NCBI GenBank assembly: GCA_963728205.1
Contig: CAVSIV010000006.1
Location: 830,831 to 894,830 of the forward strand
Source: an uncultured Chloroflexia bacterium
GTDB lineage: Bacteria > Chloroflexota > Dehalococcoidia > UBA2979
Length of the DNA stretch: 64,000 nt
Direction: 5' to 3'
Part shown: one piece after another, positions 1 through 64,000 of the stretch
How positions within the stretch are numbered: the first letter of the stretch is position 1
How the letters are laid out: each line of letters begins with the position of its first letter
The notes under the pieces: generated by a model
What the model saw: only the letters and a program-made list of their open reading frames with translations
What the model was told of the DNA's origin: nothing
The model's database searches: none
Translations under genes and position numbers: made by a program

Positions 1-648
1 CCCGCCCTGCCAGATGGCCGCGTTCACGCCGGTCAGCGTCAGCGGCCGGTCGAACGTGCCGGGGCCGCCGGTCGGCGCCGGCGTCCCCGTGGCGGTCGCG
101 GTGGGCGTGGCCGTGGCGGTCGCCGACGGGGTCGGCGTGGCCGTCGCCACCGTCGACGGCAGCGTGATCGAGATCGTCGCGAAGTTCGAGGTCAGCCCGC
201 CGTTGGTGAACGTGAAGCCGAACGCGTCGGTGCCGATGGCGTTCGCCACCGGCGTGTACTTCACCTCGGCCGTGCAGGAGATCGACGTCGACGCGCCGCT
301 CTGCGGCACGTTCTGCGTGCACGTCACCGCCGCGATCGGCGCGAGCGTGCCCTTCGCCGGGAAGCTCGCGATCGCGAACGACGGGTCGTTCGCCGCCGCC
401 TGCTGCGACGCGTTCAGCACCACCGTGACCGGCGCCGGCGGATACGTCGACCCGATCGTGATCGACCCGTCCTGCGCGACCGGTGAGCCCGGCGCCGGCG
501 TCGCGGTCGGGGTCGCCGTCGGCGTCGCGGTGGCGGTGGCGGTCGGAGTCGGCGTGGGTGTCGGCGTCTGCGCGCCGGTCAGCGCGGGCAGCGCGACGAG
601 CAGCGCCAGCGCGACCACGGCGCCGGCGAACGGGATGCGATAGCGCAT
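1..648 (-). CDS. secreted Thr/Pro-rich surface protein, N-terminal part (gene runs off the left edge)
   Basis: ATG at 646-648 on the minus strand, then signal peptide MRYRIPFAGAVVALALLVALPALTGAQ and TP-rich linkers. It ends with the start of the shared C-terminal module (GTFDRPLTLTGVNAAIWQGG). The frame stays open to position 1. It is absent from the ORF track because there is no stop codon in the window. Confidence 0.8.
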   Translation of the reverse strand, partial: MRYRIPFAGAVVALALLVALPALTGAQTPTPTPTPTATATATPTATPTATPAPGSPVAQDGSITIGSTYPPAPVTVVLNASQQAAANDPSFAIASFPAKGTLAPIAAVTCTQNVPQSGASTSISCTAEVKYTPVANAIGTDAFGFTFTNGGLTSNFATISITLPSTVATATPTPSATATATPTATATGTPAPTGGPGTFDRPLTLTGVNAAIWQGG

Positions 649-694
649 GAGCGACTCCGAACGGCTGCCCCCGCCGAGGCAATCCTACACCCAC

Positions 695-720
695 AACGGA
701 TCAGGTTCCCGATCCGTTCC
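695..720 (-). promoter_or_regulatory. ECF-type promoter candidate (GGAAC-N17-CGTT)
   Basis: On the minus strand, GGAAC (716-720), a 17-nt spacer, then CGTT (695-698), 47 nt upstream of the ATG at 648. The same motif and spacing occur at 10311-10337 and 14047-14071. Confidence 0.45.
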
Positions 721-742
721 GCCTGGCGTGGCTCCGCGGCAG

Positions 743-873
743 CCACAGCGGCGTCAGACAGCCGCCACAGGCCGGCGCCCGCAAGGCGCCGCGGGTCGCG
801 GCCGCTCCCGTCGCCCATCTGTCGGTGCCCCTTCGGCTCCGCTCAGGGCAGGCTGAGTCTCACGCCGCTCTGG
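743..873. repeat. decayed copy of the double-hairpin palindromic (REPIN-like) element
   Basis: Left arm CCACAGCGGCGTCAGACAGCCGCC and right arm GGCTGAGTCTCACGCCGCTCTGG resemble the arms of the intact element at 2743-2913. Indels break the arm hairpins. Confidence 0.5.
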
Positions 874-1083
874 CGAATCAGGCGTCGACGGCTACCGCCG
901 ACCGCGATCGCGCAGTCCCTGAGATCAACCCCGCTGCGTCTGCCTGCTCGTGAAGGCGGTCGTGGCGGCGATCCGGACACCGAGCCGAGAAAGTCGTCCG
1001 GCCCCGGACGCGATGTGGCCAGAGGATGATCGAGCGCTTGCACAGGGCGCCCAGGTCTGACGCCTCGTTGGGCCGCGAGATGG

Positions 1084-1115
1084 TACACTGCGAGCGTGGC
1101 ACTGATGCCACGCTC
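1084..1115 (+). promoter_or_regulatory. -10-like hexamer plus palindromic operator of a TA operon
   Basis: TACACT (1084-1089) is followed by a perfect 10-4-10 palindrome GAGCGTGGCA-CTGA-TGCCACGCTC (1092-1115), 20 nt upstream of the antitoxin ATG. Confidence 0.5.
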
Positions 1116-1134
1116 CGATCGAAGGGCTCACAAG

Positions 1135-1473
1135 ATGCCGAAACGATCAGCCGCCAACTTCCACAAGCGCATGCTCGCCGCACGCATGCGGGATCCCGAG
1201 TTTCGCCAGGAGTACCAGCGTGCGCGGCGCGAGATCGACCAGGTCGATGCCGTGATCCGGCAACTTGACCGCCTTCGCGAAGAGGCCGGCATCTCGAAGG
1301 CCGCCCTCGCACGCAACATCGGCCGCGACCCGTCGAGCATCCGCCGGCTGTTCACCGCAAGCGGCAATCCCGAGCTGCTGCTCGTGGCCTCCATCGCCGA
1401 AGACCTCGACGCCGAGATCCGCGTGGTCCCACGCAAACGCGCTCGTGGGCAAGGCGATCCATCTGCGGCCTGA
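1135..1473 (+). CDS. XRE-family HTH antitoxin (HigA-like)
   Basis: 112 aa from ATG 1135 (RBS GAAGGG). HTH block ISKAALARNIGRDPSSIRRLF. It lies 33 nt upstream of a RelE/Gp49-like toxin ORF. Confidence 0.75.
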   Translation: MPKRSAANFHKRMLAARMRDPEFRQEYQRARREIDQVDAVIRQLDRLREEAGISKAALARNIGRDPSSIRRLFTASGNPELLLVASIAEDLDAEIRVVPRKRARGQGDPSAA

Positions 1474-1505
1474 CCTGCCTGCAATCAACGAACGGCCGCG
1501 CTCCG

Positions 1506-1925
1506 TTGACATGGGACACCGTCTACTACGCAGCAAGCGACGGCAGCGTGCCCGCGGCGGACTTCCTCGACCGCTGCCCGTCCCGGGTTGCTGCGACGAT
1601 CCTGGCGGTACTCGACGCCGTCGCCACCGCACCGCCGCCCCAATTCTCCGGCGGCGGCAGGTGGGAAGCCATGCACGGCGAGATGCACGGCTACTACGAA
1701 GTGCGCACGACCCGTCCCGGCCGCGAGCACTTCCGGCTGTTCTGCCTCCTCGAGAATGGCACTCCAACGGAGCTGGCTCGACGCGGACTCGACGGACCGG
1801 CGATCGCCGTGCTTACGGGAATGCGCAAGCCCTCGCGCACGACGTTCAGCGCCCACGACTACGCGGCCGTGCACCGGATCGGCGAAGACCACCGGTCGAA
1901 GTTCCCGCGTCGCCTCGCCGTCTAG
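1506..1925 (+). CDS. RelE/ParE-superfamily toxin, phage Gp49/HigB-like
   Basis: TTG start, 139 aa. WDTVYYAASDGSVPAADFL ... YYEVRTTRPGREHFRLFCLL ... AIAVLTGMRKPSRTT fits the Gp49-like toxin pattern. It is paired with the HTH gene upstream. Confidence 0.7.
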   Translation: MTWDTVYYAASDGSVPAADFLDRCPSRVAATILAVLDAVATAPPPQFSGGGRWEAMHGEMHGYYEVRTTRPGREHFRLFCLLENGTPTELARRGLDGPAIAVLTGMRKPSRTTFSAHDYAAVHRIGEDHRSKFPRRLAV

Positions 1926-2104
1926 CCGAACGGCCGGCGGTGTGAAAGTGAACCGCTGCCACCCGGCCGCCGCCCGCGGGCCAGCGGCGCCTGCGGGCGC
2001 CGACATGCGGCATCACGCGCGACATGGGTGCGCCGATCGCTCCCCTGGAGGCTTGCCGAACGAGCAAACAGCCCTCGCGGTGCGCGGGGCCAGGGTCCGC
2101 GAGT

Positions 2105-2110
2105 TATACT
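2105..2110 (+). promoter_or_regulatory. -10 hexamer positioned for a leaderless mazEF transcript
   Basis: TATACT ends 6 nt before the ATG at 2117, which leaves no room for an RBS. Confidence 0.4.
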
Positions 2111-2116
2111 GGCGGT

Positions 2117-2356
2117 ATGAAGACCGCCATCTCCCTGCCCGACGAGCTCTTCGAGGCCATGGAACAACTCGTTCGCCGCTCCGGTGGCAGCCGGAGCGAG
2201 CTGTACGCCTCCGCCCTCCGCGAGTACGTGCAGCGCCACTCGCCGGATGCGGTCACAGAGGCGATGAACGAGACCCTCCGCCAGCTGAACGGCGAGTCCG
2301 GCTACGACTTCAGCAGTACGGCAGCGCAACGCATCCTGGCGGACAGCGAGTGGTGA
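2117..2356 (+). CDS. mazE: ribbon-helix-helix antitoxin (MazE/CopG-like)
   Basis: 79 aa with N-terminus MKTAISLPDELFEAMEQLVRRSGGSRSELYASALREY. Its TGA stop overlaps the GTG of the next gene (GTGA). Confidence 0.75.
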   Translation: MKTAISLPDELFEAMEQLVRRSGGSRSELYASALREYVQRHSPDAVTEAMNETLRQLNGESGYDFSSTAAQRILADSEW

Positions 2357-2700
2357 TCTCGCAGGGCGAGATCTGGTGGGCGGACCTTCCCGCACCATCC
2401 GGGTCAGCGCCCGGCTTCCGTCGCCCCGTGCTGGTCGTCCAGGGCGACGACCTCAATCGCAGCGACCTCCGGACGGTGATCTGCGTCGCCCTCACCAGCA
2501 ACCTGCGGTGGGCAGGAGCACCGGGCAACGTCGTCCTTCCCGCCAGTACGTCCCGCCTCCCCAGGGATTCCGTGGTCAACGTCTCGCAGATCGTCACGCT
2601 CGATCGCGAGGCATTGACGGACCGGGTTGCGCGGATTCCACGACCAACGCTCGCGGTCGTGCTCGCGGGGATCGACGTCGCACTCGGAAAGCCGCGCTGA
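2353..2700 (+). CDS. mazF: PemK/MazF-family endoribonuclease toxin
   Basis: 115 aa from GTG 2353. ISQGEIWWADLP ... GFRRPVLVVQGD ... VICVALTSN ... VVNVSQIVTLD is the MazF fold signature. Confidence 0.85.
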   Translation: MISQGEIWWADLPAPSGSAPGFRRPVLVVQGDDLNRSDLRTVICVALTSNLRWAGAPGNVVLPASTSRLPRDSVVNVSQIVTLDREALTDRVARIPRPTLAVVLAGIDVALGKPR

Positions 2701-2742
2701 CCGGGGAGGTTGCCGGTCCCCCCGGCTGCCCGCCGCCGCGCG

Positions 2743-2913
2743 CCAAAGCGGCGTCAGACATGACGCCGACGGACCCGGCGGCGCGAGCCGCCTGGCGGGC
2801 CGCGATGACGCCGAGCGTCGCCTTCGGGGGAGGCGCGGGATGGTCCCCGCACCCGGGTTGGCGGCGGCCGAAGCGCCGCCGACCTGTCGGCGTCATGTCT
2901 GACGCCGCTTTGG
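2743..2913. repeat. double-hairpin palindromic element, subfamily B (REPIN-like)
   Basis: Arm CCAAAGCGGCGTCAGACATGACGCCGACGG (2743-2772) and its reverse complement (ending 2913) flank a spacer of about 110 nt. Each arm contains the hairpin CGGCGTCA-GACA-TGACGCCG. Confidence 0.85.
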
Positions 2914-3297
2914 TCGCGGGGGTATCGCCCTACTTCACGAGCACGACGACGATGTCGCCGTGGTTCGGCTCCCGCAGGCTCGAGGGGAGGCGCGGGATGG
3001 TCCCCGCACCCGGGTTGGCGGCGGCCGAAGCGCCGCCGACCTGTCGGCGTCATGTCTGACGCCGCTTTGGTCGCGGGGGTATCGCCCTACTTCGCGAGCA
3101 CGACGACGATGTCGCCGTGGTTCAGCTCCCGCAGGCTCGAGGGGAGGCGCGGGATGGTCCCCGCACCCGGGTTGGCGGCGGCCGAAGCGCCGCCGACCTG
3201 TCGGCGTCATGTCTGACGCCGCTTTGGGCGCGGGGTATCGCCCTACTTCACGAGCACGACGACGATGTCGCCGTGGTTCAGCTCCCGCAGGCTCGAG
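2828..3297. repeat. tandem triplication of a 157-bp unit (half palindromic element plus gene 3' end)
   Basis: Units start at 2828, 2985 and 3142 (157/157/156 bp, a few substitutions). Each unit contains the distal spacer, the right arm of the element, a 13-nt gap, the stop codon and the last 18 codons (SSLRE[L/P]NHGDIVVVLVK) of CDS 3243-3947. Only the third copy is joined to the gene. Confidence 0.9.
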
Positions 3298-3947
3298 ACG
3301 AAGTCCGGCGCCCCGGCGACGTACTGCCGCACCATCCCGCCCGAGACCCGGAACACGAGCTGCACCTGCCGCGGGATCGTCGCGACCGCATCCGCGATCG
3401 GCGTCGCGTCCGCGCCGTCCCACGTGAGGAGGCCGTAGCCGGACCCCGGCGGGAGCGCGCCGGTGAAGCCGCCGACCGCCACGACGTCGGTCGCCGCGGT
3501 GAGGTTCACCTGCTGCGGGGTCGTGCTCCACGTCGCGACCTGCGTCGCGGCGAGCCCCGGGTCCACCGCGCCGTACATCAGCAGGAAGCGCACGTCGTCG
3601 CCCGGCGCCGGGCAGCCGGCGTGGGTCTCCGACGACGCCACCGAGAGCATGTAGAACCCGCTGCCGGCGCCGGTCTTCGTGACGTCCGCGGTGCCGCAGA
3701 CGGCGGGCTCATGCCCCGGCGCGGCCGGACCCAGCGCGCGCACCTTCGACGGCAGCGCGCCCGACTGATCCGCGTAGACGAAACCGAAGATCGTCGACGC
3801 GCCCCCATCGGCCCGCGCGCGTCCCGCCGTCGCCGGCAGGAGCGCGCCGGCGACGAGCACCGCGGTCATGATTACCAGGATCGCCAGCGCGCGCGGACTG
3901 CGCGCAGCGCTACCGAGCCGACCGGTCCCGGCTCTCGAATCCATCAC
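3243..3947 (-). CDS. secreted hypothetical protein with the shared C-terminal module
   Basis: 234 aa with a signal peptide (ALAILVIMTAVLVAGALLPATAGRARA). The C-terminus YVAGAPDFVSSLRELNHGDIVVVLVK is related to the IPGAPAFVNA...VLVVK module of neighbouring surface proteins. Confidence 0.75.
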   Translation of the reverse strand: MMDSRAGTGRLGSAARSPRALAILVIMTAVLVAGALLPATAGRARADGGASTIFGFVYADQSGALPSKVRALGPAAPGHEPAVCGTADVTKTGAGSGFYMLSVASSETHAGCPAPGDDVRFLLMYGAVDPGLAATQVATWSTTPQQVNLTAATDVVAVGGFTGALPPGSGYGLLTWDGADATPIADAVATIPRQVQLVFRVSGGMVRQYVAGAPDFVSSLRELNHGDIVVVLVK

Positions 3948-4062
3948 ACCCGACCCCCGTCCGCCCCGGCGCAGTCGCGCGCGGAACGAGAAGATTGCGG
4001 AACCGGCCCCGCCGGCTCCCTTCCGCGTTCGACCCGTGGTCGTGTCGAGCGGGGAAGGGAGT

Positions 4063-4130
4063 CCCCGTCCCCTCCGAGGAGAGGACGGGGGTCCCGTTCA
4101 CGAACGTGCGCCGCTCGCGAGGAGCGGCGC
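4063..4130 (-). terminator. two GC-rich hairpins downstream of CDS 4148-4660
   Basis: GCGCCGCTC-GCGAG-GAGCGGCGC (4108-4130) and CCCCGTCC-N12-GGACGGGG (4063-4090) follow the stop codon on the minus strand. There is no U tract. Confidence 0.5.
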
Positions 4131-4147
4131 GCGCTCGAGCTGCGTGC

Positions 4148-4660
4148 CTAGCGGCGGCGCGTGGCGGCGCGAGCGCCACCGACCGCGATCACCGCGAAGG
4201 CGGCCAGCGCCAGCATCGAGGCGAGCCCCGTGCTGTGGCCGACCAGGAAGCCCGCGTTGCCGGTGCCGGCCGGGGCCGGAGCCGTGCTCGTGGCCGTCGG
4301 GGTCGCCGTGGCCGAGGCCGTCAGCGTGACACCGTTGGCAACGTTCGCCGGCGCGCCGCCGGCCTTGTAGGTCTCCTTGGCCGTGGTCGGGGCGCCGTTC
4401 AGCGTGAAGGTGAGCGTGTCACCGTCCGCCGGGCTGCAGGTCGCGTTGGACGCGATCTGGAGCTGCCACTGGCCGCTGGCGTCGGCCGTAGCCGTGCCGC
4501 AGGACTTGGCGCCGTCGAAGACCTCGACCTTGTCGCCGGCCTTGAGGCCGACGCCGTAGACCGTCATCGGGGGCACCTGCGCCGAGGCGATCGTCGCGAA
4601 CATCATGAGCGCGACGGCCGCGACGCCGAACGGCACCGCCATTTTCCGGAGAAGACTCAT
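4148..4660 (-). CDS. secreted protein with a C-terminal anchor-like or sorting-signal-like tail
   Basis: 170 aa from ATG 4658-4660 (RBS AAAGGAG). Signal peptide MSLLRKMAVPFGVAAVALMMFATIASAQ, then a T/P/A linker. The tail is GNAGFLVGHSTGLASMLALAAFAVIAVGGARAATRRR. Confidence 0.75.
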   Translation of the reverse strand: MSLLRKMAVPFGVAAVALMMFATIASAQVPPMTVYGVGLKAGDKVEVFDGAKSCGTATADASGQWQLQIASNATCSPADGDTLTFTLNGAPTTAKETYKAGGAPANVANGVTLTASATATPTATSTAPAPAGTGNAGFLVGHSTGLASMLALAAFAVIAVGGARAATRRR

Positions 4661-4796
4661 CTGCAAGAACTCCTTTGAGTTCTGACCCGCCCCTGGGTGG
4701 TTAGCCATCCGTCCCCCTCACGCTCGTGAGCGTCCGGCGGAGCTGGGTGGGTACGCGTGCCTCCCTCATCGCGAGATGGCCGGGAGGCGGAGACAA

Positions 4797-4833
4797 GGTT
4801 CACCCCCCGCCCCGAGAGGACGGGGGGTGAACC
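4797..4833 (-). terminator. hairpin terminator of the large surface-protein gene
   Basis: Perfect 13-bp stem GGTTCACCCCCCG / CGGGGGGTGAACC with an 11-nt loop, starting 10 nt after the TAA stop (4843-4845) on the minus strand. Confidence 0.6.
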
Positions 4834-4842
4834 GCTAGTCGC

Positions 4843-6660
4843 TTACTTGACGACGAGGACGATCGTGCCCGCCGGGACCTCGTTCGGGAAGGCGGCGTTG
4901 AACGCCGCGTTCACGAACGCCGGGGCGCCCGGGATGAGCACAACGGCCTGGCCGTTGACGAAGACCGTCACCGAGATGCCGCCCGCCGCGGAGACCGCGG
5001 ACGAGAGCTGGGCAACCGTGCCGCCGTTCCAGACCGCGGTGTTGACACCGACGTTCGGGATTGCGCGGTCAAAGGTGCCCGCGCCGGTCGTGCCGGTCGG
5101 GGTCGCCGTCGGCGTGGCCGCCGGGGCACCGACAGTGGCAACCGTCGAGTCAACGACGGAACCGGATGCGCTCGGGCACGTCGGGGCCGCAGAGGAACCG
5201 GTCTGAGCGGCGACCAAGACACTGCCCGAGGTACCGGTCAGTGCAGCCGTCGTGTTCGCCGTCCCGCTCGACGTGGTGCCGCACGCGACCGAAACAACAC
5301 CCTGGGTCGAGGGGATGTTAAAGGTCACGACGGTGCCGTTTGCGGCCATGTTGCCAGAGGCATCCACAACCGTCGCCGTCACCTTGTTGGCCGTCACTGC
5401 AGCAGTAACAGTTGCCGGCTTGCCAGCCGCCGTCACCGTCGCCGTCGCGGCCGGAACCGACGACGTCGTGATGTCAGTCGCGGTGATCGTCGCCGTGCCA
5501 AGCTGGGTGGCGGATGCGCAGTACGTGACGTACGCGTAGCCCGGCGTCCCGCTCAGCGAGGCCGTTGTCGCCGTGACCGCCTTGGCCGTAGTCGAGGTGG
5601 CCGGGGTTGCCAGACAAGCCGCGCTGGCGCCGCTCGCCAGGAAGCCCTTGTCCACCGAAACCTGCAGGAGCTGACCGTTGACGCCAGCACCCGTCGCGTC
5701 AGTGACGCGGAAAAGCACGTTCGTACCCGTGGTCGGCGACGTGTAGGACGCCGACGAGCTGCTGGCCGCAACGTTCGCGTCAGTGACCTTCACCGTCGTG
5801 AGGGTCGTCGGCGTCGTGCCGGTCGCAGCCTGCAGCGTCAGCGTCGTCGTGTCGACAGCGCTGAGCGACGGAACGGAGGCAACGATGGTGTCGCTACCCG
5901 ACGTCCCATTGCCCTTGTATGCGACCGACGCACAGCCGGTCGTCGCGTCCGTGAAGGAGCTCGCCGAGTTGGTGCCGGTCGCAACGAAGAGACCCAGGCT
6001 GCCAGTGAAGTTCACCTGCGTGGGAGCAGTGGGAACGGGCGAGACACAAGCCTTGATGGTCGACGCCTGCGCGCCGCTCGCAGCGATCGTTGCCGGGGTC
6101 GCGATGACTGAAACGGCGTTTGAGGTCGAAACAGTCAGCGCACCCGCAACCGGCGTACCGAAGGTACCAGCCGCACCGCCGCCGAGTGCGGACGTGATAT
6201 TGCCAGTGGCAGCAGTGGTGCTAATGGGCCGCACCTGAATGCCGGAGATGGTGACCGTGTCACCAGCGACATTCGCGGTAGTGGCCGTGCCGGTGGTAAT
6301 CGTGGCGGCCGCAACCGTAGCCGTTCCAGCGACGCCCGCGACTGTGCCGGTCGTGGTAACCGTCACGGTAGCCGCTGTATTGAACTCCCAGTCCGCGCTC
6401 GGCCGGGAAAGCACGATCGAGTCGCCAATCGCGATATCTCCGGTCGCACCGGTCGTGAACTTAGCGTCCGGCAGAGTCGTCCAGGCACCAGTCCCAGTCG
6501 TCGCGTTCGTTGCCAGCGAGATGGTGGCGCTGGCGGAGCTTGTCGTCGTCGCCGCCGCACTCGCCGTCCGCGCCGTTCCCGAAACGAGCAGCGCTACAGC
6601 GAGCACCAACGACGCGGCAACAGCAGAGCCGTACCACGCGTACTTCTTGAAAAGACTCAA
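4843..6660 (-). CDS. large secreted surface protein with Ig-like (Big_1-type) repeats and the shared C-terminal module
   Basis: TTG start at 6658-6660, 8 nt after GGAGGA; there is no in-frame ATG near the signal peptide LSLFKKYAWYGSAVAASLVLAVALLVSGTARTASA. 605 aa, T/A/S/G-rich, with invasin-like repeats such as VTATVVDASGNMAANGTVVTFNIPS. It ends VLIPGAPAFVNAAFNAAFPNEVPAGTIVLVVK. Confidence 0.8.
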   Translation of the reverse strand: MSLFKKYAWYGSAVAASLVLAVALLVSGTARTASAAATTTSSASATISLATNATTGTGAWTTLPDAKFTTGATGDIAIGDSIVLSRPSADWEFNTAATVTVTTTGTVAGVAGTATVAAATITTGTATTANVAGDTVTISGIQVRPISTTAATGNITSALGGGAAGTFGTPVAGALTVSTSNAVSVIATPATIAASGAQASTIKACVSPVPTAPTQVNFTGSLGLFVATGTNSASSFTDATTGCASVAYKGNGTSGSDTIVASVPSLSAVDTTTLTLQAATGTTPTTLTTVKVTDANVAASSSSASYTSPTTGTNVLFRVTDATGAGVNGQLLQVSVDKGFLASGASAACLATPATSTTAKAVTATTASLSGTPGYAYVTYCASATQLGTATITATDITTSSVPAATATVTAAGKPATVTAAVTANKVTATVVDASGNMAANGTVVTFNIPSTQGVVSVACGTTSSGTANTTAALTGTSGSVLVAAQTGSSAAPTCPSASGSVVDSTVATVGAPAATPTATPTGTTGAGTFDRAIPNVGVNTAVWNGGTVAQLSSAVSAAGGISVTVFVNGQAVVLIPGAPAFVNAAFNAAFPNEVPAGTIVLVVK

Positions 6661-7142
6661 AGCAGTTGTCCTCCAATTGAGAACGTTGTCACTCGATAAC
6701 ACGCACTTCGATTCTCTGCGATGCCTCCTCTCGCCGCGTCCGGCTCCTCCGTGAGGGGGAGCGCCCCGTTCCTGGCAGAACGGCGGCCGGCGAGCCTTCT
6801 TTCCAAGCGGTGCTGATACCGCCGCTCGAGCAAAACGCCACCAGCGCCGCTCGAAATCACGCTCGCTGCGAACCTTCGAAATCCGCGACGGGCGGCGTGG
6901 TCCAAGACACACACCTCACGCCACGAGACTTAGAACGCCCCCGGGCAAGACTGAGTTAACAGCGGGGGTGGGCCTGATACGCAGTAAAGAGGTAACCGGG
7001 CAAGACGAGTGGCGCGACCTGACGAACGCCCGCAGGTCGATCCCCTATCGGGAGCGCGCTAGCCGGTGACCGCGCGATCGGCGACGATCGTCCAAGCATT
7101 GATCTCAGCACGACGCCGGCGCACCTGAAGGAAGCGGCTGCC

Positions 7143-7748
7143 ATGACGAACTCAAACCACCGACGCGCCGAGTCAGACGCGACCGCCGCGTTCGGCGGCA
7201 ACGGTCAGCCGGACGGACCGCGTCGCTGGTTTCGTGGACCATGGGGCGTGGTCGCGGCCGGTGGACTGATTACGGCAGTGCTTGCCGCCACGCTCGTGAT
7301 CCTGCTTCCGCGGGGCGATCACTCCCGCGAACCCGCGAAGACGACCACCCCAGTCGCGCATGTCGTTACCGGTGGCATTGGGGACCCACTTCGCGTCGGA
7401 TCGCTCGCCCTGAGGGTGATCGAAGTCAACGCGGCCTTCGATGGTAGCCACTATGCACCCGCGAACACCGCTACCTCCGCCGTCCATATCGCAGTGACTA
7501 ACGCAGGAGATACCGGCAATCCCATTCAGCTGGCGACAAAGGACTTTCGCCTGATCGACGAAGATGCAGGCGGCCATGGAACCGTGGGTTGCGCGCAATG
7601 TCCCGCGGTGATCGGCAACGTCAATCAGCTCGTTCCTAACGGCGGGATCGACGGGTGGTTGTACTTCGCGTTGCCCGCGGGAACGACAGCCAGCCAACTC
7701 GTCTACACCGGAGCTACCGGGATCACGGCCACGATCACGCTCCGCTAG
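7143..7748 (+). CDS. membrane-anchored hypothetical protein (DUF4352-like beta domain, tentative)
   Basis: 201 aa with one TM helix (WGVVAAGGLITAVLAATLVILL) followed by a beta-rich domain. Third-position GC is visibly lower than in neighbouring genes. Confidence 0.65.
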   Translation: MTNSNHRRAESDATAAFGGNGQPDGPRRWFRGPWGVVAAGGLITAVLAATLVILLPRGDHSREPAKTTTPVAHVVTGGIGDPLRVGSLALRVIEVNAAFDGSHYAPANTATSAVHIAVTNAGDTGNPIQLATKDFRLIDEDAGGHGTVGCAQCPAVIGNVNQLVPNGGIDGWLYFALPAGTTASQLVYTGATGITATITLR

Positions 7749-7759
7749 GCGAAGCGAAC

Positions 7760-8878
7760 CTACGGGGCCACGGCGTCGGGCGGGACAGTACCAACCGCCC
7801 GCGTCGCCGAGGGCACCACCGTCGCGGGCGCCGTCGAACTCGATGCCGCGGTTCCTCTCCCGTTCGGGGTCCCCGACGGACTCGCCGCTGGGGTGAGAGC
7901 ATCGGTTGTGGCCGGTATGGCGGTCCCCGTCGCCTGTACCGTCGCCGTCACCGTGCTTGTCGGCGTTTCGGTGGTGTCGGCCGTCGGCGTCTCCGTCGCA
8001 GTTACCTCGGACGTCGGCGTCGCCGTCTCCGTCGCCTCGGGCGTCGCCGTCGCCGTCTCCGTCGCCACAGGCGTCCCGGCGTCCCCGTGCGACTCGAGGT
8101 AGCGCGCCGCGGTCACGACGCCCTGGTCGGCCGTCACCTGCGCGGCGCTCAGCGCACCCTCGGCGCCCGCCTCGGGCTTCGCCGTCTGCAGCACCTGCCG
8201 GCTCTGGTTCGCGGCGCGCGCGTACTGCGCGACGGTGCCGGGGTCGACGCGCTCGGGCTGCGCGGCGATCTGCTGCTGCACCGAGGCGTTGTCCTCGGTC
8301 ACGCGGCGGAGGAGGTCGGTCTGCACGGGCACGCCGCGCTGCGTGTTGCTCGCGATCTCGGCGAGCGTGGTCTGCAGCCGTGCGAGCTGCGCGTCGAGCG
8401 AGCGCGGGGTCTGGTTCTCGACGGTCGGGCCGGTCGCCAGCTGCGGCGTGCCGGAAAGGCCGCCGCCGGCGAAGGCGGTGAAGGTGATCGCCGCGGCGGC
8501 GGCCGCGGCGGCCATCGGCGCGAACACCGAGACGACGCGGGTGCGCAGGCGGCGCCGGCGCTCGGCCGCGAGCGACACGGGCGCGCGCTCCATGCGGTGC
8601 AGGATCGCGGCGCGCGAGCGGGCGCGGTAGGAGTCGAAGGCGGGGCCATCGGTGGCGTCGGCGAAGAGGTGCTGGAGGACGGCGGCGGTCTGGACGAGGC
8701 CGGCGAGCGCGGGGTCTTCGCGCGGATCGACGTCGGGCTCGCGACCGGACGCGAGCTCCTCGAGCGCCTCGTCCAGGCGCTGGGCCTCGGCCAGGTCGGC
8801 GGCGTCCCCGGTGAAGAGGGGGTCCCCCCGCCGGGTATCCCCGGCGTCGAAGGAGTGCAGCGGCTGGTCTGCCGACAT
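7760..8878 (-). CDS. anti-sigma-factor-like membrane protein
   Basis: 372 aa from ATG 8876-8878 with a single TM helix (VVSVFAPMAAAAAAAAITFTAFAGG) and a T/E/A/P-rich extracytoplasmic tail. It lies downstream of the ECF sigma gene on the same strand. No zf-HC2 motif was seen. Confidence 0.65.
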   Translation of the reverse strand: MSADQPLHSFDAGDTRRGDPLFTGDAADLAEAQRLDEALEELASGREPDVDPREDPALAGLVQTAAVLQHLFADATDGPAFDSYRARSRAAILHRMERAPVSLAAERRRRLRTRVVSVFAPMAAAAAAAAITFTAFAGGGLSGTPQLATGPTVENQTPRSLDAQLARLQTTLAEIASNTQRGVPVQTDLLRRVTEDNASVQQQIAAQPERVDPGTVAQYARAANQSRQVLQTAKPEAGAEGALSAAQVTADQGVVTAARYLESHGDAGTPVATETATATPEATETATPTSEVTATETPTADTTETPTSTVTATVQATGTAIPATTDALTPAASPSGTPNGRGTAASSSTAPATVVPSATRAVGTVPPDAVAP

Positions 8879-9112
8879 CTCCGACCCGTTCCGGGCCGCC
8901 CACGCGTGGGGCGGCCACACTGTGCCGGTGAGTCGCCGGGCGGCTTGCGCCGGCCGCGCGCCATCGGGGCTGGCGGAGCATCGTCGGTGGCGCCGTGCCG
9001 TGGGTTCGCCCTGCGGCGACTGGCCCCCGCCAGGCTCGGCGGTCCGCGATGATCCTCTCGTGGTCTGCGCGACCGGCGGGCGTTAGGCCCGGGGGTCGCC
9101 TGCTGGTGGCGT

Positions 9113-9330
9113 CAGCAGCGGGCGGTACGCCCGCTGTGCGCCTGTGTGCGGCGGGCCGTGGCCCGCTGTGCGCCTGGCAGCGGGCGGGACGCCCGCTGTG
9201 CGCCTGTGTGCGGCGGGCCGTGGCCCGCTGTGCGCCTGGCAGCGGGCGGGACGCCCGCTGTGCGCCTGGGCAGCGGGCCTACCGCCCGCTGTGCGCCTGG
9301 CAGCGGGCGATACGCCCGCTGTGCGCCTGG
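9113..9330. repeat. tandem array of seven hairpin units between the sigma and anti-sigma genes
   Basis: Units of 29-33 bp. Each is a hairpin, either CAGCGGGCG-NNN-CGCCCGCTG or GCGGGCC-GT-GGCCCGC, followed by TGCGCCTGG. The first four units form two 62-bp higher-order repeats. There are no spacers. Confidence 0.9.
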
Positions 9331-9356
9331 GTCGCGGACGGACGTCCGCGGCGTTC

Positions 9357-10232
9357 CTACTGGTCCGCGCTCCGCACCCAACTGGGCTCGGGGCGCGTGT
9401 CGCGGAGGATCTGCTTCAGGCGCTGCACGCCCTTGTGCTGCAGCACCTTGACGTTGCCCTGCTGCTTCCCGAGCGCCTCGGCCGTTTCCGCGACGGAGAG
9501 GCCGGCGCCGAATCGCAGGCGAATCACGTCGCGCTGCGCTTCGGGGAGCAGTTCGACCGCGTCAAAGACCTCCTCGATCGTCAACTGCGTCTCGGCGAGG
9601 TCCTGCGGGCCGCGGCGCTCGTCCGCGATCCAGTCCGGGACCTCGGCGCCCGGGTCGTCCTTCACCACGCGGCGATGGACGGTGGCCCGGCGGTGGAACG
9701 AGACGACGTGGTTGTGAGCGATGCGGAACAGCCAGGCCGCGAAGGGGCTGCGCTCCCCCGCGCCGATGTCCCGCCACTCGAACCCGTCGACCGCCCCCAG
9801 GACCTTGAGGAAGATCTCTTCCGCGAGGTCCTCCGCGTCCGTCTCGTTGCCGACGCGCGCCAGGCAGTAGCGATACAGCCTGGTGACGTACGCGTCGTAC
9901 AGGAGGCCTACCGCCTCCAGGTCTCCGTGAGCGGCACGCTGCACGTACTCGCGCTCGACGGCGACGGACAGCTGGTTCGGATTCGACGGCGCTGGTCTCG
10001 CGGGATCCCCCGTTCGTCGCGGGGAGTCGGCAGCGGGATCGGCGCCCTCGGCGTGTGGCGAGATGTCTGCCACCGGGCTTCCCTTCGCGCCGGCCCCCGC
10101 TGCGACCGGCCCCGGTGGGCCGTCCAGTGCATCGGGATCGCGGGACGGGCTCCCCGCACCGGCATGACCGGGGAGGTGCGCGTCCGCACGAGTATAGGTG
10201 GCCTGCGCCAAGGGGAGAGGTGTGTCGGACAT
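9357..10232 (-). CDS. ECF (sigma-70 family) RNA polymerase sigma factor
   Basis: 291 aa from ATG 10230-10232. Region 2 (LYRYCLARVGNETDAEDLAEEIFLKV, FAAWLFRIAHNHVVSFHRR) and region 4 (LPEAQRDVIRLRFGAGLSVAETAEALGKQQGNVKVLQHKGVQRLK) are present. It has a P/A/G-rich N-terminal extension of about 95 aa. Confidence 0.9.
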   Translation of the reverse strand: MSDTPLPLAQATYTRADAHLPGHAGAGSPSRDPDALDGPPGPVAAGAGAKGSPVADISPHAEGADPAADSPRRTGDPARPAPSNPNQLSVAVEREYVQRAAHGDLEAVGLLYDAYVTRLYRYCLARVGNETDAEDLAEEIFLKVLGAVDGFEWRDIGAGERSPFAAWLFRIAHNHVVSFHRRATVHRRVVKDDPGAEVPDWIADERRGPQDLAETQLTIEEVFDAVELLPEAQRDVIRLRFGAGLSVAETAEALGKQQGNVKVLQHKGVQRLKQILRDTRPEPSWVRSADQ

Positions 10233-10310
10233 CTCCCACCGCACTATCAACAACGGTACGGACCGTGACCGGGTTAACGGGGGGCGCAGGCGCGGGGGCC
10301 GCATGAGGTG

Positions 10311-10337
10311 TAACGAAGGCGGAGGGGGATTCGTTCC
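10311..10337 (-). promoter_or_regulatory. ECF-type promoter candidate upstream of the sigma gene (autoregulation)
   Basis: On the minus strand, GGAAC (10333-10337), spacer GAATCCCCCTCCGCCTT (17 nt), then CGTTA (10311-10315). It sits between the NYN stop codon and the sigma ATG. Confidence 0.5.
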
Positions 10338-10370
10338 GGGGCGGTTTGCATGGCGCGCGGTCACGCGCCT

Positions 10371-10982
10371 TTACCAGCTCGCTGGCTTCGAGAAGGTCCC
10401 CGTGGCGTCCGTGAGTGTGGTCGGGAACTGACTTGCGGAGAGGACCCCCGCGCGAATCGGTTTGTAGAAGGTCGAGACGTTCCGCAGATCGTACGCCTGC
10501 TTCTTGTGGGGGTTCAGCAGTCCCACCGGCAGCCGCAGGTCATTCATCACGAGCTCAATCGGCGTCTTGAGGTCGGAGTCGTTGGAGATGACGACCGCCT
10601 GTTCGAACCCTCCACGATGCGCATCGTGGAGCGGGTGGCTGGCCAGATTCACGTCGGAGCCCTTCTCCTCGGTGTCATGGACCCACACGTATCCGCCTCC
10701 GTTCACGAGGGGGCGGGACTTCTGCTTTGCGAGGAAGCGCCCGAGGTAGACCGTGACGCACGGAATGTCGCAAGGGCCCGCAGGTCGATCTGTTGTCGCT
10801 GGGCCGCCTGCGGGTCCGACGGGCGGCTGGTCACGGGTGCTGTGAAGTAGCGGATGCGCTGAACTTGATGGCCGGGGAAGCAGGTGCCGGCACAGCGTCT
10901 CGATGTCGATCCACTTGTACACGGTGCCCTTCAGGGCGCCGTAGTACAGGTTGAAACCGTCCACGTACACATTCGTGCGCAT
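10371..10982 (-). CDS. NYN (LabA/PIN-like) domain protein with an internally frame-swapped segment
   Basis: The 203-aa frame is open. MRTNVYVDGFNLYYGALKG and EEKGSDVNLA ... VVISNDSDL ... LLNPHK are NYN-like. About 37 codons (10765-10877) are read in a non-conserved frame. The +1 frame over that stretch encodes the expected GHQVQRIRYFTAPVTSRPSDPQAAQRQQIDLRALAT. Confidence 0.7.
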   Translation of the reverse strand: MRTNVYVDGFNLYYGALKGTVYKWIDIETLCRHLLPRPSSSAHPLLHSTRDQPPVGPAGGPATTDRPAGPCDIPCVTVYLGRFLAKQKSRPLVNGGGYVWVHDTEEKGSDVNLASHPLHDAHRGGFEQAVVISNDSDLKTPIELVMNDLRLPVGLLNPHKKQAYDLRNVSTFYKPIRAGVLSASQFPTTLTDATGTFSKPASW

Positions 10983-11306
10983 AGGCAGAGACCCCCGTCA
11001 CCGGGGGTCTCGCGCCCAGCGGCCGAGGCCACTGGGGGGATATCGGGATCGATCCTGACCCGCCCCGGTCAACATGTCACGCGAGAACGGCCAACAACTA
11101 CCCGCAAATGTGGTGGCCGGGTCCGCCCGCAGCGAAAGCTACCAGCGTTCCTCGCGCGACCGGCACGACACCTGCGGATTTGCAGGGGCGTGCCCGCAAT
11201 CCAGACGGTGCTAGGAAGGGGCCGGCGAGCGAGGATCGCATGCGAACCGCCGTCGGGCCGACCGGCGGCGCGCAGAGCCAACGGGCGGCCACGGGAGTGT
11301 GCGTGT

Positions 11307-11328
11307 TACGATGTATTGCGCTGCAATA
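11307..11328 (+). promoter_or_regulatory. -10-like hexamer plus AT-rich palindromic operator
   Basis: TACGAT (11307-11312), then TATTGC-GCT-GCAATA (11314-11328), just upstream of RBS GCGAGG and the ATG at 11341. Confidence 0.45.
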
Positions 11329-11340
11329 AGCGAGGCCGCG

Positions 11341-11763
11341 ATGCCCCAATCGACCATGAGCCTCCGTCTCGACGACGAGCTGCGCACCCGCCTCGCCGAT
11401 GCCGCCACGCAGGCGGGGACGACCGTCACGGCGCTGGTCGACCGCTTCGTGCGCGAGGGCCTCGCCCTGGACGGCCACCCCGGCATCACGTTCAAGCCCG
11501 GGCCGTCCGGGCGGCGCGCGGCGCTCGCCGGCGGGCCCGACGTCTGGGAGGTGGTAGCCGCGCTGCGCGACGTCGCGGGGACCGGGTCGCAGCGGGTCGC
11601 CGCGCTGGCGGCGCAGTTCGGCATCCACGAGCGCCAGGTCGTCGCGGCGCTCGACTACGCAGCCGCGCACCGCGACGAAGTGGAGGCACGGGTCCGCGCG
11701 AACGACCGTGCGCTCGAGGAGGCGGAGCGCGTGGCCCTCGAACGGGGGCGCCTGCTCGCGTGA
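11341..11763 (+). CDS. antitoxin-like protein (RHH N-terminus plus DUF433-like domain)
   Basis: 140 aa. MSLRLDDELRTRLADAA is RHH-like. ITFKPGPSGRRAALAGGPDVWEVV ... VAALDYAAAHRDEV is DUF433-like. Its stop codon overlaps the GTG of the next gene. Confidence 0.7.
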   Translation: MPQSTMSLRLDDELRTRLADAATQAGTTVTALVDRFVREGLALDGHPGITFKPGPSGRRAALAGGPDVWEVVAALRDVAGTGSQRVAALAAQFGIHERQVVAALDYAAAHRDEVEARVRANDRALEEAERVALERGRLLA

Positions 11764-12092
11764 AGTTCCTCGTCGACGGGATGCTCCCGCCGGCGGTCGC
11801 GGACCTCCTGAACGCCTCCGGGCACGACGCGGTCACCCCGGCCGACCTGGGCGCCCACAGCCTTCCCGACGACGTGCTGGTCCGGCTGGCGACGGCGGAG
11901 GCGCGCGTGATCGTCACCGAGAACGCAAGCGACTTCGCCCGCGTCGCGACGTGCCCGGTGCTGTTCGTCCGCAAGTCATGGTGGCCGACGGGCGCGCTCG
12001 CGGAGGGGCTGGCGCGCTCGCTCGACCGATGGGCGACGGCGCATCCCGACCCCGGGCCGTGGCCGCACTGGCTCGAGTCGACGGAGCGCTGA
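11760..12092 (+). CDS. DUF5615 / Mut7-C PIN-like putative toxin
   Basis: 110 aa from GTG 11760 (GTGA overlap). VKFLVDGMLPPAVADLLNASGHDAV ... VIVTENASDFARV is typical of DUF5615 partners of DUF433 proteins. Confidence 0.7.
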   Translation: MKFLVDGMLPPAVADLLNASGHDAVTPADLGAHSLPDDVLVRLATAEARVIVTENASDFARVATCPVLFVRKSWWPTGALAEGLARSLDRWATAHPDPGPWPHWLESTER

Positions 12093-12117
12093 CCGATCGC
12101 CCGGGGAAGGTGGGCGG

Positions 12118-12213
12118 CGGCGTGGTCACGGGGCGGCGTGGTCGCCAGGGTCGTGGGGTCACGGGGTCGTGGCGTCACGGGGGTCACGGGGTCGTGGGGT
12201 CACGGGGTCGCGC
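12118..12213. repeat. short tandem repeat (about 16-bp unit CGTGGGGTCACGGGGT, about 5.5 copies)
   Basis: Read directly from the sequence. It is intergenic, between the DUF5615 stop codon and the vapB promoter region. Confidence 0.8.
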
Positions 12214-12288
12214 GTTGATCCTCAGCCCGCTCACGCGGCGGCCGTTCGCCGTGGCGTAACTCGAGTCGGTCCGCGGCCACGCGCCTGA

Positions 12289-12317
12289 ATGGTAGAATCG
12301 CCATACGCGATGGTAGA
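12289..12317 (+). promoter_or_regulatory. vapBC promoter/operator candidate
   Basis: TAGAAT (12293-12298) is embedded in a direct repeat of ATGGTAGA (12289-12296 and 12310-12317, 21 nt apart), upstream of RBS GAGGTG and the ATG at 12343. Confidence 0.4.
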
Positions 12318-12342
12318 CGCGGACCCGAGGTGCGACGTGAGC

Positions 12343-12594
12343 ATGAACATCAAGAGCGAGGACGCACACCGACTCGCCCGCGAGTTGGCGTCGCTGACAG
12401 GCGAGAGCGTCACCGCTGCCGTGACGGAGGCCCTGCGCGAGCGCCTCGAGCGCGTTCGCCGCGAGCGGGGCGAAGAGACGCTCGCCGACCGGTTGGCCGC
12501 TATCTGCCGAGCATCCGCGCCACACTTCCGGGAGGGGTTCCGGTCCGCCAATCATGCCGACCTCCTGTACGACCAGCGCGGCCTGCCGCGGTGA
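12343..12594 (+). CDS. vapB: VapB-family antitoxin
   Basis: 83 aa. MNIKSEDAHRLARELASLTGESVTAAVTEALRERLERV is the typical VapB N-terminus. Its TGA stop overlaps the GTG of vapC. Confidence 0.85.
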   Translation: MNIKSEDAHRLARELASLTGESVTAAVTEALRERLERVRRERGEETLADRLAAICRASAPHFREGFRSANHADLLYDQRGLPR

Positions 12595-12986
12595 TCCTCG
12601 AGACCTCCGCGCTTCTCGCGATGCTGCTCGACGAGCCGGACGCCGAGGCGTATCAGCGGGCGATCGACGCTGCGTCGACGCGGCGGATATCCGCGGGCAC
12701 GCTGCTCGAGACGTGCATCGTGGTGGACGGCAACGGCGATGCGGTCGCCGGTCGCCTCCTCGACAATCTCCTCGCCGCAGCGGGGGTCGCGGTTGAGCCG
12801 GTCACGGTGGAGCAGGTGCGCATCGCGCGCGCCGCCTACCGCGACTTCGGCCGGGGAAGCGGTCATCCGGCGCGCCTGAACTTCGGTGACTGCTTCGCGT
12901 ATGCGCTCGCCAGGGCCACCGGCGAGCCGCTGCTGTTCAAGGGCGAGGACTTCGCGCAAACCGACCTCCGCTCCGCGCTGACCTAG
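12591..12986 (+). CDS. vapC: PIN-domain ribonuclease toxin VapC
   Basis: 131 aa from GTG 12591. VILETSALLAMLLDEPD ... ISAGTLLETCIVV ... LNFGDCFAYALA carries the PIN acidic residues. Confidence 0.9.
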   Translation: MILETSALLAMLLDEPDAEAYQRAIDAASTRRISAGTLLETCIVVDGNGDAVAGRLLDNLLAAAGVAVEPVTVEQVRIARAAYRDFGRGSGHPARLNFGDCFAYALARATGEPLLFKGEDFAQTDLRSALT

Positions 12987-12993
12987 CGCGCAA

Positions 12994-13091
12994 CCACAGC
13001 GGCGGCAGACATGCCGCCGACAGAACGCGGACGCCAGTCTGCGCGGCCGGCGCCGGGGCGCCTGTCGGCGGCATGTCTGCCGCCGCTGTGG
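12994..13091. repeat. double-hairpin palindromic element, subfamily A (REPIN-like)
   Basis: Arm CCACAGCGGCGGCAGACATGCCGCCGACAG and its reverse complement flank a 38-nt near-palindromic spacer. It lies 8 nt after the vapC stop and about 105 nt after the convergent stop at 13196. Confidence 0.9.
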
Positions 13092-13195
13092 TTCATGGGG
13101 TGGCCCGCGCACAGAAAGTGGGCGGGCCGCCCCGGGAGAGGCGGCCCGCCTGCGAAGCGGTCGGACGGCGGGCCGGTCCGCCCGCGCGCGCTTCG

Positions 13196-13999
13196 CTACT
13201 TGACGACCAGCACGATCGTGCCGGCGGGAACGGTCGAGGGATACGTCGCGTTGAACTCGGCGTTCACGAACGCCGGGGCGCCGGGGATCAGCACCTGGGC
13301 CTTGCCGTTGACGAAGACCGTCACCGAGATGCCCTGCGCCGCGAGCGTCGCGGACGCCATCTGCTGCACGGTGCCGCCCTGCCAGATCACGGGGTTGACG
13401 CCGACCGTGTCGATCGGGCGGTCGAACTTGCCGAGCAGGTTGACCGCAAGCGCGCTCAGGCTCGTGACGTCGGCGACGTCGTTCGTGCCGTTGGAGACCG
13501 TCGCGTCGCCGTCGAGCGAGATGCCGATCGTGCCGGAGGCGGTGTCGGCGGTGTCGGGCTGCACCTTGATGCCGGACAGCATGAGCGTGTCACCGGCGGC
13601 GGAGCCGGTGGTCACGTTCAGCACGATCTCGTGCTGCGTCGGGGTGACGGTGCCGGTGGCGGCGCCGCCGATCTGGAGCGTGCCGGTGCCGCCGACGGTG
13701 TAGGTGACCGGGGCGGAGGTGTCGAACGACCAGCCGGTCGGGGCCTCGATCTTGATGCCGTTGGCGGTGGTCATCTCGTTGCCGGTCGCCGTGATCGTGA
13801 TCGGCGTGAGCGCCGTGAAGGTGTTGGCGCCGGTCGCGGCGTTGGTCGTCGGCTGGATCACGGCGTCGGCGCGCGTGGTCACCGTCGGCGCCGCGGCCTG
13901 CGCGAGGCCGGGCGCGGCCGCGAGGAGCATGCCGGCCGAGGCCGCGAGTGCAGCGATGGCGGCGCCTCCGCGCCAGGTCCAGGTGCGCAGTCTGCTCAT
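13196..13999 (-). CDS. secreted surface protein with the shared C-terminal module
   Basis: 267 aa from ATG 13997-13999 (RBS GGAGAGGA). Signal peptide GGAAIAALAASAGMLLAAAPGLAQA. It ends GKFDRPIDTVGVNPVIWQGG ... VLIPGAPAFVNAEFNATYPSTVPAGTIVLVVK. Confidence 0.85.
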   Translation of the reverse strand: MSRLRTWTWRGGAAIAALAASAGMLLAAAPGLAQAAAPTVTTRADAVIQPTTNAATGANTFTALTPITITATGNEMTTANGIKIEAPTGWSFDTSAPVTYTVGGTGTLQIGGAATGTVTPTQHEIVLNVTTGSAAGDTLMLSGIKVQPDTADTASGTIGISLDGDATVSNGTNDVADVTSLSALAVNLLGKFDRPIDTVGVNPVIWQGGTVQQMASATLAAQGISVTVFVNGKAQVLIPGAPAFVNAEFNATYPSTVPAGTIVLVVK

Positions 14000-14046
14000 A
14001 GGTGCGTGGTTCCTCTCCTGTGGGTGGTTGCGCTGTCGAGGGTTCC

Positions 14047-14071
14047 AACGACGGCGGGAACGGGAGGGTTC
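14047..14071 (-). promoter_or_regulatory. ECF-type promoter candidate (GAAC-N17-CGTT)
   Basis: On the minus strand, GCGAAC (GAAC at 14068-14071), a 17-nt spacer, then CGTT (14047-14050), 48 nt upstream of the ATG at 13999. The leader length is nearly the same as at 695-720. Confidence 0.4.
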
Positions 14072-14127
14072 GCGCGAGATCGCGCGATCGTGCGGATCGA
14101 TAGGGAATCGATAGGGGCGCATCGCCG

Positions 14128-14224
14128 CCACAGCGGCGGCAGACATGCCGCCGACAGGGACGCGGCGCCAGCCGCGCGGACCGGCGTCCGCGTGCTGTCG
14201 GCGGCATGTCTGCCGCCGCTGTGG
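14128..14224. repeat. double-hairpin palindromic element, subfamily A
   Basis: Both 30-nt arms are intact. It lies 79 nt upstream of the transposase-like ORF. Confidence 0.9.
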
Positions 14225-14302
14225 TTCGCGCAGGTCACCTTGCGGGCGGTGGCCGTCAAGCCTGACGGCGACGGGAATGCGCTCGGCCGCCACCCTGTGC
14301 AC

Positions 14303-14857
14303 ATGGACCGGTACTGGCTGCTCACCTGGACGACGTATGGCACGTGGCTCCCCGGCGATCCCCGCGGCTCCACGCTGCGCGTCCCCGACGTGGACGGCGA
14401 CGGACGCTCGCGGACGTTCCTTCGGCTGAAGGGCGAGGGCGGCCGCGCCCGCGGGCTCGCCCGCAGCGCGGCGCGGCGGATGACGGGGCCGCCGGCGCGG
14501 CTCACGGCGGACGAGGCGCGGGTCGTCCTGGACGAGATCCGCTCGCAGGCGCGCTTCCGGCGATGGGCGCTGCCGGCATGCGCGGTGATGGCGAATCACG
14601 TCCACGCCGTCGTGGGACTCGGCCCGGATGAGGAGCCGTCGCGCGCGCTGCACGCGTTCAAGGCGTACGCGAGCCGCGCGCTGAACGACCGCCGCGGACG
14701 ACCGGCGGGAGGCACGTGGTGGACGCAGTCGGGATCCACGCAGCGGCTGCGATGGGAGGCGAACGGCGTCGCCGCCGTGCGCTACGTGCGCGAGCAGCCC
14801 TACCCGCTCGCGGTCTGGATCGCACCGGGCGTCGACCCAACCGGCGGCGGTGGCTGA
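14303..14857 (+). CDS. Y1 (HUH) tyrosine transposase-like protein, REP-associated (RAYT-like)
   Basis: 184 aa. MDRYWLLTWTTYGTWLPGDPRG, the HUH motif in VMANHVHAVVG, and the C-terminal Tyr motif AVRYVREQPYP. These are the layout of IS200/IS605-type TnpA and RAYT proteins. Confidence 0.75.
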   Translation: MDRYWLLTWTTYGTWLPGDPRGSTLRVPDVDGDGRSRTFLRLKGEGGRARGLARSAARRMTGPPARLTADEARVVLDEIRSQARFRRWALPACAVMANHVHAVVGLGPDEEPSRALHAFKAYASRALNDRRGRPAGGTWWTQSGSTQRLRWEANGVAAVRYVREQPYPLAVWIAPGVDPTGGGG

Positions 14858-14893
14858 CGGGGCGCCGGGCGGCGATCGCCGACACGCCGCCAC

Positions 14894-15010
14894 CCACAGT
14901 CGCCACCCACAGTCGCCAGCCACAGTCGGTACCCACAGTCGCCACCCACAGTCGCCACCCACAGTCGCCACCCACAGTCGCCAGCCACAGTCGCCACCCA
15001 CAGTCGCGAA
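14894..15010. repeat. 9 tandem copies of a 13-bp unit CCACAGTCGCCA(C/G) abutting a palindromic element
   Basis: CACAGT recurs every 13 nt from 14895 to 14999. The next period lands on the first bases (CCACAGCGGCGGC) of the element at 15011. A period of 13 is not compatible with coding. Confidence 0.9.
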
Positions 15011-15107
15011 CCACAGCGGCGGCAGATATGCCGCCGACAGCCCGCGGACGCCAGTCCGCGCGGCTAGCGCCGCGCATCTGTCGGCGGCATATCTGCCGCC
15101 GCTGTGG
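15011..15107. repeat. double-hairpin palindromic element, subfamily A, GATA-loop variant
   Basis: The arms read CCACAGCGGCGGCAGATATGCCGCCGACAG. Both carry the same C-to-T loop change, so the two arms remain complementary. Confidence 0.9.
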
Positions 15108-15214
15108 TTCGCGGTTGCCCCCGGCCCGCGCGGTGGTCCGCGGTGCCGGCCCGCGCGGTTGCCCCCGGGCCGCGCGGGGGTTCGCGGTTGCCCCCGGCCC
15201 GCGCGGTGGTCCGC
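15106..15214. repeat. imperfect direct repeats (about 35 bp, GTTCGCGGTTGCCCCCGGCCCGCGCGGTGGTCCGC)
   Basis: Two near-identical copies start at about 15106 and 15180, with a related fragment between them. They lie between the palindromic element and the CoA-transferase start. Confidence 0.6.
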
Positions 15215-15285
15215 AGCGCCGGCCGCGCGAACCCGCGTTACCCACCCGCGCGCTATCGTTCGCGCCGCAGCAGAGGGGGACGCGC

Positions 15286-17848
15286 GTGACGCTACGGCTG
15301 GTCGGGCAGGACGACGGCGACGCGCCGGGGGCGGGCATCTTCGACGGCGTGCGCGTCGTCGACACGACGACCGGCATCGCGGGCCCGTACGCGACGATGT
15401 TCCTCGCCGATCACGGCGCCGACGTGATCAAGGTCGAGCCGCCGGGCGGCGATCCGTTTCGCGCGAGCCTCGCGTTCCAGACGCTGAACCGCGGCAAGCG
15501 CTCCGCGGTGCTCGACCTCACGAGCGACAGCGGCCGCTCGCGCTTCGCGCTGCTCGCCGCCTCGGCGGACGTGGTCGTCGTCGACGAGCCGCAGCGCCGC
15601 GCGGCGACGCTGGGCATCGACTACGCGACGCTGGCGGCGGCGAACCGCGCGCTCGTCTACCTCGCCGTGCCGCCGTTCGGCGAGCGCGGGCCGTTCGTGG
15701 ACCGGCCGGCGTCGCCGGCACTGGTGGCCGCGGTGAGCGGGCTGCTCGCGTCGCAGATGTCGTACTCCGGCGACCCGGTGCACCTCGTGCTGCCGCTGGC
15801 GTCGTACGGCACGGGCGCGATGGGCGCGGCGGCGGTGGCGGGGGCGCTGTACGCGCGCGAACGGTGGGGGCGCGGGCAGTTCGTCGAGGTCTCGGAGCTG
15901 GCGGGCGCGCTCGCGCTGCAGGTCGGCGGCGTGCGGTCGGACCAGGTGCCGGGCGCGCCGGACCGCGCGCCGAGCCCGTTCGGCGCGAAGGGCCGGCTGC
16001 CGGCATACCGCCTCTACCAGGCCGCCGACGGGAAGTGGTTCTTCCTCGCGTGCGGCTCGGCGCAGTTCTTCCATCGCATGCTGATCGCCATCGACCACCC
16101 GGAGCTGGCGGCGGACCCGCGGCTCGAGAACGCGCCGTGGGGGCTGTTCACGCCCGAGGCGATCGAGGCCCTCGTCCCGATGCTGGAGTCGCTCTTCGCG
16201 ACGCAGCCGCGCGACCACTGGCTGCGCCTCTTCCACGACGCCGACGTCCCGGCGCAGCCGGTGCAGACGCGCGACGAGTACTTCGCGAGCGACGTGGTGG
16301 CCGCGAACGCGATGCGGCAGTCGGTGCACGACGACGCGCTGGGCGAGGTCGAGATGATGGGCGTGCCGCTGGTGACGACGGCCGCGCCCGGCGCGATCCG
16401 CGGTCCCGCGCCGAAGCTCGGCGAGCACACCGACGTGGTGCTCGCGGAGGCGGCGACGGAGCGGCGCGCCGACGCGCGGCTGCGCGCGGTGCCGTCGCGC
16501 GGCCCGCTTCCGGCCGGCCGTGATCGTGAGGCGTCCACTGCACACGGCGGGCCGGAAGCCCGCCGCGCGCCCGGGCCGGGCGAGCGGGCCGGTTCGGGCG
16601 AGCAGCCCGCGATGCTCGAAGGGCTGCGCGTCCTCGAATCTCTCCTCGTTCATCGCGGGGCCCGTCCTGCCCCGCCATCTCGCGATGCTCGGCGCCGACG
16701 TGACGAAGGTGGAGGCGCCGACGGGCGACGCGTTCCGGCAGATGGGGCTCGGATTCCTCGGGTGGAACCAGGGCAAGCGCGACATCGCGCTCGACCTGCG
16801 CCTGCCGGCGGCGCGCGAGGTCGCCTACCGCATCGTGCGCGAGGCCGACGTCGTGGTGCAGAACTTCCGGCCGGGCGTGGCCGAGCGGCTGGGGGTCGAC
16901 GTCGCGACGCTGCGGGCGATCAACCCGCGGGTCGTCTACCTCGAGTCGCCCGGCTGGGGCGACGACGAGTCGCTGCGCGCGGCGCCGGGCTTCGACCCGC
17001 TCGTGCAGGCGGTGTCGGGCGCGATGGCCGCGCAGGGCGGCGCCGCCGAGCCGGTCTTCCACACGGTCGCGCTGAACGACGTGATGACGCCGGCGATCGG
17101 CACCTTCGGCGTGCTCGCCGCGCTGTACCACCGCGAGCGCACCGGCGACGGCCAGCTGGTGAAGACCGCGCTCGCCCGCACGGGCCTCGCGATCCAGGCG
17201 GGCGAGTTCACGCGCGTGGTCCGCGCGCGGCGGCCTGCAGGCCCGCCGTGGAGCGAGTCGGCGCTGGATGCCCGCCCGCCCGCGCCCCCTCGCGCTTCGG
17301 ACCTCGGCACCGGCGAGTTCCCCGCCGGCGGGCGCGACTACCCCGGCCCGAGCGCCGGACGCCGCTGGTACCGCTGCGGCGACGACCGCGACCTCTACGT
17401 CGAGGCGGGCGCGCCCGACCAGCGCCGCGCGCTGGTCGCCACCGCCGGCGCGGCGCTCGACGCGGACGCGCTCGCGGCGCCCCTCGGCACGCACGTCTGC
17501 GAGACGGCGACGGACGCGCTGGCGTCGGCGTTCCAGACGCGGGCGCGCGACGAGTGGGTCGCGGCGCTCGACGCCGCCGGCGTGCCGTGCGCGCCGATCG
17601 TCGCGCGGTCGGAGCTGCTGGACGCCGCGCACATCCGCGCGAACGGCCTGGTGGTCGACCAGGACGACCCGCAGTGGGGGCGCACCACCAACACCGGCAT
17701 GCTGATCCGCGCCGCGGGCACGCCCGGCCGCATCGTGCTGCGCGCGCCGGCGCTCTCCGAGCACGCGACCGAGATCCTCGACGAGCTCGGCTACTCGGCG
17801 GAGGAGCAGCGCGCGCTGGTCGCAGCCGGCGCGGTCAAGCTGCCGTAG
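15286..17848 (+). pseudogene. tandem-fused family III (CaiB/BaiF) CoA-transferase, interrupted by a +1 frameshift near 16639
   Basis: Domain 1 runs from GTG 15286 (RBS GAGGGGGA) and contains FDGVRVVDTTTGIAGPYATMFLADHGADVIKVE. That frame has no stop codon and runs into MLEGLRVLE. The rest of domain 2 (SSFIAGPVLPRHLAMLGADVTKVE ... to 17848) is in the next frame, which is ORF 16520-17848. Removing one base near 16636-16645 restores RVLELSSFIAGP. Confidence 0.7.
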
Positions 17849-17858
17849 CCGCGCGTCA

Positions 17859-17982
17859 CCTCGGCGGCGGCAGACATGCCGCCGACAGCGGCGGGGCGCC
17901 AGCCGGGCGGACCTGGCTTCCGCGGACCCTGTCGCGGACGGGCGTCCGCGTCCTGTCGGCGGCATGTCTGCCGCCGCTGAGG
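17859..17982. repeat. double-hairpin palindromic element, long-spacer variant
   Basis: Arms CCTCGGCGGCGGCAGACATGCCGCCGACAG and its complement flank a 64-nt spacer. It starts 11 nt after the CoA-transferase TAG stop. Confidence 0.85.
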
Positions 17983-18078
17983 GGCAGCATCGCCGTCCGC
18001 GCGGGCGGCGCCGCGGGTGTCCGCGGCCGGCTTTGTGACCCCGGATGCACAACGCGACCCTTCGGATAGACTGCGCCG

Positions 18079-18426
18079 ATGGAAATTGTGCAGGCCAAGT
18101 ACGTGCTGCGCGCGCAGGAGATGTGGCGCGCGGTCGCCTTCTGGCGCGACGCGCTCGGCCTGCAGGTGCGCTTCGGCGACGACGAGTGGACGGAGATGCC
18201 GTTCACCGCGGGCGCGCTGCTCGTGCTCCAGGCCGGCCACGACGGCTCGCGGCGCCGCAGCGGCCTGAGTCTCGAGGTCGCGGACATCGCGGTCGCGATC
18301 GCGGCGGCGCAGAGAGCGGGCGGCCGCGTGCTGCACGCGCCGCACCGACCGGCCGGTCAGACCTTCCAGCTCGCCGAGCTCATCGACACCGAGGGCAACG
18401 TCTTCCGCCTGACCGAGGGCGCCTGA
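18079..18426 (+). CDS. VOC/glyoxalase-family protein
   Basis: 115 aa. RDALGLQVRF ... ELIDTEGNVFRL has the beta-alpha-beta-beta-beta pattern of the glyoxalase/bleomycin-resistance fold. Confidence 0.7.
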   Translation: MEIVQAKYVLRAQEMWRAVAFWRDALGLQVRFGDDEWTEMPFTAGALLVLQAGHDGSRRRSGLSLEVADIAVAIAAAQRAGGRVLHAPHRPAGQTFQLAELIDTEGNVFRLTEGA

Positions 18427-18460
18427 GGGCCGACGCCCGGCCGCGACGCCGCGCGGGCGC

Positions 18461-18805
18461 TCAGCGCGTCGCCGGCCCCGATTGCGGACGGCCTTCGTGG
18501 GCGATCTCCTGCTCGAGCAGGTGCAGTCGCAGCGCGTCCCAGAGCGCGCGCAGGCTGGCCGCGTCGTGCTCGCCGCCGGGCGCCCCGGCGGCGTCGCGCA
18601 GGGCGGCGGCGTCCTTCGCGAGCAACCCCGCCGTGGCGGACGGATGCACAATCAGCGGTCCGCGCCACACGGTGATGCGGCGGCAGGCACTGCAGATCGA
18701 CCAGCGGACGTCGGGTAAGGGACGGTCGGTGGAGAGCCACCACTGCTCGCCGTGCGTGCCGCAGCGCGGACAGGCGAACCAGTCACGCCGGGTGGTGCGC
18801 TCCAC
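18461..18805 (-). CDS. small zinc-ribbon hypothetical protein
   Basis: 114 aa with CPRCG ... CSAC cysteine pairs. Codon bias is consistent with the local GC3 level. Confidence 0.55.
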   Translation of the reverse strand: MERTTRRDWFACPRCGTHGEQWWLSTDRPLPDVRWSICSACRRITVWRGPLIVHPSATAGLLAKDAAALRDAAGAPGGEHDAASLRALWDALRLHLLEQEIAHEGRPQSGPATR

Positions 18806-18835
18806 GCGCAGCTCCTTCCCGGCCTGGAGTGTTCG

Positions 18836-18883
18836 GGGGGCGGTCCGCCTGACGGCCGGGCGGGACCCTGGCGGACCGCCCCC
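18836..18883. other. perfect 14-bp inverted repeat in a divergent intergenic region
   Basis: GGGGGCGGTCCGCC (18836-18849), a 20-nt loop, then GGCGGACCGCCCCC (18870-18883). It lies between the divergent starts at 18805 and 19121. Confidence 0.8.
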
Positions 18884-19120
18884 TATAGCGAACAGACCGA
18901 CGGCGCTCGCCGTTCTTACACTCGGTCGCGGCGAACTTTCCGAGAGCTTGAAGATTTAGCAAGGTTTTCCCCGCGGAACGTGGCTTCTCGGTCGAAATCG
19001 GGGTTCTCCCGACGTTGGGGCGGGCGGATACCCGCTATTTTTCCGGGGACGGTCGGGCGACCTTCAGGGGCTGGCTTTGGGCGCGCATGGACTCGCGTGC
19101 CCGGAACGCACCGGGACAAG

Positions 19121-21760
<2,640 letters not shown>

Positions 21761-21951
21761 TCGGACGCCCGTCCGCCCGTTCGCCCGGCCACCGTCCCCG
21801 CCCTACCGGATCCCCGGCACTCCGGAACCGCGCCTGCCACCTGTCCGTCCCGCCGCCTTGCGCCGGCTTGCGCCGCGCGGGCGCGCTCGCGCCTGACGTG
21901 CCGTAGGCTGTCGCACCGACTGCAGCAGGCATCGCGAGCGCGGAGGCACGC

Positions 21952-23115
21952 ATGGAGTTCGTCCTGTCCGAGGAGCACCAGCTCATCCAGCACACGGCCC
22001 GGCGCATCGCGCAGGACGTGATCGCACCGCGCGCGGCGGAAGTCGACGCGACCGGCGAGTACCCCGAGGACTACTTCCAGGCCTTCCGCGACGCCGGGCT
22101 CCTCGGCATCACACTCCCGAAGGAGGTCGGCGGCGCCGACGCGGGGACGCTCGCGCTCACGCTCGCGGTCGAGGAGGTCGCGAAGTACGACTGCTCGGCC
22201 GGGCTGATGCTGCTGCTGTCGTCGCTCTCCACGCACACGATCAAGTTCTTCGGCACCGACGCGCAGCGCCGCGACTACATCGGCCCGGTGGCGCGCGGCG
22301 AGAAGAAGGGCGCGTTCTGCCTCACCGAGCCGGACGCGGGCTCCGACGTGGCTGGCCTGCGCGCCCGTGCCGTGCGCGACGGAGACGACTACCTGATCAG
22401 CGGGCAGAAGTGCTTCATCTCGGGCGGGCCGCTGGCCGACCAGGTCGTCGTCTTCGCGAAGACCGACCCGAACGACCCGCGCTCGCTGAGCGCGTTCGTC
22501 GTCGACACCGACATGCCGGGCTTCGAGGTGACGTCGGTGGACCGCAAGATGGGCGTGCGCGGCGTGCCCACCGGGGTGCTGTCGTTCGACGACGTGCGCG
22601 TGCCGAAGTCGCGCCTCGTGGGCGAGCAGGAGGGCCTCGGCATGCGCGGCCCGCTGACGACGCTGAACTCGCTGCGGCCGGTGGTGGGCGCGCGCGGCGT
22701 GGGGCTGGCGGAGGGTGCGCTGACGTACGCGCTCGACTACGCGCGCGAGCGGCGGGCGTTCGGATCGCCGCTCACCGACCTGCAGGCGATCCAGATGAAG
22801 CTCGCGAACATGGCGATTGAGATCGAGGCGGCGCGGCTGCTCGTCTACCAGGGCTCGTGGCTGGTGGACCAGCCGGACTTCGGGCCGTCGAAGGCGCACT
22901 ACCTGTCGATGGCGAAGGCGTACGCGACGGAGATGGCGAACCGGGTGGCGTCGGAGGCGATCCAGGTGCTGGGCGGGCAGGGGTACATGATGGACCACCC
23001 GCTGGAGCGCCACTATCGCGACGCGCGACAGCTGATGATCGTGGAGGGGACGTCGGAGATTCAGCGCGTGATCATCGCGCGATCGCTGATCGACCGGAAC
23101 CTCGTGTATCCGTAG
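21952..23115 (+). CDS. acyl-CoA dehydrogenase
   Basis: 387 aa. LTEPDAGSDVAGL, GQKCFISGG and YMMDHPLERHYRDARQLMIVEGTSEIQR are ACAD family signatures. Confidence 0.93.
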   Translation: MEFVLSEEHQLIQHTARRIAQDVIAPRAAEVDATGEYPEDYFQAFRDAGLLGITLPKEVGGADAGTLALTLAVEEVAKYDCSAGLMLLLSSLSTHTIKFFGTDAQRRDYIGPVARGEKKGAFCLTEPDAGSDVAGLRARAVRDGDDYLISGQKCFISGGPLADQVVVFAKTDPNDPRSLSAFVVDTDMPGFEVTSVDRKMGVRGVPTGVLSFDDVRVPKSRLVGEQEGLGMRGPLTTLNSLRPVVGARGVGLAEGALTYALDYARERRAFGSPLTDLQAIQMKLANMAIEIEAARLLVYQGSWLVDQPDFGPSKAHYLSMAKAYATEMANRVASEAIQVLGGQGYMMDHPLERHYRDARQLMIVEGTSEIQRVIIARSLIDRNLVYP

Positions 23116-23147
23116 CAGCGCCGCGTTGGCGACGGCCGACTACGCGG

Positions 23148-23705
23148 TCAGGGCGCGTCGGCGGACCGGGCCGGCTCGGAGGGCCGCAGCGCTCCGCGCG
23201 TGCGTGGAGTGGTCTCGCGGTTCGGCGCCCGCCGCCGTGCTCGGCGTGCGCGAGCCGCGGTCTGGTCGACCCGCCCAAGGAACTCTCGCTCGCGGTGCTC
23301 CTCGTAGAGATTGACCGTCGTGGCCCCCCCGTCCGACGCGACATCCTCGGCGATGCGCTCGAGCTTCTGCTCCATCTGGAACTCGAACTGCTCGCGCTCC
23401 TCGGCGCTGGGAATCGCCGCCGGACCGGACTTCCGATAGGTCAGCTCGGGGTGCTCGCCGGGGAGCGCCGTGCCGGCGATCGGCGCGGACACCTCCTGCT
23501 CGAGATGCCAGTACGTCCCGCGATCGGGGATCCGCCGCGGCGAGCCCTCGCGGAAGACGAACGCCTGGAAATCGCGCGAGACGACCCGCTTCGCATCTTC
23601 GTCGCACGCCGGGCATGCGGCCGGCTCCGCTGCGCGGCGCGCGGATCGCGCGAGCGCCTCGAACACGGCGTCGCAGCCCTCGCAGTAGTACTCGTACAGC
23701 GGCAT
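23148..23705 (-). CDS. FmdB-family zinc-ribbon protein with a long C-terminal extension
   Basis: 185 aa with N-terminus MPLYEYYCEGCDAVFEAL ... CPACDE. Confidence 0.75.
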   Translation of the reverse strand: MPLYEYYCEGCDAVFEALARSARRAAEPAACPACDEDAKRVVSRDFQAFVFREGSPRRIPDRGTYWHLEQEVSAPIAGTALPGEHPELTYRKSGPAAIPSAEEREQFEFQMEQKLERIAEDVASDGGATTVNLYEEHREREFLGRVDQTAARARRARRRAPNRETTPRTRGALRPSEPARSADAP

Positions 23706-23727
23706 GGTGGGCGGCTCCTTCCGGGAC

Positions 23728-26172
23728 TCAGGCCGGTTCCGAGCTCACGACGCGCTCGGCGAACAGCGCGTCAATCGCGCGGGCGTCGTAACCGAGCTCT
23801 CCGAGCAGCGCGCGGGTGTGCTCGCCCGCGAGCACGCCCGGGCCGAGACGCAGCGCGCTCTCCGAGAAGTGGGTGAGCCCGCCATGGCGCAGGTAGGGGC
23901 CCCAGCGGGTGTGCTCGGCGGGTGACACGAACCCGTTCTCGCGGGCGTGGTCGCTCTCGAGGAAGAACTCCGCGGGCGTCGCGGCGTCCGCGCGGACGCA
24001 CGCCACGCCGGCTGTCGCGAGCACGCGCTCCCACTCGTCCGCCGGGCAGCCCGCGAAAGCGCCGGTGAGCGCCTCGACCAGATCGGCGTCGTGCCGGCGA
24101 CGCGCGTCCGCGTCGCGAAAGCGGGGATCCTCGGCGAGACCGCGATCTCCCAGGGCACGCGTCAGGGCGGTCCAGTCCGCGGGCTCGGGGCAGGCGAGGA
24201 AGAGCCAGGTGTCGTCGCGCGCGGGATACAGCCGGTAGAGGGCGTGCAGACCGCGCAAGCCCGCGTCGGGAGCGGGGCGCGGCGGCTTGCCCTCGTACCA
24301 GACGAAGTCGTCGCTGTTCGCGTAGGCGTTGGCGCTCATCATGTTGCACTGCACGTGCTGCCCGGTGCCCTGGGTCGCGCGGACGTACAGCGCGAGCAGC
24401 ACGGCGCTGGCGATGACGAGCGACGTGTTCGGGTCCGGGTTGACCTCGTTCGCTCGCATCAGCTGCCGCGCGGTCTCGCGCAGCTCTTCGACGTCGTCGG
24501 AGACACGCAAGGCCGCCGCCCCACCCGCCTGCATGTAGGCGCCGCCCAGGGATGCGCCGGGCACGGGGTGGGCGTTCGGCCGGTGCGCGTACGGCCCGTC
24601 GGAGCCGTACCCGGTCGCCGAGACGTACACGATGTCGGGGCGCACGGCGCGCGCCTGCTCGTACCCGATGCCGAGGCGCTCGGGGACGCCCGGGCGGAAG
24701 TTGTGCACGAGCACGTCGGCGCGCGCCATGAGCGCACGGGCGATCGCGCGACCGCGCGGGTCCTTGAGGTCGAGGCAGAGGCTCTCCTTGCTGGCGGTGG
24801 TCTTCGTCGCACCGACGCCGCTGAGCATGCCGCGCATCGGGTCCCCGTCGATGCTCTCGACCTTGATCACGCGTGCGCCGAGATCGCCGAGGATCGAGCA
24901 GGCGTAGGGCGTCGCGATGATCGTCGCGAACTCGAGAACCGTGATCCCGCGCAGGGGCGCCTCCCCGGGTGCGCGGAGCGGCGGCGTGTCCGGCGGGACG
25001 TGCTCCACGCGCGGTCGCCAGTTCGCGTCCTGGTGCTCGCCGGGATCGGGGATCGTGAGCGCGGGCCTGGCCGGGGTGCGCGACATGTGCGCGAGCGGGC
25101 CGATCTGCTGCATGCGGCCGAACCGGCGCGTCTGCACCTCGATCACGTCACCGTTGTGCACGAGTTGCGGGTGGGAGAGAGCCGACTGCGTGTCGCCGAA
25201 CCGCTCCGCCGCCACGTTCCCGTCGGCGATGAAGTCGGCCATCCAGTCGTCCGCCGGTCGCTCGCGCACCCGGCGCAGGATGCGGTCCCGCAGCTCCTCG
25301 CGCGCGGCCTCGGAGTAGGCGTTCGGCGGGACCTGGTAGCGCGAGTCTGCGTAGATCTCGTCGAGGCCGGCGACGCGGATGAAGGAGTGGAAGAGGTGCT
25401 CGACGAGGTTGCCGAGCTGGATCCACGTGCCGTCGGCGGCAAGCACCGGGTGGTACTGCAGGGTCGGCATCCGCCCGAACTGCTCGTTCGGATCCGTGGG
25501 GAATGCCTCGGGGCGGCTGCGACGGAGCTGGAGCGTGAGCAGGCCGCCGAGGTCGTACGGCATCATGCCCTGGAGCAGGCTCGTCTCGACGTGTTGCCCG
25601 CTGCCGGTCGACCGGCGGACGAGCAGCGCGGCGACGATGCCCTGCAGCGCCGCCTGGGCGGCGACGTGCTGCCCAACGGGCACGTACGCGTAGACGGGGC
25701 CCGGCCGGGAAAGCTGCCCGGCGAAGGTCATCATGCGCCCCGCCTTCGCCGCGACGATTCCCTCGTGTCCGCGGTACTCGGCGAGGGGGCCGTGCGCGCC
25801 GAAGCCGGTGATGGCGCACGAGATCAGCCGCGCGTTGAGCGCAGCCAGCGACTCGCGATCGACGCCGAGCCGGCGGGCCGACGACGGGCGGCCCGAGAAG
25901 ACCAGGACATCCGCGTCGGCGGCGAGCGCATGGAGGCGCTCCCGGCCGTCCGCGGCACCGAGATCCAGCACGAGGCTGCGCGTCCCGCGGAGCCACATCG
26001 GCGCCGCCGGCTGACGCCGCAGCGGTTCGCCGCCCGGCCGCTCGATCGTGAGGACGTCCGCGCCGAAGTCGGCGAGCACCATCCCGGCGACGGCCGCGGG
26101 TGGGCGCGGCGACACGTTGAGCACCCGGAGGCCGTCGAGCGCCGGAGCGACGGCCCCGTCGGCGGGGGTCAC
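23728..26172 (-). CDS. tandem-fused family III (CaiB/BaiF) CoA-transferase, two domains in one polypeptide
   Basis: 814 aa from GTG 26170-26172 (GTGA overlap with the permease stop). Domain 1 contains LDGLRVLNVS ... VLADFGADVLTIERPGG. Domain 2 contains LRGITVLEFATIIATPYACSILGDLGARVIKVE. Both have the full CoA-transferase III length. Confidence 0.85.
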   Translation of the reverse strand: MTPADGAVAPALDGLRVLNVSPRPPAAVAGMVLADFGADVLTIERPGGEPLRRQPAAPMWLRGTRSLVLDLGAADGRERLHALAADADVLVFSGRPSSARRLGVDRESLAALNARLISCAITGFGAHGPLAEYRGHEGIVAAKAGRMMTFAGQLSRPGPVYAYVPVGQHVAAQAALQGIVAALLVRRSTGSGQHVETSLLQGMMPYDLGGLLTLQLRRSRPEAFPTDPNEQFGRMPTLQYHPVLAADGTWIQLGNLVEHLFHSFIRVAGLDEIYADSRYQVPPNAYSEAAREELRDRILRRVRERPADDWMADFIADGNVAAERFGDTQSALSHPQLVHNGDVIEVQTRRFGRMQQIGPLAHMSRTPARPALTIPDPGEHQDANWRPRVEHVPPDTPPLRAPGEAPLRGITVLEFATIIATPYACSILGDLGARVIKVESIDGDPMRGMLSGVGATKTTASKESLCLDLKDPRGRAIARALMARADVLVHNFRPGVPERLGIGYEQARAVRPDIVYVSATGYGSDGPYAHRPNAHPVPGASLGGAYMQAGGAAALRVSDDVEELRETARQLMRANEVNPDPNTSLVIASAVLLALYVRATQGTGQHVQCNMMSANAYANSDDFVWYEGKPPRPAPDAGLRGLHALYRLYPARDDTWLFLACPEPADWTALTRALGDRGLAEDPRFRDADARRRHDADLVEALTGAFAGCPADEWERVLATAGVACVRADAATPAEFFLESDHARENGFVSPAEHTRWGPYLRHGGLTHFSESALRLGPGVLAGEHTRALLGELGYDARAIDALFAERVVSSEPA

Positions 26173-27083
26173 GAGCTCCCCCGCAGGCGCGGGTCGAGGA
26201 CGTCGCGCAGCGCGTCGCCGAACATGTTGACGCCGAAGACCACAAGCGCCAGGGCGATGGTCGGAGCAACCAGCATCCACGGTGCGGCGAACATGTAGGC
26301 CCGGCCGTCCGCCGCGACCATCCCGCCCCACGAGGGGGTGGGCGGCGGCACGCCGTAGCCGAGGAAGCTGAGCGACGCCTCCGCGAGGATCACGCCGCTG
26401 AAGCCGATCGAGGCCATGATGATCGCGGTCGGCATGATGTTCGGGAGCAGATGGCGGAAGAGGATCCGCACGTGCCCGGCGCCGATCGCGCTGGCCGACT
26501 CGACGTAGGTGCTGTTGAGGATGGACATGGTCGCGCCGCGCATCACGCGGCTCTCGACGATCATGCGGCGGACCGACAGCGCGATGATGACGTTCAGGAG
26601 GCTGGGCCCCAGGACGACCATGATTGCGATCAGCATGATCAGGTACGGGATCGCCTGGACGGTGTCGACCAGGCGCTGGACGAAGTAGTCCACCCATCCA
26701 CCGAAGTACGCGCTCGCCATGCCGATGGCGATCTCGGGAATCATCGCGAAGACGGTCACCGCGACGCCGACCTCGAGCGAGGTGCGCGCGCCGAAGATCA
26801 CGCGGCTGAGGATGTCGCGGCCGAACTGATCGGTCCCCGCCAGGTGGCTGGCCGAGGGACCGACCAGTGCGGCGGTGGAATCGGTCGCGAGGGCTCCATA
26901 CGGAGCGATCACGTTCGCCAGCGCAGCCGTCAACACGAGTGCGACGAACACGATGGCGCCGAAGGCGCCGAGCGGCTTGTGCCGCGTGAACCGCCAGGCG
27001 CGCCGCCAGGCGGACGAAAGCGGCGTGCGCGCGCCGGGCAGCGCCGGCCCGCGCATCGCTTCCGTGGAGACTGAGGCGGTCAT
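26169..27083 (-). CDS. ABC transporter permease (DppC/OppC-like)
   Basis: 304 aa from ATG 27081-27083; an upstream ATG at 27143 is possible. It has the EAA-type loop SAIGAGHVRILFRHLLPN and six predicted TM helices. Confidence 0.88.
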   Translation of the reverse strand: MTASVSTEAMRGPALPGARTPLSSAWRRAWRFTRHKPLGAFGAIVFVALVLTAALANVIAPYGALATDSTAALVGPSASHLAGTDQFGRDILSRVIFGARTSLEVGVAVTVFAMIPEIAIGMASAYFGGWVDYFVQRLVDTVQAIPYLIMLIAIMVVLGPSLLNVIIALSVRRMIVESRVMRGATMSILNSTYVESASAIGAGHVRILFRHLLPNIMPTAIIMASIGFSGVILAEASLSFLGYGVPPPTPSWGGMVAADGRAYMFAAPWMLVAPTIALALVVFGVNMFGDALRDVLDPRLRGSS

Positions 27084-27117
27084 CGCACGCGTCCGTTCCC
27101 CGGCCGGTCGGCTGGAC

Positions 27118-28071
27118 CTATGAGTAGCGAATTCGCGGATCAAGCCAACCGTAGGAGAGGTCGATCAGGAGATTGATCACCATCACGAAGAAGCCCACGA
27201 TCACCACGACCCCCTGCACGATCGGGTAGTCCCGGTTGCCCAGCGCGCTCAGGAGCAGGCGTCCCACGCCCGGAATGGCGAAGACGGCCTCGATGATCAC
27301 CGAGCCGCCGATCAAGAACGCCACCTGCAGGCCCATCAGCGTGACGACCGGGATCAGCGCGTTCTTCATCGCGTGACGCAGGATCACCTGCTCGCCGCGC
27401 ATGCCCTTCGCCCGCGCGGTCCGGATGTAGTCCTCGCGCAACACGTCGAGCATCGTCGTCCTCATCAACCGCATGATGGTCGCGGACAACGCAAGGCCGA
27501 GCACGATCGCCGGCAGGAGAATGATCTTGATGTTCGCAAAGGGGTCCTCGGTGATCCCCACGTAGTGCAGACTCGGTGCCCACCCCCACCAGATCGCGGG
27601 AAACACGACGACGAAGGTCGCGACGGCAAACGTCGGCACGCTGATCCCCAGGATCGCGATGCTGCGGGATATGTAGTCGAGCGGTGTGTCCTGGTAGACG
27701 GCCGAGATCGTGCCGACCAGCACGCCAAACAGTGCGCCGACGATGATCGCGACGATTCCGATCTCGATCGTGGCGCCGGCGCGCTGGAGGATCATGGAAC
27801 CGACCGCCTGGTGGGTCCAGAGCGAGTGGCCGAAATCGCCGTGGAGCACGCCGCCGACGTAGTGCAGATAGCGGACGATCAGCGGTTGATCGAGCCCGAG
27901 CTGATGCTCGAGCAGGCGACGGCTCTGGTCGTCACGTCCGCCGAAGTTCGCCTCCAGCATCAGATCGACGATGTCGCCCGGGATGAGCCGGACGAGCAGG
28001 ACGACGGAGAACAGCAGCAGGAGGACCGTCGGAACGAGCCCAACGATGCGCCGCGCCGCGTACTTGGCCAT
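27118..28071 (-). CDS. ABC transporter permease (DppB/OppB-like)
   Basis: 317 aa from ATG 28069-28071 (RBS GAGGGGAAG). MAKYAARRIVGLVPTVLLL ... DYIRTARAKGMRGEQVILRHAMKNALIPVVT. Confidence 0.9.
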   Translation of the reverse strand: MAKYAARRIVGLVPTVLLLLFSVVLLVRLIPGDIVDLMLEANFGGRDDQSRRLLEHQLGLDQPLIVRYLHYVGGVLHGDFGHSLWTHQAVGSMILQRAGATIEIGIVAIIVGALFGVLVGTISAVYQDTPLDYISRSIAILGISVPTFAVATFVVVFPAIWWGWAPSLHYVGITEDPFANIKIILLPAIVLGLALSATIMRLMRTTMLDVLREDYIRTARAKGMRGEQVILRHAMKNALIPVVTLMGLQVAFLIGGSVIIEAVFAIPGVGRLLLSALGNRDYPIVQGVVVIVGFFVMVINLLIDLSYGWLDPRIRYS

Positions 28072-28133
28072 CGGACTTCCCCTCGGCACGCCACCCGGAC
28101 GCCGGGAGGCTAGCGATCCTCACCCCGCACGTA

Positions 28134-28149
28134 AATTACCTATGTAATT
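28134..28149. promoter_or_regulatory. AT-rich palindrome AATTAC-CTAT-GTAATT in the divergent ABC promoter region
   Basis: This is the only strongly AT-rich stretch in the 175-nt region between the divergent starts at 28071 and 28246. The half-sites are a perfect 6-4-6 inverted repeat. Confidence 0.5.
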
Positions 28150-28245
28150 GAAGTCTGGTTGCCGGCCCTCCATCGTTGCGGCTCGGGCGCCGTCCGCACG
28201 ATCGCTGGATGCCGCCCGTCGACGCCTCACGGATGGAGGGATGTC

Positions 28246-30063
28246 ATGCCAGAGGGGAGCTACTGGAAGCGGGCGAGGTTCAGCCGGCGCTCCGCGTTGC
28301 GTTATGCGACGGTCGGTGCCGGCGGGCTGCTGGGTGCCGCGCTCGTGGGGTGTGGCGGCGGCTCGAGCGCCTCGCCGACGGCCGGCACCGGCGGAGCCGG
28401 CGCGACGCAGGCAAGCGGCGGCACGAGCACCGGCGGCGGTGGAGGTGTGCCCAAGGACGTGAAGCGGGCCCCGGGCGCCGATCCAAAATTCGGCGACACG
28501 CCCGTCAACGCCAAGGACGTCAAGCAGGGCGGAACGTACACCTTCTACAAGACCGACACGACGCGCCAGCAGGACCCGGATATCTCGATCGCCGGGTCCG
28601 ATCACGAGTTTCTCAACGACCGGCTGTTCTACGCGAACGGCTTCACCATGGAGCTGACGCCGGATCTCCTGGCGTCGTACGAGCCGAAGAGCCCGCTCGA
28701 GACGATCCTGCACCTCCGGCCGGGCGTGAAGACGATCGCGCGCGCGCCGGTGAACGGCCGCGTCTTCACCGCCGAGGACGTCGCGTACAGCATCAACCGC
28801 AAGGCCGGCATTCTCGATCCCAAGGCGGCGGAGAAGTACGCGCGGCGGAGCCAGTTCGAGGGGCTCACCAAGGCCGAGGCCGTGGACGACGTCACCGTCC
28901 GCCTGGTGATGGAGAAGCCGAACGGAGCGCTGCTGGCCGCCTTCGCCGATCCGCGCGCGCAGATGATCCCGAAGGAGCAGGACTCCATCGGCTACTCGGA
29001 CCCGGTGAAGTTCGTCGGCACCGGCGCATGGATTGAGACGGACTTCGTCCAGGGCAACAAGCAGGTGTTCAAGGCGAATCCGGACTACTACCGGAAGTGG
29101 GACGAAGGGGGGAAGCCGGGCATCGACTCGGTCGAGATCATCGTGATCGGCGACCGGTCCTCGGCCCTCGCCGCGTTCATCAGCGGGCAGCTGAGCACCC
29201 TCGCCGGCGTGCAGCCGCACGAGGAGCCGCAGATCAAGGCGTCGCGTAAAGACGCACAGTGGTTCACGCAGCCGAGTTCCACGTGGGATCACTGGGCGGT
29301 GAACCTGAAGAACCCGCTCTTCCAGGACGACCGCGTCCGCCAGGCGATGCAGTTGTCCATCGACTACAAGGCGCTCGGCGACGGCGCGGGCCCCGGGTGG
29401 CTCTACAGCGGCCCGCTGCACAGCATGTTCCCCGAAGCCCTCACCTCCGACGAGGTGAAGGCGCTTCCCGGGTACAACCCGGACACGAAGGAGAAGGACC
29501 AGGCCGACGCGGCGAAGCTGATGGCCGCCGCCGGCTTCCCCGATGGCGCGGGCATGAAGTTCAACACGATCATGACGCAGTCCGCGGGACGAACGTTCGA
29601 CAACGGGGTCCGGATCAAAGACACGTGGTCCAAGGTGTTCCCGAAGCTCGAGATGCAGCTGACGCCCGTGACCGACTACGGGTCGTTCACGAACCTGCTC
29701 AACACCAAGCAGTTCGAGACGCGGAGCTACAACCACACCATGGTGCCCAATGCGACGCTCGATGGGCGCACGTACTACTACTCAACGGGAGGCCGCAACT
29801 ACCAGTCGTTCAACAAGCCATGGGCGGATGAAGCGCTCGACAAGATGATGCAGGCGCAGACGATGGAAGAGCGCAAGCAGGTGATTCGACCGTTCCAGTT
29901 GCAGTACATCAAGGAGGGGCCGCCGCTGCTCCAGTTGTACGTTCCGCATGACGTCAACGTGTTCCAGGCGAACTTCGCCGGCATGGACCTCGTTGCGGGC
30001 ACCTGGGCGTACGGCCTGCAGACGTACGGAGTCGGCGAGCGCTGGTACTGGCAGACCGCCTGA
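28246..30063 (+). CDS. ABC transporter substrate-binding lipoprotein (family 5, peptide/nickel/opine type)
   Basis: 605 aa from ATG 28246 (RBS GGAGGG). It has a twin-arginine plus lipobox signal (RFSRRSALRYATVGAGGLLGAALVGC) and an SBP_bac_5-like body. Confidence 0.9.
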   Translation: MPEGSYWKRARFSRRSALRYATVGAGGLLGAALVGCGGGSSASPTAGTGGAGATQASGGTSTGGGGGVPKDVKRAPGADPKFGDTPVNAKDVKQGGTYTFYKTDTTRQQDPDISIAGSDHEFLNDRLFYANGFTMELTPDLLASYEPKSPLETILHLRPGVKTIARAPVNGRVFTAEDVAYSINRKAGILDPKAAEKYARRSQFEGLTKAEAVDDVTVRLVMEKPNGALLAAFADPRAQMIPKEQDSIGYSDPVKFVGTGAWIETDFVQGNKQVFKANPDYYRKWDEGGKPGIDSVEIIVIGDRSSALAAFISGQLSTLAGVQPHEEPQIKASRKDAQWFTQPSSTWDHWAVNLKNPLFQDDRVRQAMQLSIDYKALGDGAGPGWLYSGPLHSMFPEALTSDEVKALPGYNPDTKEKDQADAAKLMAAAGFPDGAGMKFNTIMTQSAGRTFDNGVRIKDTWSKVFPKLEMQLTPVTDYGSFTNLLNTKQFETRSYNHTMVPNATLDGRTYYYSTGGRNYQSFNKPWADEALDKMMQAQTMEERKQVIRPFQLQYIKEGPPLLQLYVPHDVNVFQANFAGMDLVAGTWAYGLQTYGVGERWYWQTA

Positions 30064-30086
30064 GCGGCGCGATTCCAGTTCGACAC

Positions 30087-30120
30087 GAGCGAGCCGCGGA
30101 GCACCTTCCGCGGCTCGCTC
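30087..30120 (+). terminator. intrinsic-terminator-like hairpin after the SBP gene
   Basis: Perfect 13-bp stem GAGCGAGCCGCGG / CCGCGGCTCGCTC with an 8-nt loop, followed by GTTGTT, 24 nt after the stop codon. Confidence 0.7.
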
Positions 30121-30331
30121 GTTGTTCGGCACCGCAGCCGCGGCCGCACTGTCGCCTCGTGCGTGTCTCGCCGCTGCTGCACAGGTGGACTCACCCGATC
30201 GTCCGGATCGTCCGGGCGATCGCGTCCGGACCACACCCTCGCGTTGATGCCACGAACACACTTGTAGTTACAGCCGCCGCCGGCGTCGCTACCCTCCGCC
30301 TGGGCCGGGTGAGCGGGAGGGGGAGGGGCCC

Positions 30332-30586
30332 GTGTCGTCGCTACACCCGTTGCAATCGCGCTCGAGCTTCGGGGCGTGGATTCGCCGCTCGAGGCAGGAG
30401 TTGGGCTGGACGCAGGAGGAGCTCGCGTGGTGGTCGCACGTCGCGCAGGCATCGATCTCCAACTACGAGACCGGGCGGCACGACATCCCGCTGTCGATCT
30501 GGATCGACATGTGCCGGGCGCTCGGTAAGCGGCCCGACCTGGTGCTCGGAAGCCTCCTCGAGGCGGACGATTCGGCCGCGGGCTGA
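30332..30586 (+). CDS. XRE-family HTH transcriptional regulator
   Basis: 84 aa, GTG start. FGAWIRRSRQELGWTQEELAWWSHVAQASISNYETGRHDIP is a Cro/C1-type HTH. Confidence 0.75.
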   Translation: MSSLHPLQSRSSFGAWIRRSRQELGWTQEELAWWSHVAQASISNYETGRHDIPLSIWIDMCRALGKRPDLVLGSLLEADDSAAG

Positions 30587-30701
30587 GCCCGACCGCGGGC
30601 TGACCACGGGCCTTCGCCCGGCCGCGCGGCGCACCTGTCGCCGTCGACACGGATGGGCCGCGCGCCGGACGGCGCGCGGCCGTTCGCTTACATTTCCTCC
30701 C

Positions 30702-31985
30702 ATGGACAACGTCAGCCGCTATCCCCTCGACGCGCTGGCCGCGCAGGTCGGCACGCCCTTCTACCTCTACGACCTTGGCATCCTCCACGCGCGCATGGGC
30801 GACGTCGCGGCGACGACCGCGGGCGCCCGCCTGCAGGCCCGCTATGCGATGAAGGCGAACTCCGCGCGCGTCGTGCTCGACGCCGCGCGCGAGGCGGGGC
30901 TGTGGATCGACGCGGTCAGCGGCAACGAGGTGGAGCGCGCGCTCCGCGCCGGCTTCGCCGCCGGCCACGAGCCGCCGACGATCATGTACACGGCCGACGT
31001 CTTCCGCGACAACGCGCTCGCGACCATCGTGGAGGACGGCATCCTGCCGAACGTCGGCTCGCCCGGGATGGTGCGCCAGCTGCACGACGCCGGGTACGCC
31101 GGCCCGATCGCGCTGCGCGTGAACCCCGGCTTCGGGCACGGGCACGTCGCCGCGTGCGACACCGGCGGCCCGTCGTCCAAGCACGGCATCTGGCTCGACG
31201 CAGTGGGCGACGTCGCGGACGACGCCCGGCGCGCCGGCTTCCCCGTCGTCGCGCTGCACGCGCACGTCGGCACCGGTCCCGAGATCGCGGAGTTCGACCA
31301 CAACATGCGGCGGCTCGTCGACGTCTTCGCCGAGCTGCTGCCGCGCTTCCCGGACGCGGCGTCGGTGAACCTCGGCGGCGGCATCCCGCACGCGTACCGT
31401 CGCGAGGGCGCGACCTTCGACATGGCCGGCTATCGCGGCCTGCTGCTCGAGGCGGCGTCGACGCTGGCGGAATCGTCGGGGCGGCCGGTGCGCATGGAGA
31501 TCGAGCCGGGACGCTACCCCGTCGCCGGCATGGGCCTCCTCGTCGCGCGCGTGACCGACGTGAAGGACACGCAGGCGAACGAGCGCGGGCCGGGACATCG
31601 GTTCGTGATGGTCGACGCCGGCTTCAACGACCTGATCCGCCCGGCGATGTACGGCTCGTACCACGAGATCTCGATCGTCGGGCGGGGCGCGGGGCGCGCG
31701 CCGGAGCCGCTCGTCGTCGCCGGGCCGCTGTGCGAGAGCGGCGACGTCTTCACGCGCGACGACCACGAGCTGCTCGCGCCGCGCCGGCTGCCGCGGCCGG
31801 AGCCGGGCGACCTGCTGGTGCTGCACGACGCCGGCGCGTACGGCGCGGCGATGGCGTCGAACTACGTCTCGATGGGGCGCGCGCCGCAGGTGGCGTGGGA
31901 CGACGGGCGCGCGACGCTGGTTACGCGTCGCGAAACGCTCGACGACATCCTGCGGCTGGAGACGTCGGAGCCCGTGCGCGTGTAG
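30702..31985 (+). CDS. lysA: PLP-dependent decarboxylase, diaminopimelate decarboxylase-like
   Basis: 427 aa. YAMKANSARVVL (PLP lysine), HAHVGTG, GGGIP and the GPLCESGDVF motif match the Orn/DAP/Arg decarboxylase family 2. Confidence 0.85.
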   Translation: MDNVSRYPLDALAAQVGTPFYLYDLGILHARMGDVAATTAGARLQARYAMKANSARVVLDAAREAGLWIDAVSGNEVERALRAGFAAGHEPPTIMYTADVFRDNALATIVEDGILPNVGSPGMVRQLHDAGYAGPIALRVNPGFGHGHVAACDTGGPSSKHGIWLDAVGDVADDARRAGFPVVALHAHVGTGPEIAEFDHNMRRLVDVFAELLPRFPDAASVNLGGGIPHAYRREGATFDMAGYRGLLLEAASTLAESSGRPVRMEIEPGRYPVAGMGLLVARVTDVKDTQANERGPGHRFVMVDAGFNDLIRPAMYGSYHEISIVGRGAGRAPEPLVVAGPLCESGDVFTRDDHELLAPRRLPRPEPGDLLVLHDAGAYGAAMASNYVSMGRAPQVAWDDGRATLVTRRETLDDILRLETSEPVRV

Positions 31986-32031
31986 CGAGGTTCGCCCGCC
32001 TCGGCCTCCGCGAGCGCAGGATTGGGCGCGC

Positions 32032-32070
32032 CGCCCGCAGGGGTGCCATGGCGCAGCGGCCCTGCGGGCG
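32032..32070 (+). terminator. hairpin downstream of lysA
   Basis: 11-bp stem CGCCCGCAGGG / CCCTGCGGGCG with a 17-nt loop and no U tract. Confidence 0.4.
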
Positions 32071-32189
32071 CACGGCAGCGGTTCGCCCACGACGCGTCAC
32101 CAGAGTCATCGCAGTTTCGTAACAGTTGCCCTGGTAGCTGAGACAACAGTCTCACGCACAGGTCACCGGTCAGGTCTGACCCTGCTCCG

Positions 32190-33488
32190 TTGCCGATTCT
32201 GCGTGCTTGCCCGGCGCCCACGTGTCCCATTACCGTCGAGCTTCGGCGGGGTCAGAGGGACGGCGATCCGGTGCACACCCGCCACTGGCACCTGAACGGT
32301 GCCTCGACTCGCGTTCTCATCGGTCTGTTCCTGCTGCTCGTCGCCCTCGTCGGGGGACGGCCAGCGACGGCATCGGCGCAGACCCCCGCCTGGGTCGACA
32401 CGGGCGGGGACTGCCTGCGCATGCGTGCCGAGCCCGGACTGCAGGGAGCGGACCTGACCTGCCTTCCCCACGGCACCGCGATCACGCTCCTCGCCGGCTC
32501 CGAGCAGCGAGATGGATTCACATGGCGCCAGGTCGAGTACCAGGCGCGGGTGGGGTGGGTCGCAGCGCCGTACATCACGACCCAGCCGCAGGATGTCCAG
32601 CCGCTCACCGAGCGCCCGCACGGGGCGCCTCCCGGGCTCCTCGAGCCCCCTGTCGGCGGGATGACCATGGGACTCGTGTCGGGTGCCGATCCGGCGGCGA
32701 TCATCGCCGCTCTCCCTTACCCGGTCGTGAGCATGTGGCACCTCGATATCGCCTCGCAGCAGCTGCTGCGCTTCGTCCCGGGCGCACCTCCGTTCGTCAA
32801 CACGCTCATGACGCTTGACCCCGGCGACGTCGTCTCGGTGACGCGGGCGGGAGCGATTGCCGCCGTGGGCCCCCCGCCCGAGGCCTCGCTGACCGTCGCA
32901 GGAACGCCAGACGTCCTGATGGTCCCCCCGGTCGGCGGCGTGACACAGGGGCTCTCCGGGACGACCGATCCGAAGTTCCTCGCTCAGGCACAGCCCTTCA
33001 CGGTGGAGAGCGTCTCGTACTTCGACGTGGGATCGCAGCAGTGGCTGGTATACGTGCCCGGCGCTCCGGATGCGGCAAACACATTGCGGCAAGGTCAGCT
33101 TCGAGTCGACAGCGTTGTTTCGGTCATGCGCGGCCCGGACGCGGCACCCGTCCCGGGGTCCGCAACCGCCACTCGCTTCGAGACAACGATCACGTATTAC
33201 TACTGCGTTCCCGGTTCGAATCAGGCCGGGATCGGTGACGTCGGTGGGTACTGTGGTGCGATGGCAAACGGCGACCCCGTGCACGCGGGTGCTGCCGCAT
33301 GTGCGCCGCAGAACCTGGGCCAACGGTTCACCATCGAGGGGGATCCGACGGGCCGGACGTACACCTGTGCCGACACCGGTGGCTCGGTCCTCCAGGACCA
33401 CCGGGACGTCTGGTTCATGAACAGCGATGACGGGTACGCGTGGTGGGGCCGGGTCGGGCCCACGGCCATCATCGACATCGTGAACTAG
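32190..33488 (+). CDS. secreted cell-wall protein: SH3b-like domain, two copies of the PGAP-FVN module, C-terminal 3D (DPBB) domain
   Basis: 432 aa; the start is uncertain and an in-frame GTG downstream is possible. Signal peptide LIGLFLLLVALVGGRPATASA. SH3b-like CLRMRAEPG ... WRQVEYQARVGWVAAPYI. Two module copies (FVPGAPPFVNTL and YVPGAPDAANTL). The 3D-like end is GAMANGDPVHAGAAACA ... YTCADTGGSVLQDHRDVWF. Confidence 0.75.
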   Translation: MPILRACPAPTCPITVELRRGQRDGDPVHTRHWHLNGASTRVLIGLFLLLVALVGGRPATASAQTPAWVDTGGDCLRMRAEPGLQGADLTCLPHGTAITLLAGSEQRDGFTWRQVEYQARVGWVAAPYITTQPQDVQPLTERPHGAPPGLLEPPVGGMTMGLVSGADPAAIIAALPYPVVSMWHLDIASQQLLRFVPGAPPFVNTLMTLDPGDVVSVTRAGAIAAVGPPPEASLTVAGTPDVLMVPPVGGVTQGLSGTTDPKFLAQAQPFTVESVSYFDVGSQQWLVYVPGAPDAANTLRQGQLRVDSVVSVMRGPDAAPVPGSATATRFETTITYYYCVPGSNQAGIGDVGGYCGAMANGDPVHAGAAACAPQNLGQRFTIEGDPTGRTYTCADTGGSVLQDHRDVWFMNSDDGYAWWGRVGPTAIIDIVN

Positions 33489-33516
33489 CGTTCATCGCCA
33501 GGCGGCTCTCGCAGGG

Positions 33517-34758
33517 TCACGGCGTCTCCGTCGACGTCCCGGTGCCGCTCGCCGCCGGCGTGCCCGTGCCCTCCGGTGTCGGCGTGGCGCTCGCGGCCGC
33601 CTGGCGCGCAGCCTCCGCGGCCGCGGGGTCGTACGGGCGGCGCGACTCCTCCACCCAGGTGGCCCACGCCTCCTTCGGCTGGTCCTTCGTGTCGCGCAGG
33701 CCGATGTGCGCGAGCAGGTCGTACGGCGGCGCCGTCGCGAAGGAGAGATCCTGCGCGGCGAACCAGATCACCAGCGGCGAGCCCAGCCAGTTGGCGTCGT
33801 CGAACAACCGCTGCACGAAGCGGCGCTGCTCTGGCGGCGTCGACGAGTTGAAGCCCTCGCGCACCTGGCCGGACGAGTAACCGACCGAGGCAAATGCTAC
33901 CGGCAGCGACGAGTGATCGCGGATCTGCCGGTAATACAGCGGGGGGACCTTGCGCGCGACCTGGTACGCGAACGACGGGTACGTCGTGATCGCGACGAGG
34001 TCCATGCGGCCCTTGAACTGGTCGAGCAGCTCCCAGCGCGGCGCGTGCGGCGGCTCCCACGGGATCACGCCGAGCAGCTCCTCGTACTGGAACGTCGGGA
34101 ACACCTGGATGTCCGGCGCGATCTGCTTCACGGCGTCGTACGCCTGTGCGTACGCGGTGAGGAACTGCGCATAGGCGGCAGGGTTCCGCTCGAAGGTCGC
34201 GTTGACCTCGCTGCCGATCGCAAGGAACGCGGGATGTTCGTTGCGCGCGACGAACACGGCGTCGTCGACCAGCGCCTGGCGCAGGTGGGGGTCGTCGAGC
34301 TGCTTGCCCTGCTCGTCGGCAGGCAGCCCGTTGAGGCGGTCGCGCGATGCGGGGTCGAAGACGTCGAGCGCGACCATGAGCGTGAGCCCGCGCGCCTTCG
34401 CGGCCTCGCGGTCGCTCAGCGTCTGGTCGCGCAGGCCGGCGGCGATGCTCGCGCCCGGCAGGAACGACGACCACGCCGGCGCGCGCTGGATCAGCAGCAC
34501 CTCGCCGTAGTTGGCCGCGAGGTCGAACGTCTGCTGGTAGGCGGCATCGGTGAGCTCGCTCGGCGTCGCCGAGAAGCCCATCAGGTACGCGCGCGGCGGA
34601 CCGGCGGTGGCGCGCGGCGTGCGTGAGGGCGCGGTCGTGATCTGCTCGGTGCGGCAGGCGGCGCCGATCAGCGCCACGAAGAGCAGCGCCGCGAGGAGGG
34701 TGAGCCGGCGAGTCGGGGGCACGCATGGATTGTCCCCGGCGCCGGCGGGCAGGGTCAA
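33517..34758 (-). CDS. putative lipoprotein, TIM-barrel glycoside-hydrolase-like (uncharacterised)
   Basis: 413 aa from TTG 34758; an alternative GTG lies 12 codons in. Lipobox LLFVALIGAAC. It has a T/P/A-rich C-terminal tail. The product call is tentative. Confidence 0.6.
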   Translation of the reverse strand: MTLPAGAGDNPCVPPTRRLTLLAALLFVALIGAACRTEQITTAPSRTPRATAGPPRAYLMGFSATPSELTDAAYQQTFDLAANYGEVLLIQRAPAWSSFLPGASIAAGLRDQTLSDREAAKARGLTLMVALDVFDPASRDRLNGLPADEQGKQLDDPHLRQALVDDAVFVARNEHPAFLAIGSEVNATFERNPAAYAQFLTAYAQAYDAVKQIAPDIQVFPTFQYEELLGVIPWEPPHAPRWELLDQFKGRMDLVAITTYPSFAYQVARKVPPLYYRQIRDHSSLPVAFASVGYSSGQVREGFNSSTPPEQRRFVQRLFDDANWLGSPLVIWFAAQDLSFATAPPYDLLAHIGLRDTKDQPKEAWATWVEESRRPYDPAAAEAARQAAASATPTPEGTGTPAASGTGTSTETP

Positions 34759-34787
34759 CGACGGGCGAGTCCCGGCGAGGCGTCACG

Positions 34788-34990
34788 GCGTGGCCGGCTG
34801 CGGCGTGGCCGGCTGCGGCGTGGCCGGCTGCGGCGACCGGCTACCGCGACCGGCAGCGGCGGCCGGCAGCGGCGGCCGGCAGCGGCGGCCGGCAGCGGCG
34901 GCTGCAGCCGGACCTCGGCGGCGACCGGCTACCGCGACCGGCAGCGGGGGGCGGCACCGGCGGCTGCAGCCGGGACCTCGGCGGTCACGG
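34788..34990. repeat. compound short tandem repeats next to a palindromic element
   Basis: (GGCGTGGCCGGCTGC)x3, (GGCAGCGGCGGCC)x4, and a segment of about 85 bp (GGCGACCGGCTACCGCGACCGGCAGCGG ... GGCTGCAGCCGGACCTCGGCGG) present twice. Confidence 0.8.
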
Positions 34991-35000
34991 GCGGCCCCGG

Positions 35001-35058
35001 CCACAGCGGCGGCAGACATGCCGCCGACCTGTCGGCGGCATGTCTGCCGCCGCTGTGG
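35001..35058. repeat. minimal palindromic element: the two 28-nt arms joined by a 2-nt loop
   Basis: CCACAGCGGCGGCAGACATGCCGCCGAC-CT-GTCGGCGGCATGTCTGCCGCCGCTGTGG, a perfect 28-bp inverted repeat that lacks the usual spacer. Confidence 0.9.
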
Positions 35059-35159
35059 GACTGGCGGATCGGGGAAACCCCGACGTGGAGACGCTCCCCG
35101 CCTGTCGAACATCCCCACAACGGCAGGGCCCGCACCCACCCGTGGGGAGGATTCGCCTG

Positions 35160-35381
35160 ATGGTGATGTCAATCGACGACCTGCGAAGCGAGCTGCGCTC
35201 CGTCACGTCGCCCTCGGATGCTCGCGCGCTGTTGAGCCGCGCGGCACGGATCGCCGGGGTCCCGGCGAACCGACCGCTCGAGCTCCGTGAGCTGCTCCTG
35301 GTGTGCGAGGCGCTGGCCGCCGAGGGCGGCCTGATCCAGCGCATCGCCGAGTCGGTCGCGACCCGCGCACTGACCGACTGA
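35160..35381 (+). CDS. small hypothetical protein
   Basis: 73 aa from ATG 35160, preceded by RBS GGGGAGGA. It looks helical and has no recognisable motif. Confidence 0.55.
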   Translation: MVMSIDDLRSELRSVTSPSDARALLSRAARIAGVPANRPLELRELLLVCEALAAEGGLIQRIAESVATRALTD

Positions 35382-35652
35382 ACGCCGGCTCCCGCGCCAA
35401 TCGCGGCGCGCACCAGTCGTCGCAGCCGCCGCGCGCGGCCGGACCGCCGGCCGCGCGTCGTCGCGCCCACGCCGCTCGGGAACGCGCGTCTCGAATGGCG
35501 AACAGACCGCAGGCTCCGCTCCCCATCTCCCCTGTGCCGCCCGCAATCGGTGCCGATGATTGGCATGTCAGGGTTTCCCCTACGGGGCGCCTCCGGGACG
35601 ACACCCGACGACACGACGTCGCGGGCAGGCCGGGGACGAAGGGAGGCGGGCG

Positions 35653-36102
35653 TTGCTGAGCAGGCTGTTCGGACGGCTTCGTCGCGATCCGCTCCGCCGC
35701 CGGGTCGAGGCATCGATCAAGCGCGGCACGGGACTGTCGAAGAGCGAGTGGCTCCTCACCGAGCTTCCCTTCGACGACGACGACATCAATCAGCTCAACG
35801 ACGACATGGTCGGCTGGTGCCAGGAGCGCATCGCGGAGTCGCGGCGCCCGTACGGCATCGACCAGATGGCGCTCGCCGTGGCGTGCGCGGTGCCCGGCGG
35901 CCGGCCGCTGGCATCGGCGAGCTTCGGGGTCTTCCGCCCGGTCGAGTTCTACGCCGACGGCGGCGTGGCGGACCGGCTGGCGCACTTCCTGCACTCGATT
36001 CCCGTGGACGACCTCAACCGCCGCCACACCGGGGTACGCTTCGCCGCCGCGCTCTTCTCGTGGGGCGACATCGCGCGCGACACCGTGTTCGCCGACGAGT
36101 AG
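35653..36102 (+). CDS. hypothetical protein
   Basis: 149 aa from TTG 35653 (RBS GGGAGG 6 nt upstream). High GC3 in this frame. No recognisable motif. Confidence 0.55.
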   Translation: MLSRLFGRLRRDPLRRRVEASIKRGTGLSKSEWLLTELPFDDDDINQLNDDMVGWCQERIAESRRPYGIDQMALAVACAVPGGRPLASASFGVFRPVEFYADGGVADRLAHFLHSIPVDDLNRRHTGVRFAAALFSWGDIARDTVFADE

Positions 36103-36177
36103 CGCGCCGGCCGTCCCCGGAGCCTCGCGCAGCGGCAGTCCACGCGGGCTGCCGCTCGTCGGTACAGTGACCCCCAC

Positions 36178-36546
36178 ATGGAACGCGATCGCTTCCGCCG
36201 CCTCGTGCGCCGCGCCATCCGGTCGCTGCCTCCCGAGCTCGCCGCGCGTCTCGACAACGTCGACATCGTGATCGAACGCGAGCCCTCGCCATACGACCTG
36301 CAGTCAGCCCGCGAGGAGCCGGGCGCCGGCGACGTGCTGTTCGGGCTCTACATCGGCACGCCGCTCACGGAGCGCGAGCAGTACGGGATGACGCTGCCCG
36401 ATCGCATCGTGATCTTCCAGGGGCCGCTCGAGCGCGCGTTCCAGCCACGCGACATCCCGCGCGAGGTGCGCACCACCGTCGTGCACGAGCTCGCGCACCA
36501 CTTCGGCATCGACGACGAGCGGCTCGACGCGCTCGGGCTGGGCTAG
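36178..36546 (+). CDS. zincin-like metallopeptidase family protein (DUF1025-like)
   Basis: 122 aa. VVHELAHHFG is an HExxH zinc-binding motif, in a small protein with the typical LPPELAARLDNVDIVIE N-terminus. Confidence 0.75.
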   Translation: MERDRFRRLVRRAIRSLPPELAARLDNVDIVIEREPSPYDLQSAREEPGAGDVLFGLYIGTPLTEREQYGMTLPDRIVIFQGPLERAFQPRDIPREVRTTVVHELAHHFGIDDERLDALGLG

Positions 36547-36612
36547 GTGCGCGCGCGCACCGCGCGACCGCGCTAGTCTCGCCCACGGCCTGCAGCAGGA
36601 CGGGGAGAGCGC

Positions 36613-37350
36613 GTGATCAGCGAACGCTTCGTGATCGGCATCGACGACACCGACGCGCCGAGCGGCGACGGCGACGGCACGAGCGCGCTCGCGCGGCGCC
36701 TCGCGGCGAAGGCGGAGGCCGAGGGCTTCGCCACGTCGCTCGGCGTGACGCGGCACGCGCTCACCGACAGCGACAAGGTGCGGCGCACGGACCGCAACCT
36801 CTGCTACGCGGTGGAGATCGAGACCGACCGGGACGTGCTCGACGTGGAGGACTTCGTCGTGGCGTTCGTGCGCGGGGAGGCGTCGCGCGAGGCGAGCCCG
36901 GGCATGGCGCTGCTGTCGCGGCACTCCGACATGCCGCACGCGCTGGCGTTCGGGCGGCGCGCGCAGCAGGAGGTGATGAAGCTCGAGGAGGCGGAGCGCT
37001 ACGCCGCGGAGGCGAACGTGCTGCTGCGCGGGCTCGGCGGGTCGCGCGCGGGGATGATCGGCGCGCTGGCCGCCGCGGGGTTGCGCGGCGGCGGCAAGGA
37101 CGGGCGCTACACGGATCTGCGCGGCATCCGCGACCTCGCCGGCCGCGTCACCGCCGGCCAGATCCGCGCGACGAGCGACCTGCAGCGCATCCTCGACGCC
37201 GACGAGGGCGCGGAGCTCGACCGCGACGACCCAATCGAGACGCTCGACTGGATCCGGCCGCGCGTCGAGGAGGGGCAGCCCGTGCTGCGCGTGCGGCGGT
37301 CGCCGGAGGACCGGCACCTGTGGGTGCCGGTGGACCGCAAGCCGGCGTAA
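36613..37350 (+). CDS. hypothetical protein resembling the N-terminal kinase-like domain of archaeal TiaS (tentative)
   Basis: 245 aa, GTG start. FVIGIDDTDAPSG and GSRAGMIGALAAAGL recall the TiaS blocks GIDDTDS and KGRGLIGALAAVG. No OB fold or zinc ribbon follows. Confidence 0.6.
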   Translation: MISERFVIGIDDTDAPSGDGDGTSALARRLAAKAEAEGFATSLGVTRHALTDSDKVRRTDRNLCYAVEIETDRDVLDVEDFVVAFVRGEASREASPGMALLSRHSDMPHALAFGRRAQQEVMKLEEAERYAAEANVLLRGLGGSRAGMIGALAAAGLRGGGKDGRYTDLRGIRDLAGRVTAGQIRATSDLQRILDADEGAELDRDDPIETLDWIRPRVEEGQPVLRVRRSPEDRHLWVPVDRKPA

Positions 37351-37360
37351 GCCGGACCCC

Positions 37361-39274
37361 CTACCCGGCCGGCGGCACTCGCGGCACGGGATACGCGGCC
37401 GCGAGGTCGGTCCCGGTGCACGCGAACGGCTCGGCAACGACCGCGCCCCCGCCGGCCGTCACCTGGACGCCGCGCGTGCTCGACACGATGCCCATCCCGG
37501 GGAGATCGGACGCGATGTTCGCGTAGGCAATCCGCTTCGCGCCGGCGGATGCAACGTGCACGAGGTGCCGCGGGCTCGACGTGCTCGTGCGTGCGACGTA
37601 GACGTTTGCGACATCGAGCGCGGACTCCCCGCGCATCTTGAACGGCGTCGCCCGGTCCACGTAGGCGTTCACGACCCGCATGGCGGTCCCGTCCCCGAGG
37701 TCGGCGAAGGCGTCGGCGAGCGCGGACCCGTACCCGCCGAAGACGCTGACGCGGGAGCGGCAGCCTTCGACCAGCGAGACGCCGGTGTGCGCGCCGCGGA
37801 CCGAGAAGTTGCGCAGCACGATCTCGCCGCCCGCGCCGGCCGCCTCGCAGACGATGCCCGCCGAGGGCCGCCCGCCGTCCACCGCGACAAGGTCGGATGC
37901 GGTGCAGCCGTCGAGCTCGACGCGGAAGTCGCCGTCGCCGTTACGCGCGAGGATCTTCCACCCGGCGCTTGCGCCGCTCACGCTGCAGCCGACGTAGCGC
38001 GTCCCGGCGGCGCGGTCCTGGAAGCCGGTCGGAATGATGCCGCCGCCGGGCGGCGTCCGCGGCTCGCGAACCCGGCAGTTCACGAACGTCGTGTCAATCC
38101 CGGACTCGTGCGTGTCGAACGGCTCGCCTCGCGCGTTCACCGAGAGCGAGTCGTGGATCAGCGTCGCGATCGGCTCGCCGTAGAACGCCCAGCGGTCCGC
38201 CTCGAACGCCGCGTCCTTCGGATAGCCCGTCGTGAAGAGGTGGCGCGCCCCTTCGCCCTGGACGCGGATGGTGGCGGCGTAGTTGGCGCCGTACGCCTCG
38301 ACGCCGTAGCCGTAGGCGCCGATCGCGGGCGCGTTCACGATGTCGTCCGTGGTCACGTCGACGTCCGCCATCCAGCAATTGGCGAGCTTCAGCCCCGTGT
38401 CCCACGCGGAGTGGATGTGGCAATCGGCGACCTGCGGCCGCACGAGCGACTGGAGCGACACCGCGCCGGCGCCGTCCCGCGCGATCGCCTCGTCGTGCAC
38501 ATCGCCGTCGGCCTCGATCCAGAGCGAGCGCAGTGAGACCGGCTGGCGCTCGAGGACGCGGACGAGTGGCCGCCCCGCGTAGCGGAGACGAAGCAGGCCG
38601 TGCACCAGGACGTGTCGCTTCGAAGCGTCGACCGCACGAACCTCGAAGAGCTCGCCCGCATAGTTTCGCGCCCCGGCGGCGCCGTATGGGCGCGCGTCGT
38701 CCGAGTAAATCTTGCAGATGTCGTTGACGTGAAACGCCGACGCGTCGTCGACGGTCAGCCGAGTGACACGTGACTGCACGTCGAGATCGACCTCGTCGAT
38801 CGCGACGACGGGCCGGGGGTCCGAGGCGGCGCCGGCGAACGCAAAGGCGGGCGCTCCGGGGCCGTAGCGGATGCGGGTAGGCGGCCCCTGGCCCTCGATG
38901 CGCGTCGGCCGGTCCACCGGCACCGACACGCCGTGCGGGAAGATGAACGTGCCTTCGCTCAGCAGGACGCGCCCCCCGGCGGGCGGCAGGGCGGCGATCG
39001 CGCGCGCCACCTGCGCATCGTCGTTCGCGCCGTCGCAGCGGTAGTCCGCCGATGACCGGCTGCGCGCGCCGGCATCGTGCGCGGCGACGGTCACGGCGGC
39101 GCGAACGTCCTGCGAGCAGCCGTCGCCTGCGAGCGACGGATCGGGAACCACCGCTGCGCCGGCGGGGCCGGCAGCGAGCGCGGCGAGCGCCGGCGCGACC
39201 GCCGCGGCGGCGGCGGCGCGGCGAAGCAGCGCACGGCGCGTCACGGCGGTGCGGGGCTGCGGCCGGGATGGCAT
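37361..39274 (-). CDS. Tat-secreted right-handed beta-helix (pectate-lyase-fold) protein
   Basis: 637 aa from ATG 39272-39274 (RBS GGGGGAGGGAG). Twin-arginine signal TRRALLRRAAAAAAVAPALAALAAGPAGA. It has repetitive short beta-strand turns with many G/N/D/C positions. Confidence 0.75.
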   Translation of the reverse strand: MPSRPQPRTAVTRRALLRRAAAAAAVAPALAALAAGPAGAAVVPDPSLAGDGCSQDVRAAVTVAAHDAGARSRSSADYRCDGANDDAQVARAIAALPPAGGRVLLSEGTFIFPHGVSVPVDRPTRIEGQGPPTRIRYGPGAPAFAFAGAASDPRPVVAIDEVDLDVQSRVTRLTVDDASAFHVNDICKIYSDDARPYGAAGARNYAGELFEVRAVDASKRHVLVHGLLRLRYAGRPLVRVLERQPVSLRSLWIEADGDVHDEAIARDGAGAVSLQSLVRPQVADCHIHSAWDTGLKLANCWMADVDVTTDDIVNAPAIGAYGYGVEAYGANYAATIRVQGEGARHLFTTGYPKDAAFEADRWAFYGEPIATLIHDSLSVNARGEPFDTHESGIDTTFVNCRVREPRTPPGGGIIPTGFQDRAAGTRYVGCSVSGASAGWKILARNGDGDFRVELDGCTASDLVAVDGGRPSAGIVCEAAGAGGEIVLRNFSVRGAHTGVSLVEGCRSRVSVFGGYGSALADAFADLGDGTAMRVVNAYVDRATPFKMRGESALDVANVYVARTSTSSPRHLVHVASAGAKRIAYANIASDLPGMGIVSSTRGVQVTAGGGAVVAEPFACTGTDLAAAYPVPRVPPAG

Positions 39275-39438
39275 GACGGGTCGCTCCCTCCCCCGCGCCT
39301 TCCCCGGGCGCGGCGGGGCGCGGGGCGCGGTGCTCCTCGACGGTACGCGCCGGACAATCGTGCAGTCAGCGACGGGCTGCGGGGCAGTCGGGAAGACCCG
39401 CGTCGCGCGTCGCGCCGCGGCGGGCGCGCAGCCGCAGA

Positions 39439-41214
39439 TTACCGGAGCGCGACGAAGGCGCCGACCACACCCGACGCCACCCCCGAGACCCGCGCCCGTA
39501 CCCCGATCTGCCCGCCCACCGCGGACGGGGCCTCGCGCGGCGGCGGCTGCGCGCGCCGCTGCCGCGTCGTCGCAGCTGCTCGGTGCGGCGACGACGTCGT
39601 CGATCCCGTCCCACGCGGTTGGGGCGGCGAGGAGGGGGGCGACGAGGGATCCGCGCCGCGCGAGCCCGCGGAGGCGCGCCGCTGCGCCGCGGGGCGCGTG
39701 GCTTCCGAGGCGTTCGAGCCGCTCGAGGCGATCGAGCCGGTCGGCTTCGCTGCGCCCGCTGCGTGTCCGTGAGCGGCGGCTGCCTGCGGCGCGGGGGACG
39801 CGCCGGACCGGCTCGCGGAAGCGCCGCGCTCGCTCGCCGCGATGGCGCGGGAGCGGCCCGTGGCCGGCGAGCCGGCGGCCACGGGAGGCGCCCCGCTCTG
39901 CGGCGCGGGCGACACGGCGTGCGCGTACCGTCCTGCCGGGACCGACGTCCGGCTCGCCGTCGCGGGCGTCGCGGGGCTGGAGCGCCCTGCCGGCACCGCC
40001 GCGACGTCGCGGTCGGGCGTTGTGCGCGGGGCGTCGGAACCGCGCGCGCCCGGTGCCGACGGCGGCCACCAGGCCACCGGAGAGGCAGGCGATCCGAAGG
40101 AGCCGGGCCCCCGCACCGCCGGCGCAGCCTCGCCTCCAGGCGGTCCGGAGCGGGCAAGGCCGCCCGCCGTCACGGCCGCGCCGGCCGCGCCGGCCGCGCC
40201 GGCCGCGCCGGCCGCGGGCGTCGCTTCGTGGACGCGCGGGTGGCGCGGGCGTTCGCCGACCCACTCGCGACGCGCGGGACCGCCCAGCGCGACGAGCGTG
40301 AGGACGGCGAACGCCAGCATCCCGCCGAGCCCGGCCGCGTGCTTCGCGAACGAGCCGGCTCCGCGGGCGACGGCCGGCCGTCGCAACGCGGCATCGCGCC
40401 CCGACCGGCGCAGCGCGCGCAGCAGTCCGCCGGGCCGGCGGATCGCGCCGAGCAGCGCGCTCGCCGCGAGGCCCGTGCGGCGGCGGTCCTCCGGGGCGCG
40501 CATCAACGACAGCCAGCCGTCGCACGCCGCGCACTCCGCGGCGTGGCGCGCGAGCGTCGTGGACTCGCGCTCCGAGAGCGTGCCCGCCGCGAGCTCCGAG
40601 AGTCGGTGGAGCGCCTGCGTGCAGCCCACCTCGATTCCCTCGGCCCGGAGGTACGTGTCCGCGAGACGTCGGCGCGCGCGTGAGGTCAGCGTCTCCGCGG
40701 CGCCGCGCGAGACGCCGAGCGTCCGGCCAATCGCCTCGTAGGAGCGCCCCTCCAGCTCGCGCATCACGAGCGCGCGGCGCGAGCGCTCGGGCAGCAGGGA
40801 GAGCGCGACCCAGACCCGAGCGCGCTCGTCGAGCGAGAGCACCCGCTCGCCGGGGTCCGAGGCATGGATGTCGCGCGGCTGGTGCCGGGGTTGCCCGCCG
40901 TCGTCGCGATCGAGCGACACGAGCTGCGGACGGCGGCGGCGCTTGCGCAGGAAGTCGAACGCTGCGTTCAACGAGAGCCGGGACAGCCAGGATCGGAAGC
41001 GATCGGGATGCTCGAGGCCGTGCAGCGACAGCGCGACGAGGAGCCAGACCTCCTGGGCGACGTCGGCGGCGTCGTCGGGATTGCGCAGGGGACGCAGCAG
41101 GAGGTGTCGCACGTACTCGTCGTACTCGTCGACGAGTCGCTCGAAGGCGCCGGGCTCGCCATCCCGCGCGCGACGCACCCACGCACCCACATCGAACTCC
41201 ACGGGGTCGTGCAT
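39439..41214 (-). CDS. second ECF sigma factor fused to a zf-HC2 anti-sigma domain, TM helix and low-complexity tail (ECF52-like)
   Basis: 591 aa from ATG 41212-41214. Region 2 (LLLRPLRNPDDAADVAQEVWLLV) and region 4 (LPERSRRALVMRELEGRSYEAIGRTLGVSRGAAETLTSRARRRL) are followed by HAAECAACDGWLSLM, TM helix GGMLAFAVLTLVALGG, a P/A/S/G-rich tail, and a terminal hydrophobic stretch GVASGVVGAFVALR. Confidence 0.85.
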   Translation of the reverse strand: MHDPVEFDVGAWVRRARDGEPGAFERLVDEYDEYVRHLLLRPLRNPDDAADVAQEVWLLVALSLHGLEHPDRFRSWLSRLSLNAAFDFLRKRRRRPQLVSLDRDDGGQPRHQPRDIHASDPGERVLSLDERARVWVALSLLPERSRRALVMRELEGRSYEAIGRTLGVSRGAAETLTSRARRRLADTYLRAEGIEVGCTQALHRLSELAAGTLSERESTTLARHAAECAACDGWLSLMRAPEDRRRTGLAASALLGAIRRPGGLLRALRRSGRDAALRRPAVARGAGSFAKHAAGLGGMLAFAVLTLVALGGPARREWVGERPRHPRVHEATPAAGAAGAAGAAGAAVTAGGLARSGPPGGEAAPAVRGPGSFGSPASPVAWWPPSAPGARGSDAPRTTPDRDVAAVPAGRSSPATPATASRTSVPAGRYAHAVSPAPQSGAPPVAAGSPATGRSRAIAASERGASASRSGASPAPQAAAAHGHAAGAAKPTGSIASSGSNASEATRPAAQRRASAGSRGADPSSPPSSPPQPRGTGSTTSSPHRAAATTRQRRAQPPPREAPSAVGGQIGVRARVSGVASGVVGAFVALR

Positions 41215-41577
41215 CGCGCGCTGCTCTCTTCCCCCGGCAGCGCGGGAGGCTAGCACGCCCGCCCGGCCCCCGCGAGACCGCGGTGGGAGGTCGGTCGACG
41301 CGGCGGGACGCGCGTGAATCCGCGTGCCGGCGGGATGCGAGGGAACTGCAAGGCGCCGACCGGCGATGCGTGTAAGTCGGCCGAGCGACTTCACGTCTCA
41401 TTAAGCAGAGCGAATCGGCGCGGTTCGATCCGCTCGTCGCACCCCGGTCCCCGAGACGACGGCAACGACGTGGAGCCGGCGCGTGTTTCGCGCGCTCGGA
41501 GGGTTTCGCGTTCCCGACGCCGCCGGTGATCAAGCGGGGTGGGCAGCAAGCAGTGGGTCGGTGGAAAGGAGGTGAGG

Positions 41578-41805
41578 ATGCATCGTTGGCGACGGCTGCT
41601 TGCGATCGGTTCGGTACCGGTCGCGGGCCTGATCCTCGTCACGAGCGCGATCGCGGCGAGACCGCCGGACAACCAGAAGGTCTCTGTCTGCCACGTGACG
41701 GGACAGGGCACGTTCAGGGAGATCTCCGTCTCCGAGCGAGCCCTTCCCGCCCTCGAGGCGCACGGCGACGTCGTGGCGAACGAGTTCGGGTACTGCCCGA
41801 GCTAA
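41578..41805 (+). CDS. small secreted protein (two Cys)
   Basis: 75 aa from ATG 41578, preceded by the strongest RBS in the window (AAGGAGGTGA). Signal peptide MHRWRRLLAIGSVPVAGLILVTSAIAA. Confidence 0.7.
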   Translation: MHRWRRLLAIGSVPVAGLILVTSAIAARPPDNQKVSVCHVTGQGTFREISVSERALPALEAHGDVVANEFGYCPS

Positions 41806-41947
41806 GGCTCGGGTGAGATTCGCGAGCGACCGGCGCCGGTCCGCCCGCCCGATGGCGTGGCCCCATCATCGGCGGCCGGCGGCGACCGACCGACGGTGCC
41901 GGTCGCTCGCAGCCACCTGCAACGCAGGGCACAGGGAGGAGACGCGG

Positions 41948-43024
41948 GTGCGGCTTATCGTCACCATTCCCGCGAAGGACGAGAGCGAGAACATCGCGGA
42001 GGTGATCCGCGAGATCCCCCGCACCATCCCGGGCGTGTCGTCCGTGAGCGTGCTCGTCGTCGACGACGGCTCGGGAGACGGCACTGCCGACGTCGCGATG
42101 CGCGCCGGGGCAGACCGCGTCGTCCGCAACAAGCGGAACATGGGGCTCGCCTACAGCTTTCAGCGCGCGCTCGGCGAGGCGCTGGGCATGGGCGCCGACG
42201 TCATCGTCAACACCGACGGCGACAACCACTACGACCAGGCGGCGATCCCGCGGCTGGTTGCGCCCGTCGTGGCCGGCGAGGCCGACATCGTGATCGGCAG
42301 CCGCGTGCTCGACGACGTCGACATGCCGATGGCGAACCGCTACGGCAACCGCCTCGCAAACGCGGTGATGCAGCGCCTTCTCGCGCTGCCCGGGGTCGAC
42401 GTCTCGACGGGCTTCCGGGCGTACTCGCGCGAGGCGGCGCTGCGCCTCGTGGTGATGTCTCGCCACACGTACACCCACGAGTCGCTGCTCTCCGCGATCG
42501 ATCAGCAGCTCGTGATCGCGAACCTGCCGATTCCCGCGCGCACGGTCAGTCGCCCGTCGCGCCTGATCAGCAGCGTGCCCCGCCACATCTACCGCGCGGG
42601 CACCACGATCCTGCGCTCGTTCCTGCTGTACCGGCCGCTCGCGGTCTTCCTGCTCGTCGGCGCGCTGCTGGTTGGCGCGAGCGGGTTGCTCGGCCTGCGC
42701 TTCGCCGGGCACTGGCTTGCCGGCGACGGCAGCGGACATGTCCAGTCGCTGCTCCTCGCGCTCGGGCTGCTCTACACCGGGGGCCAGGTGATCCTCCTCG
42801 GGCTCCTGGCGGATGCGCTGCGCGCCAACCGCGTGGTCGCGCAGGAAGTGCTGCGCAATACCCGTCTCATGGTCGCGGGCGAGCACCGGACCGCCCTCCG
42901 GGCGCGGGCGAATGCCGCCCGCGCGAACGGCGCGTCCGCGAACGGCGCACCCGTCGCCGGTGAGGCGATTGCCGAGGCGGCCATCGCGCTCTCTGCGCGG
43001 AACCTTCGTGCGCCCCGACCGTAG
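41948..43024 (+). CDS. GT2-family glycosyltransferase, polyprenyl-phosphate sugar synthase-like (DPM1/GtrB type)
   Basis: 358 aa from GTG 41948 (RBS GGGAGGAG). VTIPAKDESENI, VLVVDDGSGDGT and NTDGDNHYD (DxD) are followed by two C-terminal TM helices. Confidence 0.88.
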   Translation: MRLIVTIPAKDESENIAEVIREIPRTIPGVSSVSVLVVDDGSGDGTADVAMRAGADRVVRNKRNMGLAYSFQRALGEALGMGADVIVNTDGDNHYDQAAIPRLVAPVVAGEADIVIGSRVLDDVDMPMANRYGNRLANAVMQRLLALPGVDVSTGFRAYSREAALRLVVMSRHTYTHESLLSAIDQQLVIANLPIPARTVSRPSRLISSVPRHIYRAGTTILRSFLLYRPLAVFLLVGALLVGASGLLGLRFAGHWLAGDGSGHVQSLLLALGLLYTGGQVILLGLLADALRANRVVAQEVLRNTRLMVAGEHRTALRARANAARANGASANGAPVAGEAIAEAAIALSARNLRAPRP

Positions 43025-43157
43025 CGTCGCGCCGGCGGACCGGCGCGACGCGCTCGGCGAAGCGGCGGGCGCGCCCGATGGTGCCCGCGCGCCGCGCGCC
43101 GCCGCGGCGGTGTGGGTCGACCGGCGCGTCTCGTTGATCGCGGCAGCGCGCGGCGGC

Positions 43158-45272
43158 ATGCCCGCCCCTGCCGGCGCACACGGGCGGGGCAAGCCGCCGT
43201 GGCACGTGCTCCGCGCGGCGCGGACGGGCACGACGGCGCCCGCCATCGGCGCGGCGGTGCTCGTCAGCGCCGCGCTCGCCGCCTGGATGGCTCCCGCCGC
43301 CGCCGCGAGGACCGGCGCGCTCGCCGCCGCGGCGGCCGGCGCGGGACTCGCCCTCCTGGGCGCAAGCGACGTCCGGCCACCGTCGGTGCTGACGGCCGGC
43401 GCGCTCGCCCTCGTGACCGCGGGCGCGACGCTCACGCTCGGCGCGCTCGCGCTCGCGATCGCGCGACTGCCGATCGCGCCCGCCACCGTGCTCGCGATCG
43501 CCGCGCTCCCGGTGGTCGCCGCCGTCGCCGTCCACCGGCGCGGCCGAGCGCATGCCGCCGATCGCGCGGCGCCCGCATCGCAGTCCGACACCGCGTCACC
43601 CGACGGCGGCGAGCTGCCATCCAGGGCTCAGCTCGTCGTCGCGACGGTCGTCACCGCCGCGGTGGCGCTGCTGGTCCTCGGGCCGGGACCGGAGGCACTG
43701 GCTCTCATCGGTTACGCCGGATTGTTCGCCTGGCGGCTCGGGTTCTCGGGCGGCTCGCTCCGGGGTCGCGGGTCGGGAGTGGCCGGGGAGCCGGCCACTC
43801 CCGACCCGCGCGAGACGCGTCTCCGGCGGCTCGCCGCGCACGCCGACGTGCTCCCCATCGCCCTCGTCGCGCTCGTGCTCGGGACGCGGCTCGTGCCGTT
43901 CCTGCGCTCGGCCGTGCCCCTGGGGTACGACACGGGCCTGTACCGCGCCGTGCAGCGCGACTTCGCCGCCGCCCTTCCGGCGCTGCCGGCCTTCCCGCCG
44001 CACGCGTGGGCCGCCGCGCAGCCCCCGGGGCTGTTCCTGCTCTCCGACCTCCTGCACCTGGCCGGGGTCCCGGCCGACGCCGCGCTGTGGGGCCTGCTGG
44101 TGCTCGCGCAACTCGTCGGCGGCGCCGGGATCTGGCTGCTCGCAAACGACACCGCCGGCCGGCGCGCCGCCCACTGGGCGCTCGTGCTCTTCGCGCTCTC
44201 CACCGTCCAGTACACGATCTTCTACGACGTCTACTTCAAGCAGGTCCTCGCACTGGCGCTGCTCCCATACGTCCTGTGGCTGTGGCGCCGCGAGTCCTGG
44301 CTCGCGGTGCCGGTCGGCGCGTTCCTCGCCGCCACGCACAACATGAGCTTCCTGCTGCTGGGGCTCGTCCTGCTCTCCGACACCCTCTGGCTCGAGCGCC
44401 ATCCCGGGGGGCCGCGCGCGGCCGTCCGGGCGCTGCTCGCCCGCCGCTACCAGCTGGTCGCGGGCGGCTGCGTGCTGGTGCTCGGACTCGCGGGCTACGC
44501 CTTCGCGCCCCGCGCGATCGGCGACTTTCTCTCACCCGACGTCGCAGCGACGCTCGCCCGCTTCGGCGTGGGCGCACAGGCGTCCGCCGGCAGCCTGCGC
44601 GTCGACCCCCGTTACTACGTCGCGCTCGTCCTGCCGCTCGTCCCGTTCGCCGCCCTCGCATGCGCCGCGCGCTGGCGAAACGCGCGGCTGCGACTCGTGC
44701 TGCTGTGGGCGGCGTGGGCCGGCGTGTTCGCGTTCGGCAACCTGATCTTCGCGCGCCGGTTCATCGCCTCGTTCGATCCGGCGTTCGTGATGCTCGCCGC
44801 GGTCGCCCTGGGCGCCCTCACCGCCGGGCCGCTCGCCGGTGCCGCACGGCCGTTCGCGGCGATCGCCGTGCTGAGCGCGGTGCTGCTGCTCGGCCGCACC
44901 ATGCGCGACCTGCGCCCGGCGATCGCGATCGACGACCTCCGCGACCTGCAGACGGCGAGCCATGCGATCCCGGCCGATGCCTACCTGATGTCGATCGAGG
45001 GATCTGATTCCGCGTGGGTGCGCGGGTACGGGGCGCACGACACGATCGCGCCCGGGCTCCTGGGCTACGACCGCTGGTCCGAGAGCCAGTGGGCCACCTT
45101 CTGGGCACCGCCATCGCCCGACGCGCGCTACGCGCTGCTCGCGATGTACGACCACCCGATCTACGTCTTCATGCGGGCCGACCGAACCAACCCCGGCATC
45201 GTCGAGGACCCGCGGTTCGAGCGCGTGACGCGGACTCTCTGGCGGTACGTCCCGCCGGTGGGACAGCGATGA
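43158..45272 (+). CDS. polytopic membrane protein, GT-C-like glycosyltransferase (tentative)
   Basis: About 704 aa; the start is uncertain and ATG 43158 was chosen. It has more than 10 hydrophobic helices and a soluble C-terminal domain. It lies directly after the GT2 gene. Confidence 0.65.
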   Translation: MPAPAGAHGRGKPPWHVLRAARTGTTAPAIGAAVLVSAALAAWMAPAAAARTGALAAAAAGAGLALLGASDVRPPSVLTAGALALVTAGATLTLGALALAIARLPIAPATVLAIAALPVVAAVAVHRRGRAHAADRAAPASQSDTASPDGGELPSRAQLVVATVVTAAVALLVLGPGPEALALIGYAGLFAWRLGFSGGSLRGRGSGVAGEPATPDPRETRLRRLAAHADVLPIALVALVLGTRLVPFLRSAVPLGYDTGLYRAVQRDFAAALPALPAFPPHAWAAAQPPGLFLLSDLLHLAGVPADAALWGLLVLAQLVGGAGIWLLANDTAGRRAAHWALVLFALSTVQYTIFYDVYFKQVLALALLPYVLWLWRRESWLAVPVGAFLAATHNMSFLLLGLVLLSDTLWLERHPGGPRAAVRALLARRYQLVAGGCVLVLGLAGYAFAPRAIGDFLSPDVAATLARFGVGAQASAGSLRVDPRYYVALVLPLVPFAALACAARWRNARLRLVLLWAAWAGVFAFGNLIFARRFIASFDPAFVMLAAVALGALTAGPLAGAARPFAAIAVLSAVLLLGRTMRDLRPAIAIDDLRDLQTASHAIPADAYLMSIEGSDSAWVRGYGAHDTIAPGLLGYDRWSESQWATFWAPPSPDARYALLAMYDHPIYVFMRADRTNPGIVEDPRFERVTRTLWRYVPPVGQR

Positions 45273-45333
45273 CACGCGCACGCAAGGGCCGGTGCAGCGG
45301 GCGCGACCCCGTCGTCGCGTGCGAAGGAGCAGC

Positions 45334-46722
45334 ATGATGCGCATCGCCGTCGTGGGACAGGGATACGTGGGCGTAACCGCCGCCGCGTGCCTCGCCGAGG
45401 CAGGGCACCACGTGGTCGGGATCGAGAGCGATCTCGGTCGCCTGCGGCTGCTCCGGCACGGGCGGCCGCCGGTGTACGAGCCGGGGCTCGCGGAGCTGCT
45501 CGGCGCTACGATGCGCTCCGGGCGCCTGACCTTCCGGGCGTCGCTCTCCGGCATCGCCGTTCCCATGGACGCCGCGATCATCGCGGTCGGCTCGCCGCCG
45601 CTGCCCTCGGGCGGCGCCGACCTGCGCCAGGTGACCACCGCCATCGCGGACGTGGCCGCGATGCGCCCGGCACCCCGACTGATCCTCGTGAAGAGCACGG
45701 TGCCGCCCGGGACGAGCGAACGGCTGCTCGCGGAAGCGGACCCCGCGCTGGACCTCGCGCGACGGTACGTCGTCAGTCCCGAGTTCCTCGCCCTCGGGTC
45801 CGCGCTACGCGACTGGCGCACGCCCAGCCGCATCGTGGTCGGGCTGCACGAGCAAGCGCTGATGCCTGAGCTGCGTGAGCTGTACCGCGGCATCGATGCC
45901 CCGTGGGTGGTGACCGACCCGACCACGGCAGAGATGGCGAAGTACGCCAGCAACGCCTTTCTTGCGACCAAGATCAGCTTCATGAACGAGATCGCGAACC
46001 TCTGCGAGGAGGTAGGCGGGAACGTCGACGACGTCGCGTTCGGGATGTCGCTCGACCCCCGCATCGGCCGCGGCTACCTGCGGCCGGGCGTCGGCTACGG
46101 AGGGTCGTGCTTCCCCAAGGACACACGGGCGCTCGCGCACCTCTCGAACCTCGCCGGCCACGCGATGCCGCTGCTCGACGCGGTGATCACGGTGAACAAC
46201 GCGCAGCGCCTGCGGGTCGTGCGCGCGGTGCGCGCGGGTCTGCGCGAGCCGGGGGGCGTGGTCGCCGTGCTGGGCCTCGCCTTCAAGCCGGGGACCGACG
46301 ACGTGCGCGAAGCGCCGAGCCTCACGGTCATCCCGGAGCTCGCCTCGCTCGGCTTCGACGTGCGCGCGTGGGATCCGGTGGTGGACCCGAGGGCGGCGGC
46401 ACGCGCCCTCCCCGGCATCGCACGCGCCGAGACGCTCGAGGCGGCGCTCGCCGGGGCCTCCGCGGCGGTCGTGCTCACCGAGTGGCAGGAGATCCGGGAC
46501 GCTCCATGGGAACAGCTGGTCCCGACCATGCGGCCGCCCCGCCTGGTCGTCGACGGGCGCAATTGCCTGGACGCCGCGCGGCTGCGCGCGCTGACCGATG
46601 CGTATCGCGGCGTCGGCCGGTCCGCGCCGCACCCCGTGCGCGCGACGGACCGCGCCGCTCGCGCCGGCACGCAGGCACGCGGGCGCACGGCAAACGCCCT
46701 CGTCGCGGCGCTCGGCGACTGA
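45334..46722 (+). CDS. ugd: UDP-glucose/GDP-mannose 6-dehydrogenase family protein
   Basis: 462 aa from ATG 45334 (RBS AAGGAG). MMRIAVVGQGYVGVTAAACLA is the Rossmann motif. GYGGSCFPKD contains the catalytic Cys. Confidence 0.92.
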   Translation: MMRIAVVGQGYVGVTAAACLAEAGHHVVGIESDLGRLRLLRHGRPPVYEPGLAELLGATMRSGRLTFRASLSGIAVPMDAAIIAVGSPPLPSGGADLRQVTTAIADVAAMRPAPRLILVKSTVPPGTSERLLAEADPALDLARRYVVSPEFLALGSALRDWRTPSRIVVGLHEQALMPELRELYRGIDAPWVVTDPTTAEMAKYASNAFLATKISFMNEIANLCEEVGGNVDDVAFGMSLDPRIGRGYLRPGVGYGGSCFPKDTRALAHLSNLAGHAMPLLDAVITVNNAQRLRVVRAVRAGLREPGGVVAVLGLAFKPGTDDVREAPSLTVIPELASLGFDVRAWDPVVDPRAAARALPGIARAETLEAALAGASAAVVLTEWQEIRDAPWEQLVPTMRPPRLVVDGRNCLDAARLRALTDAYRGVGRSAPHPVRATDRAARAGTQARGRTANALVAALGD

Positions 46723-46742
46723 CGAGCGACGTGGAGCACGCC

Positions 46743-48932
46743 ATGACGAGCAAGCCGGTCGCCAATCGCCGAGCGTCCGCACCGGCGTCCACGCCGGTCG
46801 GTGTGACGCTGCTCGGCCCGCTGCCTCCGCTGCGGGCAATCAGCGCCTACACGGGGGCGCTGGTCGCCGCCCTGGCCGCGCATCCCGACGTCGCCCTCGA
46901 CGTGGTCTCGTTCGGGGATCTCTACCCCACCGCGCTCTATCCGGGCGGAGAGCCCGTCAATCGGGACGCGCGCCCCTATGCGCCTCCTCCCGGTGTCCGG
47001 CTGCGGCGCCGGCTCCACTGGTGGAACCCGCTGGGCTGGATTCTGTCCGGCTGCACGGCGCGCGGGAGCATCCTCCATGCGCAGTGGTGGACGTACGCGC
47101 TCGCCCCGCTCTACCTCGTCGTGCTGGCCCTCGCGCGACTGCGCGGGAAGCGCGTGATCCTCACCGTGCACAACGTGAAGCCGCACGAAGGTGGACGGCT
47201 CCGTGCGTGGCTGCACCGCTGCGTCCTGCCGCTCGCACACGTCGTGATCGTGCACTCGGAGGCGAATCGCGCGGCGATGGCGCGGCTCACCCGCGCCCCG
47301 GTGTGCGTCGTGCCGCACGGATCGCTGACGCTGCGCTCCGACCTCGCGGGCTATGTGCGCGACCAGCGCGCGGCCGCGCGCGGGCGGCTGGGGCTCCCGG
47401 CCGACGCCGAGGTCGTGCTGCTCTTCGGCCACCTCCGCCCCTACAAGGGGCTGGACGTGCTCCTCGACGCGTTCTGCGGCGTGCGGGCGCGCCGGCCGCA
47501 TGCGCGGCTGCTCGTCGTCGGGCAGGACTGGGGGACCGCCGGAGCCGCCGAAGCGCACATCGCGGCGCTCGGGCTCGCGGACGCGGTGACGCTTCGGCTC
47601 GGCTTCGCAAGCGACAATCGGCTCGCCGACGCACTGGCGGCCAGCGACGTCGTCGCCTTCCCGTACACGCACTTCGACGGCCAGAGCGGCGCCGCGAGCC
47701 TGGCGATCGCGGCGGGCCTGCCGCTGGTCGTATCCCGGCTCGGGGGCCTGCCCGACCTCGTCGACGAGCCCGCGGTCGTGGTCGAGCCCGGGTCGGATCG
47801 CGACCTCGCGCGCGCCCTCGTCCGGGTGCTCGCGGACGACGCGCTGCGCGAACGGCTGCGCGCGGCCGCGCTCACCCGCGCCGCGGCGCTCGGCTGGGAC
47901 GGCGTCGCGGAGCGCACGGTCGCGGTCTACGCGGAGGCCGTCGCGCCGCGAGCCGGCCGCGCCCGCCGCTTCCCGGTGCGGTTGCAGCTGCGCGCGCTGA
48001 TCCCGCTGCTGGTCAGCGCCGTCGCGTTCGCGGCCATCGCGATCGGCGGCGTGGACGTGGCGCGGAGCGCGCACTACCTGGTCGCCGCGAATCCGTCCCT
48101 CCTGGTCGCGGCGGGCCTGGCCGTGATCGCGATGCGGGTGCTGCGCGCGTGGCGATGGGGGTTGCTCTTCCCGGTCGGCGGCCTGCCGCGTCCGCCGCTC
48201 GGCCGGCAGATCGGCCTCGTGCTCGTATCGGACTCCGTCAACAGCGTGCTGCCGCGCGCGGCCACGACGGCCGGCCGCGCGTGGCTGGGCAGCTACGTGC
48301 ATGCCGCGCCGCTCGCCCGCGTGGCGGTGACGATCGCGGTCGAGCTCGCGCTGGACCTGGCGACCGCCGTCGCGCTGCTCGGCGTCGTGCTGCCGTTCCT
48401 GGTCATCGACGGCCGCGCGCCGGCGGCGGCGATCGCGGTCTGTGGGAGCGCCGCCGCGATCGCCCTCATCCGGATGGTCGCGCGCACCCGTCCGCGGCTG
48501 CCCGCCAGGCTCCCCGGCCCGGTGGCGCCCGTCGCTCACCGCCTCCGCGCGGCGCTGACGCCGGCGCCTCAATCGGGCGCGAGCATGCGCGCGGCGATGG
48601 TCGCGAGCGTCGCCGTCCACCTGGCGCGCGTGGCGGCGTTTCTCCTCGTCGCCGCCGCGCTCGGCGGATTGCCCCGATCCGGCGTGGCGCTGGCGGCCAT
48701 CGCGTCCGCACCGAGCCAGCTGGTGCCGTTCACGTTCGGCGGCCTGGGCGTGCGCGAGGCGATCCTGATTGCCGTGCTCTCCCGCTTCGGAGTGGCGCCG
48801 GAGGTAAGCGTCGCGCTCGGCCTCACCGTGTTTCTCGTCTCATCGGGCTCGGCGCTCCTCGGGATCGTCGCCGTGCCGTTCATGTGGAAGGCACGCGTCC
48901 GCGAGCCCGGGCTCGAAAGCGAGGCGGCATGA
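46743..48932 (+). CDS. GT4-type glycosyltransferase fused to a flippase-like (LPG_synthase_TM/UPF0104) membrane domain
   Basis: 729 aa. The GT-B part ends with the DVVAFPYTHFDGQSGAASLAIAAGLPLVVS (EX7E-like) region. About 330 aa with 8 or more TM helices follow. Confidence 0.8.
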   Translation: MTSKPVANRRASAPASTPVGVTLLGPLPPLRAISAYTGALVAALAAHPDVALDVVSFGDLYPTALYPGGEPVNRDARPYAPPPGVRLRRRLHWWNPLGWILSGCTARGSILHAQWWTYALAPLYLVVLALARLRGKRVILTVHNVKPHEGGRLRAWLHRCVLPLAHVVIVHSEANRAAMARLTRAPVCVVPHGSLTLRSDLAGYVRDQRAAARGRLGLPADAEVVLLFGHLRPYKGLDVLLDAFCGVRARRPHARLLVVGQDWGTAGAAEAHIAALGLADAVTLRLGFASDNRLADALAASDVVAFPYTHFDGQSGAASLAIAAGLPLVVSRLGGLPDLVDEPAVVVEPGSDRDLARALVRVLADDALRERLRAAALTRAAALGWDGVAERTVAVYAEAVAPRAGRARRFPVRLQLRALIPLLVSAVAFAAIAIGGVDVARSAHYLVAANPSLLVAAGLAVIAMRVLRAWRWGLLFPVGGLPRPPLGRQIGLVLVSDSVNSVLPRAATTAGRAWLGSYVHAAPLARVAVTIAVELALDLATAVALLGVVLPFLVIDGRAPAAAIAVCGSAAAIALIRMVARTRPRLPARLPGPVAPVAHRLRAALTPAPQSGASMRAAMVASVAVHLARVAAFLLVAAALGGLPRSGVALAAIASAPSQLVPFTFGGLGVREAILIAVLSRFGVAPEVSVALGLTVFLVSSGSALLGIVAVPFMWKARVREPGLESEAA

Positions 48933-51794
48933 CCGCCGTTCTCGGTCGCGCCGCGGAGCCGGCGGCCGCGACAACGCCGTGGTCGTCGCGGCCGCTCGCG
49001 GTCGCGCGGCAACGCCCGCGCGCGATCCTGGCAGGCGCGTGCATCGTCCTCGGCCTCGGCGCGCTCCTGCTCTACGCCTGGGCGATGGCGTACGGATCGG
49101 ACGCGGGTGCGCCGACGTTCAACTCCCCGCGCGCGAACAGCAACTTCGTGATCGCGCAGCACGTCGCCGCCGGCGGCGGCTTCGGGGTCCCGCTGGCCCA
49201 CTACGGCGAGCTGCCCCCGGAGATCGCGCCCGCGCTCACCCCTCGCGACTCGGCTCGCCTCGGCGATCGCGTGGTGCCCAAGACGTTCCTCTCCGAGGTG
49301 GTGCTCCTCGCCGGCGCGCTGCGCGTCGGGGACTGGGCTGCGCTGCTGCTCACCCCGGTGCTCGGCGCCGCGGCGGTCGTCGGCGTCTGCGTGCTCGGCT
49401 GGTCCGTGGCCGGGCGACGCGGCGTAGGCGCCGCGATCGTCGGCGGCGGCTCGGCGGCGATCTTCGCGGTCTGGCCGGCGCAGTGGATCGTAGAGAGCCG
49501 CGCGTACGAGCCGGGCGACGCGCTCGCCCTGTGCGCGTTCGTCCTCGGCGTCGTCGCGCTGTGGCCGGTGCTCGCGGGCGAGCGCGTCTCGCCGCGGCGG
49601 GCGGCGGCGGTGGGGGCGCTGTTCGGGCTCTCGATCGCGACCCGCTATCCGAACCTGCTGATCACCGCCATCCCCCTGTTGCTCCTCCTCCTGTCGCCGG
49701 GCACCGCGAGACGGGCGATCGTCTTCGTGGCGGCGTTCGTGCCGCTCGCGGTGCTCGGCCTGCTCGTGCTGGCGGGCAACCTCGTCGTCTACGGATCGCC
49801 GCTGACCACCGGATACGCGCTGGCCGTCGACGAGCTCCGGCAGTCGGTTCCCATCGACTCGGCGGGGTTCTTCGGCTTCAACCTGCAGGCGTTCGGCCAG
49901 TACATGCACGCCTACCTGCTCAACCCGGTGCTGGGCGGCCCGCTCCTCGCCGGCGTCGCCGTGGCCCTGGTGCTGCTCGTGCGCCGGTGGCGCGAGCCCG
50001 ACGGCGAGGCCCTCTACGCCGCGATCGCCGTCTGGACGCTGCTGGTGCTGACCGTCGTATACGGCGGCCAGGAGGCACACGGCGTGGATGGGTTCGTCGT
50101 GAACAGCTCGTTCATGCGGTACCTGCTCCCGGCGGCGGCGCTGCTCATCCCGCCGGTCGTCCTCGCGGTCACCCGGATGGTGGCGGGCGCGCTGCGGTCG
50201 GGACGCGGGCGCGGGATGCTCGCCGCGACGGCGGCGCTCGCCCTGCTCGCGAGCGTCCTGGTGGGGAGCGTCGAGGTCGCGGTCGGCCAGGCGGGGGGCA
50301 TCCGGGACCGCCGCGGCGTGGTGAGCCGGCTCGAGCAGGCGCGAACCGAGAATCGTCGCCGCGACCGACGACCGCTCGCTCATCATCACCCGCACCTACG
50401 ACAAGGTGCTCTACCCGCAGCGCGCCGCGCTCGTCGCGACCGCGCTGATCCGCTCCGACACGGCCATCGAAAAGGGCGCCTCCGTCACGTGGAGGCTCGT
50501 CCCCGACGACGAGCAGCTCGCGCTGGACGCCCAGATGATCGACGCGCGGAAGTACCGGCTGTTCCTGCTCAACGACGGCATCGTCTCCGACGTCGACGCG
50601 CTCCAGTCCCGGCTCGCCGCCGAGGGCCTCGTGCTCGAGCGCGTCTCCAGCGCGCCGTCCGTCCACCTCTATGAGCTGCGGCCCGCGGCGCTCGCCGGAC
50701 CCGTCGCAACCGGGACGCTGCCGGGGGACGGCCGCTCTCTCGACACGTGGGAAGCGCCCGACGGCACGCGCGTCATGGTCGTCGGCCACGACGCATCGCC
50801 GCACCTGACCGTGGTTGCGCGCCGGGGAGCCCGGCTCGTCCACGAGGCCGACTACGGGCTGCCGGGCGTCGCGCGCGGCGTGCAGTCGTGGGTGGCCCCC
50901 GACGGCGGACGGCTGGTTGCCGTCGCGCACGTCGGCAGCCCCGACTTCACGCTGCTGCACTGGGACGGGACGGCCCTCTCGGAGGTCGCGGCGTTCAACC
51001 TGCCCGGCGACGGGCGTGCCGTGGAGACGTGGGAACAGGGGGGCGCCCGCCTGATCGCCGTGGGCCACTACCGCAGCCCGGGTCTCACGCTGCTGCGATG
51101 GGACGGCCACGCGCTGACGGCCGCCGGAAGCGCAGCGATGCCCGGCATCGTGATCGGCATCGACTCGTGGGACGCGCGGGACGGCACGCGCCGCCTCGCG
51201 GTCACGCACGACGGCGCCCCCTACCTCAGCCTGCTGAGCTGGGATGGGGCGGCCTTTACGCAGCAGCCGTCCGTCGATCCGCTGCCGGGACCGGGCCGCG
51301 GCGTGACGAGCTGGGCGGACGGCGACGCGCGCCTCGTCGCGGTCGGATCCATGGGCGACCCGGCGTTCACCCTGCTGCGATGGCGGGGCTCGCAGGCGAC
51401 GACCCTGGGGACGTTCGCGCTTCCCGGCACCGCGTGGGTGGTCCGCAGCTGGGCGGACGCCGGCGATCGTGTGATCGCCGTCGGCCACGACGGCAGCCCG
51501 CACCTCACGCTGCTGCGATGGGACGGCTCCCGGCTCAGCAGCGACGGCAGCTTCGCGCTGCCGGGCACCGCGCTGGGGATGCGGACCTGGACCGCGCCGG
51601 TGGGTCGGCTGATCGCCGTCGCGCACGAGCGGCCGCCCTACCTCACGCTGGTGCGCGCCGTCGGACCGAACGGGCCGGCCGCGCACGCGCAGTCGCCGAC
51701 CGGGTGCGCGCGCGACGGCCCCTGCGCCCCGATTCCGGCGACGCCGTCGCCGTCCGCATCGATCCAGACCCGCCCGCAGGAGGAGCCCCGATGA
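48929..51794 (+). pseudogene. ArnT/PMT-like GT-C membrane glycosyltransferase continuous with a 7-repeat beta-propeller domain, interrupted by a +1 frameshift near 50350
   Basis: ATG 48929 (ATGA overlap). The membrane part stays in frame to about 50350, after which that frame becomes Arg-rich nonsense up to 50674. The next frame (ORF 50406-51794) already encodes IVAATDDRSLIITRTYDK with no start codon upstream of its GTG. It then has seven repeats of about 45 aa (50718-51665), such as LPGDGRAVETWEQGGARLIAVGHYRSPGLTLLRWDG. Confidence 0.65.
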
Positions 51795-52549
51795 TGGAAC
51801 TGACCGCGCCGCCCCGCGTCGCCGCCCTGAGCAACGAGGACTACGATGCCAGCGCCACCGTGCGCGACATGCGCAGCCTCGAGCGCTGCCTCGACTACAT
51901 CCGCGACCACGCGGACCACCCGCTGAATAGCCTCCTCGACCTCGGCTGCGGCCGCGGCTGGCTGACGCTGCACGTCGCCTCGCGCCTCGGCATCGAGGCC
52001 ATGGCCGGCATCGACCGGGACGCCGAGCGGCTGGCCGTCGCCAGCGAGCGGGGCATCCGCGCCTGGAAGCTCGACCTCGAGCACCACGCCTACCCGGTCG
52101 AGATGTGCTCGCAGGACGTCGTCTGCACCTTCGGAATGTTCGAGCACATCGTGTACTACGACCACGTGCTCAGCGAGGTGCGCCGCGTACTCCGCCCGGG
52201 GGGCTGGCTGCTGATCGCGATGCCGAACCTGGGCAGCTACCTGAACCGGCTCTCGTTGCTCGTCGGGGCGCAGCCACGGAACGTCGAGATCTCGAAGGAA
52301 GTCCCGGCCGGCATCATGCGCGCGTACAAGGGCCGGCTGAACGACGACGGCAGACCGATCGGGCACATCCACACCGCCACGCTGTCGGCAATGCGCGAGG
52401 TGCTCGCCCACCACGGCTTCGACACGCAGGTCGTGCAGAGCTCCAGCCCGGACTTCGGCAGCCGGCTCGTCCGGATCGCCAATCAGACGCTCGGCCGGTT
52501 CCCATCGCTCGCGCGCCGCTACATCATCGTCGCCCGGCGGCGGGACTAG
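51791..52549 (+). CDS. class I SAM-dependent methyltransferase
   Basis: 252 aa (ATGA overlap, RBS AGGAGGAG). LLDLGCGRGWLT is SAM motif I. VLRPGGWLLIAMPN is motif III. Confidence 0.88.
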   Translation: MMELTAPPRVAALSNEDYDASATVRDMRSLERCLDYIRDHADHPLNSLLDLGCGRGWLTLHVASRLGIEAMAGIDRDAERLAVASERGIRAWKLDLEHHAYPVEMCSQDVVCTFGMFEHIVYYDHVLSEVRRVLRPGGWLLIAMPNLGSYLNRLSLLVGAQPRNVEISKEVPAGIMRAYKGRLNDDGRPIGHIHTATLSAMREVLAHHGFDTQVVQSSSPDFGSRLVRIANQTLGRFPSLARRYIIVARRRD

Positions 52550-52594
52550 CGGGGAGGGGCGGCGGCGCTGCCGGGACGGGTCTGTCCGACGGGG

Positions 52595-53152
52595 TCAGTC
52601 GAGCAGGTGGAGGATCTCCGCTGCCTCCTCGAGCGCGGAGACGACGCGCAGCGCGTCCCACACGTCGGCGCCGCGCGCGTACGCGCCGTGGCCGCGCACG
52701 ACCACCACCGGCACGTCGGCGAGCGCCGCCGCGACCGGCTCGGCGGAGCGCTCCCACTCCGTCTCCACGACCGGCACGCGCGGGATGAAGAGCCGCCCCT
52801 CGAGGTTGCGCGGCTCGATGGCGTCGCGGTGGAAGCCGAGCGCGATCGCGTGCACCGGGTGCGCGTGGACGACCGCGCCGGCGTCGGGGCACGCCGCGTA
52901 GACGGCGAGGTGGATGCGCGTGTCGGACGACGGCGCCGGCGCGCCGGCGTCCCGCGCGCGACCGTCCGCGTCCACCTCCACGAGGCGCTCCCGCGTGAGC
53001 CGGCCGAGCATCGCGCCCGTGGCGCTGATCAGCGCGCCGCCGCCCGGCGCACGCACGGAGACGTTCCCCCCGTGCGACGTCACGAGCCGCGCGGTCCACA
53101 GGTCGCGCCCGACCGCAACGAGGTTCTCCCAGTCGAGCATGGCGTCTGGCAT
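52595..53152 (-). CDS. class II aldolase/adducin-family protein
   Basis: 185 aa from ATG 53150-53152 (RBS GGAGG). SHGGNVSVR ... HLAVYAACPDAGAVVHAHPVHAIAL ... VVVRGHGAYA carries the zinc-binding His residues. Confidence 0.88.
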   Translation of the reverse strand: MPDAMLDWENLVAVGRDLWTARLVTSHGGNVSVRAPGGGALISATGAMLGRLTRERLVEVDADGRARDAGAPAPSSDTRIHLAVYAACPDAGAVVHAHPVHAIALGFHRDAIEPRNLEGRLFIPRVPVVETEWERSAEPVAAALADVPVVVVRGHGAYARGADVWDALRVVSALEEAAEILHLLD

Positions 53153-53173
53153 CGGAGCCTCCGTCGCAACCCC

Positions 53174-53271
53174 CCACAGCGGCGGCAAATATGCCGCCGA
53201 CCGGTGCGCGGCGTCGGCCGCGCGGGCAGGAAGCCCGCGTGCTGTCGGCGGCATGTCTGCCGCCGCCGTGG
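53174..53271. repeat. double-hairpin palindromic element, asymmetric (decaying) copy
   Basis: The left arm has an AATA loop and the right arm has the canonical GACA loop. It lies between an SDR stop (53276) and the aldolase start (53152), both on the same strand. Confidence 0.85.
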
Positions 53272-53275
53272 GCCG

Positions 53276-54049
53276 CTAGAACCCGCCGCCGTTCACGGTC
53301 AGCCGCTGGTTTGTCACGTAGCGCCCGCTGTCGCCGACGAAGTACAGCACCGCGTTCGCGATGTCCTCCGGCTGGCACACGTGTCCGAATGGCATGTTGG
53401 CGTCGAGCTCGCGCATGTCCTTGATGCCCCGCGTCGCGCGGGCCAGCCGGAAGCCCATGTCGCTCTCGACGAGCCCCGGCGCGACGACGTTCACGCGGAT
53501 GCCGTGCTTGCGCTCTTCCTTCGCCAGCGTGTAGGCCACCGCCTCCATGCCGGCCTTCCCCATGTTGTACGGCGCCCCGCGCGCCCCGAACGACTGCGCC
53601 GCGCCCGACGAGATCATCACGACGTCGCCGCGCTCCAGCTCGCGCATCTGCGGCACGAGCAGCTTCGACACGTAGAACGCGCCGTAGGTGTGCGTCGCGA
53701 TCACGCGCTCGAGCTCGGCCGGGTCGGTGTCGACCACGGAGTTGCCGCGCGACGCGATCCCCGCGTTGTTCACGAGGATGCCGACTGAGCCGAAGTCGGC
53801 GAGCACGCGCTGCGTCATCGCCTCGACCTGCGCGTAGTCGGAGACGTCCGCCTGGTAGACCTCGGCGCGACGGCCGAGCGCGCGCACCTGCTCCGCCGTC
53901 TCGTTTGCGGCGTCCGGCGTGCGCGTGTAGTTGATCGCGACGTCGGCGCCGGCGCGCGCCAGCGCGAGCGACGATGCCCCGGCCGATGCCGCGCCCGCCG
54001 CCGGTGACGAGGGCGTTGCGGCCGCTGAGAGGTCGATGGTGACGGCCAT
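53276..54049 (-). CDS. short-chain dehydrogenase/reductase paralogue with a frame-swapped cofactor-binding motif
   Basis: The 257-aa frame is open. NNAG and the YxxxK region (YNMGKAG) are intact. The N-terminus reads LSAAATPSSPAAGAASAGASSLALARAG, while another frame over 53969-54025 encodes LSGRNALVTGGGRGIGRGIV, which is nearly identical to the paralogue at 54052-54822. Confidence 0.75.
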   Translation of the reverse strand: MAVTIDLSAAATPSSPAAGAASAGASSLALARAGADVAINYTRTPDAANETAEQVRALGRRAEVYQADVSDYAQVEAMTQRVLADFGSVGILVNNAGIASRGNSVVDTDPAELERVIATHTYGAFYVSKLLVPQMRELERGDVVMISSGAAQSFGARGAPYNMGKAGMEAVAYTLAKEERKHGIRVNVVAPGLVESDMGFRLARATRGIKDMRELDANMPFGHVCQPEDIANAVLYFVGDSGRYVTNQRLTVNGGGF

Positions 54050-54051
54050 CG

Positions 54052-54822
54052 CTAGAACCCTCCGCCGCTGACGGTGATGCGCTGGTTGGTGATGTAGCGG
54101 GCCTCGTCGCTCGCCAGGAAGACGACGGCGTTCGCGATGTCGGCAGGCTGGCAGAGGAAGCCGAACGGCTGGCTCGCCTCGAGCTCGTGGATGTCCTGCA
54201 CGCCGCGCGTGAACTTCACGAGCGCCTCGCCCATGTCGGTCTCGACGAGCCCCGGCGCCACGACGTTGACGTGGATGCCGTGCTGCCGCTCCTCCTTCGC
54301 CAGCGTGTACGCCAGCGCCTCCATCGCCGACTTGGCGGCGCTGTACGTGCCGCCCGTCGGCCCGAAGCTCTGCGCGCCCACCGACGAGATCATCACGACG
54401 TCGCCGCGGGGCCGCTCGCGCATCTGCGGGACGAGGAGCTGGCACATGTGGAACGACCCGATGGCGTGGGTCTCCATCAGCCAGCGGAAGTCCTCGGGCT
54501 TCGTGTCGGCGATGAACGGCCGGCCGATGGCGGTCGCGCCGACGCCCGCGTTGTTCACGAGGATGTCGACGTAGCCGAACTCGTCGAGCGCGCGCTGCGT
54601 CATTGCCTCGCACTGCGCGCGGTCGGCGACGTCGCCCTGCACGGCGAGCGCGCGGCGGCCGAGGCCGCGCACGGCGGCCGCCACCTCGTCGGCGGCGGCG
54701 GAGTTCTTCGCGTAGTTGATGGCGACGTCGGCGCCGGCTTCGGCGAGCTTGAGGCAGATGCCGCGGCCGATGCCGCGCCCGCCGCCGGTCACGAACGCGA
54801 CGCGCCCCTCCAGGCTGGGCAT
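54052..54822 (-). CDS. short-chain dehydrogenase/reductase (SDR)
   Basis: 256 aa. VAFVTGGGRGIGRGI, LVNNAG and YSAAKSA are present, and it has the same C-terminus (ITVSGGGF) as its neighbour. Confidence 0.92.
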   Translation of the reverse strand: MPSLEGRVAFVTGGGRGIGRGICLKLAEAGADVAINYAKNSAAADEVAAAVRGLGRRALAVQGDVADRAQCEAMTQRALDEFGYVDILVNNAGVGATAIGRPFIADTKPEDFRWLMETHAIGSFHMCQLLVPQMRERPRGDVVMISSVGAQSFGPTGGTYSAAKSAMEALAYTLAKEERQHGIHVNVVAPGLVETDMGEALVKFTRGVQDIHELEASQPFGFLCQPADIANAVVFLASDEARYITNQRITVSGGGF

Positions 54823-54947
54823 GTGCTGTCGTCCCTCCCCGTGGGATGACCGGCGGTGCCGGCCCGCTTCCCGGCGCGGAGTCTAGGGGCGCGCCCGGGG
54901 GCCGTCGAACGGATGCGGAACGGGACCGGGTGAACGCCGGATGGCGG

Positions 54948-55137
54948 GCGACGCCGGCGCCGGACGGCTGGCGCGCCGGCGCTGGACGGCAGACGCGCCG
55001 GCGCCGGACGGTGGGCGATGCCAGCGCCGGACCGCTGGCGACGCCAGCGCCGGACGGCTGGCGCGCCGGCGCCGGACGACGGGCGATGCCAGCGCCGGAC
55101 CGCTGGCGACGCCAGCGCCGGACGGCCGGCGCGCCGA
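54948..55137. repeat. tandem repeats of about 21 bp (GCGMYGCCRGCGCCGGACSGSTGG) with a 63-bp higher order, abutting a palindromic element
   Basis: About 9 units read directly from the sequence. They run into the left arm of the element at 55138. Confidence 0.8.
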
Positions 55138-55226
55138 CCGCGGCGGCAGACATGCCGCCGACAGGTGCGCGCCAGCCGCGCGGCTGGCGCCGCAATCTGT
55201 CGGCGGCATGTCTGCCGCCGCTGTGG
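55138..55226. repeat. double-hairpin palindromic element (left end truncated by 3 nt)
   Basis: CCGCGGCGGCAGACATGCCGCCGACAG ... CTGTCGGCGGCATGTCTGCCGCCGCTGTGG. It lies 18 nt after the Crp-family stop codon on the minus strand. Confidence 0.85.
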
Positions 55227-55243
55227 GCCGAGGGGCACACCGG

Positions 55244-55993
55244 TCAGCGATCCAGCGTGATGCGATCGGAGCGGCCGTCCGCGCGTGCGTAGCACTCGCA
55301 CGCCGCCGCCTCCAGCCCGGCGCGGTCGCAGACCGTGACCACGCCGCGCGAGTGCGCAATCAGTCCCATCTGCGAGAGCGCGTTCACCGTGATCGAGATC
55401 GTGGGACGGTGCGTGCCGACCATGTCGGCGAGGTCCTGCTGGGTGAGCGGAAACGAGTCCTCGGCCGACCGATCCTGCAGCCCGAGCAGCCAGCGCGCCG
55501 TCCGCTCGCGCACCGAGTGGAAGCGGCTGCACAGCGCCGACTGCGCGAGCTGCGCGACGATGGCGCCGGCGTAGACGTGCACGAGGGAGAGCAGCGGGGC
55601 ATTCCCGGCGGCACGCGCGCGGAAGCGATCCGCGCCCATCACGAGCGCGGAGCCCCCCAGCAGCACGGTCGCATGCCATGGCGCGCCACGCTCGCTGAAG
55701 ATCGTTGTCGGATCGATCATCCCCTCGTGCCCGACGATGGTCGCCTGCACGCTGCTGCCTTCGCGACTCTCGGGGGTCAGCGAGATGGCGCCGGCAAGAG
55801 GGAACCAGACCGAGGACGCCACCTCGCCCTGTGCGACGAGCACCTGCCCCGCATCGAGCGGCCGTTCCACAAGCTCGGAGGCGAGCGCCTCGAGCGTCGC
55901 GCGGGGAAGCCTGGCGAGCAGCCGATTCTTCCCGAGCGCATCGTCCACGAGACCTCCCGACCGTGCCAAACGCGTTGGTCGAACGTCGAGCAA
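55244..55993 (-). CDS. Crp/Fnr-family transcriptional regulator
   Basis: Up to 249 aa (TTG at 55993; a GTG at 55948 is equally plausible). It has a cNMP-binding-like N-domain and the C-terminal HTH LTQQDLADMVGTHRPTISITVNAL. Confidence 0.85.
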   Translation of the reverse strand: MLDVRPTRLARSGGLVDDALGKNRLLARLPRATLEALASELVERPLDAGQVLVAQGEVASSVWFPLAGAISLTPESREGSSVQATIVGHEGMIDPTTIFSERGAPWHATVLLGGSALVMGADRFRARAAGNAPLLSLVHVYAGAIVAQLAQSALCSRFHSVRERTARWLLGLQDRSAEDSFPLTQQDLADMVGTHRPTISITVNALSQMGLIAHSRGVVTVCDRAGLEAAACECYARADGRSDRITLDR

Positions 55994-56275
55994 GCGCCCT
56001 GCCCGCGGGATGCGAGACCCCGTCGTCGCGGACTACGCAGGGCGAGTTGTGGCGACACTATGAATCGCCTGCGTCGCTGTCGGTCAGCAATCAAACACTT
56101 GCGCAGAGCGCGTCCCCAAACGGGCTCGCGCGAGCGGCCACACGCGCGCTGTGGCGGCCGTTGGAGGTCGGTCCAATCGACGTCCGCACGTCCCCGCCGG
56201 GGGCGCGGCGCATCGGCCCGGCGCACGGCGGCGCACACGGCCGCTCGCGCGGAGACCAGGAGGGGGCGTCGCGGC

Positions 56276-57487
56276 CTAGTCGAGGGCCGCCGTGCGCGGA
56301 GTGGGCGCCACGCCGCGCACCTCGGGGCGTCCCCGCGTCATCCAGAGGAAGGTCGGCGTCCCGAGCAGCAGCACGACCGCGCCGAAGTAGAAGGCGGCCG
56401 TCGGCGCGCCGAACACCCCGACCACCAATCCTCCCGCCACGGAGCCGATGAGCACGCCCACGCCGTTGCCCGCGGCGCCGAGCCCCAGCACGGTGCCCAT
56501 CCCCACGCGCCGCCCCACGGCAACCTGCATCGCGCCGGCACCGACCAGCGCCGCGCTGGACCCGAGCCCGACGCCGAACAGCAGCACGAAGATCAGCGCC
56601 AGGTGCGACACGACGCCGAGCAGGAAGAGCGTCACCGCGGAGAACAGCAGCCCGAAGATGACCACGCCCCGGCGGCTGCTCGCGTCGGCGAGGTAGCCGG
56701 CCACCGGCTGCGCGAACGCGCTCGCGACGCTCTCCATCGAGAACGCCACGCCGATCAGCAGCGGGTCGACGCCGAGGTTCTCGAGCCGCACGCCCAGGAA
56801 GCTCAGCGTCGCGCCGAACGTGAGCGAGCTGAGCGCCATGAGGAACGTCAGCGCGAGCACCATGCGATCGCCCAGCGCGCGCATCGATGCCATGCCGCCG
56901 CCCGCGCGCCCGACGATGCCACCGGCGCGCTCCGCCGCGCTGTGGCGCGGCAGCAGCAGCGCGACGATCACCGCCGCCGATCCCATCAGCAGGGCCATCC
57001 CCACGAAGACGCTGGAGAACCCGAACGCCTGCCGGATGGCGCCGGCGAAGATTGGACCGGTGCCGTAGCCCAGGACGTCGGCCGTCGCGAAGACGCCGAA
57101 CCAGCGACCCTCGCGACCCTCGGGCACGATGTCGCCGATGTACGCGCGGGCGACGGCGAAGATCAGGCTGGTGCCGCAGCCGCTGAGCAGGCGGAAGGCG
57201 AGCACCTGCGCGAGCGACGTCGCGGTGAGGTAGCCGAACGCCGCGACGAAGTACGCGAGCAGCCCGAGGACGATGAAGGGCTTCCGGCCGTAGCGGTCGG
57301 ACCAGCCGCCGGCGAACGGCGAGACCGCCGTCTGGCTGACCGCGAAGATCGAGAACGTCAGGCCGATCCAGATGCCGCTCGCGCCGAGGTCCTTCGCGTA
57401 GACCGGCAGCAGGGGGCTGACCATGGAGATGCCCATGTTCGCGACGAGATCGGCCAGGAAGAGAACGACGAACGGTCGCGAGCGCAT
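56276..57487 (-). CDS. MFS transporter (DHA1-like efflux type)
   Basis: 403 aa with 12 hydrophobic helices and the motif A-like GGWSDRYGRKP. Confidence 0.9.
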   Translation of the reverse strand: MRSRPFVVLFLADLVANMGISMVSPLLPVYAKDLGASGIWIGLTFSIFAVSQTAVSPFAGGWSDRYGRKPFIVLGLLAYFVAAFGYLTATSLAQVLAFRLLSGCGTSLIFAVARAYIGDIVPEGREGRWFGVFATADVLGYGTGPIFAGAIRQAFGFSSVFVGMALLMGSAAVIVALLLPRHSAAERAGGIVGRAGGGMASMRALGDRMVLALTFLMALSSLTFGATLSFLGVRLENLGVDPLLIGVAFSMESVASAFAQPVAGYLADASSRRGVVIFGLLFSAVTLFLLGVVSHLALIFVLLFGVGLGSSAALVGAGAMQVAVGRRVGMGTVLGLGAAGNGVGVLIGSVAGGLVVGVFGAPTAAFYFGAVVLLLGTPTFLWMTRGRPEVRGVAPTPRTAALD

Positions 57488-57562
57488 CGGGCCACGCTAG
57501 CATCGGATCGCGTCAGGGCCGACCGGTGGAACGCGGCGGCCACCACGAGCGTTGAGATCCGC

Positions 57563-58204
57563 ATGAGACGCCTGCGACCGAACCTGTTGGCGGGCCTCGC
57601 GGCCCTCGCAGGCGCGTGCCTGCTCGCGGCGTGCGCGAGCGGCGCGGGCGGGTCGGCGACGCCGGCCGGCCGGGCAACAGCGGGCGCGACGGGCACGACG
57701 ATCCCCAGCGCGACGCCGGCGCCGTCTGTCGTGGCGACGGCGTCGGGCGGCGGCAGCGCGACCGCCGTGAGCGCGACGGCGCTGCCCGGCCGCACCGTCA
57801 CGCCGCAGCCGCCGGGTACGACAGCGACGCCCGCGCCCACGCCCACGCTCCCGCCCGTCACGCCGACACCGCTGGCGACGCCGACACCGCCCGCGACCGG
57901 CGCCGGCGTCTACGGGCTGATCACGGTGGGGCCGACCTGCCCGGTCGAGCGCGCCGACCAGCCGTGCCCCCCGCGCGCCTACGACGGCACGCTGTCGTTC
58001 CAGGACGCGTCGGGGCACGAGGCCGCGCGCGTGACCGCGGGGTCCGACGGGCAGTACGCGGTGAAGCTCGCCGCCGGCACGTACCACGTCGTCCCGATGA
58101 CGACGGGCGGCGGCATGCTGCCGCATGGCAACCCCACGGACGTCACGGTGACGAGCGGCCAGTGGACGCGACTCGACGTCATCTACGACAGCGGAATCCG
58201 GTAG
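57563..58204 (+). CDS. lipoprotein with T/P-rich linker and C-terminal beta-sandwich (carboxypeptidase-regulatory-like) domain
   Basis: 213 aa. Lipobox LAGACLLAAC, a TP-rich linker, then GVYGLITVGPTCP ... GTYHVVP. Confidence 0.75.
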   Translation: MRRLRPNLLAGLAALAGACLLAACASGAGGSATPAGRATAGATGTTIPSATPAPSVVATASGGGSATAVSATALPGRTVTPQPPGTTATPAPTPTLPPVTPTPLATPTPPATGAGVYGLITVGPTCPVERADQPCPPRAYDGTLSFQDASGHEAARVTAGSDGQYAVKLAAGTYHVVPMTTGGGMLPHGNPTDVTVTSGQWTRLDVIYDSGIR

Positions 58205-58233
58205 CGAGCGCCCCCGTGCCGCGCCCCGCGGCG

Positions 58234-58256
58234 AGCCGCCGGCAGCCTCGGCGGCT
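58234..58256 (+). terminator. hairpin plus short T run after the lipoprotein gene
   Basis: AGCCGCCG-GCAGCCT-CGGCGGCT followed by TTCC, 30 nt after the stop codon. Confidence 0.45.
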
Positions 58257-58289
58257 TTCCGATCGGAACACCGCCACCGCCCGCCGGGC

Positions 58290-58922
58290 CTACCGGCCCG
58301 CGACGAACGCGACCGTCTCGGCGATCGCCTCCGCCAGGTTCTCGGCCTCGGTGCGGCCCGACGCCTTGCGCGGCTTCAGCGAGTGGTCGCCGTCGGGCAG
58401 CCAGTGCACGCGAATGGCGGGCGACAACTCGTAGCCCGCGACTTCCCCGCGCGCGCCCATCGGGTCGCGCTCACCCTGCAGGATGAGCGCCGGCGTGCGG
58501 AGGTGCTCGAGGTGAGCCGTGCGCAGCACGCGCGGCCGGCCGGCGGGATGGAATGGGTAGCCGAGGCACACGAGACCGTCGACGCCGGCCTCGTCGGCGA
58601 CCATCGACGCGATGCGCCCGCCCATCGACTTCCCACCGATCACGAGCACTCCGCCGGCGGCGGGGCGCGCCGCGGCGATGGCCGCGCGATAGGCGTCGAG
58701 CAGCACCGGCTGACGGTCGGGCGCCCCGCCACGGCCGGTCGTCCGGCGCGCCGCCATGTACGGGAACTCGAAGCGCACGACCCGGATGCCGGCCTCCCCC
58801 ACGCCGCGCGCGACCGTCGTCATGAAGGGGTGGTCCATCGGCGCGCCGGCGCCGTGCGCGCAGAGGAAGAGGCGCGGCGCGTCCGCGGGGCCGTCGACGA
58901 GGAACCGGGGCGCGTCCGCCAT
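58290..58922 (-). CDS. alpha/beta hydrolase (COG3571/KANL3-like)
   Basis: 210 aa. LCAHGAGAPMDHPFM, the nucleophile elbow GGKSMGG, and the C-terminal DGDHSL. Its start overlaps the glycerate kinase stop (TGATG). Confidence 0.85.
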   Translation of the reverse strand: MADAPRFLVDGPADAPRLFLCAHGAGAPMDHPFMTTVARGVGEAGIRVVRFEFPYMAARRTTGRGGAPDRQPVLLDAYRAAIAAARPAAGGVLVIGGKSMGGRIASMVADEAGVDGLVCLGYPFHPAGRPRVLRTAHLEHLRTPALILQGERDPMGARGEVAGYELSPAIRVHWLPDGDHSLKPRKASGRTEAENLAEAIAETVAFVAGR

Positions 58923-60079
58923 CAGGTCACCTCCGCCGCGTGCCGCGCGACCAGGCGCGCCGCCGCCGCCGCCACGAGCTCCGGCGCGCGGCGCATCGCC
59001 TCCGCCTCGTCGAGCGCGCCGTCCGCGTCGACCAGGGACTCCGTATCGACGATGTCCGCCGGCACGCCGTCGACGCGCCCGGCCACGGCCATGCACGGCC
59101 GGCCGGCGGCGTGCGCGATCGCCGCGACGCTCGCGACCGTCTTGCCGAAGCCCGTCTGCGCGTCGAGCCGGCCCTCGCCCGTCACGACGAGGTCGGCGGC
59201 GACGACGGCGGCCCGCAGCCCGACGGCGTCGCCGACGAGCGCCGCGCCCGACTCGATCGACGCGCTCCCGCCGGCGGCGCGCGCCGCGGCGAGCAGCCCC
59301 ACCGGCAGCCCGCCACCCGCGCCCGCGCCCGCCAGCCCGCGCACGTCGAGGTCGAGCGTCGCCGCGAGCACCTCGGCCCATCGCGCGAGCGCCTGCTCGA
59401 GCGCCGGCGCCATCCAGTCGGCGACGCCCTTCTGCGGGCCGTAGATCGCGGTCGCGCCCGTCGCGCCGAGCAGCGGGTTGGTGACGTCGACCGCGACGCG
59501 CAGCGCGACGTCGCGCAGCGCCGGCTCGACGCCGCTCGCGTCGACCCGCGCGAGCCGCACGAGCGCCAGGCCGCCCGGCGGCAGCGGGTCGTCGTTGGCG
59601 TCGAGCAGCCGCAGCCCGAGCGCGCGCGCCGCGCCGGAGCCGCCGTCGTTCGTCCCGGTCCCGCCGACGCCGACGACGATCCGTCGCGCGCCGCGCCGCA
59701 GCGCGTCGCGCAGCTGGTCGCCCACGCCCTCGGTGGAGGCGAGCGCCGGGCGGCGCTCGGCCGCCGGCAGCAGGACGAGCCCCGCGGTCGCCGCCGCCTC
59801 GATCACGGCCGCCGGCGGGTCGCCGGCGAGGAGCGCGTACGCGGCGTCCTCGACCGGCGCGCCGAGCGGGCCGCGCGCCGCCGCGCGCACGAGCGTCGCG
59901 CCCGACGCCTGCGCCACGATCGCGGCGGTGCCGGGCCCACCATCGGCGAGCGGCAGCTCGCGCACGTCGGCGCCGGGCAGCGCGCGACGCACCCCGTCGG
60001 CGATGGCGCGCGCGGCCGCGACCGCCGTCAGCGACCCTTTGAACTCCTGCGGACAGACGAGGACGCGCGGCGCGGACAT
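58922..60079 (-). CDS. glycerate kinase
   Basis: 385 aa. VLVCPQEFKGSLTA, LPLADGGPGT, VVGVGGTGTNDGGSGAA and VVTGEGRLDAQTGFGK are glycerate kinase family blocks. Confidence 0.92.
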   Translation of the reverse strand: MSAPRVLVCPQEFKGSLTAVAAARAIADGVRRALPGADVRELPLADGGPGTAAIVAQASGATLVRAAARGPLGAPVEDAAYALLAGDPPAAVIEAAATAGLVLLPAAERRPALASTEGVGDQLRDALRRGARRIVVGVGGTGTNDGGSGAARALGLRLLDANDDPLPPGGLALVRLARVDASGVEPALRDVALRVAVDVTNPLLGATGATAIYGPQKGVADWMAPALEQALARWAEVLAATLDLDVRGLAGAGAGGGLPVGLLAAARAAGGSASIESGAALVGDAVGLRAAVVAADLVVTGEGRLDAQTGFGKTVASVAAIAHAAGRPCMAVAGRVDGVPADIVDTESLVDADGALDEAEAMRRAPELVAAAAARLVARHAAEVT

Positions 60080-60092
60080 CCGCCGGCCGCGC

Positions 60093-60254
60093 TCAGATGC
60101 CCCAGCGCAGCCGGATGACCGCGGCGATCAGGATCGCGAGCACGTAGGCGTAGCCGACGACGCGCAGCTTGCGTCCGAAGCGCCCGACCCACCTCGGACG
60201 GAACAGGTAGTAATAGGCACCGAACACGATGCCGAGCAGGATCAGCGGGAGCAT
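60093..60254 (-). CDS. small membrane protein (53 aa, two hydrophobic helices), below the ORF-track size cut-off
   Basis: ATG 60252-60254 is preceded by GGAGGGG. It reads MLPLILLGIVFGAYYYLFRPRWVGRFGRKLRVVGYAYVLAILIAAVIRLRWGI. High GC3. Confidence 0.6.
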   Translation of the reverse strand: MLPLILLGIVFGAYYYLFRPRWVGRFGRKLRVVGYAYVLAILIAAVIRLRWGI

Positions 60255-60296
60255 GGACCCCTCCACGCCCCATCGTAAACGACCGCCGCCGCAGGG

Positions 60297-60325
60297 TTGA
60301 CTCGAACACCCGTTCTGATTATCGT
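60297..60325 (+). promoter_or_regulatory. sigma-70-like promoter TTGACT-N17-TATCGT
   Basis: -35 at 60297-60302 and -10 at 60320-60325, with an exact 17-nt spacer, about 45 nt upstream of the ATG at 60371. Confidence 0.6.
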
Positions 60326-60351
60326 GAGCACCTACTCGAACGCCCGTTCGG
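60302..60351. promoter_or_regulatory. two LexA (Cheo/SOS) box candidates
   Basis: TCGAACACCCGTTCTG (60302-60317, inside the promoter spacer) and TCGAACGCCCGTTCGG (60336-60351). Compare the Gram-positive/actinobacterial consensus TCGAAC-N4-GTTCGA. They sit within a 21-nt direct repeat spaced 34 nt apart. Confidence 0.6.
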
Positions 60352-60370
60352 ATTCCACGGGAGCCGTGCC

Positions 60371-60577
60371 ATGCCGCTCATTGCACCCCTTCGCCCCGCC
60401 GCCCCTCCGGTGGCGCCCGCAGTTGCGACGCCCGCGCCGAGCGCCGTCGCGCCCGCCGCGCCGCGGTTGCGTCGCATGCTCGCGGTCGGCCCGCGTTGCC
60501 CGGACTGCGGCGGGCCGCTGGCGTACGGCGAAGGCTGCCGGCTCTGCCCGGTCTGCGGTCACTCCTCGTGCGCCTGA
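60371..60577 (+). CDS. small Pro/Ala-rich zinc-ribbon protein
   Basis: 68 aa with CPDCG ... CRLCPVCG. It lies downstream of the promoter and LexA-box candidates. Confidence 0.6.
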   Translation: MPLIAPLRPAAPPVAPAVATPAPSAVAPAAPRLRRMLAVGPRCPDCGGPLAYGEGCRLCPVCGHSSCA

Positions 60578-60581
60578 TCGG

Positions 60582-61217
60582 CTAGCGCACGCCGAGCAGC
60601 GCGGGCAGCTCCTCGAGCGACGCGATTCGTGCGTCGACCGCGTGGGGCAGACCGAAGAACCCATCGCCGCGGTCGAGCCAGACCGCCGCCATGCCCGCGC
60701 CGCGCGCGCCGACGACGTCGTGCTCGGGGTTGTCGCCGACGTAGAGCGCCGTCTCCGGGCGCCCACCGACGGCCTCGAGCGCGAGCGCGAAGATCGCCGG
60801 GTCGGGCTTGCGCAGGTCGACCTCCTCGGAGACAACGACCGCGTCGACCCGCGTCGCGATCCCGAGCGCGTCCAGCTTCCGGTGCTGGTCGCGGGCGAGG
60901 CCGTTGCTGATGACCGCGAGGCGCAGTCGGCCGGCCAGCCGCTCGAGCGCCGGCAGCGCGTCCGGGTAGAGCCGTGCGCGGTCGACCGAGATCGCGATGT
61001 AGCGATCGGCGATCGCCTCGGCGGCATGCGCATGCCCGGCGCTGCGATCCGCGACGAGGCGGCGGAAGCCTTCGCGGACGAAGTCGTCGCTCCACTCACC
61101 GCCGCCGGCGCGCACCTGCGCGTCGTGCATGTAGCGGCGCACGTAGTCGTCGTACACGAGCCGGCTGTTGCCGAGCCGCGCCAGCGCCGGCGCGATCTCG
61201 AGCAGCGACGGCCACAC
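60582..61217 (-). CDS. HAD-superfamily hydrolase; conserved motif I lies upstream of the first canonical start codon
   Basis: The ORF-track frame starts at GTG 61217, but the same frame continues upstream as FAYVETVCLDLDGTLVDTLSGWHAGFAA (DLDGT at 61260-61274). There is no ATG, GTG or TTG in any frame between that motif and the upstream gene stop at 61330. Motifs II-IV (VISNG, K, GDNPEHDV) are intact. Confidence 0.75.
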   Translation of the reverse strand: MWPSLLEIAPALARLGNSRLVYDDYVRRYMHDAQVRAGGGEWSDDFVREGFRRLVADRSAGHAHAAEAIADRYIAISVDRARLYPDALPALERLAGRLRLAVISNGLARDQHRKLDALGIATRVDAVVVSEEVDLRKPDPAIFALALEAVGGRPETALYVGDNPEHDVVGARGAGMAAVWLDRGDGFFGLPHAVDARIASLEELPALLGVR

Positions 61218-61329
61218 GGCGGCGAAGCCGGCGTGCCAGCCGCTCAGCGTGTCGACCAGGGTGCCGTCGAGGTCGAGACAGACCGTCTCGACGTACGCGA
61301 ACGGCGCGCCGGAGGCGCGCCCGCGGTCG

Positions 61330-61662
61330 CTAGTCCTCGTCGTCTTGGTCGTCCTCGTCTTCGCCGTCTTCGTCGTCCTCGAGGTCGTCCTCCGCGAAGA
61401 CGCCCACGCGCTCGCCGCGCCACACCGTCACCACGAAGTCCTCGCGGTACGGGTCCGCGGTCGTGACGATGCGGTCGTCGATCTCGGCGATCAGGTCCTC
61501 GACGCCCTCGTCGTCGACGCTCGCGTCGACCGCGAGCGTCGCGAACGCGACGGACGACGTGAAGTGCACGTCCACCCGGCCGATCGGCGCGCCGCCGTCC
61601 TCGATCACCCACTGCTCGGAATACGGCGTCCGCGCTTCGCGCTCGAACCGGTAGTCCGCCAT
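61330..61662 (-). CDS. small acidic hypothetical protein with a poly-D/E tail
   Basis: 110 aa from ATG 61660-61662. It ends FAEDDLEDDEDGEDEDDQDDED. Confidence 0.6.
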   Translation of the reverse strand: MADYRFEREARTPYSEQWVIEDGGAPIGRVDVHFTSSVAFATLAVDASVDDEGVEDLIAEIDDRIVTTADPYREDFVVTVWRGERVGVFAEDDLEDDEDGEDEDDQDDED

Positions 61663-61711
61663 CGCTGCCCCCTGCCGTCGATTGCGTTCGCTGCTTGCGG
61701 TCGATGCCGCG

Positions 61712-62980
61712 TCAGTCGCGGGTCTGGCCGTTGCCCAGCACCACCCACTTGTAGGACGTGAGCTCGCGCAGCCCCATCGGGCCGCGCGCGTGCATCTTCT
61801 GCGTCGAGATGCCGACCTCGACGCCGAGCCCGAACTGGCCCCCGTCATGGAAGTACGTCGAAGCGTTCACGAACACGCCCGCCGCGTCGACCTCGCGGAT
61901 AAACCGCTGCGACGCCGCGTAGGAGTCCGTCACGATCGCCTCGGAGTGGCCGCTGCCGTGCGCGTCGATGTGCGCGAGGGCATCGTCGAAGGAGTCGACG
62001 ACGCGGACGGAGCAGTCGAGCGAGAGCCACTCGCGGTCGTAGTCGTCGGGCTGCACCGGGGCGGTCGCCGCGCCGCCGGCCAGCGGCGCGGCGCGCTCGT
62101 CGACGTGGAGCGTCACACCGTGGTCGCCGAGCGCGCCCGCGAGCATCGGCACGAACGCGCTCGCGACGCCCGCGTGCACGAGGATCGTGTCGATGGCGTT
62201 GCACACCGACGGGCGCTTCGTCTTCGCGTTGACCGCGATGTCGCGCGCCATCGCGAGGTCCGCGCGGTCGTCGATGTAGAGGTGGCAGACGCCGATGCCG
62301 CCCGCGACCACCGGCATCGTCGCCTCGTCGCGCACGCGCCGGATCAGGCCGGCGCCGCCGCGCGGGATCATCAGGTCGATCGACTCCGCCGCGCGGAGCA
62401 TCGCGCCGACCTCGTCGCGGTCGGTGGAGTCGATGAACTGCACGATGCCGGCGGGCAACCCCGCCGCCGCCGCCGCGTCCACGACGATCTGCGCGAGCAC
62501 CGCCGAGCTGTCGTGCGCGTCGGTGCCGGAGCGCAGCACCACGCCGTTGCCGGACTTCAGGCAGATCGCCGCGATGTCGACGGTGACGTTCGGACGCGAC
62601 TCGTAGATGGCGCCGATCACGCCGAGCGGGACGCGCATGCGACCGATCTGCAGGCCATTCGGCCGCATCGCGAGCTCTTCGATCTGGCCGACCGGGTCCG
62701 GCAGCGCCGCCACCGCGCGCACGTCGCGCGCGATGCCGTGGATCCGCTCGGGCGTGAGGTCCATGCGGTCGAGGAACGAGCCGGCGACGCCGTTCGCGCG
62801 GGCGCGCTCGAGCTCGGGGCCGTTGACGTCGAGGATGCGCCGCTCGTCCGCCTCGATCGCGTCGGCGATCGCGAGCAGCGCGCGGTCCTTCTGGAGCGTG
62901 GACACCGCGCCCATCGCGCGGCTCGCCCTGCGGGCGAGCGCTGCCTTCGTGGCGGCTTCGGAGCGCGCGGTGATCGTCAT
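61712..62980 (-). CDS. proA: gamma-glutamyl phosphate reductase
   Basis: 422 aa from ATG 62978-62980. ESRPNVTVD, CNAIDTILVH (catalytic Cys) and GHSEAIVT ... FVNASTYFHDGGQFGLG are ProA blocks. Confidence 0.95.
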   Translation of the reverse strand: MTITARSEAATKAALARRASRAMGAVSTLQKDRALLAIADAIEADERRILDVNGPELERARANGVAGSFLDRMDLTPERIHGIARDVRAVAALPDPVGQIEELAMRPNGLQIGRMRVPLGVIGAIYESRPNVTVDIAAICLKSGNGVVLRSGTDAHDSSAVLAQIVVDAAAAAGLPAGIVQFIDSTDRDEVGAMLRAAESIDLMIPRGGAGLIRRVRDEATMPVVAGGIGVCHLYIDDRADLAMARDIAVNAKTKRPSVCNAIDTILVHAGVASAFVPMLAGALGDHGVTLHVDERAAPLAGGAATAPVQPDDYDREWLSLDCSVRVVDSFDDALAHIDAHGSGHSEAIVTDSYAASQRFIREVDAAGVFVNASTYFHDGGQFGLGVEVGISTQKMHARGPMGLRELTSYKWVVLGNGQTRD

Positions 62981-63131
62981 GCAGCGAGTGTACGGGGCGG
63001 GCGCCGGAGCGTCAGCGACGCGAACCCGGCACCGTCGTCGCAGGCGAGCCGGACGCCCGCGGATTGCCGGGAACGAAACGGGGGCCCCGCCCGGGGCCCC
63101 CGTCGTCCGCATCGCTCGGCCGCGCGCGCGA

Positions 63132-64000
63132 CTAGACCGTCGCCTCCTCCGCCACCTCGGCGTCCTCCGGCTCCGCGACGTGCGCGGCGCCCGCGTGCCG
63201 CGTGAACGTGAACTCGCCGTGCTCGTCGACGTCCACCGCGATCGAGTCGCCGGGCTCGAACTCGCCGAGCAGCACGCGCTTCGCCAGCGGGTTCTCGACC
63301 CGCCGCTCCACCGTGCGGCGCAGCGGCCGCGCCCCGAAGTTCGGGTCGAAGCCCTCCTTCACGAGCGCCGCCAGCGCGGCGTCGCTCACCGTGAACTCCA
63401 CGTGCCGCTCGCCCAGCCGCTCGCGGACCTCCGCGATCTCCAGCCGCGCGATCTGCGCGATCTCCGGCTCCGTCAGCGGCTCGAAGACGATGATGTCGTC
63501 GACGCGGTTGAGGAACTCCGGCCGGAACCCGCGCCGCAGCGCGTTCTCCACGGACTTCCGCAGCGAGTCGGCCTCCGCCTCGCTCTTCGCGCGCACGAAG
63601 CCGATCGGCTGCGTCTTCTCCCCGGTGCCGAGGTTCGACGTCATGATGATCACGGTGTTGCGGAAGTCCACCGTGCGGCCGTGCGTGTCGGTCAGCCGGC
63701 CGTCGTCCATCACCTGCAGCAGCGTGTTGAAGACGTCCGGGTGCGCCTTCTCGATCTCGTCGAACAGGATCACCCGGTACGGCCGGCGGCGGACCTGCTC
63801 GGTGAGCTCGCCCGCCTGGTCGTAGCCGATGTAGCCCGGCGGCGCGCCGACCAGCCGCGACACCGTGTGCCGCTCCTGGTACTCCGACATGTCGAGCCGG
63901 ATCAGCGCGTCCGCGTCGTCGAACAGGTACTCCGCGAGCGCCTTCGCCAGGTACGTCTTCCCGACGCCGGTGGGCCCGACGAAGATGAACGACCCGATCG
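63132..64000 (-). CDS. clpC: Clp/Hsp100 AAA+ ATPase, C-terminal part (ClpC-like); gene continues beyond the right edge
   Basis: [12 protein letters not shown] (Walker A of D2), [36 protein letters not shown], the sensor region GARPLRR, and the PIGF stretch typical of ClpC. Confidence 0.9.

Follow-up and report, generated by a model that had tools for sequence, protein, structure and literature searches.

Features of the divergent region

Near the right end of the window (the whole 64-kb stretch of DNA that was analysed) two very small genes face away from each other across an intergenic region of 116 nt (60255-60370). One encodes a 68-aa protein with a C-terminal zinc ribbon, and the other a 53-aa membrane protein whose gene is followed by that of a glycerate kinase. 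The features of this region, from left to right, are:

58922-60079, minus strand: glycerate kinase gene, in the same orientation as the membrane-protein gene and 13 nt downstream of its ORF
60093-60254, minus strand: ORF of the membrane protein (53 aa, two hydrophobic helices); GGAGG lies upstream
60272-60277, minus strand: TACGAT, a -10-like hexamer conserved in the clade; putative separate promoter of the membrane-gene/glycerate-kinase operon
60297-60302, plus strand: TTGACT, predicted -35 hexamer of the zinc-ribbon gene promoter (promoter scan); TTGAC is kept across loci
60302-60317, no strand assigned: LexA-type box 1, TCGAACACCCGTTCTG, with its GAAC-N4-GTTC core at 60304-60315, in the -35/-10 spacer
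60320-60325, plus strand: TATCGT, predicted -10 hexamer of the zinc-ribbon gene promoter (promoter scan); orthologues have TAnnnT-type hexamers
60336-60351, no strand assigned: LexA-type box 2, TCGAACGCCCGTTCGG, which has its core at 60338-60349 and covers roughly +5 to +20 of the inferred transcript
60359-60363, plus strand: GGGAG ribosome binding site, read from the sequence, 7 nt 5' of the zinc-ribbon ATG
60371-60577, plus strand: ORF of the 68-aa zinc-ribbon protein (identified as an ORF and from homologues), with a Pro/Ala-rich disordered N-terminus, an RLRR motif and a C-terminal six-Cys ribbon
60497-60571, plus strand: six-Cys module of that protein, C43-x2-C-x9-C-x2-C-x2-C-x4-C67, homologous to the extreme C-terminus of NrdJ

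A preliminary description of this DNA had placed the sequence TTGACT-N17-TATCGT in the divergent region, and it is indeed present there (60297-60325), where it is the sole sigma-70-like match of the promoter scan between 59900 and 60800 (the mean in shuffled sequences was 0.0); for the zinc-ribbon gene, both promoter and start of transcription are predicted features. Both small ORFs, 68 aa for the zinc ribbon and 53 aa for the divergent two-helix membrane protein, also stand as described, and so do the two near-consensus palindromes. Relative to TCGAAC-N4-GTTCGA, box 1 has two mismatches and box 2 has one (10/12 and 11/12, respectively); box 2 lies 34 nt 3' of box 1, and the two are parts of a 21-nt direct repeat whose copies (60300-60320 and 60334-60354) are 90% identical. 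Rfam and tRNA scans of the window gave no match.

A loose 16-mer form of the palindrome has eight matches in the window where 3.2 are expected, which is unremarkable on its own. The exact core GAAC-N4-GTTC has three occurrences in the 64 kb against an expectation of 0.57. Boxes 1 and 2 account for two of them; the third (33482-33493) spans a stop codon between convergent genes and was rejected as an operator. When the whole window is scored with the lineage-trained matrix discussed below, box 1 (19.4 bits) and box 2 (14.7 bits) are its best and second-best sites, and the third-best (12.4 bits) lies within coding sequence.

Conservation of the operator arrangement

The loci closest to that of the window come from Chloroflexota, Dehalococcoidia and Thermoflexus MAGs. 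Of the 28 distinct loci of the zinc-ribbon family, 25 combine TTGAC with a spacer box and another box beyond it, and two further loci have a single box. TTGAC occupies the -35 position in 23 of 25 aligned loci and is also found in L042 and L046; the equivalent of box 1 lies 5-11 nt 3' of it in the orthologous loci, TAnnnT-type hexamers follow box 1, and the second box lies 31-36 nt beyond the first in 21 of 23 aligned loci. The local consensus of these boxes is (T)AGAAC-N4-GTTCT(A). LexA-type boxes were not found in the low-GC member of the family (L043-L045). The boxes are kept in L011, L016-L018, L022, L029, L042 and L046, which have no membrane-protein gene beside them, and in L036 and L037, where another gene lies between the members of the pair, they remain with the zinc-ribbon gene. 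The boxes thus go with the zinc-ribbon gene, both when the pair is separated and when the membrane gene is absent.

This conserved footprint already refutes the idea that the boxes match by chance or stem from the neutral duplication of a 21-nt segment, with which the only ~2.5-fold enrichment of the loose 16-mer in the window would agree: the layout is kept between loci with GC contents of ~0.63 to 0.76 and with proteins of only 41-55% identity, the flanking intergenic sequence is not conserved between them, and the matrix scan returns many more matches than it does from shuffled sequence.

Relationship of the boxes to LexA operators

A matrix built only from the sites at the zinc-ribbon loci was used to scan ~378 kb with a cut-off of at least 17 bits. 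It found 40 matches, against 0-2 in shuffled sequences. Only six are out of sample; five of these lie 5' of the five recA genes present, at the corresponding place in the promoter, and the sixth is an extra box 5' of another zinc-ribbon gene (L024). The recA genes so tested are the five that occur in related loci, which come from other classes of Chloroflexota than that of the window. Three of their promoters (L024, L025 and L026) have the layout TTGACA-box-TAnnnT, and in L020 and L022 the recA box is followed by TAATTT with no visible TTGACA. No lexA gene was found in any of the fetched loci by tblastn with the E. coli and B. subtilis LexA proteins as queries, and Pfam searches of ~40 window ORFs revealed no SOS or repair genes.

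The matches at recA promoters, together with the near-absence of matches elsewhere in the ~378 kb, make the identification of the two palindromes as putative LexA (SOS) operators over a promoter well supported; that the boxes are of LexA type, as first proposed, is supported by 25 of 28 loci and by five recA promoters of related loci. The preliminary description had likened them to the Gram-positive/actinobacterial consensus. The core agrees with that comparison; the flanks prefer the local form, (T)AGAAC...GTTCT(A), over TCGAAC...GTTCGA. The organism is a high-GC member of the Chloroflexota, an actinobacterial origin having been rejected on the closest loci.

The palindromic core is the same as in the Gram-positive-type LexA operators of Bacillus subtilis and Mycobacterium tuberculosis, and the LexA motif of Dehalococcoides ethenogenes, according to a 2002 study, is reportedly GAAC-N4-GTTC as well. 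Promoters with tandem boxes are known from E. coli lexA, recN and ydjM, and here too there are two boxes per promoter. As in known LexA operators the site overlaps the promoter, and the motif is common to the recA promoters of the same phylum. The arrangement differs from the known operators in that the -10 element is entered by the 3' half-site and in that the target encodes a small protein of a kind not yet characterised; LexA binding is predicted here from the sequence.

It is very improbable that the palindromes are bound instead by a regulator other than LexA, such as a repressor peculiar to the lineage, a paralogue of LexA or the zinc-ribbon protein regulating its own gene. That protein is basic and always adjoins the sites, as an autoregulator might; however, GAAC-N4-GTTC is the established, canonical LexA motif of Firmicutes and Actinobacteria (PMC3323433), it is found 5' of recA in five of five loci and otherwise only 5' of zinc-ribbon genes in the ~378 kb, and an operator placed within the promoter has the geometry typical of LexA repression.

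The divergent membrane-protein gene

The 53-aa membrane protein has no Pfam or NCBIfam match and no LysM domain, and a word-index search with it returned only itself and one close relative. For the pattern scan the narrower alignment A3 was used, the broader A2 being too diverse. The family is conserved and always lies directly upstream of glycerate kinase, from which it is 13 nt away or with which it overlaps. In the clade of the window a hexamer TACGAT, TAGCAT or TACGCT is present 23-62 nt upstream of the membrane ORF. The membrane gene lies away from the boxes in L036, L037, L020 and L024-L026, and in L036 and L037 it keeps TACGAT with no box nearby. The membrane gene seems to share an operon with glycerate kinase under a putative promoter of its own, and is probably outside the LexA unit.

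One could nevertheless imagine a bidirectional SOS unit in which LexA represses both genes and the membrane protein acts as the effector, perhaps as a division inhibitor of the SidA, YneA, ChiZ or DivS kind. The divergent pairing of membrane and zinc-ribbon genes does recur in 16 loci, and a search led by the membrane protein found a zinc-ribbon gene nearby in all six informative loci. In the window itself, box 1 covers roughly -36 to -51 relative to the inferred start of the membrane gene, so that LexA could overlap its -35 region there. Such a unit is nonetheless quite unlikely: where the pair is separated (L036 and L037) the boxes accompany the zinc ribbon and TACGAT is box-free, the boxes persist in the loci listed above that lack the membrane gene, TTGAC lies anywhere between 26 and ~300 nt from the membrane ORF, the gene is separated by 13 nt from that of a housekeeping glycerate kinase or overlaps it, and the protein has no LysM or other domain. 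On the behaviour of L036 and L037 the membrane protein was rejected as a conserved LexA target.

This bears on two suggestions made at the outset, that either small gene might be an SOS effector and that the membrane protein is analogous to the division inhibitors YneA, DivS, ChiZ and SosA. As to the first, the conserved target is the zinc-ribbon gene and, in view of L036 and L037, not the membrane gene. The second therefore finds no support. There is a general likeness to YneA, ChiZ, DivS, SosA, SidA and DidA, in that small proteins lie beside or under LexA boxes and that the membrane neighbour is small and bitopic or polytopic, as SOS division inhibitors are; but the conserved LexA target here is a cytoplasmic zinc ribbon rather than a membrane protein, and the membrane protein has no sequence similarity to those inhibitors and neither LysM nor any other domain in common with them.

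Proposed regulation of the zinc-ribbon gene

Taken as a whole, the locus is likely to be the SOS operator/promoter of a small zinc-ribbon gene of high-GC Chloroflexota. It is very likely, as read from the sequence, that the gene is controlled by a sigma-70-type promoter with one LexA site in its spacer and a second at about +5 to +20. The promoter TTGACT-17-TATCGT would drive the 68-aa gene; one LexA dimer site would fill the space between the -35 and -10 hexamers, and the second would lie at the beginning of the transcribed region. Bound LexA should block both the binding of RNA polymerase and its escape from the promoter, so that the zinc-ribbon gene would be tightly off. After DNA damage, RecA filaments would promote the self-cleavage of LexA and the gene would be switched on.

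The zinc-ribbon protein and the NrdJ tail

Both small ORFs are real genes. Purifying selection on the 68-aa ORF is indicated by the comparison of its 25-codon Cys module with that of L002, in which there are 11 synonymous and no nonsynonymous changes. An exact look-up found no record of the 68-aa sequence. Sixteen aligned homologues have 21 invariant columns. The profile-search family comprises 447 clusters at 50% identity, NrdJ C-termini among them. The cysteines of the window protein are C43, C46, C56, C59, C62 and C67. An AlphaFold2 model predicts the six-Cys region to be a confident zinc-ribbon-like hairpin (pLDDT ~87 for residues 41-68, 55-61 for the N-terminus). A search of PDB sequences with the 68-aa protein gave only marginal CxxC matches (for example MetRS, E >0.1), and a Foldseek search of the model against the PDB was uninformative, with only generic zinc ribbons at E >0.1. 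Binders of RNA polymerase and of the ribosome are among these generic ribbons.

The 68-aa product is, by sequence homology, a stand-alone homologue of the six-Cys tail of class II (B12-dependent) ribonucleotide reductase (RNR), and evidently descends from this part of the enzyme, which is essential for catalysis. Its module matches positions 732-759 of the 759 of NCBIfam NF006417 (E 5.7e-7), and a profile of the small proteins in turn matches stand-alone proteins and the C-termini of NrdJ proteins that carry Ribonuc_red_lgC and TSCPD domains. In tblastn comparisons NrdJ tails and small proteins are 55-67% identical over 28-30 aa. An NrdJ in L019 ends in CPECDGPLVHGEGCRSCPSCGLAMC. Both have the spacing C-x2-C-x9-C-x2-C-x2-C-x4/5-C at the extreme C-terminus, the cysteines of S. 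nassauensis NrdJd being Cys-920/923/933/936/939/945 (PMC5704485). In the window clade all six Cys and the P-D/E-C-G, EGC and CG-aromatic-S-x-C signatures of the NrdJ tail are invariant. The NrdJ tail functions in zinc binding and in the transfer of electrons to the active site, also between subunits (PMC5704485). The relationship to NrdJ had been missed in the preliminary description.

The Cys spacing, the non-Cys signature and the reciprocal detection by profiles are thus shared with the terminal module of the NrdJ CRD, and the encoding of a zinc ribbon apart from the catalytic domain recalls NrdJb of Pseudomonas aeruginosa (PMC5704485). On the other hand, the NrdJ CRD has 150-220 residues, and the 68-aa protein covers only the last 25-30 of them. 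Unlike NrdJ and NrdJb it has no TSCPD domain (Pfam) and no adjacent nrdJ; no nrdJ gene was found in the window or in any of the Chloroflexota loci. Its small size and the lack of both TSCPD and a nearby nrdJ indicate a homologue of the module rather than an NrdJ or NrdJb subunit. It further differs from the CRD in its own disordered N-terminal arm with RLRR, in the predicted SOS-type operator of its gene, and in that part of the family is without the proposed redox pair. In NrdJ this pair is formed by the third and sixth Cys; in the Chloroflexia-type subfamily (L020-L026) one or both are often absent and the four zinc ligands are kept, so a role as redox shuttle cannot be universal. A conserved basic patch, which reads RLRR or, in the short subfamily, RRRVIQRP, sets the stand-alone proteins apart, and in five loci the zinc-ribbon gene lies 2.7-4.7 kb 5' of recA-recX.

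Possible functions of the induced protein

Any proposal for function is built on the homology of a module of 25-30 residues. We tentatively favour an action of the induced protein on NrdJ, in which it would serve as a diffusible tail or else compete with the tail that the enzyme itself carries, although we rate this as possible rather than probable; acting on NrdJ, it would adjust the dNTP supply during repair. More doubtful still is the specific version in which the free tail docks on NrdJ in trans and either feeds it electrons or competes with the resident tail and alters the oligomeric state. When the CRD was expressed as a protein by itself (the entire C-terminal domain, residues 715-947), it failed to reactivate truncated NrdJd in vitro (PMC5704485).

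There is a sizeable chance, if somewhat short of an even one, that the zinc ribbon is under LexA control but has nothing to do with RNR, and that it modulates the SOS response or serves a checkpoint by binding to DNA, RNA, RecA, LexA or the division machinery. The similarity to the NrdJ tail would then reflect only a shared zinc-knuckle ancestry. The basic patch confined to the stand-alone proteins, the loss of the putative redox Cys in part of the family with retention of the four zinc ligands, the lack of a nearby nrdJ, the position upstream of recA-recX and the generic nature of the fold matches (with polymerase and ribosome binders among them) all agree with this. Against it, the window clade keeps all six Cys and the non-Cys signature, which is more than a zinc scaffold needs.

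If the proposed action on NrdJ is correct, the protein would resemble Sml1, Spd1 and Hug1 of yeast in being a small, largely disordered link between a checkpoint and RNR at the interface of tail and active site. Sml1 competes with the R1 C-terminal tail (reference 27 of PMC5704485, as cited there). The analogy would be one of function only, with no homology and a different class of RNR, and the direction is reversed in that Sml1 is removed after damage and the zinc-ribbon protein would be induced.

Significance for the Chloroflexota

To our knowledge the SOS regulon of the Chloroflexota is essentially uncharted, and genes as small as these are routinely missed or left unnamed in annotation. 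Literature searches for a connection between LexA and either zinc ribbons or nrdJ gave nothing relevant, and a paper on the Streptomyces LexA regulon mentions neither nrd nor zinc-ribbon genes. The conserved operators point to an undescribed damage-induced gene, and the zinc-ribbon gene would be a new, phylum-wide member of the SOS regulon in Chloroflexota; among the loci examined the operator is as regular a feature of this gene as it is of recA. A lineage-specific LexA matrix for the phylum, (T)AGAAC-N4-GTTCT(A) in a promoter spacer, is now available. Were the protein to act on NrdJ, it would constitute a new coupling of DNA-damage signalling to dNTP supply, and it could offer a way to find the physiological reductant of CRD-type NrdJ (PMC5704485). 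Should docking in trans prove true, LexA would directly control dNTP synthesis by means of a small protein effector, and bacteria would have their own version of the Sml1/Spd1 logic, one that employs a detached tail of the enzyme.

The two-box promoter of the zinc-ribbon gene

The gene for a 68-aa zinc-ribbon protein and the divergent gene for a 53-aa membrane protein are both present, each with a good ribosome-binding site, and the plus-strand sequence of the promoter and box region between them is GGGTTGACTCGAACACCCGTTCTGATTATCGTGAGCACCTACTCGAACGCCCGTTCGGATTCCACGGGAGCCGTGCCATG.

Features of the divergent region and its neighbour
58922-60079, minus strand, glycerate kinase gene
60093-60254, minus strand, membrane-protein gene
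60272-60277, minus strand, -10-like TACGAT of the membrane-protein gene, conserved in the window clade
60297-60302, plus strand, -35 element TTGACT, 17 nt from the -10
60302-60317, box 1, two mismatches to TCGAAC-N4-GTTCGA
60320-60325, plus strand, -10 element TATCGT
60336-60351, box 2, one mismatch to TCGAAC-N4-GTTCGA, 34 nt from box 1
60371-60577, plus strand, zinc-ribbon gene

TTGACT-17-TATCGT is the sole sigma-70-like match found by the promoter scan within 59900-60800 (about none in shuffled sequence), and a 21-nt direct repeat, 90% identical, encloses both boxes; the preliminary description of the promoter, boxes, repeat and two small genes is thus accurate by these sequence checks. The loose 16-mer box pattern is only modestly enriched in the window (8 matches versus 3.2 expected). 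The exact GAAC-N4-GTTC core occurs three times in the 64 kb, versus 0.57 expected, and two of these are boxes 1 and 2; the third (33482-33493, GAACTAGCGTTC) is probably a chance occurrence, since it spans the stop codon of the open frame 32142-33488 and sits between convergent genes. At the other end of the zinc-ribbon gene, a 24-nt inverted repeat (60534-60557 and 60586-60609, 79% complementary) flanks the stop codons of this gene and the convergent HAD-hydrolase gene; it may act as a bidirectional terminator, although it lacks a T-run and the terminator scan did not report it.

Conservation of the promoter

Twenty-eight distinct loci that encode the family were compared (genome MAGs, Logan, JGI and ENA contigs, and loci reached from the membrane protein); several are close relatives, so that the independent lineages number nearer 12-15. 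In 25 of them TTGAC is followed 5-11 nt on by a GAAC-N4-GTTC-like box in the promoter spacer and then by a second box, all before the zinc-ribbon gene; two further loci have a single box and one low-GC group has none. The second box lies 31-36 nt beyond the first in 21 of 23 aligned loci, most commonly 33-34 nt. This arrangement spans zinc-ribbon proteins down to 41-55% identity and GC contents of 0.63-0.76, and the remaining intergenic DNA is unalignable. The family box consensus is (T)AGAAC-N4-GTTCT(A), of which the TCGAAC flanks in the window are a local variant.

In several loci the -35 element is preceded, 30-40 nt away, by a third box of LexA type, such as AAGAAATTTTGTTCTA, which is weaker.

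Third, weaker box in related loci
L018, 9912-9927
L021, 8696-8711
L024, 6876-6891
L042, 768-783

The low-GC loci L043-L045 (0.37-0.39) encode a stand-alone 47-aa family member (P0032) that adjoins ParA-like and Penicillinase_R-type repressor genes, with no GAAC-N4-GTTC box upstream of it.

Probable assignment of the boxes to LexA

A matrix trained solely on sites upstream of zinc-ribbon genes was run on all loci and the window (about 378 kb), where it found forty sites of at least 17 bits, versus 0-2 in shuffled sequence. Its out-of-sample matches are one extra box upstream of a zinc-ribbon gene and, for every one of the five recA genes recognised by tblastn (in L020, L022, L024, L025 and L026), one upstream site. 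Of the check proposed beforehand, which was to look for the same box at recA, lexA and uvr genes of the genome, the recA part comes out positive in these related Chloroflexota. Three recA promoters have the layout seen at zinc-ribbon genes (such as TTGACAGATCGTACATTCGTTCTAAACT in L024); those of L020 and L022 have TAATTT after the box and no visible TTGACA. The LexA motif of Dehalococcoides ethenogenes, also of the Chloroflexi, is reportedly GAAC-N4-GTTC as well. This motif is established for LexA in Firmicutes and Actinobacteria (PMC3323433).

In these same five Chloroflexia-type loci the zinc-ribbon gene is short (about 40-45 aa, at about 10000, or about 7000 in L024) and is followed by a membrane ORF, yggS, proC, yggT, DUF167, recA and recX; recA lies 2.7-4.7 kb downstream on the same strand, with its own LexA-type box in the promoter spacer. 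The nearness of the two genes may be meaningful.

The window itself has a GC content of 70-78%. A search turned up sixteen homologues of the 68-aa protein, and in a scan of one genome per species the loci came solely from Chloroflexota, Dehalococcoidia, Chloroflexia and Thermoflexus MAGs, apart from some false relatives resembling transposases and an NrdJ gene from an Eisenbacteria MAG. The organism therefore belongs to the Chloroflexota, and the actinobacterial framing offered at first is mistaken; the two groups nonetheless share the type of LexA box.

The boxes follow the zinc-ribbon gene

The membrane protein belongs to a conserved family with the pattern …RPR…VGYAYVAAILISA..RL.FGWG, and its gene always lies immediately upstream of glycerate kinase in the same orientation (13-nt gap or overlap). 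Searches begun from this protein found the zinc-ribbon gene nearby in six of six informative loci; the divergent pairing is widespread. The boxes nevertheless track the zinc-ribbon gene, not the membrane gene. They are kept in loci without the membrane gene (L011, L016-L018, L022, L029, L042, L046), and where an inserted gene parts the pair (L036 and L037) TTGACT-box-box stays directly before the zinc-ribbon gene, while the membrane gene is without a box but retains its conserved -10-like TACGAT. In the window clade TACGAT or TAGCAT is conserved 23-62 nt upstream of the membrane ORF, whereas TTGAC lies anywhere from 26 to about 300 nt from that ORF. Of the two small genes, only the zinc-ribbon gene appears to be a conserved target. 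In the window box 1 would lie at about -36 to -51 relative to the putative membrane-gene promoter, and some co-repression is possible there, though not as a conserved feature.

Glycerate kinase is a conserved divergent neighbour of the zinc-ribbon gene phylum-wide, with or without the membrane gene between (equivalents in L002, L008, L012-L016, L020, L024-L026 and L029). In L022 the membrane-gene and glycerate-kinase pair is replaced by a repair gene, that of an ATP-dependent DNA ligase (8850-9728, minus strand; PF01068 and PF04679), which lies about 190 nt away from the boxes. A conserved 38-aa ORF with one hydrophobic helix (MAEILVAVLITGVLFISDPDRLQRVLDRIREFSAWLAE), lacking a Pfam match and absent from the window, occurs in the loci below; in most of them it immediately precedes the zinc-ribbon promoter and has the same orientation, and in L018 it is about 1.8 kb upstream.

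Conserved 38-aa ORF in related loci
L016, 9759-9866
L018, 8014-8127
L020, 9712-9825
L021, 8413-8526
L024, 6756-6869
L025, 9645-9758
L026, 9761-9874

Homology of the zinc-ribbon protein to the NrdJ tail

In the AlphaFold2 model the N-terminus is disordered (pLDDT 55-61), and residues 41-68 form a confidently predicted beta-hairpin zinc ribbon (pLDDT about 87); clade-invariant residues include R32, G40, R42, C43-P-D-C-G-G-P-L, G-E-G-C56, C59-P, C62-G, S65 and C67. The Cys module differs from that of L002 by 11 synonymous and no nonsynonymous codon changes, and the gene is under strong purifying selection. The last 28 residues match the extreme C-terminus of B12-dependent (class II) ribonucleotide reductase, NrdJ (NCBIfam, E 5.7e-7). 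A profile of the small proteins alone, searched against 1.8 billion representatives (E up to 0.001), gave 447 matches, many of them stand-alone proteins of 35-90 aa and others 500-1600 aa long and aligned at their very last residues; those long proteins tested carry Ribonuc_red_lgC and TSCPD and are therefore NrdJ. Over 28-30 aa, NrdJ tails and the small proteins share 55-67% identity, with the same cysteine spacing, C-x2-C-x9-C-x2-C-x2-C-x4-C. By this homology the window protein is a detached homologue of the NrdJ six-cysteine module. It lacks the rest of the C-terminal cysteine-rich domain (CRD), and no nrdJ gene lies near its gene, so it is not an NrdJ subunit.

Other features of the window

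By Pfam, three long open frames contain sigma factor domains of the sigma-70/ECF type (regions 2 and 4), and two of them are extended by several hundred residues that match nothing in Pfam; the frames were measured stop to stop, so true gene lengths are uncertain.

Sigma-factor-domain frames
9360-10370, minus strand
18719-21757, plus strand
39442-41397, minus strand

An open frame of 198 aa (23151-23744, minus strand) has a Zn_ribbon_8 domain (PF09723) at its N-terminus, with no relation to the NrdJ-tail module; on one side of the frame is a gene for acyl-CoA dehydrogenase, on the other a large frame of CoA-transferase family III. A gene for a conserved acidic protein of about 110 aa with no Pfam match (61333-61662, minus strand) separates the HAD hydrolase from proA (aldehyde dehydrogenase family); its equivalents encode 110-126 aa in L001, L002 and L008, and its position is kept in all close relatives.

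Proposed regulation and function

Sequence comparison shows how the operators are arranged, that the arrangement is conserved and shared with recA, and what the product is homologous to. It is very likely that LexA represses this promoter and that RecA-stimulated LexA cleavage relieves the repression: with one LexA dimer on the spacer and another over +5 to +20 the promoter would stay shut, and cleavage would open it. The presence of two operators suggests tight repression.

The role of the induced protein is much less certain. In S. nassauensis NrdJd all six of these cysteines are needed for turnover with a non-penetrating reductant, four were proposed to bind zinc with the third and sixth as a redox pair, and electrons can pass between subunits (Loderer et al., PMC5704485). 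A universal redox role is argued against by the Chloroflexia-type subfamily, which often lacks the third and/or sixth cysteine, and by the failure of a separately expressed CRD to complement truncated NrdJd in vitro (PMC5704485). In the preferred reading, itself rather doubtful, class II RNR is the target of the induced tail-like protein, whether this serves as a diffusible shuttle, a competitor or a modulator, and dNTP supply is thereby adjusted during repair. The main rival, a small basic zinc ribbon unrelated to RNR, with nucleic acid, RecA, LexA or the divisome as its binding partner, is a serious possibility; an SOS-induced detached RNR tail acting in trans is the more novel reading and the less likely one.

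Literature searches for LexA with zinc ribbons or with nrdJ returned nothing relevant. The cis element has the canonical form of a Gram-positive-type LexA operator and its phylum context is new, and the gene that it would regulate appears to represent an undescribed family and a new member of the SOS regulon.
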